Shown here: piece after piece, positions 1-7,991 of the stretch
How positions within the stretch are numbered: the stretch's first letter is position 1
Layout: the number at the start of each line of letters is the position of its first letter
Virus record (IMG/VR): IMGVR_UViG_2698536369_000013
Span: 1 to 7,991 of that record
From: a virus
Lineage: Duplodnaviria > Heunggongvirae > Uroviricota > Caudoviricetes
Length of the DNA: 7,991 bases
Reading direction: 5' to 3' (one strand)
The notes under the pieces: generated by a model
What the model was told of the DNA's origin: nothing
Database searches by the model: none
Seen by the model: only the letters and a program-made list of their open reading frames with translations
Program-made: the position numbers and the translations under genes

Positions 1-54
1 TGAACCGCCCCGGGAATCCTGGAGACTAAACTCCCTGAGAAAGAGGTAAACAGA

Positions 55-381
55 ATGACTAAAAATACTCGTTTTTCCCCCGAAGTCCGTCAGAGGGCGA
101 TTCGTATGGTTCTGGAAAGTCAGGGCGAATATGACTCACAGTGGGCGGCAATTTGTTCCATTGCCCCAAAGATTGGCTGTACACCGGAGACTCTGCGTGT
201 CTGGGTACGCCAGCATGAGCGGGATACCGGAGGCGGTGATGGCGGGCTCACCACCGCTGAACGTCAGCGTCTGAAAGAGCTGGAACGTGAAAATCGTGAA
301 CTGCGCCGCAGTAACGATATCCTTCGCCAGGCTTCCGCTTATTTTGCGAAGGCGGAGTTCGACCGCCTCTGGAAAAAGTGA
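55..381 (+). CDS. IS629 OrfA (transposase N-terminal HTH / leucine-zipper protein, 108 aa)
   Basis: ATG at 55, stop TGA at 379-381. Translation [22 protein letters not shown]...[32 protein letters not shown] is the typical IS3-family OrfA. Confidence 0.9.
373..378 (+). other. Putative programmed -1 ribosomal frameshift window (A-AAA-AG run at the orfA/orfB overlap)
   Basis: AAAAAG at 373-378 immediately before the OrfA stop and inside the orfA/orfB overlap. IS3-family elements typically frameshift on an A6G-type slippery motif. Exact heptamer register not verified. Confidence 0.45.
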
Positions 382-1268
382 TGCCACTGCTGGATAAGCT
401 GCGTAAGCTGTACGGGGTCGGACCGGTATGCAGTGAACTACATATTGCCCCGTCAACGTATTACCACTGTCAGCAACAGCGACATCATCCTTATAAACGC
501 AGTGCCCGTGCGCAGCGCGATGACTGGCTGAAGAAAGAGATACTGCGCGTATACGATGGGAATCATCAGGTATACGGTGTGCGTAAAGTCTGGCGTCAGT
601 TGTTACGGGAAGGAATCAGGGTAGCCAGATGTACAGTGGCGCGCCTCATGGCGGTTATGGGACTTGCCGGTGTTCTCCGGGGTAAAAAGGTCCGCACTAC
701 CGTCAGCCGGAAAGCCGTTGCCGCAGGCGACCGCGTAAACCGTCAGTTTGTGGCAGAACGTCCTGACCAGTTGTGGGTGGCTGATTTTACTTACGTCAGC
801 ACATGGCAGGGGGTCGTCTATGTGGCGTTCATCATTGATGTGTTTGCCGGATACATCGTGGGGTGGCGGGTCTCATCGTCTATGGAAACGACATTCGTGC
901 TGGATGCTCTGGAGCAGGCGTTATGGGCCCGTCGACCGTCCGGCACAGTCCATCACAGTGATAAAGGTTCTCAGTATGTATCGCTGGCCTACACACAGCG
1001 GCTTAAGGAAGCCGGATTACTGGCATCAACAGGAAGTACTGGTGACTCGTATGACAACGCGATGGCGGAGAGCATCAATGGCCTTTACAAAGCGGAGGTA
1101 ATACACCGTAAGAGCTGGAAAAACCGGACAGAAGTGGAGCTGGCCACACTCACGTGGGTGGACTGGTATAACAATCGACGATTGCTGGAAAGGCTGGGCC
1201 ATATCCCACCGGCAGAAGCAGAAAAAGCTTATTATGCTTCCATCGGCAACGATGATCTGGCAGCCTGA
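378..1268 (+). CDS. IS629 OrfB (DDE transposase catalytic domain, probably made as an OrfAB fusion by -1 frameshift)
   Basis: Open frame in -1 relative to OrfA, overlapping its 3' end; stop TGA at 1266-1268. DDE-type motifs visible ([25 protein letters not shown]). The independent start (GTG 378 / ATG 381) is uncertain because expression is normally by frameshifting. Confidence 0.85.
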
Positions 1269-1395
1269 GTTCACAGATAAAACACTCTCCAGGAAACCCG
1301 GGGCGGTTCATACCTTTCACGCGAACGCTGCCAGTTAATACTGACTCAGCTTGTTATGGCGGGTCTGGCAGATTATCAGTTCGGTTGTTACAGAC

Positions 1396-1420
1396 GCCTT
1401 CCGCAGTGAAGGCTTTTTAA
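1396..1420 (+). terminator. Candidate intrinsic terminator (GCCTTC-cgcagt-GAAGGC followed by TTTTTAATTT)
   Basis: 6-bp perfect stem 1396-1401/1408-1413, 6-nt loop, then T5 at 1414-1418. Short stem, so only moderate support. Lies between the IS629 right end and the methyltransferase gene. Confidence 0.4.
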
Positions 1421-1559
1421 TTTGTGGTAATGGGCGGCTGGTGGGTGTTAGCGGCACCTGCCAGCCATCTGTTCATGCGTTGGGGTCACAAGCAAACCTC
1501 AGGCCCATCTGCTTTGCGCAAAAGCGGTATGAGCCTATCAGAGAAGTGCTTATTGATCT

Positions 1560-2606
1560 ATGGCCAATACTGTAAAAATATCCAGTTGTGAGTTAATCAA
1601 CGCTGATTGCCTGGAATTTATCCAGACCTTACCGGAAAACTCTGTCGATCTGATAGTCACAGACCCGCCATACTTTAAAGTGAAGCCCGAGGGCTGGGAT
1701 AACCAGTGGAAGGGCGACGATGATTACCTGAAATGGCTGGACCGATGTCTGGCGCAGTTCTGGCGGGTACTGAAGCCTGCCGGAAGTCTCTACCTGTTCT
1801 GTGGTCATCGCCTGGCATCTGATATCGAAATCATGATGCGTGAACGCTTTAATGTGCTGAACCACATTATCTGGGCGAAGCCGTCCGGGCGCTGGAACGG
1901 ATGCAACAAGGAAAGCCTGCGGGCGTATTTCCCGGCAACAGAACGCATTCTGTTTGCAGAACATTATCAGGGGTCATACCTGCCCAAAAATGACGGCTAT
2001 GCGGCAAAGGGGCGTGAACTAAAACAGCACGTCATGGCCCCGCTGATTTCTTACTTTCGTGATGCGCGTGAATCACTAGGGATAACGTCAAGACAGATAG
2101 CGGAAGCCACCGGAAAGAAAAACATGGCTTCGCACTGGTTTGGTACCAGTCAGTGGCAGTTGCCGAACGAAGGCGATTATCTGAAATTACAGGCGTTGTT
2201 TGCGCGTATTGCAGCAGAAAAACATCAACGCGGGGAACTGGAAAAGCCACACCACCAGCTGGTCAGCACATACAGTGAACTGAACCGGCAATATGCCAGC
2301 CTGCTGGATGAGTACAAATCTCTGCGGCGTTATTTTTCCGTATCGGCTGCCGTTCCGTATACGGATGTCTGGACGCACAAGCCTGTGCAGTATTACCCCG
2401 GCAAACATCCCTGTGAGAAACCGGCGGATATGTTGCGTCAGATAATTACCGCCAGCAGCCATCCGGGAGATTTGGTTGCTGATTTTTTTATGGGGTCGGG
2501 ATCAACAATAAAAGCAGCATTATCGCTGGGACGGCATGCAATAGGTGTGGAGCTGGAAGAAGAGAGATTTAACCAGACTGTAAGCGAAATAAAAGAAAAT
2601 AGTTAA
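1560..2606 (+). CDS. DNA methyltransferase, beta-class amino-MTase (N6-adenine or N4-cytosine), 348 aa, no adjacent restriction gene
   Basis: ATG 1560, stop TAA 2604-2606. DPPY motif (IVTDPPYF) near the N-terminus and an AdoMet-binding FxGxG motif (DFFMGSGST) near the C-terminus, i.e. motif IV before motif I. No endonuclease partner in the window. SD is weak, so the start is not certain. Confidence 0.85.
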   Translation: MANTVKISSCELINADCLEFIQTLPENSVDLIVTDPPYFKVKPEGWDNQWKGDDDYLKWLDRCLAQFWRVLKPAGSLYLFCGHRLASDIEIMMRERFNVLNHIIWAKPSGRWNGCNKESLRAYFPATERILFAEHYQGSYLPKNDGYAAKGRELKQHVMAPLISYFRDARESLGITSRQIAEATGKKNMASHWFGTSQWQLPNEGDYLKLQALFARIAAEKHQRGELEKPHHQLVSTYSELNRQYASLLDEYKSLRRYFSVSAAVPYTDVWTHKPVQYYPGKHPCEKPADMLRQIITASSHPGDLVADFFMGSGSTIKAALSLGRHAIGVELEEERFNQTVSEIKENS

Positions 2607-2787
2607 ATATGTGTGTGATTATTTGTAATCAATCACGAGTGATAGAAATTTATACATATATTTACTAATATTGACACTATGTTTATTGAAATAGTGTTTG
2701 CCCTCATTAATATCAATAGTCGGTTCCGAGGAGATGACAGGGAAATAATGCATATATCGGTCGTTTTATTTTTTCCGAGGAACCGTT

Positions 2788-2860
2788 GCCGATTTAACTT
2801 AGCAGACAAAGCAACTGACTTGTAATCACCGGGTCGCCAGTTCGATTCCGGTAATCGGCA
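2788..2860 (+). tRNA. tRNA-like element, probably a degenerate or non-canonical tRNA (anticodon loop CTTGTAA would read UGU)
   Basis: Perfect 7-bp acceptor stem (GCCGATT / AATCGGC), canonical T-loop TTCGATT, and correct 73-nt spacing. But the anticodon stem has only 3 pairs, the D-stem 3 pairs, G19 is replaced by A, and no CCA is encoded. Confidence 0.3.
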
Positions 2861-2866
2861 CTATAT

Positions 2867-2941
<75 letters not shown>

Positions 2942-3223
2942 GCAGAGGACAATAGATGCTAGGTTGTGTTAGGCACTGACACATTATATGTGTGGGATGT
3001 TTTTGTTTTACCCTGACTCCTTACTACATCCCGTCCTGTAATGAATGTTATTTATTACGGTATCAGTGCTGATTTTTTTATAACATCGGAATGGCGCATT
3101 GTCGGTGGAGATTTTGTATTTCCTGACAGGGTCGGTGATGTGTCATCCCGATGTTGTAAACATCGCTAAAAATGACATTGAGATTAATCATATACTAAGC
3201 AAAACCTGGAAATACATCCTTTA

Positions 3224-3248
3224 CCGCCTCCACCGGGCGGTTTTTTTT
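3224..3248 (+). terminator. Rho-independent terminator downstream of the tRNA cluster
   Basis: CCGCC (3224-3228) / GGCGG (3236-3240) stem with 7-nt loop, followed by T8 (3241-3248). Confidence 0.6.
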
Positions 3249-3620
3249 ATTCTGAACCCTAAAAAAAGAAACACGGACACTGATAATGCCCGTGTGGCAA
3301 TGCCATGTAAGTTAGCGATGAATATGGCGCAAAAAAAGCGCGGCCGTCGGATTAACGCCGCGGGACAAAGTCCATGAAGAATCATAAGTATCTGTCTCCT
3401 TCAGGAGACGAGTTGATATTACTAAGCTTTAAAAATGGTTTAAATCCTCAGATTAACCTTAATTTCAGGTAAGTCTTATTTCATTTCTTTGCGCCACGCC
3501 CGGCGCACATCAAAAACCACAGAGCCTTTCAGGGGTGAGCTTACGGGATGGTCAGTGTGACTTTCTCTGTGGGCTGGTCACCCCCGGGCGCAGGCTCACC
3601 CACTAAAAGGAAAAGTCACG

Positions 3621-4046
3621 ATGTTTGGTATTTTCAAAAAGAAAACCCGCAAGGCCATTACCGAAGTGAAGAAGATGGAGAACCGCGACGCAGTGGAGGC
3701 GACCGTCTGGGGCGCGTATTCCATTGCATATGCTGACGACACCTGTGACGCGAAAGAAGTCGCGGTACTGGAGAAAACCATTGCAGCACTTCCTGCCTTT
3801 GCGCCGTTCTCGGGTGAGATTGCACAAATGAGTGCAAATATCCGCGCCCGTTATGAAGCGTCACCGCGTTCTGCCAATGCCGAAGCCCTTCGTCAGCTGG
3901 CTGATGTTGCCGGTACTGATGATGCAGTTAACGTGCTGTGTCTGTGTCTGGATATTGCTGACCAGGACGGCATCGGTCCTGATGAAGAAGTGCAGCTCAA
4001 GAAAATTGCACAGGCGTTGCAGTTGCCGCTGGAGCAGTACCTGTGA
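3621..4046 (+). CDS. TerB-like (tellurite-resistance TerB family) protein, 141 aa
   Basis: ATG 3621 with AAGGA about 9 nt upstream; stop TGA 4044-4046. N-terminus MFGIFKKK resembles the TerB N-terminus, and two motifs of the form A-x-A-D-[DG]...E...L (AYADDTCDAKEVAVLEKTIAAL and LDIADQDGIGPDEEVQLKKIAQAL) are characteristic of the TerB fold. Confidence 0.7.
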   Translation: MFGIFKKKTRKAITEVKKMENRDAVEATVWGAYSIAYADDTCDAKEVAVLEKTIAALPAFAPFSGEIAQMSANIRARYEASPRSANAEALRQLADVAGTDDAVNVLCLCLDIADQDGIGPDEEVQLKKIAQALQLPLEQYL

Positions 4047-4195
4047 AAAGTGCGCGCCTTGTGCTGGCTGCCATCCTGCTGTTTCTGGTAGTGGTGGTGG
4101 ATTTCACCGGACGGCTGATGTCGGTGCTGGCAGATGGTGTGCTGGTGGCGATGGCGCTGGTCGTGCTCCGGCCTTTACTGCGTAAATCTGAATAA
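4043..4195 (+). CDS. Small hydrophobic protein (50 aa, about 2 predicted TM helices), GTG start overlapping the TerB-like stop
   Basis: GTG at 4043 overlaps the TGA of the upstream gene (ctGTGAaa). Translation MKSARLVLAAILLFLVVVVDFTGRLMSVLADGVLVAMALVVLRPLLRKSE, stop TAA 4193-4195. Too short for the ORF track; found by manual translation. Followed by two hairpins. Confidence 0.4.
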   Translation: MKSARLVLAAILLFLVVVVDFTGRLMSVLADGVLVAMALVVLRPLLRKSE

Positions 4196-4242
4196 CACCA
4201 CACAAAAGGCATCTGCGGGTGCCTTTGATGGGGTGTTTTTAT

Positions 4243-4264
4243 GGGCCGTTGGTGGCCCTTTTTT
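4243..4264 (+). terminator. Rho-independent terminator between the TerB-like insert and the lysis cassette
   Basis: GGGCC (4243-4247) / GGCCC (4254-4258) stem, 6-nt loop, then T6 (4259-4264). Preceded by a second hairpin AAAGGCA...TGCCTTT at 4205-4225. Confidence 0.55.
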
Positions 4265-4282
4265 ATTTACAGGAGAAAAAGT

Positions 4283-4675
4283 ATGTCTGAACCCTTATCC
4301 GGTTCCGGCACGGCTGCGGCGCTCGGCGGGGCGACGGTATTCGGGCTGTTTACCGGAACGGATTTCGGGATTGTGTTTGGTGCGTTCGCCGGGGCGTTGT
4401 TTGTGGCAACGATGCCGCAGAAGATTTCAGCCTGGCGTGTGGCGGCACATTTTCTGGTGTCGTTCATTGTTGGTGTACTGGGGGCGCGTGTACTGTCAGC
4501 CTGGATTGCATCAAAAACAGGTTATGACGGTACATCTGCGGATGCACTGTGTGCGGTGCTGGTGGCGGTGGTGTCGGTGAAGATTCTGTCGTTCATCCAC
4601 CAGCAGGATATCGCATCACTGGTGTCCGGCCTGTTCTCGCGCCTGCGGGGCGGAGGAGGCGGCAATGTTAAGTAA
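4283..4675 (+). CDS. Putative holin / lysis membrane protein (130 aa, 3-4 predicted TM segments, Gly-rich)
   Basis: Strong SD AGGAG (4271-4275) then ATG 4283; stop TAA 4673-4675. Hydrophobic helices with GxxxG-like spacing and a charged C-terminal tail. Sits immediately upstream of the endolysin and is translationally coupled to the next gene. Confidence 0.6.
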   Translation: MSEPLSGSGTAAALGGATVFGLFTGTDFGIVFGAFAGALFVATMPQKISAWRVAAHFLVSFIVGVLGARVLSAWIASKTGYDGTSADALCAVLVAVVSVKILSFIHQQDIASLVSGLFSRLRGGGGGNVK

Positions 4676-4940
4676 CCTTCCCGGATTGCTGAATGTGGCG
4701 TTATGCACGGTTATCGTGCTGACGCTCTTTTTTTATCGTCGCCGTGATTCCAGACATAAACCGCTGATGTCATGGCTGGCCTGGTTGCTGATGCTGCTGT
4801 ATGCCTTTGCGCCCCTCAGCTATCTGTGTGGTCGCCCGTTAGCAACGGGCTGGCTGGAAGTGTTTTTTAATTTGTTGTTCTGCGTGCTGGTAATACGCGC
4901 ACGCGGGAACGTCACAAAAATCTTTCCATTGTTGAGGTGA
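4665..4940 (+). CDS. Second small membrane protein of the lysis cassette (91 aa, 2-3 TM; holin or antiholin-like)
   Basis: ATG 4665 overlaps the upstream stop (ATGTTAAGTAA); stop TGA 4938-4940 lies 2 nt before the endolysin ATG. Strongly hydrophobic (LLNVALCTVIVLTLFFY..., WLAWLLMLLYAF...). Confidence 0.55.
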   Translation: MLSNLPGLLNVALCTVIVLTLFFYRRRDSRHKPLMSWLAWLLMLLYAFAPLSYLCGRPLATGWLEVFFNLLFCVLVIRARGNVTKIFPLLR

Positions 4941-4942
4941 AT

Positions 4943-5320
4943 ATGCCGGGTAAATTCAGATTCAGCCGTCGGAGCGAGAAAAATCTGGAGGGCGTCAAAC
5001 CACAACTGGTTGCTGTCGTTCGCCGTGCCCTTGAGCTGACGGAAGTTGATTTCGGTATTACGGAAGGCCTGCGCAGTAAGTATCGCCAGAAACAGCTGGT
5101 CGCGGAAGGGAAAAGTCAGACCATGAACAGCCGCCATCTGACCGGTGATGCGGTGGATGTTGTGGCCTACGTTGGCAACCAGGTGTCATGGGACTGGCCT
5201 CTGTACGAGAAAATCGCGCAGGCATTTAAGCAGGCTGCCGCAGAGCTGGGAACTGCCATCGAATGGGGCGGGGACTGGAAAACACTGAAAGACGGGCCTC
5301 ACTTCCAATTGAAACGCTGA
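4943..5320 (+). CDS. Endolysin, peptidase M15 family (L-alanyl-D-glutamate / D-Ala-D-Ala type zinc peptidase), 125 aa
   Basis: SD GAGGTG (4934-4939) then ATG 4943; stop TGA 5318-5320. Motifs typical of M15 phage endolysins: SRHLTGDAVDV (His/Asp metal ligands) and a C-terminal GGDW...DGPHFQL block. Confidence 0.8.
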   Translation: MPGKFRFSRRSEKNLEGVKPQLVAVVRRALELTEVDFGITEGLRSKYRQKQLVAEGKSQTMNSRHLTGDAVDVVAYVGNQVSWDWPLYEKIAQAFKQAAAELGTAIEWGGDWKTLKDGPHFQLKR

Positions 5321-5334
5321 TAGCCGGGCGAGTT

Positions 5335-5517
5335 ATGAGCCGAAAACACTGGACACACAGAATGCCGCGAGCGGCGGCAAAATGGGCACTGGTAGCGATA
5401 CTGGTGCCTTTTTTATTGGTGGGGTGCGTCAGCCTGGATAAGGCGCGCCAGCTTTTCGATACGGCTTCTCAGGTCTGTGAAATTGTCGACGGTGTTCGAC
5501 AGTGTCTGCAGAGCTGA
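5335..5517 (+). CDS. Small lipoprotein (60 aa; possible o-spanin-like or accessory lysis lipoprotein)
   Basis: Signal peptide with lipobox: KWALVAILVPFLLVGC (Cys after LVG). Lies immediately after the endolysin. Start at ATG 5335 or 5362 is ambiguous; no C-terminal TM segment; not Pro-rich like classical Rz1. Confidence 0.5.
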   Translation: MSRKHWTHRMPRAAAKWALVAILVPFLLVGCVSLDKARQLFDTASQVCEIVDGVRQCLQS

Positions 5518-5690
5518 TCGCCCGTAAGAGCAGAATATTTCGCTGAAAAATGAAGGATGCGCCAGCGTCCGGAAGGCATGAAATTCTGCTGTGTGTGCCA
5601 ATTTGTCTTATACATTCTGAATCTTGCCGAATCAGGACGAACTTTGAACAACAGACCGGGCGGCAAGGGGCATTTTTATCCGGAGGGGAT

Positions 5691-5915
5691 ATGAAGAGAT
5701 TACTGGTAACCGTAAAGCCCTTTAACGGAACGATTCCATTCAGGGTTTTGCAGCGTGGACGTGTTCTGGTTAAGGATATCTTCAGTGGTAAATGCACGGA
5801 GTGTTATTCCCGGACATATGAAGTGGATGCCACGGATGAAGAAATTTCTGTTGAATGTGATCTGAACGCAAATATGGCGGGGATTGTAACGGCCACGTTG
5901 TTGCCTGTTTCATGA
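5691..5915 (+). CDS. Hypothetical small protein (74 aa) with a CxxC motif
   Basis: Strong SD GGAGGGG (5682-5688) then ATG 5691; stop TGA 5913-5915. Contains KCTEC plus a third Cys (VEC). The ORF track's longer form (from 5550) has no SD, so the 5691 start is preferred. Confidence 0.55.
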   Translation: MKRLLVTVKPFNGTIPFRVLQRGRVLVKDIFSGKCTECYSRTYEVDATDEEISVECDLNANMAGIVTATLLPVS

Positions 5916-5955
5916 ATGACATAGAATGTCTCTGGGTACCCAAAAGGAGAACACT

Positions 5956-6171
5956 ATGTTTGTAGAAAATAACCTGAAGGCTGATCCTGATAATCAGGGA
6001 TGGGTTCTTGGTTGGGCTGTAGTACGTGACAAACCCTGGCATCTGGTCGGCATTTATGCAACGGAGGATGGCGCAAAGTCTAAACGCTCTGAATTGAATG
6101 GGGAGTATGAAGTTCGTTATGGTTCCCATCGTTTAGGTAGTGATGATTTTATGTCTGTCGGACTTAGCTAA
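5956..6171 (+). CDS. Hypothetical small protein (71 aa)
   Basis: SD AGGAG (5944-5948) then ATG 5956; stop TAA 6169-6171. Lies 40 nt downstream of the previous gene and is followed by a strong terminator, so probably a two-gene unit. Confidence 0.55.
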   Translation: MFVENNLKADPDNQGWVLGWAVVRDKPWHLVGIYATEDGAKSKRSELNGEYEVRYGSHRLGSDDFMSVGLS

Positions 6172-6192
6172 CTGGCTGTGATGCCTGTTTGT

Positions 6193-6217
6193 AGCCCCGC
6201 AAATGCGGGGCTTTTTT
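6193..6217 (+). terminator. Strong rho-independent terminator
   Basis: AGCCCCGC (6193-6200) / GCGGGGC (6205-6211) GC-rich stem, 4-nt loop AAAT, then T6 (6212-6217). Confidence 0.75.
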
Positions 6218-6227
6218 ATATCTGGAG

Positions 6228-6626
6228 ATGATGATGGAAAAAACAGAAAATAAACCGATTTTAGTTGGTGTCGCGTCTATTCCGTTTAAGTTTGAACTGT
6301 CACAACTGGTGGAAGTACGCATCAGTGATGAATGGGGTGAGGTTAAAGCTCGCGCGCAGTATGCGGATGGCGAAAACCAGTACTTGATCCACTACAAGGC
6401 TGCTGATGGTCGCGCCACAACGGCGTGGTTTGGTGAGTCAATGCTGGAAGCAACAGAAGATGATCGCCATCCGGGCTGTCCGGTATTTGCCGGTATGAAA
6501 TTACCGGAAGGTGCAGTTGAACTGCAGCCGGGTGAGGTGTTCGTAATGACAGACATCATTGATGGTAAACCGCAGTATTCGCGTATTGAAATGAATAGTA
6601 AGAGTGCTCGCCTGATTCGTGAGTAA
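6228..6626 (+). CDS. Hypothetical protein (about 130 aa), function unknown
   Basis: GGAG (6224-6227) followed by three tandem ATGs (6228, 6231, 6234), so the exact start is ambiguous. Stop TAA 6624-6626. Clean ORF with no overlapping competitor; no motif I recognise. Confidence 0.65.
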   Translation: MMMEKTENKPILVGVASIPFKFELSQLVEVRISDEWGEVKARAQYADGENQYLIHYKAADGRATTAWFGESMLEATEDDRHPGCPVFAGMKLPEGAVELQPGEVFVMTDIIDGKPQYSRIEMNSKSARLIRE

Positions 6627-6630
6627 CAGG

Positions 6631-6669
6631 CATTACAGCAGCCCTTCACTCTAAGGGGTTGCTGTAATG
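6631..6669. repeat. Long inverted repeat / stem-loop (14-bp stem, 10-nt loop) right after the 6228-6626 gene
   Basis: CATTACAGCAGCCC (6631-6644) pairs with GGGGTTGCTGTAATG (6655-6669) with one G-U. No downstream T-tract, so not a classical intrinsic terminator. Confidence 0.6.
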
Positions 6670-6990
6670 TGAGAAATAAAAAACCGGCCACAGGGAGCAG
6701 CTACACAGAACCGGCCGGCGAAGACCGCCAATACCACCCATGCTTTGATGCAACATACTAATGACAATAGCCGCTATTGATGTAAATGCAATGTTATGCA
6801 TCGACGAAAATAAAAAACCGGCAGGGGAAATCCATTGAAGATTTGCCGGTGGCAAAAGAGGGCCATGTTTTTAACCTTAGTCGCAGAGTTACGGAGTGCA
6901 ACTACGAATGCTGCCGGTATATGGCTGAATGGCGTTTCAATGATGTACGTCATCTTATCTGTAAACGTTAATGACAAACGCTCTCATTTG

Positions 6991-7186
6991 TGCGGGTCCT
7001 TCCGGTGGGGTGGCCTGCCACGGGGCGGAAGGCGCGCGGGTTTTCGCTATTTATGAAAATTTTCCGGGGAAAATCATGTCGGTACTTCTCGAACATAACT
7101 ATTTGTTTTTTCTAATATCGAATCCGTAAAAGGTCCGACATGAAAACGCCTAAAAAAGTCATTTTCGGGCACTTTCATGTCGGACC
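6991..7186. other. cos: Phage cohesive-end site (cosQ-cosN-cosB) of a lambda-like packaging system
   Basis: About 190 bp upstream of Nu1, as in lambda. CGGGTCCTTCCGGTG (6993-7007) resembles lambda cosQ. Putative cosN is GGGCGGAAGGCG (7023-7034) against lambda GGGCGGCGACCT. The block CGCGGGTTTTCGCTATTTATGAAAATTTTCCGG (7035-7067) matches the start of lambda cosB as I recall it. Three R-like repeats follow. Confidence 0.75.
7073..7186. repeat. Three copies of a CATGTCGG-core repeat in + / - / + orientation (candidate terminase small-subunit binding sites)
   Basis: ATCATGTCGGTAC (7073-7085, +), GGTCCGACATGAAA (7132-7145, reverse orientation), TTTCATGTCGGACC (7173-7186, +). Copies 2 and 3 form a perfect 14-bp inverted repeat. 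An AT-rich spacer (7086-7131) between copies 1 and 2 sits where lambda has its IHF site. Confidence 0.6.
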
Positions 7187-7210
7187 CTGTGTTTGTTGTG
7201 AGACTGTTTC

Positions 7211-7756
7211 ATGAAGGTTAATAAAAAGAAGCTTGCCGAAATTTTCAACGTGGATCCGCGAACGATTGAACGCTGGCAGTCTCAGGGACTCCCTTGCGTC
7301 TCCGGAGGTGGTAAGGGCGTTGAATCTGTATTTGATACCTCCATGGCAATTCAGTGGTATGCGCAGAGGGAGGCTGATATCGAAAATGAAAAACTCCGTA
7401 AAGAGGTTGAGGATTACAGGGCTGCCAGTGAGGCAGATCTCCAGCCTGGGACTATTGAGTACGAACGCCATCGACTTACGCGTGCGCAGGCCGACGCACA
7501 GGAGCTGAAGAATGCCAGAGACTCCGCAGAAGTGGTGGAAACCGCATTCTGTACTTTCGTGCTGTCACGGATCGCAGGTGAAATTGCCAGTATTCTTGAC
7601 GGGATCCCTCTCTCGGTACAGCGGCGTTTTCCGGAACTGGAAAACCGACATGTTGATTTCCTGAAACGGGATATCATCAAAGCCATGAACAAAGCAGCCG
7701 CGCTGGATGAACTGATACCGGGGTTGCTGAGTGAATATATCGAACAGTCAGGTTAA
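7211..7756 (+). CDS. nu1: Terminase small subunit, lambda Nu1-like (181 aa)
   Basis: ATG 7211, stop TAA 7754-7756. From about residue 70 onward the protein is essentially identical to lambda Nu1 as I recall it ([42 protein letters not shown]...LSEYIEQSG). The N-terminal winged-HTH region ([28 protein letters not shown]...) is clearly related but diverged. Confidence 0.95.
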
Positions 7757-7991
7757 CAGGCTGCGGCATTTTGTCCGCGCCGGGCTTCGCTCACTGTTCA
7801 GGCCGGAGCCACAGACCGCCGTTGAATGGGCGGATGCCAATTACTATCTCCCGAAAGAATCCGCATACCAGGAAGGGCGCTGGGAAACACTGCCCTTTCA
7901 GCGGGCCATCATGAATGCGATGGGCAGCGACTACATCCGTGAGGTGAATGTGGTGAAGTCTGCCCGTGTCGGTTATTCCAAAATGCTGCTG
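7731..7991 (+). CDS. A: Terminase large subunit, lambda gpA-like (5' partial, first 87 codons; continues beyond the window)
   Basis: GTG start at 7731, overlapping the Nu1 3' end by 26 nt exactly as in lambda. Translation [87 protein letters not shown] matches the lambda A N-terminus. Confidence 0.9.

Follow-up and report, generated by a model that had tools for sequence, protein, structure and literature searches.

A complete IS629-type element interrupts the small accessory gene that opens the late region of a lambdoid E. coli prophage and probably does not stop lysis or packaging

We analyzed a stretch of 7,991 nucleotides (hereafter, the window) that constitutes the entire draft contig CYBM01000061.1 of the assembly GCA_001284545.1. 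The first base of the window is base 1 of an insertion sequence (IS), which occupies the left end of the contig and is followed by a prophage late region. Given its position at a contig end, the IS sequence may be a consensus of several copies in the genome. The element comprises the following features:

1-1310, + strand: IS629-type insertion sequence of the IS3 family, complete, 1310 bp
1-25, + strand: left inverted repeat (IRL), 25 nt
55-381, + strand: orfA, 108 aa, helix-turn-helix part of the transposase (Pfam HTH_Tnp_1, PF01527, E = 1.8e-12)
336-452, + strand: ALIL pseudoknot (Rfam RF01497, 116.2 bits against a gathering score of 50, E = 2e-30)
378-1268, + strand: orfB, 296 aa, in the -1 frame, DDE part of the transposase (Pfam rve/HTH_21)
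1286-1310, + strand: right inverted repeat (IRR), 25 nt

The first-pass annotation of this DNA had described a complete IS629-like element with both inverted repeats and intact orfA and orfB, and this description holds. The two terminal repeats, which begin TGAACCGCCCCGGG, are imperfect, with 92% complementarity, and match the termini of the copy annotated as IS629 in phage BP-4795 except for one base of IRR. The products of orfA and orfB match their BP-4795 counterparts at 107 of 108 and 284 of 296 residues, respectively; the rve domain of OrfB (PF00665, E = 4e-27) covers profile positions 2-101 of 102, and D136, D195 and E231 are the candidate catalytic DDE residues. A slippery AAAAAG run is located near positions 372-378, at the orfA/orfB overlap, and the ALIL pseudoknot stimulates -1 frameshifting at such a run. 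Thus, the element shares with IS629 (isoforms IS1203 and IS3411, present in E. coli O157:H7 and Shigella) its length, its termini but for one base, the sizes of both proteins, the 0/-1 frame arrangement, the pseudoknot and a 3-bp target duplication, but differs from the depositor-annotated copies in sequence, with nucleotide identity of 95.5-95.9% (1256 of 1310 positions, or 95.9%, in a gap-free alignment to the BP-4795 copy) and OrfB identity of 96%. The ISfinder rule for isoforms asks for nucleotide identity of 95% or more with the reference, which, judging from these alignments, would make the window element a borderline IS629 isoform. A copy 100% identical to it is present in E. coli PK8241, and the variant with at least 99% identity occurs in 806 E. 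coli records. Location within a prophage is likewise common to this element and most O157 copies of IS629, 62% of which reside in prophages (PMC3271280).

Beyond the element, the window contains the following features:

1311-1313, + strand: right copy of the target duplication, TAC (left copy at positions 10100-10102 of the contig L094, introduced below)
1311-1409, + strand: 3' remnant of a 65-aa winged-helix open reading frame (ORF), codons 34-65 and stop
1396-1420, + strand: hairpin T2, which resembles a terminator and overlaps the small ORF's stop codon; second of two such hairpins after the putative late promoter pR'
1421-1559, + strand: conserved leader upstream of the methyltransferase gene, with a long stem at about 1437-1468
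1560-2606, + strand: phage N6/N4 DNA methyltransferase (PF01555, E = 7e-45), the first intact late-region gene after the IS
2867-2941, + strand: tRNA-Gly (TCC)
3223-3251, + strand: strong site resembling an intrinsic terminator, after the tRNA and ahead of the lysis genes (-11.1 kcal/mol, z = -2.97)
4283-5320, + strand: lysis cassette of two holins and an M15 endolysin, all open
7211-7991, + strand: terminase small subunit Nu1 (PF07471, E = 2.6e-90) and the start of the large subunit

The left flank of the IS was located on another contig of the same assembly, CYBM01000032.1 (L094): an exact 34-aa truncated product on record maps to this contig by exact-sequence look-up, and the last 115 bp of the contig are window positions 1-115. 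The left junction reads AATACTTAC followed by TGAACC, and the right junction reads GGTTCA followed by TACCTTTC. The target-site duplication that the first-pass annotation expected to the left was recovered as a TAC trinucleotide on both sides of the element, and the uninterrupted locus of a related prophage (L002) was reconstituted from the two flanks. Positions 350-10102 of L094 align to 1-9754 of L002, and window positions 1311-3230 align to 9752-11671, such that the two alignments overlap by exactly TAC, which is present only once in L002 (9752-9754). The target duplication of IS629 is 3 bp (PMC3271280), and the TAC common to both junctions indicates simple transposition. The join of the two contigs relies on the matching flanks and the target duplication rather than on an IS-spanning read.

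The IS landed after codon 34 of the 65-aa ORF, which is intact in the relatives L001 and L002. The 5' half of the ORF occupies L094 10001-10105 and ends at once with IS bases 1-3 (TGA), after 34 codons; the open frame at 1311-1409, previously suspected to be the 3' remnant of an interrupted gene, is indeed such a remnant. The ORF belongs to phrog_331 ('unknown function'), is named 'TrmB family' by NCBI, and shows weak similarity to winged-helix proteins (TrmB, MarR). In the relatives, no other ORF separates it from the putative pR' upstream, and it is strongly conserved at this position, with 585 related stretches in IMG/VR. Such positional conservation implies that the ORF might matter for phage growth; natural frameshifted 41-aa variants also occur, however, which suggests that it is dispensable.

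Searching both junctions against 5,426 complete E. coli genomes yielded no case of the same insertion. Among IS-free relatives, the strain of GCA_013063905.1 shows 99.9% identity in the downstream part. Seven O145 genomes that appeared as reverse-orientation junction matches were set aside, as in these the IS is located about 240 bp further on, in the neighboring methyltransferase gene, where an IS629 is fixed in all seven complete genomes. The TAC at codon 34 was hit twice independently and in opposite orientations, in the prophage studied here and in L095. Eight further contigs ending exactly at codon 34 (L096-L103) were discarded as insertions because they stop at or just past that point without any IS bases; they were selected by an exact-length query, and partial products of many other lengths are equally or more common. 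The intact copy, the target duplication and the absence of this insertion from the complete genomes together make an active IS629 population, as proposed in the first-pass annotation, plausible.

Read across the two contigs, the gene order is Q antiterminator, dcm-type methylase, HEPN protein, GmrSD-like protein, the 5' half of the small ORF and the IS, and then the 3' half of the small ORF, T2, methyltransferase, tRNA, terminators, holins, endolysin and terminase. The transposase genes are transcribed in the same direction as the phage late genes. The Q gene (L094 6457-6825) encodes a 122-aa protein of the family PF06530, to which the near-identical Q of L002 is assigned with E = 3e-47. From a comparison of about 100 related loci and the experimentally mapped late promoter of the Sakai prophage Sp5, we infer that pR', a Q-binding palindrome and a pause element are located between the GmrSD-like gene and a predicted hairpin, T1 (L094 9857-9877, to the left of the IS on the other contig), with the pR' site at about L094 9790-9834 and a predicted start near 9830. 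In 27 loci with a PF06530-type Q, a palindrome of 8-9 bp is found about 20 bp upstream of an invariant GTTAAGAGTGG. The palindromes form five classes, and these correspond without exception to five classes of Q C-terminal sequence, irrespective of distance, whether Q is 38 bp or 3389 bp away. Other loci carry lambda-like promoters with a AACGATGGG pause element that abut the same T1 hairpin. A consensus promoter scan made no call at the inferred site in L094, where the -35 element is poor (TAACGC) and the -10 element is TATCGT. Placement of pR' directly after Q, upstream of the cargo genes, was rejected, because in the cargo-free loci L011 and L013 Q abuts the conserved segment and because this segment covaries with the Q type.

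Sp5 shares the layout TTTACGATCGTAAAAA-N6-TATCAT-G-ATAAGAGTGG, at the end of its Q gene. The published distance of 258 nt from the Sp5 pR' start to the RNA 3' end (PMC7547250) fits a start 7 nt after the TATCAT -10 element; we placed this start on the newer Sakai record via the terminator position, which is accurate to a few bases. The Q21/Q933W cassette of Sakai Sp5 and Sp15 (PMC7547250) includes a Q of the same Pfam family as the one in this prophage, and the succession of a palindrome overlapping the -35 element, an A5 run, the -10 element, (G/A)TAAGAGTGG and a hairpin with a T run appears likewise at the putative pR' here. Unlike Sp5 and Sp15, this prophage carries 3 kb of cargo (dcm, HEPN, GmrSD) between Q and the putative pR', its candidate palindrome is GCGTACGC as opposed to ACGATCGT, and its second predicted terminator follows the 65-aa ORF rather than a 200-nt non-coding stretch. 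These comparisons place the putative pR' about 270 bp upstream of the insertion point, so that the IS appears to follow the late promoter and to precede the genes for the methyltransferase, lysis and terminase. The IS therefore does not occupy a harmless intergenic spot with the late promoter downstream of it: a gene is interrupted, and the promoter appears to be upstream.

Of the two hairpins that follow the putative pR', T1 is annotated as a terminator in SfV and Ayreon, but T1 as the sole tR' was rejected, given that the RNA 3' end mapped in Sp5 coincides with the second hairpin (PMC7547250). T2 consists of the stem-loop GCCTTC-CGCAGT-GAAGGC at 1396-1413 followed by TTTTTAATTT. Its folding energy is modest (-9.4 kcal/mol, z = -1.65), and its pairing is retained in distant phages, among them phiP27, Stx2 phages, SfV and Ayreon, in the last with a changed stem. 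The hairpin pointed out in the first-pass annotation is, accordingly, real and conserved, and could be a functional terminator; its identification with tR' is uncertain, although the Sp5 mapping keeps it among the candidates. Within 1311-1559, no Rfam family was detected at the gathering threshold. The right end of the IS likewise yielded no hybrid outward promoter.

The element ends at 1310 and the methyltransferase gene starts with ATG at 1560, a gap of 249 bp that agrees with the roughly 250 bp given originally. The late genes in the window are open, and those for lysis and packaging follow the IS on the same strand. The terminator-like site at 3223-3251 implies that these genes still need antiterminated transcription; a further such site is found downstream, at 3393.

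Insertions of this kind are known. In the Stx2a phages PST1-1, PST2-1, PST1-5 and Sakai Sp5, the same element is located in the Q-dependent unit, between pR' and the lysis genes; in PST2-1, it interrupts an adenine DNA methyltransferase gene (PMC4587872). In 13 PST1-1 Stx2a phages, IS629 lies downstream of stx2 and upstream of the position given for the lysozyme gene, and after induction DNase-protected phage DNA was obtained from filtered supernatants (PMC4587872). Packaged DNA was thus obtained from the Stx2a phages. In the case described here, in contrast, the element hit the small ORF that opens the unit, some 270 bp after the putative start site, and the prophage lacks stx.

On this evidence, we consider it likely that a simple IS insertion into a small ORF left the late genes expressed on induction. 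An IS629-type element would have entered a lambdoid E. coli prophage by ordinary cut-and-insert, duplicating TAC, with the small ORF lost as a result. The IS would then fall within the transcription unit antiterminated by Q, some 270 bp past the late start, and Q would be loaded before the polymerase reaches it; because Q-loaded polymerase is expected to pass both terminators and polar insertions, the late genes would still be expressed on induction. In the lysogen, T2 and the downstream terminators would prevent transcripts that arise in the IS or leak from pR' from reaching the lysis genes. The opposite view, already put forward in the first-pass annotation, is that the IS is polar, such that the lysis and terminase products would be too low after induction and the prophage would be locked in, with neither lysis nor packaging. 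Transcription from the putative pR' does have to cross the element, with its 1.3 kb of foreign sequence, to reach any of the late genes, and the terminator-like sites at 1396, 3223 and 3393 would make the late genes fully dependent on lasting Q modification. However, polarity suppression by Q is a described phenomenon, reportedly since Forbes and Herskowitz in 1982 (cited in PMC12360218), and the interior of the IS contains no predicted sense-strand intrinsic terminator. Furthermore, complexes loaded with Q stay processive for thousands to tens of thousands of nucleotides, ignoring pause and termination sites (PMC9388147), the IS629 at an equivalent place in the PST1-1 phages is compatible with the release of packaged DNA, and an IS629 is fixed in the neighboring gene in the seven complete O145 genomes. 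We therefore regard a polar block as unlikely: the position of the IS between the late promoter and the late genes stands, but the proposal that it cuts them off is not supported.

Other readings appear still less probable. The two contigs might not be neighbors in the genome, the late genes having lost the Q-pR' module by an IS-mediated deletion or inversion, or the arrangement might be an assembly artefact; the window begins exactly at the IS end, the element is spanned by no read or contig, and IS629 is multi-copy in E. coli. Yet another contig of the assembly carries at its end the missing 5' half of the ORF, joined to the left end of the IS, the flanks rebuild L002 with an overlap of the reported IS629 duplication size, and recombination between two IS copies would leave no matching duplications, which makes rearrangement very unlikely. 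We assign an equally slight probability to the idea that the 65-aa protein is a regulator required for normal expression of the late genes or the methyltransferase, so that its loss, rather than polarity, impairs the phage. Across a great many lambdoid prophages that differ in Q type, the ORF is strongly conserved as the first one past T1, it has weak similarity to winged-helix proteins, and the leader that connects it to the methyltransferase gene shows unusual conservation; against this, the 41-aa frameshifted variants occur in nature, phrog_331 carries no assigned function, and Sakai Sp5 is an active phage even though the ORF is missing from it (PMC7547250). Finally, IS629 transposition could be coupled to prophage induction, with the TAC in codon 34 being a true insertion hot spot. 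The coupling is suggested by the sense orientation of the IS and its position some 270 bp past a late promoter with activity also in lysogens, where read-through past a leaky T1 could drive the transposase genes, as full Q-antiterminated transcription would after induction; the hot spot is suggested by the two independent hits at TAC. We consider this reading improbable, if less so than the preceding two.

Simple insertion into a small accessory gene, with the late genes probably still expressed on induction, is thus the reading we favor. The insertion is ordinary, already known in kind, and matters little beyond this strain. IS629-type elements sit mostly in prophages, and lambdoid phages that are otherwise identical differ mainly through them. 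For the annotation of this strain, the two draft contigs can be joined, the small ORF should be annotated as disrupted, and the prophage should not be scored as defective for this reason alone. Automated scans should likewise not take an IS that separates a Q-dependent promoter from late genes as proof, by itself, that a prophage is dead, because polarity is suppressed by Q-modified polymerase.

The left end of the window is a complete IS3-family insertion sequence (IS), recognized in the first-pass annotation as an IS629-like element with both inverted repeats and intact orfA and orfB, and the late genes follow it on the same strand.

Features of the window
1–1310, +: complete IS3-family insertion sequence, with inverted repeats, orfA, orfB and ALIL pseudoknot
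1–25 and 1286–1310: inverted repeats of the IS, 25 nt each
55–381, +: orfA, 108 aa, domain match HTH_Tnp_1
336–452: ALIL frameshift pseudoknot, Rfam match, 116 bits
378–1268, +: orfB, 296 aa, −1 frame, domain match rve
From 1311, +: flank between IS and methyltransferase gene, 249 bp
1560–2606, +: N6/N4 DNA methyltransferase, open
Downstream of methyltransferase, +: tRNA-Gly
After tRNA-Gly, +: several terminator-like sites
+: TerB-like gene, open
+: two holins and M15 endolysin, open
+: small ORFs with no assigned function, open
+: terminase Nu1 and start of large subunit, open

The orfA/orfB overlap contains an AAAAAG run, and D136, D195 and E231 are candidate catalytic residues of OrfB. Over its full length and without gaps, the IS is 95.5–95.9% identical to depositor-annotated IS629 copies, and therefore 'IS629-like' is the correct label for what is a borderline isoform; 107 of 108 OrfA and 284 of 296 OrfB residues match the annotated IS629 proteins, and all tested defining features of IS629 are present, except that the identity is only borderline. 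E. coli PK8241 carries a 100% identical copy, and copies at ≥99% identity occur in 806 E. coli records.

The window is the entire contig CYBM01000061.1 of assembly GCA_001284545.1, which begins at base 1 of the IS because the assembler halted at the repeat, and a junction search of 5,426 complete E. coli genomes found neither IS junction. In two uninterrupted relatives, L001 (ETEC1749, 99.2% identical) and L002 (GCA_013063905.1, 99.9% identical over window 1311–3230), the position matching window 1311 lies inside an intact 65-aa ORF (phrog_331; weak winged-helix similarity; NCBI name 'TrmB family'). The frame at 1311–1409, suspected from the outset to be the 3' remnant of an interrupted gene, is the tail of this ORF. 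The left half was sought as a predicted product which, assuming a TAC duplication, would end in ...NTY followed by the TGA of the IS; the exact 34-aa product is on record and maps to CYBM01000032.1 of the same assembly (L094), the final 115 bp of which are identical to window 1–115. Thus, both the target-site duplication and the other half of the gene, which the first-pass annotation had proposed seeking to the left, were found: the left junction reads ...AATACTTAC/TGAACCGCC and the right junction ...GGCGGTTCA/TACCTTTC, with TAC on both sides. L094 350–10102 aligns to L002 1–9754 and window 1311–3230 to L002 9752–11671, so that the flanks overlap by exactly TAC. The IS thus arrived by simple transposition and duplicated 3 bp of target, as reported for IS629 (PMC3271280); it is very unlikely that these junctions stem from a deletion or inversion mediated by the IS. 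The 65-aa protein was certainly lost through the insertion. It is probably dispensable, because natural frameshifted forms exist and Sakai prophage Sp5 lacks the gene; several 41-aa variants (P0062, P0072, P0086, P0098) share the frameshifted tail ...ILTFHANAAS, and the small ORF has therefore been repeatedly inactivated in nature.

A metagenome scaffold (L095 10100–10153; ENA VALL22-2...scaffold_1933) has the small ORF joined, again at this TAC, to an IS629-type end in the opposite orientation, within a different prophage that has a 126-aa Q and no cargo; this is an independent insertion at the same nucleotide as in the window and L094, although IS629 reportedly has no sequence-specific targets (PMC3271280).

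The position of the late promoter pR' relative to the IS can be predicted from the left-flank contig.

Features of L094, in order
First: S24-type repressor and replication genes
After replication genes: late antiterminator Q, 122 aa, PF06530
After Q: cargo, comprising dcm-type methylase, HEPN protein and GmrSD-like protein
Between cargo and truncated ORF: conserved non-coding segment
9857–9877: T1, first terminator-like hairpin
10001: ATG of small ORF
Last: truncated small ORF
10102: IS junction

We compared loci containing the small ORF, 80 from IMG/VR together with several phage and genome loci. In all of them, T1 (a hairpin and T run, annotated as a terminator in SfV and Ayreon) is the fixed left border of a shared module, ~125–145 bp 5' of the ATG, and to its left lie several unrelated promoter modules, one of them lambda-like (TTGATT-N17-TAAATT, then a AACGATGGG pause element). 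Loci with PF06530-type Q display an 8–9-bp palindrome, AAAAA, ~7 variable bases, a −10-like hexamer and invariant GTTAAGAGTGG (L094 ~9790–9834; L001, L002, L008, L011–L013, L105 and IMG/VR loci). The five palindrome classes (ACG(T/A)(A/T)CGT, GCGTACGC, GCGGTCCGC, GGAATTCC and GTTATAAC) pair without exception, across 27 loci, with the five classes into which the C-terminal region of Q falls, with Q ending anywhere from 38 to 3389 bp upstream. A Q-binding element would be expected to covary with Q in this way. The Q21 site has been published as a direct repeat, whereas these are palindromes. Given the class match, the cargo would separate Q from pR' and not pR' from the late genes. This cargo (L094 6889–9747; L002 6541–9399), with the HEPN and GmrSD_N proteins on the strand opposite the dcm-type cytosine methylase, resembles a defence island; in relatives this position is occupied by an ompC-like porin, a GIY-YIG nuclease or type I restriction-modification genes.

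The end of the Q gene in Sp5 shows the same layout, TTTACGATCGTAAAAA-TCTGCA-TATCAT-G-ATAAGAGTGG, then a hairpin resembling T1, with a second terminator after it. The distance from pR' start to RNA 3' end in Sp5, 258 nt by dRNA-seq and Term-seq (PMC7547250), is consistent with transcription that starts 7 nt past TATCAT and stops within the second terminator's T run, with the start, transferred to the newer Sakai record via the terminator position, accurate to a few bases only. By homology, we infer a late start near L094 9830, which would put the IS ~270 bp downstream of it and upstream of all late genes, an order that the first-pass annotation had supposed; the opposite arrangement, with the late promoter downstream of the IS, would not fit this position. 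The unit around the IS is organized like a late operon of the Q21/Q933W type, here with a predicted promoter.

The hairpin at window 1396–1420 (T2), put forward earlier as a candidate for the terminator tR', is real but is the second terminator-like hairpin after the inferred pR'. It has a 6-bp stem followed by TTTTTAATTT, modest stability (−9.4 kcal/mol, z = −1.65) and conserved pairing, including an altered stem in Ayreon. T2 may well be a working tR', because the mapped Sp5 3' end sits at the second hairpin. The leader from T2 to the methyltransferase ATG (1421–1559) is conserved above flanking coding DNA in SfV, Ayreon and Stx2 phages, and includes a long stem at ~1437–1468 (GGCTGGTG...CACC(TG)CCAGCC), in which Stx2 phages show changes that look compensatory, as well as a palindrome, GCTTTGCGCAAAAGC, at ~1511–1525; no Rfam family matched this leader at the gathering threshold. 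Farther downstream, an Rfam tRNA model matches directly 5' of tRNA-Gly (2788–2860, +; 45.9 bits), where ARAGORN makes no call and L001 has no annotated tRNA. Directly 3' of the endolysin gene lies a 60-aa ORF (5335–5517; phrog_7528), possibly a single-component spanin, which has a stretch resembling a signal peptide and a motif, LLVGC, resembling a lipobox; an Rz/Rz1 pair was not seen.

The further proposal that the IS is polar, leaving the prophage unable to lyse or package, is unlikely to hold. Q would already be loaded, at the pause next to the promoter, before polymerase reaches the IS. Forbes and Herskowitz reportedly described polarity suppression by lambda Q in 1982 (cited in PMC12360218). 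Scanning the IS turned up no intrinsic terminator on the sense strand, and its sense orientation and the translation of its genes would also oppose Rho. For thousands of base pairs, polymerase carrying Q disregards sites of pausing and termination (PMC9388147). PST1-1 Stx2a phages (n = 13) carry IS629 downstream of stx2 and upstream of the stated lysozyme gene position, and they yielded DNase-protected DNA in filtered supernatants after ciprofloxacin induction; in PST2-1 phages, IS629 lies inside an adenine methyltransferase gene (PMC4587872). Seven complete O145 genomes likewise have IS629 in the neighbouring methyltransferase gene. In these seven (RM9872, L104 3894–5107, and six others), the IS629-type element is in reverse orientation, with an intact 65-aa ORF just upstream of the interrupted gene and only a C-terminal methyltransferase fragment annotated.

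It is improbable that transcripts reading through from the late promoter express the transposase and that the TAC, also hit in L095, is an insertion hot spot. The insertion is real and has the topology first proposed, but the event is an ordinary one: IS629-type insertions in lambdoid prophages, late regions included, are already well documented.

Follow-up and report, generated by a model that had tools for sequence, protein, structure and literature searches.

The window analyzed here (the whole stretch of viral DNA, 7,991 nucleotides long) carries a gene pair that is the lambdoid-prophage version of tciA/tciB of phage P1, an already catalogued family. It is located 3' of Q, the methylase and the tRNAs and 5' of the lysis genes, that is, in the late-operon cargo ("moron") slot. 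The pair forms part of a mobile unit of four parts: a structured leader, tciA, tciB and a two-hairpin 3' end (Table 1). On balance, we favor reading this unit as a lambdoid tciA-tciB cassette with its own leader, whose products would form a putative membrane complex acting in lytic development.

Table 1. Features of the cassette and of its upstream context, in window coordinates.
Feature	Position	Strand	Evidence or remark
tRNA-like element, context upstream of cassette	2788-2860	+	Rfam tRNA 45.9 bits (gathering score 29)
tRNA-Gly (tcc), context	2867-2941	+	ARAGORN; Rfam tRNA 65.6 bits
Terminator-like hairpin (3223-3241) + T8, outside the mobile cassette	3223-3249	+	Consensus scan; fold -12.9 kcal/mol
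Structured 5' leader of tciA, ~120 nt	3491-3610	+	Covariation, distribution, linkage to TerB-like ORFs
Leader helix H1	3491-3495/3502-3506	+	
Leader helix PK1	3497-3501/3586-3590	+	H1 loop with downstream strand
Leader helix P-a	3517-3524/3565-3572	+	
Leader helix P-b	3525-3540/3594-3610	+	CCUUU at base pairs with Shine-Dalgarno AAAGG (3606-3610)
Leader helix P3	3545-3550/3579-3584	+	
tciA homologue, cytoplasmic TerB-family protein, 141 aa	3621-4046	+	ATG start
tciB homologue, DUF3927 small membrane protein, 50 aa	4043-4195	+	GTG start; putative translational coupling to tciA
First 3' hairpin, then UUUUUA	4194-4237	+	Fold; moves with the cassette where lysis genes differ
Second 3' hairpin (4243-4258) + U-run T6, intrinsic terminator-like, right cassette edge	4243-4271	+	Consensus scan

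The gene pair

The two overlapping reading frames described in the first-pass annotation were borne out, the 4 bp that they share being GTGA. The larger product is 84% identical to TciA of phage P1 across all 141 residues (E 4e-90) and the smaller one 49% identical to P1 TciB (E 1e-10). In the same way, they match the PHROG families 632 ("tellurite resistance", 4e-63) and 1470 ("TciB-like"), respectively. RefSeq/PGAP names them "tellurite resistance TerB family protein" and "DUF3927 family protein", so the expectation that default annotation would miss the small gene was wrong. An annotated copy, 100% identical, is found in NZ_CM142761.1, and phage JLK-2012 has the same genes in the same slot, where they are labelled tciA/tciB. 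A model for TciA or TciB is absent from NCBIfam.

The proposal that the larger protein belongs to the TerB family was confirmed by profile search, with a match to Pfam TerB (PF05099) above the gathering score (26.8 versus 24.4 bits, E 7e-6). This match is marginal and partial, with only residues 11-57 aligned on profile positions 60-106. The homologues Caitlin gp5, AF gp48 and BUCT194 gp099 align over profile positions 2-112 with values from 1e-15 to 1e-17, and the fold of TciA is all-helical and TerB-like. The TerB family is characterized by duplicated acidic ADGxxxxxE motifs, for which metal binding has been proposed. In the TciA of the window the first of these motifs begins with ADD instead of ADG, and D39, G40, E46, A113 and E122 are kept in at least 90% of the family members compared (n=60). 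Searching the PDB, Foldseek gave no match for TciA and the sequence search nothing meaningful.

TciB matches Pfam DUF3927 (PF13064) over residues 4-48 with 54 bits against a gathering score of 25 (E 1.6e-14). It had been described as a two-helix membrane protein, and its membrane character stands: the GRAVY value is 1.45, two hydrophobic stretches (6-19 and 25-42) flank an invariant DFTGR motif, and the termini are both basic, favoring an N-in/C-in topology. As to the two helices, AlphaFold2 predicts one continuous helix (residues 2-47, pLDDT 93) and not a hairpin.

That the small gene would be kept beside TerB-like genes elsewhere proved correct. Both genes are retained and adjacent in 103 of 108 loci, with the identical 4-bp overlap in 98; these loci were gathered with the closer 10-sequence alignment, the 60-sequence one having no sufficiently conserved stretch. 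Besides, both genes show frame-specific constraint, the pN/pS of tciB being 0.55 in frame versus 0.82 and 0.98 in the shifted frames. We also came across a natural TerB+DUF3927 fusion of 196 aa (P0056) on a single contig, probably a frameshift artefact.

Position and limits of the cassette

The tRNA-like element at 2788-2860 was not called as a tRNA by ARAGORN; relatives carry an annotated tRNA-Thr at this position. The slot that follows is the pR'-proximal one used by stx and other morons of lambdoid phages, flanked by the tRNAs of the late region and by the holin gene, as the first-pass annotation had suggested. Actually, phage phiP27 has the order methyltransferase, tRNAs, cargo and then holin/holin/endolysin, and at this very place it carries stx2e together with a frameshifted remnant of tciB. 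Tree et al. described a moron insertion site at this position and placed sRNA genes downstream of the moron. Unlike the stx morons, the cargo is here a non-toxin one, and we did not find a promoter of its own: the region 3250-3620 gave no convincing one by eye and no sigma-70-like site in a consensus scan, a crude one that covers sigma-70 only. Like other morons, the cassette has its own downstream terminator, the hairpins at 4194-4271 travelling with it.

Among E. coli prophages the cassette is very frequent and found in multiple copies, an O157 genome having several. The order in O157 prophages is tRNA-Ile, tRNA-Arg, leader, TerB, DUF3927 and nanS-p, and in these prophages as well as in JLK-2012 an esterase gene of 1.8 kb stands between the pair and the holin gene. 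The lysis cassette 3' of the pair comes in two unrelated types, whose holins belong to unrelated families. These downstream neighbors were taken from annotated examples, as classification by the first ORF drew spurious alternate-frame ORFs.

Homology breakpoints set the mobile cassette at ~3484-4271. The upstream terminator that had been taken as its left boundary does exist as a hairpin followed by T8, with a stem of 7 bp that includes 5 GC pairs in the consensus scan, but it does not delimit the unit: the left breakpoint falls at ~3460-3499 in 71 of 93 loci. The tandem hairpins reported downstream are present and do belong to the unit, the homology stopping at ~4271 in comparisons with loci that have a different lysis cassette. 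The fold of 4190-4282 has an energy of -34.8 kcal/mol (z -4.0), and 9 terminator-like sites were counted in the region versus 1.9 +/- 1.3 expected. The ribosome-binding site and start (4283) of the holin gene lie directly 3' of the second hairpin. The two-hairpin element (84 nt) is present in 533 of 5,426 E. coli genomes. Strong terminators directly 3' of tciB are conserved also in loci where they have another sequence (L070 and L030).

The 3' element combines within ~80 nt a 5' hairpin and a U-tailed terminator and lies between the moron and the holin gene, where the prophage sRNAs AgvB, AsxR and PasA/PasC also map. In the case of PasA/PasC of EPEC E2348/69 the agreement is in position and architecture only, and the Rfam families of AgvB (RF02702) and AsxR (RF02703) had no match in the window.

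A structured leader in front of tciA

The sequence preceding tciA folds into five covarying helices, two of which (P-a and PK1) cross the others. Over 35 distinct leaders, 95.4% of the cells were paired, versus 32-57% when the partners were slid, and double changes affected 12 of the leader pairs versus 5.5 +/- 1.1 in shuffles (0/500). Specifically, P-a has 8/8 pairs in 81 of 82 unique leaders, and its jumbo-phage version is fully compensated. In PK1, a natural covariation changes C3500 to U together with G3587 to A. The nested structure given by RNAalifold alone missed P-a and PK1, which cross other helices; an unbiased helix scan together with inspection recovered both. The pairing of CCUUU with the Shine-Dalgarno AAAGG holds in 99.4% of the cells, and this base of the leader shows no covariation of its own because it is invariant. 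The first-pass annotation had missed both this leader and the family identity with P1 tciA/tciB.

We detected the leader in 1,302 of 5,426 E. coli genomes (about a quarter of the complete ones), with up to 6 copies each, and also in Erwinia and Salmonella jumbo phages. Among 85 independently sampled copies, 80 (94%) had a TerB-like ORF downstream, which largely rejects the idea that the leader belongs to late operons in general, whether or not tciA is present; the other five, without tciA, look like deletion or recombination derivatives. The leader is not a universal feature of tciA either, as its covariance model found none in P1, in N4-like, Pseudomonas, Vibrio and Pantoea phages, or in non-lambdoid enterobacterial loci. 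A known RNA (yybP-ykoY, AgvB, AsxR, STnc100, tRNA-like, ribozymes) was rejected as well: no Rfam 15 family, in a search that took in yybP-ykoY, AgvB, AsxR, STnc100 and Esr41, had a match overlapping 3484-3620 or 4190-4282 at E <= 0.1.

Covarying structure, linkage to a single gene family and overlap with the ribosome-binding site, all of them found here, are the marks of cis-regulatory leaders, and this one is probably an undescribed cis-regulatory RNA. Translational riboswitches of the preQ1-II and SAM-II types have pseudoknotted leaders that sequester the Shine-Dalgarno sequence, and the yybP-ykoY Mn2+ riboswitch precedes TerC-family genes. The tciA leader shares with the preQ1-II/SAM-II type a compact covarying fold, crossing helices and a closing stem in which an anti-Shine-Dalgarno strand pairs with the downstream Shine-Dalgarno. 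It differs from the known riboswitches in having no Rfam match and in being conserved more in the stems than in the junctions. Tentatively, it might represent an undescribed class of double-pseudoknotted cis-regulatory RNA, common to lambdoid prophages of enterobacteria and to the Erwinia and Salmonella jumbo phages, that sequesters the ribosome-binding site of tciA and opens on a specific signal, which might be temperature, a metal ion, a small ligand or the TciA protein. The leader could equally be protein-binding, thermosensing or a constitutive attenuator.

A putative membrane complex in lytic development

The pair of the window can be compared with P1, whose tciA-tciB-tciC genes (NC_005856 gp074-076) have the same gene order, the same start/stop overlap and tRNA genes nearby. 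The P1 annotation reportedly goes back to Lobocka et al. 2004. A tblastn search with P1 TciC gave P1 itself and a single P1-like locus but not the window, where the hairpins take up the space 3' of tciB. P1 has neither a structured leader nor a two-hairpin 3' end, whereas the window has both. Besides, the P1 pair is located in the early ban operon under C1 control, while the cassette of the window is in the Q-dependent late operon beside the lysis genes. Published work indicates that the pair is transcribed in P1vir infection and that tciA, tciB and tciC are dispensable for plaque formation by P1.

We propose that the folded leader would keep tciA translation down as long as no signal or event has opened it. 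TciA, which would be a soluble six-helix protein of the TerB family, and TciB, a presumed inner-membrane DUF3927 protein made by coupling through the GTGA overlap, may then assemble into a complex at the membrane, the model being TerB with its membrane partner TerC. The target of this complex would be the infected cell's inner membrane or envelope in the course of lytic development. Transcription would be halted by the two-hairpin 3' end just 5' of the holin gene. TerB has been reported to bind TerC and to attach to the inner membrane, and the window pair resembles the TerB-TerC part of the terZABCDE operon in that TciA is a full-length TerB-family protein likewise encoded beside a membrane protein. 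In Vibrio phage BUCT194 the TerB-like gene is paired with TerC, and in Pseudomonas phage AF a non-homologous ORF with one transmembrane segment has the same 4-bp overlap with the TerB-like gene. That a TerB-like gene coupled to a small membrane protein recurs, also with a non-homologous partner, suggests a TerB complex tethered to the membrane in the manner of TerB-TerC. We place its action in lytic development because the P1 pair is in a repressor-controlled early operon and because strictly lytic phages keep the pair, namely the N4-like Pollock and FSL SP-076, Erwinia and Salmonella jumbo phages and Pantoea LIET2.

Another explanation, which we consider rather unlikely, is a defence of the lysogen. 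The cassette would be expressed from the prophage and work through superinfection exclusion or abortive infection, or else make the lysogen resistant to envelope stress or to pore-forming colicins; TciB would act at the inner membrane, with TciA as its sensor or regulator. The slot shared with stx is in agreement with this, as is the abundance of the cassette in E. coli prophages. The ter operon of IncHI2 plasmids, for which phage-inhibition and colicin-resistance phenotypes are known that the P1 annotation reflects, also speaks for it. The conserved strong terminators after tciB make sense above all if transcription of the cassette at times proceeds without antitermination by Q, for instance in lysogens, and would then insulate the holin gene from it; this would fit a benefit to the lysogen. 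TerB domains occur in the validated anti-phage systems Bunzi, Shango and Dionysus, for which a role of TerB in membrane surveillance has been proposed. Their proteins BnzA, SngA and DinB share with the cassette the TerB domain and the association with a membrane protein, but the helicase, ATPase or pore-forming-toxin partner of these systems is absent from the cassette, which is phage-encoded and present in virulent phages too. The promoter search offers no help to this explanation, and neither TciA nor TciB matched PADLOC-DB v2 at E <= 0.1. Strictly lytic phages have no lysogen to protect, and the P1 operon with the pair is repressed by C1 in lysogens, which argues against a role confined to lysogen protection. 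The module for superinfection exclusion, abortive infection or stress that the first-pass annotation had envisaged found no support, and the pair probably serves lytic infection, beyond the protection of lysogens alone.

A role in the timing of lysis seems very unlikely to us. TciB, together with TciA, would tune holin triggering or the energisation of the membrane, as an antiholin or a lysis-inhibition function does. Such a role would suit a tiny and highly hydrophobic membrane protein, and in lambdoid prophages the pair lies immediately 5' of the holin gene with either of the two holin families. However, the pair is away from the lysis genes in P1, N4-like and jumbo phages, the esterase gene intervenes in the O157 and JLK-2012 prophages, terminators separate pair and holin gene in the window, and stx fills the same slot without a role in lysis.

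We give hardly any credence to a counter-defence decoy, a TerB look-alike tethered by TciB that would disturb host systems with TerB domains (the ter operon, Shango, Bunzi or Dionysus-like systems) or TerB-like stress proteins of the host such as DjlA and YebE. Many virulent phages carry the pair in early or middle gene regions, several defence systems use TerB domains and the TerB-like domain of DjlA has been linked to envelope signalling; but the argument is purely inferential, and it is not obvious why a decoy should require a membrane partner of its own or a structured leader. Least probable of all is a genuine determinant of tellurite or colicin resistance, which TerB-family membership and the names used in P1, PHROG and PGAP would suggest, as those names were given from homology only and an ORF family search found terC, terD, terE and terZ absent from window and cassette, TerC being regarded as the key membrane component of the ter system.

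Significance

The gene pair itself is not new: it has been named, has profiles in Pfam and PHROG and is routinely annotated. The only new element is apparently the conserved pseudoknotted leader that hides the ribosome-binding site. The pair is nonetheless widespread, from the stx-equivalent slot of E. coli prophages to P1-like phage-plasmids and N4-like and jumbo phages, and a leader without a match in Rfam provides an experimental handle on when and why phages make TciA and TciB. If the leader is indeed opened by a signal, phages would turn on TciA/TciB in the course of infection as a membrane module gated by that signal, whose identity would point to the function of phage TerB proteins.

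The late region and its gene pair

The window corresponds to the late region of an E. coli prophage of the lambdoid type. Homology to phage phiP27 begins at 1311, indicating that the IS element interrupts the stretch between Q/pR' and the methylase gene. ARAGORN made no call for the tRNA-like element that precedes tRNA-Gly. Further downstream, a long hairpin (3070-3170, -37 kcal/mol, z -4.7) is followed on its 3' side by convergent terminator-like hairpins at 3223-3241 (plus strand, with a T8 run) and 3295-3271 (minus strand). This layout, between 3070 and 3300, recalls the convergent sRNA pairs reported for the moron region of EHEC prophages. An ORF overlapping the end of the endolysin gene (5263-5517) has a lipobox-like LLVGC, matches only PHROG 7528 (unknown function) and may be a spanin. 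A weak, sub-threshold GcvB-like Rfam match (25 bits, E 0.019) lies at 6084-6219.

Features of the window and helices of the leader RNA, in window positions
Feature	Position	Remarks
IS3-family element, orfA/orfB	55-1268	a short way upstream of the methylase gene
ALIL frameshift pseudoknot of the IS3-family element	336-452	Rfam RF01497, 116 bits
N6/N4 DNA methylase	1560-2606	
tRNA-like element	2788-2860	Rfam tRNA, 45.9 bits, above gathering score; tRNA-Thr annotated there in relatives
tRNA-Gly	2867-2941	
Leader H1	3491-3495/3502-3506	100% paired; double changes in 4/5 pairs; three Erwinia stems entirely different in sequence
Leader PK1	H1 loop/3586-3590	CGCCC with GGGCG; 99.4% paired; C-G n=20, U-A n=14, G-C n=1
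Leader P-a	3517-3524/3565-3572	
Leader P-b	3525-3540/3594-3610	CCUUU pairs Shine-Dalgarno AAAGG at base, 99.4%, invariant
Leader P3	3545-3550/3579-3584	A-U, G-C and G-U variants
tciA	3621-4046	141 aa
tciB	4043-4195	50 aa
Phage_holin_8 holin	4283-4675	phiP27-type lysis cassette
3TM holin	4665-4940	phiP27-type lysis cassette
M15 endolysin	4937-5320	phiP27-type lysis cassette
Nu1 small terminase	7211-7756	

The first-pass annotation had described a TerB-like protein and a small membrane protein in overlapping genes. Both ORFs are borne out, with a 4-bp overlap (GTGA), and the larger protein does pass the Pfam TerB gathering score, if marginally (26.8 vs 24.4 bits) and in an alignment limited to residues 11-57; PHROG 632 matches it full-length (4e-63). 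For the 50-aa ORF the matches are Pfam DUF3927 (54 bits) and PHROG 1470, 'TciB-like'. The two helices claimed for it are favoured by hydropathy and basic termini, whereas AlphaFold2 gives one helix, residues 2-47. Identity to the phage P1 proteins is 84% across all 141 residues for TciA and 49% for TciB, and the pair is the tciA-tciB cassette of P1; tciC, the third gene in P1, has no counterpart here. Nor is the small gene missed by default annotation, as had been expected: in RefSeq, PGAP has annotated both genes, among others in a copy that is 100% identical. Phage JLK-2012 is annotated with both in the same slot, in the order Q, tRNA-Asn/Thr/Gly, tciA, tciB, nanS-p, S. The gene family to which the pair belongs is already known, has a name and is annotated as a matter of routine, and its cargo slot is known too.

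Cargo exchange and the limits of the cassette

The pR'-proximal moron site has been described by Tree et al. In phiP27 the order is methylase, tRNA-Ile, tRNA-Arg, stxA2e, stxB2e and holin/holin/endolysin. DNA homology to the window ends after the methylase and restarts at 4101, inside tciB. All that phiP27 keeps of tciAB is a frameshifted tciB remnant immediately after stxB2e (locus L003, 3943-4104), in a place that the record gives to a minus-strand hypothetical ORF (L27). By implication, an ancestor exchanged tciA and the 5' part of tciB for stx2e, so that stx2e and tciAB are alternative cargos of the same slot, in line with the earlier placing of the pair at the stx site. The hairpins proposed as terminator bounds are also real, but the unit does not start at the upstream one: in 71/93 loci the homology breakpoints put its left edge at 3460-3499. 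In loci with the other type of lysis cassette, the right edge lies at ~4271, just past the U-run of the second hairpin. Among prophages with two unrelated lysis cassettes, the pair is directly upstream of the holin with either.

We found tRNA genes flanking tciAB in unrelated phages: P1 (L001), JLK-2012 (L113), an O157 prophage (L120), Erwinia jumbo phages (L110/L116/L117) and a Salmonella jumbo phage (L241). The order tRNA-Asn, tRNA-Thr upstream of the pair is common to P1 and JLK-2012, and the jumbo phages have tRNA-Trp, a small ORF, tRNA-Cys, leader and terB.

An intact DUF3927 ORF directly adjoins the tciA homologue in 103 of 108 fetched loci, overlapping it by the same 4 bp in 98 and by 1 bp in 5; the exceptions are a divergent copy under the search threshold (L024), a rearranged contig (L086) and contig ends. 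These ORFs encode 42 different peptides, all with the invariant core VDFTxxxMSxLADGVLV. Strong purifying selection acts on tciA (pN/pS 0.10). In tciB the constraint is weaker and frame-specific, with pN/pS 0.55 in frame vs 0.82 and 0.98 in shifted frames. The close tciAB variant occurs in ~165 of 5,426 complete E. coli genomes, and the divergent one (TciA ~41% identical) is far commoner, for example in O157 prophages. The record PP818812 ('Actinobacillus phage vB_Apl-pPE4', L002) matches E. coli prophage DNA at 92-98% identity over cassette and lysis genes, and enterobacterial tciA, 80-94% identical, appears on contigs labelled Bacillota MAG, Pseudomonas lundensis, Acinetobacter and Kocuria (L013, L019, L027, L028). 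The host or organism labels of these five look doubtful.

A conserved pseudoknotted leader

The ~140 nt from the left edge to the tciA start codon are conserved above the following gene. The leader is ~87% identical in JLK-2012 and O157 prophages, though TciA there is only ~41% identical, and it reaches 72-73% identity in Erwinia jumbo phages. The sequences support the five helices listed in the table. Over 35 distinct leaders 95.4% of cells are paired vs 32-57% with slid partners, and the covariation score is 0.135 vs at most 0.062, a slide control that is inflated, the helices being partly derived from the same sequences. Double-change pairs number 12 vs 5.5 +/- 1.1 in shuffles (0/500). In an alignment-free test P-a forms 8/8 pairs in 81 of 82 unique leaders, with two fully compensated versions, CCACAGAG/CTCTGTGG and, in jumbo phages, CCGUAGAG/CUCUACGG; shuffling its 5' strand gave 8 pairs in just 0.5% of trials. 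Upper P-b also covaries (A-U in 24 sequences, G-C in 10). Because PK1 and P-a cross the P-b/P3 stem, the whole fold amounts to a long hairpin in which the internal loop is paired to the H1 loop and the apical loop to the 5' flank. The leader is a double pseudoknot with the Shine-Dalgarno sequence buried at its base.

We counted 2,899 occurrences of the leader, spread over 1,302 of 5,426 E. coli genomes. A leader-core pattern was used to draw a sample without regard to tciA; in it, 80 of 85 assessable copies had a TerB-like ORF 95-110 nt downstream, and the other five kept the 5' part joined to other sequence. A covariance model based on the nested helices also matches a Salmonella jumbo phage (77 bits), with no match in P1, N4-like, Pseudomonas, Vibrio or Pantoea phages or in non-lambdoid enterobacterial loci. 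Rfam 15 gave no match to the leader at E <= 0.1, and literature searches found no published description. In our view the leader is probably genuine and a cis-regulatory RNA not described before; it may also act as a signal-responsive switch, though this is less likely.

Some copies stand without tciA. A widespread E. coli chromosomal remnant (L118, L119, 1494-1744) has a diverged leader (~72% identity, 83-91 bits with the model) directly before a truncated DUF3927 pseudogene. Seven other loci (L215, L225, L187, L121, L238, L135, L149) keep H1, PK1, P-a and P3 and have lost the SD-pairing base together with tciA; L215 has two leader copies and L238 a holin-like 100-aa membrane protein ~330 nt downstream. 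The copies at these seven loci may be recombination scars, or the core fold may have a role of its own.

The two-hairpin 3' element

Behind tciB stand tandem hairpins (4194-4237 and 4243-4258) and a U-run, in a stretch (4190-4282) that folds at -34.8 kcal/mol (z -4.0). Terminator-like sites in the region number 9 vs 1.9 +/- 1.3 expected, and two tciB variants (L070, L030) have a different terminator in the same place. The 84-nt element (4192-4275) occurs in 533 of 5,426 E. coli genomes, in many cases without a DUF3927 annotation at that place. Built like a 3'UTR-derived Hfq sRNA, it resembles the prophage sRNAs AgvB/AsxR and PasA/PasC in architecture and in its position in the moron-holin gap; PasA/PasC have been reported in that position, adjoining the holin operon. 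The Rfam models of AgvB and AsxR do not match it.

Possible role of TciA and TciB

Homologues of TciA are present in 91 phage records, among which TciB-like partners recur. Strictly lytic carriers include the N4-like phages Pollock and FSL SP-076, Erwinia and Salmonella jumbo phages and Pantoea phage LIET2. The P1 tci genes have been placed in the C1-repressed ban operon; all three are transcribed during P1vir infection, and a P1 CRISPRi screen found none of them essential. The proteins are thus expected to be of use in lytic infection.

Translational coupling of a TerB-like gene to a small membrane protein recurs even with a non-homologous partner. Pseudomonas phage AF (L111, 2432-2653) has a 73-aa ORF that is unannotated, starts with GTG, overlaps the TerB-like stop by 4 bp and has a single predicted TM segment; it is a non-homologous analogue of tciB. 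The N4-like Vibrio phage BUCT194 (L112, 424-2677) has a TerB-like gene adjoining a true TerC-family membrane protein (Pfam 3e-41), and a second TerB-family gene with an 83-aa soluble ORF after it. The canonical TerB protein binds both TerC and the inner membrane. By analogy, TciB may tether or partner TciA at the inner membrane. Between distant pairs the core of TciB is better conserved than TciA (in Pollock, TciB keeps LLFLVVAIDFTSKVMSILADGVLVA, while TciA is only 29% identical), suggesting contact between the membrane element and some conserved part of the host. The reading we favour is that TciA-TciB would be a membrane-associated complex adjusting inner-membrane or envelope physiology of the infected cell, with the leader gating translation.

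A defence module protecting the lysogen, the first reading of this locus, is possible given conserved terminators insulating the holin and the TerB domains of Bunzi, Shango and Dionysus. However, a consensus scan of 3250-3620 found no sigma-70-like promoter, PADLOC gave no match, and the strictly lytic carriers and C1-repressed P1 operon make lysogen-only protection unlikely. Roles in lysis timing, literal tellurite resistance or as a decoy are less likely. What may be novel here is the conserved, pseudoknotted, SD-occluding leader.

Follow-up and report, generated by a model that had tools for sequence, protein, structure and literature searches.

A conserved small lipoprotein gene of i-spanin-less prophage lysis cassettes is a candidate for the outer-membrane step of lysis

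The window analysed here, a stretch of 7,991 nucleotides of Caudoviricetes DNA, carries four intact, tightly packed ORFs on the plus strand at 4283-5517: two holin-family genes (hol8 and hol37), an M15 endolysin gene and a gene for a 60-aa lipoprotein. The 60-aa ORF is a real, conserved gene that is under purifying selection and linked to the lysis genes. Our best explanation, to which we give about an even chance, is that it belongs integrally to the lysis module, as a late gene, and serves the outer-membrane step without a phage i-spanin. We infer for its product an outer-membrane localisation, oligomerisation and a role in outer-membrane disruption. Phages that carry this cassette and have no i-spanin may breach the outer membrane by an undescribed route.

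The cassette is placed in the prophage late region, with the Q/accessory-gene region on one side and the terminase gene on the other. A terminator-like hairpin (GGGCCGTTGGTGGCCC followed by a T-run; 4243..4268, plus strand) lies between the TerB/DUF3927 accessory genes and hol8 (4283..4675, plus strand; 130 aa), which is preceded by an AGGAG ribosome-binding site. The start of hol8 at 4283 is the RefSeq start in a 99.9% identical prophage, where the gene is annotated 'putative holin', and since an in-frame ATG further upstream, at 4241, is overlapped by the hairpin, 4283 is supported as the real start. The ATG of hol37 (4665..4940, plus strand; 91 aa) lies within hol8, the two genes overlapping by 11 nt. 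The endolysin gene (4943..5320, plus strand; 125 aa) begins with an ATG 2 nt past the hol37 stop, an alternative GTG at 4937 overlapping the same stop, and a 14-nt gap separates its own stop from the lipoprotein gene (5335..5517, plus strand).

The preliminary description of this DNA placed two membrane proteins of 130 aa and 91 aa before an M15 endolysin. Profile searches agreed with this and assigned both proteins to holin families rather than non-lysis families. The hol8 product matched Pfam PF16931 (Phage_holin_8) at E 6e-24 (84.9 bits, gathering cut-off 26.4) and PHROG 198 'holin' at E 3e-42, and hydropathy indicated at least three hydrophobic segments. The hol37 product, with three TM segments by hydropathy, matched Pfam PF05449 (Phage_holin_3_7) at E 6e-22 (77.9 bits, gathering cut-off 25.4) and PHROG 217 'holin' at E 1.5e-38. 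By these matches, their multiple TM segments and their position upstream of the endolysin gene, both are predicted holin-family proteins. The endolysin matched Pfam Peptidase_M15_4 (E 9e-13, above the gathering score), PHROG 465 'endolysin' (E 3e-75) and, in the PDB, ChiX (5opz, E 6e-43) and the T5 endolysin (2mxz, E 2e-23). A zinc motif, H65-x6-D72 ... H120, can be read from its sequence and no TM segment was predicted in it; by homology it is a soluble M15 zinc L-alanyl-D-glutamate endopeptidase. The Serratia ChiWXYZ (type 10 secretion) system also combines a holin with an M15 endopeptidase, and the endolysin here is close to ChiX, but that system encodes the spanins ChiY and ChiZ (PMC13284979), whereas the present cassette lies in a prophage late region.

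The signal peptide of the lipoprotein comprises codons 1-30 and the mature part is 30 aa long, with a net charge of -1. The lipobox L28-V-G-C31 lies at 5416-5427, and residue +2 is Val32 rather than Asp, so the protein would go to the outer membrane and reside in its inner leaflet. The single hydrophobic segment, residues 12-37, is that of the signal peptide. Hydropathy and the proline-free mature part bear out the earlier picture of a 60-aa lipoprotein with an LVGC lipobox, no C-terminal TM segment and no proline-rich character. Across 25 sequences G30, C31 and C48 (Cys48 at 5476-5478) do not vary, and all members have another Cys 9-10 residues past C48; it is Cys57 (5503-5505) in the window and position 58 in the Enterobacter-type subfamily. 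The AlphaFold model consists of one helix, residues 12-59, at a mean pLDDT of 73.5. The lipoprotein matched PHROG 7528 (function unknown) at E 7e-37 as well as PHROG 3641, likewise of 'unknown function'. No Pfam match was found at E up to 10 and no NCBIfam match, and a search of the mature 30-aa part against 1.84 billion representatives returned just family members and one likely chance match. By Pfam, PHROG, hhalign and the large-scale search, the protein resembled no characterised family, spanins and colicin lysis proteins included. Homology to Braun's lipoprotein was considered (hhalign probability 42%) and rejected: the match was limited to the signal peptide and the first 10 residues, and is no evidence of homology.

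The lipoprotein ORF is intact in more than 80 loci, and intact ORFs persist down to 55% identity over seven genera. The dN/dS was 0.29 overall and 0.23 in the mature part, and synonymous first-position changes (CGA/AGA Arg, TTG/CTG Leu) were seen. A -1 frameshift site, T TTT TTA, was dropped as a candidate since it is not kept in frame in Citrobacter. Pseudogenised or fused copies occur in GER2, P0135, P0137 and P0140; the GER2 homologue, from an Stx phage equipped with S, R and Rz, is a pseudogene interrupted by three in-frame stops, and its decay in a phage with Rz speaks for a lysis role. Pseudogenised and fused copies would also be expected if the gene were an evolutionary relic, an orphan o-spanin that became functionless after loss of its i-spanin. 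The purifying selection on the gene and its intact ORFs in diverged relatives argue against a relic, as does the lack of detectable similarity to the o-spanin of mEp390, which occupies the same slot behind a related holin pair (hhalign probability 2%). We find this reading scarcely credible.

The signal peptide is strikingly conserved, no less so than the mature part, with pN of 0.05 in the h-region, 0.24 in the n-region and 0.30 in the mature part. Residues H5, H8, R9, P11 and R12 of the cytoplasmic N-tail are conserved at the protein level, and the n-region motif HWTHRxPR is retained in P0139 despite a replaced h-region. The conserved N-tail suggests that the precursor or the signal peptide is functional itself. 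Both the pN values and the retained motif would fit a lysis regulator: the product, possibly as its cleaved signal peptide retained in the inner membrane, would set the timing of the holins or modulate the endolysin instead of attacking the outer membrane. We judge a regulator very improbable, because the lipoprotein occurs with unrelated holin families and because the invariant lipobox and conserved cysteines indicate that the mature lipopeptide is also under selection.

To place the gene in context, we surveyed its distribution and neighbourhood. It is present in 306 of 5426 complete E. coli genomes (~5.6%) and in 267 viral contigs, and its prophage hosts besides E. coli are Salmonella, Citrobacter, Enterobacter, Yersinia, Cronobacter and Lelliottia (seven genera in total). 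Carriers include Stx2e, Stx2k and LT-II toxin phages. The gene comes directly after the endolysin gene, at a gap of -4 to +14 nt over all the combinations seen. In the window and 39 further loci it follows the endolysin of a hol8 + hol37 + M15 cassette. It also follows the endolysin in hol8 + hol37 + GH108 cassettes (Yersinia and a Mu-like phage), in Phage_holin_3_1 + M15 cassettes (Enterobacter and Citrobacter) and, in Lelliottia, behind a GH108 endolysin with a distinct 117-aa membrane protein that is a putative holin. Besides its seven genera, the gene is thus found with two types of endolysin, with holins of at least three types and in phages of three body plans, exemplified by phiP27 (a myovirus), phiSTEC1575-Stx2k (a lambda-like siphovirus) and L098 (Mu-like). 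The four-gene arrangement is not due to chance.

Among the viral-contig loci, small-terminase identity ranged from 33 to 100% against a lipoprotein identity of at least 92%. The lipoprotein gene has a GC content of 54.6% and a GC3 of 57%, the lysis genes 50-58% and 61-63%, and the genes downstream of the lipoprotein gene 45-48% and 38-45%. A 3' flank of ~70-80 nt (5518..5597, plus strand) moves together with the gene before inter-locus homology breaks: when 5518-5690 was compared with 89 loci by blastn, most matches ended at query position 71-80. This flank folded no better than shuffled sequences (z -1.26). The lipoprotein gene moves with lysis genes and not with virion genes.

An intrinsic-terminator-like RNA hairpin (5384..5417, plus strand), with an 11-bp stem, a GCGA loop and a U-tract, lies within codons 17-27 of the lipoprotein gene. 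Its folding energy is -21.3 kcal/mol on the plus strand (z -3.85) and -10 on the minus strand. Over 25 distinct variants 98.9% of cells were paired, and the synonymous rate was 0.39 in the hairpin region compared to 1.0-1.7 in the flanks. The structure is conserved; its covariation values were reached by 55-65 of 500 shuffles. The element is missing from the Mu-like phage member. A simple consensus scan for sigma-70-like promoters found none in 3400-7300, where 3.5 were expected. The presence of the hairpin within lambdoid versions suggests that only Q-modified, terminator-resistant RNA polymerase transcribes the gene to its end, and hence, in these versions, only in the lytic cycle.

The interval from the endolysin gene to the terminase gene is a hot spot where variable genes collect, namely LT-II toxin genes, KilA-N/Bro genes and small ORFs. 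This location, like the lack of similarity to spanins, would suit an accessory or conversion gene that is a passenger at the end of the lysis operon and has another envelope role, for example in excluding superinfecting phages, masking receptors on debris or conferring serum resistance. Lambda Bor, Cor and T5 Llp are small prophage or phage lipoproteins with non-lysis roles, and lambda bor also adjoins lysis genes. The present gene differs from these in that it lies on the same strand as the endolysin gene, tightly spaced or overlapping with it, and has no promoter signal of its own in the simple scan. Its lysis-gene G+C and internal terminator point the same way, and a search suggested by the preliminary description found no match in Pfam or NCBIfam, neither to Bor or Cor nor to another family. 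The gene is also unlinked to receptor-binding genes, as its lysis linkage across myovirus, siphovirus and Mu-like modules means that the lipoprotein tracks no receptor-binding protein. We consider an accessory role unlikely, while granting it some weight.

To search for an i-spanin partner, we scanned for ORFs encoding an N-terminal TM segment and a soluble domain. None of at least 40 aa was found on either strand of 4000-7250 in the window, and none was found across the complete phiP27 genome or, in 89 loci, from -4 to +3 kb around the lipoprotein gene; the scans returned just spurious off-frame ORFs and StxB. The initial impression that no Rz-like gene is visible in any frame therefore held well beyond the window. 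Our literature search found no paper on an o-spanin without an i-spanin or on these holin families.

The sole published spanin call for this cassette type is that of Kongari 2018, which lists the phiP27 homologue as an o-spanin of a singleton family in a 'separated' pair (PMC6139136). That census used a 51-aa form of the phiP27 o-spanin (PMC6139136), whereas the true start is M1, giving 60 aa. We located the published i-spanin at 20348-20542 of phiP27, a 64-aa TTG-start ORF. It is antisense to a conserved 90-aa gene (PHROG 36812, E 5e-20) and itself has no PHROG match, and a counterpart ORF is missing in a diverged homologous segment (L029). The segment occurs in just 3 of 78 loci. Since this TTG-start ORF is antisense to a conserved gene and missing from the window, the i-spanin call is probably an artefact. 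Extra small membrane ORFs lie between the endolysin and lipoprotein genes in 33 of 78 related loci, so not every locus has the minimal arrangement of the window. We rejected the 57/60-aa and 44-aa membrane ORFs of relatives as partners: they are tail-anchored with an N-in topology, and the window and 45 of 78 loci do not have them.

The lipoprotein could still be a true o-spanin with an unrecognised partner, which might be its own uncleaved precursor, a host protein, a holin-family protein or the 57/60-aa ORFs of relatives. The o-spanin class given to phiP27 by Kongari 2018 and the conserved cytoplasmic N-tail would agree with this, and the two periplasmic cysteines fit the intermolecular disulfides reported for nearly all two-component spanins (PMC6139136). 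At the sequence level, the lipobox without Asp at +2 is another o-spanin feature, but a cognate i-spanin gene and membership in a described spanin family were not found. The published partner is antisense, rare and without a PHROG match, the holins vary between cassettes, leaving no fixed holin partner, and the small ORFs have the tail-anchored N-in topology noted above and do not occur in the window. In addition, two 30-aa periplasmic parts are too short to span the periplasm. We hold an unrecognised spanin pair to be quite unlikely.

The preliminary description contrasted the cassette with classical lambdoid ones. That contrast needs a qualifier, as the holin pair is widespread and ordinary spanins follow it in more distant phages. 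In the three that we sampled, mEp390, HK639 and F1055, whose holin pair is ~40% identical, a canonical i/o-spanin pair stands directly after the endolysin gene. Judged by gene order, the slot of the lipoprotein gene is the spanin slot of related cassettes.

Two readings had been left open: either outer-membrane disruption works differently here, or the lipoprotein gene is an inserted gene with another role. The former seems the likelier, given a position kept amid holin, endolysin and virion swaps, together with the lysis-like G+C and the lack of a promoter-like site of its own. In our preferred explanation, the two holin-family proteins would release the soluble M15 endolysin, and removal of the outer-membrane barrier would follow as the third step. 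The precursor would be exported, lipidated at Cys31 and cleaved. The mature part would then form an amphipathic helix of ~28 residues in the outer membrane, with two conserved cysteines that probably make disulfide-linked oligomers, and would remove the outer-membrane barrier without a phage-encoded inner-membrane spanin subunit. A 30-residue helix, ~4.5 nm long, is too short to reach across the periplasm, which makes spanin-type membrane fusion implausible. Since phages do not need spanins in certain laboratory settings, it is also conceivable that the phages studied here have no outer-membrane step at all and that the lipoprotein has a different function.

Two-component spanins of the lambda Rz/Rz1 type share the slot after the endolysin, a small outer-membrane-type lipoprotein and periplasmic cysteines, but the lipoprotein here has no i-spanin partner, its mature part is 30 aa, helical and proline-free, and it matched no spanin family in Pfam or PHROG. 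The unimolecular spanin T1 gp11 is likewise a single gene in the spanin slot with an N-terminal lipoprotein signal, but the present protein does not end in a TM segment and is much too short to span the periplasm. The phiKT gp28 'disruptin' provides a precedent, in that a spanin-less phage uses one small amphipathic peptide for the outer-membrane step (bioRxiv 10.1101/515445); gp28 is by description a cationic antimicrobial peptide and non-lipoprotein, in contrast to the lipobox-bearing, slightly anionic protein here. Colicin lysis proteins, or BRPs (Lysis_col; PMC9517006), permeabilise the envelope without an inner-membrane bridge. They too have precursors of 45-60 aa, and the 30-aa mature part falls within their mature size of ~27-35 aa. 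As proposed for the lipoprotein here, they are encoded by the last gene of a damage-induced, terminator-gated killing operon, and their signal peptide has an apparent function of its own, as conservation suggests here; the pCloDF13 BRP has a stable signal peptide (van der Wal 1994/1995, as cited in PMC5727409). The lipoprotein differs in showing no sequence similarity to them and in being phage-borne rather than plasmid-borne.

A more specific form of our explanation, which we advance tentatively as possible rather than probable, is a stand-alone lipopeptide that resembles colicin lysis proteins and would be a third kind of outer-membrane factor after spanins and the disruptin. Working from the inner leaflet, the disulfide-linked mature helix would destabilise the outer membrane, possibly via host phospholipase A, and the unusually conserved signal peptide would act in the inner membrane as another active product. 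The terminator embedded in the gene of lambdoid phages would restrict synthesis to Q-antiterminated transcription.

These results address the open question of how phages without recognisable spanins cross the outer membrane. To our knowledge, phiKT gp28 is the only spanin alternative described. A census of 677 phages that infect Gram-negative hosts found no spanin in 91 of them and scored phiP27 as spanin-positive (PMC6139136). If the phiP27 spanin call is wrong, a whole family is hidden in the 'solved' column. As the cassette occurs in Stx2e, Stx2k and LT-II toxin phages, the lysis step also governs toxin release. If the outer-membrane role is true, the lipoprotein would represent a new class of lysis protein and a small outer-membrane-active lipopeptide.

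The preliminary description proposed a lysis cassette at 4283-5517 consisting of two tandem membrane proteins, an M15 endolysin and a lone lipoprotein, with no recognisable i-spanin (inner-membrane spanin subunit, Rz type), and all of these assignments were borne out. All four ORFs are uninterrupted and closely spaced on the + strand. The first two genes, hol8 (4283-4675) and hol37 (4665-4940, starting 11 nt within hol8), encode holin-type proteins of 130 aa and 91 aa with about three hydrophobic segments each, which match Pfam Phage_holin_8 and Phage_holin_3_7, respectively, far over the curated cut-offs and also match PHROG 'holin' entries. The endolysin gene (4943-5320) begins 2 nt beyond the hol37 stop; its product, a soluble M15 enzyme with an H-x6-D ... 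H zinc motif, closely resembles Serratia ChiX (E 6e-43) and also shares homology with the T5 L-alanyl-D-glutamate peptidase (E 2e-23). All three proteins are typical representatives of established families. The fourth gene (5335-5517, 14 nt beyond the endolysin stop) encodes a 60-aa lipoprotein (PHROG 7528) with a long basic N-tail and a single hydrophobic segment, without a second TM segment; the lipobox is LVGC, the residue at +2 is Val, and the mature part of 30 aa is proline-free. The lipoprotein has a canonical lipobox and an outer-membrane sorting residue. On both strands of 4000-7250, no i-spanin ORF of at least 40 aa was found; a phage-encoded i-spanin is absent.

The whole window is late-region DNA from a lambdoid prophage of E. 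coli, and its positions 4000-6200 share 99.9% identity with a prophage of strain GPEC79-13-647 and ~92% with the Stx2e phage phiP27. An IS3-family element (orfA/orfB, 55-1268, +), containing an ALIL frameshift pseudoknot (336-452; Rfam RF01497, 116 bits), lies 5' of a DNA methyltransferase gene (1560-2606, +). Two tRNA genes were detected with Rfam on the + strand (2788-2860 and 2867-2941), of which ARAGORN calls just the second (tRNA-Gly, anticodon tcc); phiP27 has ileZ/argO at this site. Between the tRNA and holin genes are a TerB-like gene (141 aa) and a DUF3927 gene (50 aa; two TM segments, PHROG 'TciB-like') at 3621-4195 (+), in the slot that holds stx2e in phiP27 and likewise stx2 in phiSTEC1575, followed by a terminator-like hairpin (4243-4258) just 5' of hol8. 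Downstream, three function-unassigned genes (+) sit between the lipoprotein gene and the small terminase gene (7211-7756, +). The second of these, an 81-aa ORF (5926-6171), is followed, within the late region, by a strong terminator-like hairpin (6193-6212, +) in which 7 of the 8 pairs are G-C and which leads into TTTTTATATC. In three related loci (L086 of phage Rac-SA53, L090 of Yersinia, and L011, at -2326..-1181 from the start of the lipoprotein gene), this type of cassette has acquired genes for heat-labile enterotoxin type II or a pertussis-like toxin, next to it or inside it, which shows that its flanks are a toxin-moron hot spot.

In all 89 loci, the lipoprotein gene is preceded by holin and endolysin genes that share its strand. 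Its partners vary: the endolysin is of the M15 or GH108 type, and the holins are hol8/hol37 or, in Enterobacter and Citrobacter, Phage_holin_3_1 (the lambda S-type family), while a different 117-aa membrane protein occupies the holin position in Lelliottia. The virion context also varies, from myovirus (phiP27) to lambda-like siphovirus (phiSTEC1575-Stx2k and the window's relatives) and Mu-like virion/regulatory modules. The lipoprotein start overlaps or abuts the endolysin stop in five lineages, its G+C and GC3 are like those of the lysis genes with the downstream genes AT-richer, and a simple consensus scan of 3400-7300 detected no sigma-70-like promoter. The lipoprotein gene belongs to the lysis module. 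An accessory protein with a non-lysis role is unlikely; a receptor-specific exclusion protein, for example, should track tail-fibre genes, whereas the lipoprotein gene stays with lysis genes across virion modules. Small tail-anchored membrane ORFs of 57/60 aa (PHROG 4493/1115), joined in 8 of 33 loci by a 44-aa ORF (PHROG 4906), lie between the endolysin and lipoprotein genes in 33 of 78 related loci and are missing from the window. They end 2-5 nt ahead of the lipoprotein ATG (-175..-2 in L006, L009, L024 and L043; -339..-5 in L035, L075, L062 and L033).

The sampled phages mEp390, HK639 and F1055, whose holin pair is only ~40% identical, each have an ordinary i-/o-spanin pair directly after the endolysin (o-spanin, outer-membrane subunit); the pair is of the embedded type in F1055 and of the overlapped type in the other two. 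By gene order, the lipoprotein slot is the spanin slot. In the Salmonella phage F1055 (L095 2696-3535), the endolysin 3' end and the i-spanin 5' end are tandemly duplicated, leaving a truncated 68-aa i-spanin N-terminus ahead of the complete 179-aa gene, in which the o-spanin is embedded. Among 75 phage records with a hol37 homologue, the lipoprotein gene is restricted to phiP27-like ones. Four phages carry it, three phiP27-like and the fourth an Stx phage, GER2. Besides S, R and an Rz-type gene, GER2 has a lipoprotein homologue 5' of its terminase gene (L088 2977-3180) that is a pseudogene with three in-frame stops and a still intact hairpin (described below).

A published spanin census (Kongari et al.) lists phiP27 as a 'separated' two-component system in which each subunit is a singleton family (i-spanin 20348-20542, o-spanin 20706-20861); no entry in the data set has a shorter combined periplasmic length than its 62 residues (PMC6139136 and its supplement). 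We found that the census o-spanin is the homologue of the window lipoprotein, started at an internal Met. Most relatives have Thr, Val, Ile or Gln in place of this Met, which puts the true start at M1 and the length at 60 aa. The phiP27 gene (L001 4202-4390) lacks annotation and is overlapped in another frame by the RefSeq CDS L32 (L001 4159-4314). The census i-spanin, an ORF of 64 aa beginning at TTG (L001 3877-4071), has no PHROG match itself and is wholly antisense to a 90-aa minus-strand ORF matching PHROG 36812 (E 5e-20). A diverged copy of the segment (L029) retains the minus-strand ORF without the plus-strand one. The segment occurs in just 3 of 78 related loci and is missing from the window, where only 14 nt separate endolysin and lipoprotein gene. 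The i-spanin call is probably an artefact. A scan of the whole phiP27 genome gave no other i-spanin candidate, neither phiP27 nor phiSTEC1575-Stx2k has an annotated spanin, and from -4 to +3 kb no i-spanin-like ORF was detected in any of the 89 lipoprotein loci.

The lipoprotein family is narrow, with 160-188 protein clusters, all from Enterobacteriaceae and Yersinia prophages and all named 'hypothetical' or 'lipoprotein'. A search of the mature 30 residues against 1.84 billion representatives gave no match beyond the family apart from one likely chance hit. For eight sequences from six genera, dN/dS was 0.29 for the whole ORF (0.23 for the mature part); synonymous sites were almost saturated, and first-position synonymous changes occurred (CGA/AGA, TTG/CTG). 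All members have a second Cys 9-10 residues beyond Cys48, which is itself invariant, as is the Gly-Cys of the lipobox. The lipoprotein gene is real and selected; that it is a relic is highly improbable. The AlphaFold model, of modest confidence (mean pLDDT 73.5), is one helix spanning residues 12-59, in agreement with the 83% helix given in the supplement of PMC6139136, and the mature part is amphipathic (hydrophobic moment 0.4-0.65, net charge -1). A second but incomplete copy of the gene lies 3' of the intact one in L016 (+792..+857 from the lipoprotein start, beginning exactly at the hairpin) and in the Mu-like phage locus L098 (3930-3960, containing a stop codon and repeating a portion of the mature region); these copies may be recombination scars.

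Conservation of the signal peptide equals or exceeds that of the mature part. Across 25 sequences, R3, H5, H8, R9, P11 and R12 show little or no variation, forming the motif M-x-R-x-H-W-T-H-R-x-P-R (codons 1-16, 5335-5382), while synonymous sites in this stretch vary freely (dS ~1.0). The motif is kept in the family member P0139 despite a replaced hydrophobic core. This pattern shows that selection acts on the protein sequence of the cytoplasmic N-tail. To our knowledge, ordinary lipoprotein signals show no such protein-level selection. The nearest precedent, among the references in PMC5727409, is the bacteriocin release protein of pCloDF13, whose signal peptide is stable and functional.

Codons 17-27, within the signal peptide, contain an intrinsic-terminator-like element on the + strand (5384-5417), in which an A-tract precedes an 11-bp stem capped by a GCGA tetraloop and a U-tract follows. 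RNA of the + strand has a folding energy of -21.3 kcal/mol (z -3.85); in the complementary strand, two G·U pairs are replaced by mismatches, so that folding is poor. The stretch is near-invariant in nucleotides across genera, including the GER2 pseudogene, and its synonymous rate is about one-third of that of the flanks. Across 25 distinct variants, 98.9% of cells are paired, and since changes are mostly to or from wobble pairs, formal covariation is weak. In the Mu-like phage homologue (L098 3501-3683), the hairpin and T-run are absent and the hydrophobic core of the peptide is different; its locus has a gene with a weak match to the Mor family but none for a Q antiterminator. This one natural contrast suggests that in Q-dependent phages only a terminator-resistant polymerase may complete the lipoprotein gene, which would then be completed only in lytic growth. 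A role of the gene product as lysis regulator is very unlikely.

We hold with moderate confidence that the lipoprotein serves the outer-membrane step of lysis. It would be lipidated, sorted to the outer membrane and form disulfide-linked helical oligomers that act there. An o-spanin working with a non-canonical partner is rather improbable. A 30-residue helix is too short to bridge the periplasm, making spanin-type fusion unlikely. The closest working analogy is with the colicin lysis proteins, likewise small lipoproteins, which cause quasi-lysis and activate outer-membrane phospholipase A (PMC9517006); a Pfam search found no sequence similarity between the two. Only tentatively do we propose that the lipoprotein represents a stand-alone lipoprotein class of outer-membrane lysis factor. 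What is new is a lone lipoprotein, conserved, selected and lysis-linked, in a spanin slot without an i-spanin. It has been masked in the literature by a probably wrong two-component call, and it also bears an unusual signal peptide and an intragenic terminator-like element.

Follow-up and report, generated by a model that had tools for sequence, protein, structure and literature searches.

The packaging sites closest to the one reported here are those of phages lambda and 21 and of their hybrids. Discrimination between lambda and 21 is determined by residues 20 and 24 of the small terminase subunit (TerS) together with bp 56 and 59 of R3 (Feiss et al., PMC4669245). In a lambda-21 hybrid the 5' half of the small-subunit gene comes from phage 21 gene 1 and the 3' half from Nu1, and this hybrid is a working 21-specific helper (PMC4669245). 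The 7-bp site cosQ is highly conserved (PMC4669245). According to published genetics, binding of TerS to R3 anchors terminase at cosB, and the spacing between cosN and R3 is critical. Changes at cosN positions 7-12 are tolerated with little effect, those in the left half do harm, the lambda large terminase subunit (TerL) cuts a cosN with a changed right half efficiently, and the CG dinucleotides beside the nicks are conserved, as is cosQ. Natural variants of the right half are also on record: N15 and phiD326 (bp 9 and 12), Gifsy-1 (bp 8, 9 and 11), and mEp213 and LLS, which share the natural cosN variant GGGCGGCGCGCT. Vahanian et al. 2017 (Virology 509:140) is reportedly a dedicated survey of natural cosN variation. 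Both the cosB/Nu1 swap and right-half variation of cosN have therefore to be counted as already described, and the comparison below concerns a locus in which the two occur side by side.

Layout of the cos region

The window, that is, the whole stretch of phage DNA that we analysed (7,991 nucleotides), was read directly from 6700 to 7991, and positions 6985-7215 were aligned with lambda, phage 21, IdasGreatGrand and PhiR46_1. Judged from this alignment, positions 6994-7188 are a complex lambda-like cos site (cosQ-cosN-cosB), from which the virion ends can be predicted. The features of the region, with the basis of each assignment, are:

6994..7000, + strand: cosQ (GGGTCCT), packaging-termination element of 7 bp; exact match and alignment
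7001..7020, + strand: cosQ-cosN spacer, a non-lambda haplotype, TCCGGTGGGGTGGCCTGCCA versus TTCCGGTGATCCGACAGGTTA in lambda; alignment
7021..7036, no strand assigned: cosN, 16-bp nicking site CG-GGGCGGAAGGCG-CG; register from alignment to lambda and phage 21
7035..7067, + strand: conserved stretch between cosN and cosB, CGCGGGTTTTCGCTATTTATGAAAATTTTCCGG, 33 bases identical to lambda; alignment
7072..7087, + strand: cosB R3, predicted TerS-binding site of phage-21 type, AATCATGTCGGTACTT, cos bp 50-65; 15/16 versus the annotated phage 21 R3
7096..7108, - strand: I1, probable IHF bending site between R3 and R2, AAACAAATAGTTA; phage 21 I1 position
7130..7145, - strand: cosB R2, in the opposite orientation to R3 and R1, TTTCATGTCGGACCTT, cos bp 108-123; 16/16 versus phage 21 R2
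7173..7188, + strand: cosB R1, TTTCATGTCGGACCCT, cos bp 151-166; 14/16 versus phage 21 R1
7211..7756, + strand: Nu1, small terminase subunit (TerS), 181 aa, a 21/lambda chimera; open reading frame, Pfam Phage_Nu1, E = 2.6e-90
7731..7991, + strand: 5' end of gene A, large terminase subunit (TerL, gpA) of lambda type, running off the window; Pfam GpA_ATPase

In the lambda cosN register the 12-mer at 7023-7034, the predicted 12-nt 5' overhang, is GGGCGGAAGGCG, against GGGCGGCGACCT in lambda. The right half reads AAGGCG in the window and CGACCT in lambda, so that positions 7, 8, 9, 10 and 12 differ (five of the six right-half positions; 7/12 identical overall). The left half GGGCGG and the CG dinucleotide beside each nick (7021-7036) are as in lambda. 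The window thus does not carry a 12-nt overhang identical to the classical lambda cohesive end GGGCGGCGACCT, and the two-fold symmetry of its cosN extends over 8/16 positions, versus 10/16 in lambda. The nick positions are placed by homology; normal nicking would be expected to leave a 5'-GGGCGGAAGGCG overhang. The predicted nick does not coincide with the start or end of any IMG/VR contig.

The distance from cosQ to the predicted top-strand nick is 22 nt, versus 23 nt in lambda, because one T fewer follows cosQ. The spacer haplotype of the window recurs in IMG/VR with the right halves AAGGCG, CAGGCG, AGACCT and GAGCGT. On the other side of cosN, the phage 21 record M81255.1 has an IHF I2 site annotated at the place that matches 7035..7067.

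A first-pass annotation of this DNA had described lambda-like flanks around a cosN with five of six right-half positions changed, and had suggested a possibly distinct cohesive-end sequence. In the alignment, both the lambda reference sequence it used and its register proved right; the flanks are indeed lambda-like (7035-7067 identical to lambda, cosQ GGGTCCT at 6994-7000), the five differences stand, and the predicted 12-mer, GGGCGGAAGGCG as opposed to GGGCGGCGACCT, would give an end distinct from that of lambda. That annotation had likewise placed three core repeats in + / - / + orientation where lambda has R3/R2/R1, and had Nu1 lambda-identical from about residue 70 behind a diverged N-terminus. 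The repeats lie in the sequence at the positions given below, and for Nu1 the boundary can now be set at residue 73, with L132I as the exception.

The recognition module and its terminase

The R boxes of the window are arranged as in phage 21, where R3 occupies bp 50-65, R2 bp 107-122 and R1 bp 150-165 or 150-166, and where R2 is inverted too. At the two discriminating positions of R3, bp 56 and bp 59, the window and phage 21 both have G, and lambda has T and C. The core CATGTCGG occurs at 7075-7082 (+), 7135-7142 (-), 7176-7183 (+) and 7645-7652 (-); for the whole window this makes 4 observed versus 0.30 expected, a count of 4 being reached in 0/200 shuffles. In an inverted-repeat search R2 pairs with R3 and with R1. 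The placement of I1 matches the site annotated in both phage 21 records, and its sequence, AAACAAATAGTTA, is by eye one mismatch away from the IHF consensus WATCAANNNNTTR. By BLAST against the phage collection, the cosB stretch is 83-85% identical to phage 21 and 92.6% identical to IdasGreatGrand.

Two minor observations concern these repeats. R2 and R1 lie within a longer imperfect palindrome (7132-7186) with 25-nt arms that are 84% complementary and 5 nt apart, and the symmetry therefore reaches past the 16-bp boxes. The fourth copy of CATGTCGG, at 7645-7652 (-), lies inside the lambda-derived part of Nu1; since lambda's Nu1 has the same copy (position 4127 of our locus L215), it is probably coincidental, rather than a further R box of 21 type comparable to the remote rR2 of N15.

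Nu1 is 83% identical to lambda Nu1 overall, but unevenly so: residues 73-181 equal those of lambda except for L132I, whereas over residues 1-72 the protein departs from lambda and looks like phage 21 gp1 in the alignment. The recognition helix (residues 17-24) reads RTIERWQS as in phage 21 gp1, with E20 and S24, against RTIQNWQE in lambda. A prophage in ETEC H10407 encodes the same Nu1 (100% identity), and phage IdasGreatGrand one at 99% identity. The H10407 prophage also shares the window's cos, and its full gpA agrees with lambda gpA at 639/641 residues; for phage PhiR46_1 the figure is 638/641. As far as these alignments go, both the C-terminal domain of Nu1 (self-assembly, gpA binding) and gpA are lambda-type.

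By the same comparisons, cosB and the N-terminal domain of Nu1 are phage 21's own recognition pair and thus already known biology. The window shares with phage 21 the R boxes (15/16, 16/16 and 14/16), the position of R3 at bp 50-65, the inverted R2, a probable IHF site between R3 and R2, the TerS helix RTIERWQS with E20 and S24, and a TerS start codon at cos bp 189. It differs from phage 21 in that the C-terminal 60% of its TerS is lambda's, for which reason the protein is only 65% identical to gp1 overall. Moreover, the right half of cosN in phage 21 is the classical CGACCT, and its cosQ-cosN spacer is another haplotype. The nearest engineered counterpart is lambda-21 hy51 (PMC4669245), which likewise has the phage 21 cosB, a TerS with a 21 N-half and a lambda C-half, and lambda gpA. 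With its 21-type R boxes, R3 bp 56/59 and recognition helix next to lambda terminase parts, the window would be a natural version of the lambda-21 hybrid. Unlike hy51, this version occurs naturally, being widely distributed among E. coli prophages and also found in IdasGreatGrand; the window further adds a non-classical right half of cosN. IdasGreatGrand, an isolated phage, has the window's cosB and Nu1 and yet a classical cosN.

The co-evolved specificity swap that had been proposed for this locus consequently holds in part. The R boxes and the helix do make cosB and the Nu1 N-terminus a matched pair unlike lambda's; the pair is not new, however, being phage 21's module, and cosN lies outside it, as both cosN alleles are found with lambda-type and with 21-type cosB.

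The AAGGCG right half in other phages and prophages

We scanned IMG/VR with the pattern CGGGGCGG-N6-CGCGGKTTTTC. In the unselected scan, the 121 matches listed comprise CGACCT (113), AAGGCG (7) and CGACCG (1). Scans leaving out the classical allele found AAGGCG in 77 IMG/VR contigs, together with the rare right halves CAGGCG (4), CAGACG (3), AGACCT, TGACCT and GAGCGT (2 each), and with CTGACG, CAACCT, AAGGCT, AAGCGT and CGACCG seen once. There are a few intermediates between CGACCT and AAGGCG (CAACCT, CAGACG, CTGACG, CAGGCG), so that the two main alleles stand out as peaks of a sparse spectrum without being strictly isolated. Enough flank for scoring was present in 76 of the 77 AAGGCG contigs, which show 27 left contexts (taken as 32 nt), 13 right contexts and 40 combinations of the two. 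Every one of the 76 has an unaltered left half and flanking CG dinucleotides and retains cosQ; the distance from cosQ to the nick is 23 nt at 50 loci, 22 nt at 25 loci and 24 nt at one. By class of cosB, AAGGCG occurs at 57 lambda-type loci, 19 of the 21-type and 4 of a third type, and CGACCT is found with the same three classes. Because both alleles span the same three classes, the cosN allele assorts independently of the recognition module.

The third cosB type (e.g. GGTGCTGGTGGTGGTTTTGTTGTTCGC; IMG/VR loci L217, L218, L220, L221 and others) is an observation in its own right. The gpA linked to it is about 64-66% identical to lambda's, the level reported between the TerL proteins of lambda and N15, and its right halves include CGACCT, AAGGCG, CAGACG, CTGACG and AGACCT.

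Among complete E. coli genomes, about 35, including ETEC H10407 and E24377A, contain an exact copy of the 101 bp that surround cosN in the window, and others match the window only up to the start of cosB. An exact scan for the variant cosN in species-representative genomes gave one relevant match, in Escherichia sp. E1V33; eight other matches were set aside as chance occurrences in GC-rich genomes.

Two deposited phage genomes carry the allele as well. PhiR46_1 (PV340565, recorded host ECOR13) and YDC107_1 (CP025712) have AAGGCG with a lambda-type cosB. They share with the window the identical 12-mer GGGCGGAAGGCG, the same conserved right flank and a lambda-type gpA; they differ from it in their lambda-type cosB and Nu1, a cosQ-cosN distance of 23 nt and a lambda-like spacer. 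The isolated temperate phage PhiR70_1 (PV340577.1; ~3501-3548 of locus L214) has AGACCT and hence the end GGGCGGAGACCT, a single change at position 7. Brenes & Laub 2025 is said to be the source of the PhiR phages. In PMC13190303 they are described as a panel of temperate phages, related to lambda, that were tested by plaquing. From this description in PMC13190303 and the host field of its record we infer that PhiR46_1 is viable. In the phage collection, no isolated phage combines the window's exact left spacer with AAGGCG and a 21-type cosB. PhiR5_1 and a Stx1a-converting phage, considered as carriers of the variant, were rejected, both having the classical cosN.

To see how the terminase relates to the allele, 36 distinct gpA proteins encoded beside AAGGCG were compared with 39 beside CGACCT. 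No allele-discriminating residue was found in this comparison (best discrimination score 0.29). The gpA linked to AAGGCG is mostly 98-100% identical to lambda's, in one case 100%; another gpA lineage, at about 64% identity to lambda's, is likewise found beside AAGGCG, and it carries CGACCT too. Where enough sequence was available, gpA is full-length at 38/43 AAGGCG loci versus 40/59 CGACCT loci. With linked gpA full-length at least as often, AAGGCG gives no sign of marking decayed elements. The allele does not co-vary with cosB, Nu1 or gpA, and its co-evolution with any of them is not supported.

Set against the natural right-half variants of N15, phiD326, Gifsy-1, mEp213 and LLS, the window resembles them in that variation is confined to bp 7-12, GGGCGG and the CG dinucleotides are kept, and the terminase shows no specificity for the variant. 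It differs from them in being five positions off lambda instead of two to three, and in that AAGGCG adjoins a near-lambda gpA. A full-text search for GGGCGGAAGGCG and its reverse complement returned only unrelated plant and Streptomyces papers. The AAGGCG allele may be new and is the most diverged right half found (five differences); its rank as second commonest allele, and its position beside a near-lambda gpA, may be new as well.

Cutting of the variant site, its meaning and its neighbourhood

Taken as a whole, the data are best explained by three modules (recognition, terminase and nicking site), each assorting independently of the others among natural E. coli prophages, an explanation that we consider quite probable. 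R3 and R2, on either side of an IHF-induced bend, would be occupied by a dimer of Nu1. Since gpA and the C-terminal part of Nu1 come from lambda, a DNA-binding domain of 21 type would here anchor the lambda large subunit, as it does in laboratory lambda-21 hybrids. The cosN keeps what terminase is known to need, namely GGGCGG, both CG dinucleotides and R3 at bp 50-65, with AAGGCG as its right half. Terminase anchored at cosB would then place the bottom-strand nick, insensitive to bases 7-12. Given that insensitivity, the usual cut positions and 12-nt 5' overhangs of GGGCGGAAGGCG are to be expected. Normal nicking is likely because the window retains every needed element and only the tolerant part is altered, and the prophage of the window may still be packaged.

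Against this explanation stands the possibility, already raised in the first-pass annotation, that cosN has decayed in a defective prophage and is no longer cut to usable ends. It could appeal to the IS3-family element that abuts the late region in the window, to the IS66 insertion beside the major capsid gene of the closest complete-genome relative (H10407), to a cosQ-cosN distance one base shorter than in lambda, and to the drop in two-fold symmetry from 10/16 to 8/16. Decay, however, would scatter idiosyncratic changes, whereas here an identical 6-mer recurs in 77 IMG/VR contigs, in 40 flank combinations and with three cosB types. The left half, the CG dinucleotides and cosQ are intact wherever scored, the 22-nt spacing is common to 25 of the 76 scored AAGGCG loci, and AAGGCG-linked gpA is full-length at least as often as the classical-linked protein. 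The allele is present, moreover, in PhiR46_1, a deposited phage with a foreign recorded host. Decay has thus become very unlikely, and AAGGCG is to be regarded as a genuine natural allele that recurs widely. We think shifted nicking, in which the site functions but leaves an overhang differing from GGGCGGAAGGCG in length or register, has only a slim chance of being correct: the rare alleles GAGCGT and AAGCGT do resemble one-base register shifts of AAGGCG, and disturbed cosB anchoring is known from the literature to make nicking inaccurate, but in the window the distance from cosN to R3 (bp 50-65) is that of lambda and phage 21, and the left half and both CG dinucleotides are unchanged.

Change at five of six right-half positions, and a cluster of near variants headed by AAGGCG (CAGGCG, CAGACG, AAGGCT), might also be read as a co-evolved nuclease specificity, TerL having changed to suit a new cosN and the system being closed to lambda terminase. 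This we hold to be extremely unlikely. No gpA residue discriminates the alleles, and the linked proteins are mostly 98-100% lambda-identical, one of them fully so; the gpA of PhiR46_1 equals lambda's at 638/641 residues; the lineage at about 64% carries AAGGCG and CGACCT alike; and lambda TerL, in published genetics, cuts a right-half-changed cosN efficiently.

The independent assortment of modules has consequences mainly for annotation, where its chief value lies in the recognition of a cos of phage-21 specificity joined to a lambda terminase. About 6% of cos sites with lambda flanks, among the IMG/VR matches listed, have an end five positions off GGGCGGCGACCT with an essentially unchanged TerL, and AAGGCG sites will escape predictors of prophages or termini that search for the classical 12-mer. 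The population data also support the published view that cosB anchoring, and not sequence, places the bottom-strand nick. It is a tentative idea, and one we find rather doubtful, that AAGGCG with CAGGCG and CAGACG represents a second major cohesive-end type in E. coli lambdoid phages, served by the same terminase and acting as a barrier to gene flow. Ends of the two types should not anneal together. As they differ at 5/12 overhang bases, a chromosome with mixed ends, arising from a mixed concatemer or from tandem prophages, should fail to cyclise. If true, this would be a cheap, terminase-independent barrier between freely recombining lambdoid phages, as well as to cross-mobilisation of resident prophages, and the site would offer a natural test case of a lambda TerL that ignores nearly the whole right half of cosN.

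Some features at a distance from cos deserve mention. An IS3-family element occupies positions 1-1310 of the window (orfA 55-381, orfB 378-1268, with an ALIL frameshift pseudoknot at 336-452 in Rfam). As related prophages resemble the window only from about 1311 onwards, the element lies directly upstream of the DNA methyltransferase gene and the late region, which it may separate from the upstream genes. The H10407 prophage (locus L216; NC_017633.1, 1295934-1320034) has an IS66-family element at 18295-20910 of the locus, with the head decoration gene on one side and a shortened gene for the major capsid protein on the other, and this copy is for that reason probably defective. With an IS3-family element in the one and an IS66 element in the other, the window and H10407 prophages may be defective for unrelated reasons.

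Between the methyltransferase and lysis genes of the window are two adjacent tRNA genes (2788-2941), placed by Rfam at 2788-2860 and 2867-2938; at the same pair ARAGORN reports only a tRNA-Gly(tcc), at 2867-2941. H10407 has tRNA-Ile and tRNA-Arg at the matching place, and the tRNA cargo therefore differs between close relatives. A gene for a TerB-domain protein (3621-4046; a weak match of 26.8 bits) lies between the tRNAs and the lysis cassette, which spans 4241-5320 and comprises two holins and an M15 peptidase. An 84-aa open reading frame at 5263-5517 has no Pfam match; its lipobox-like LLVGC would fit a spanin.
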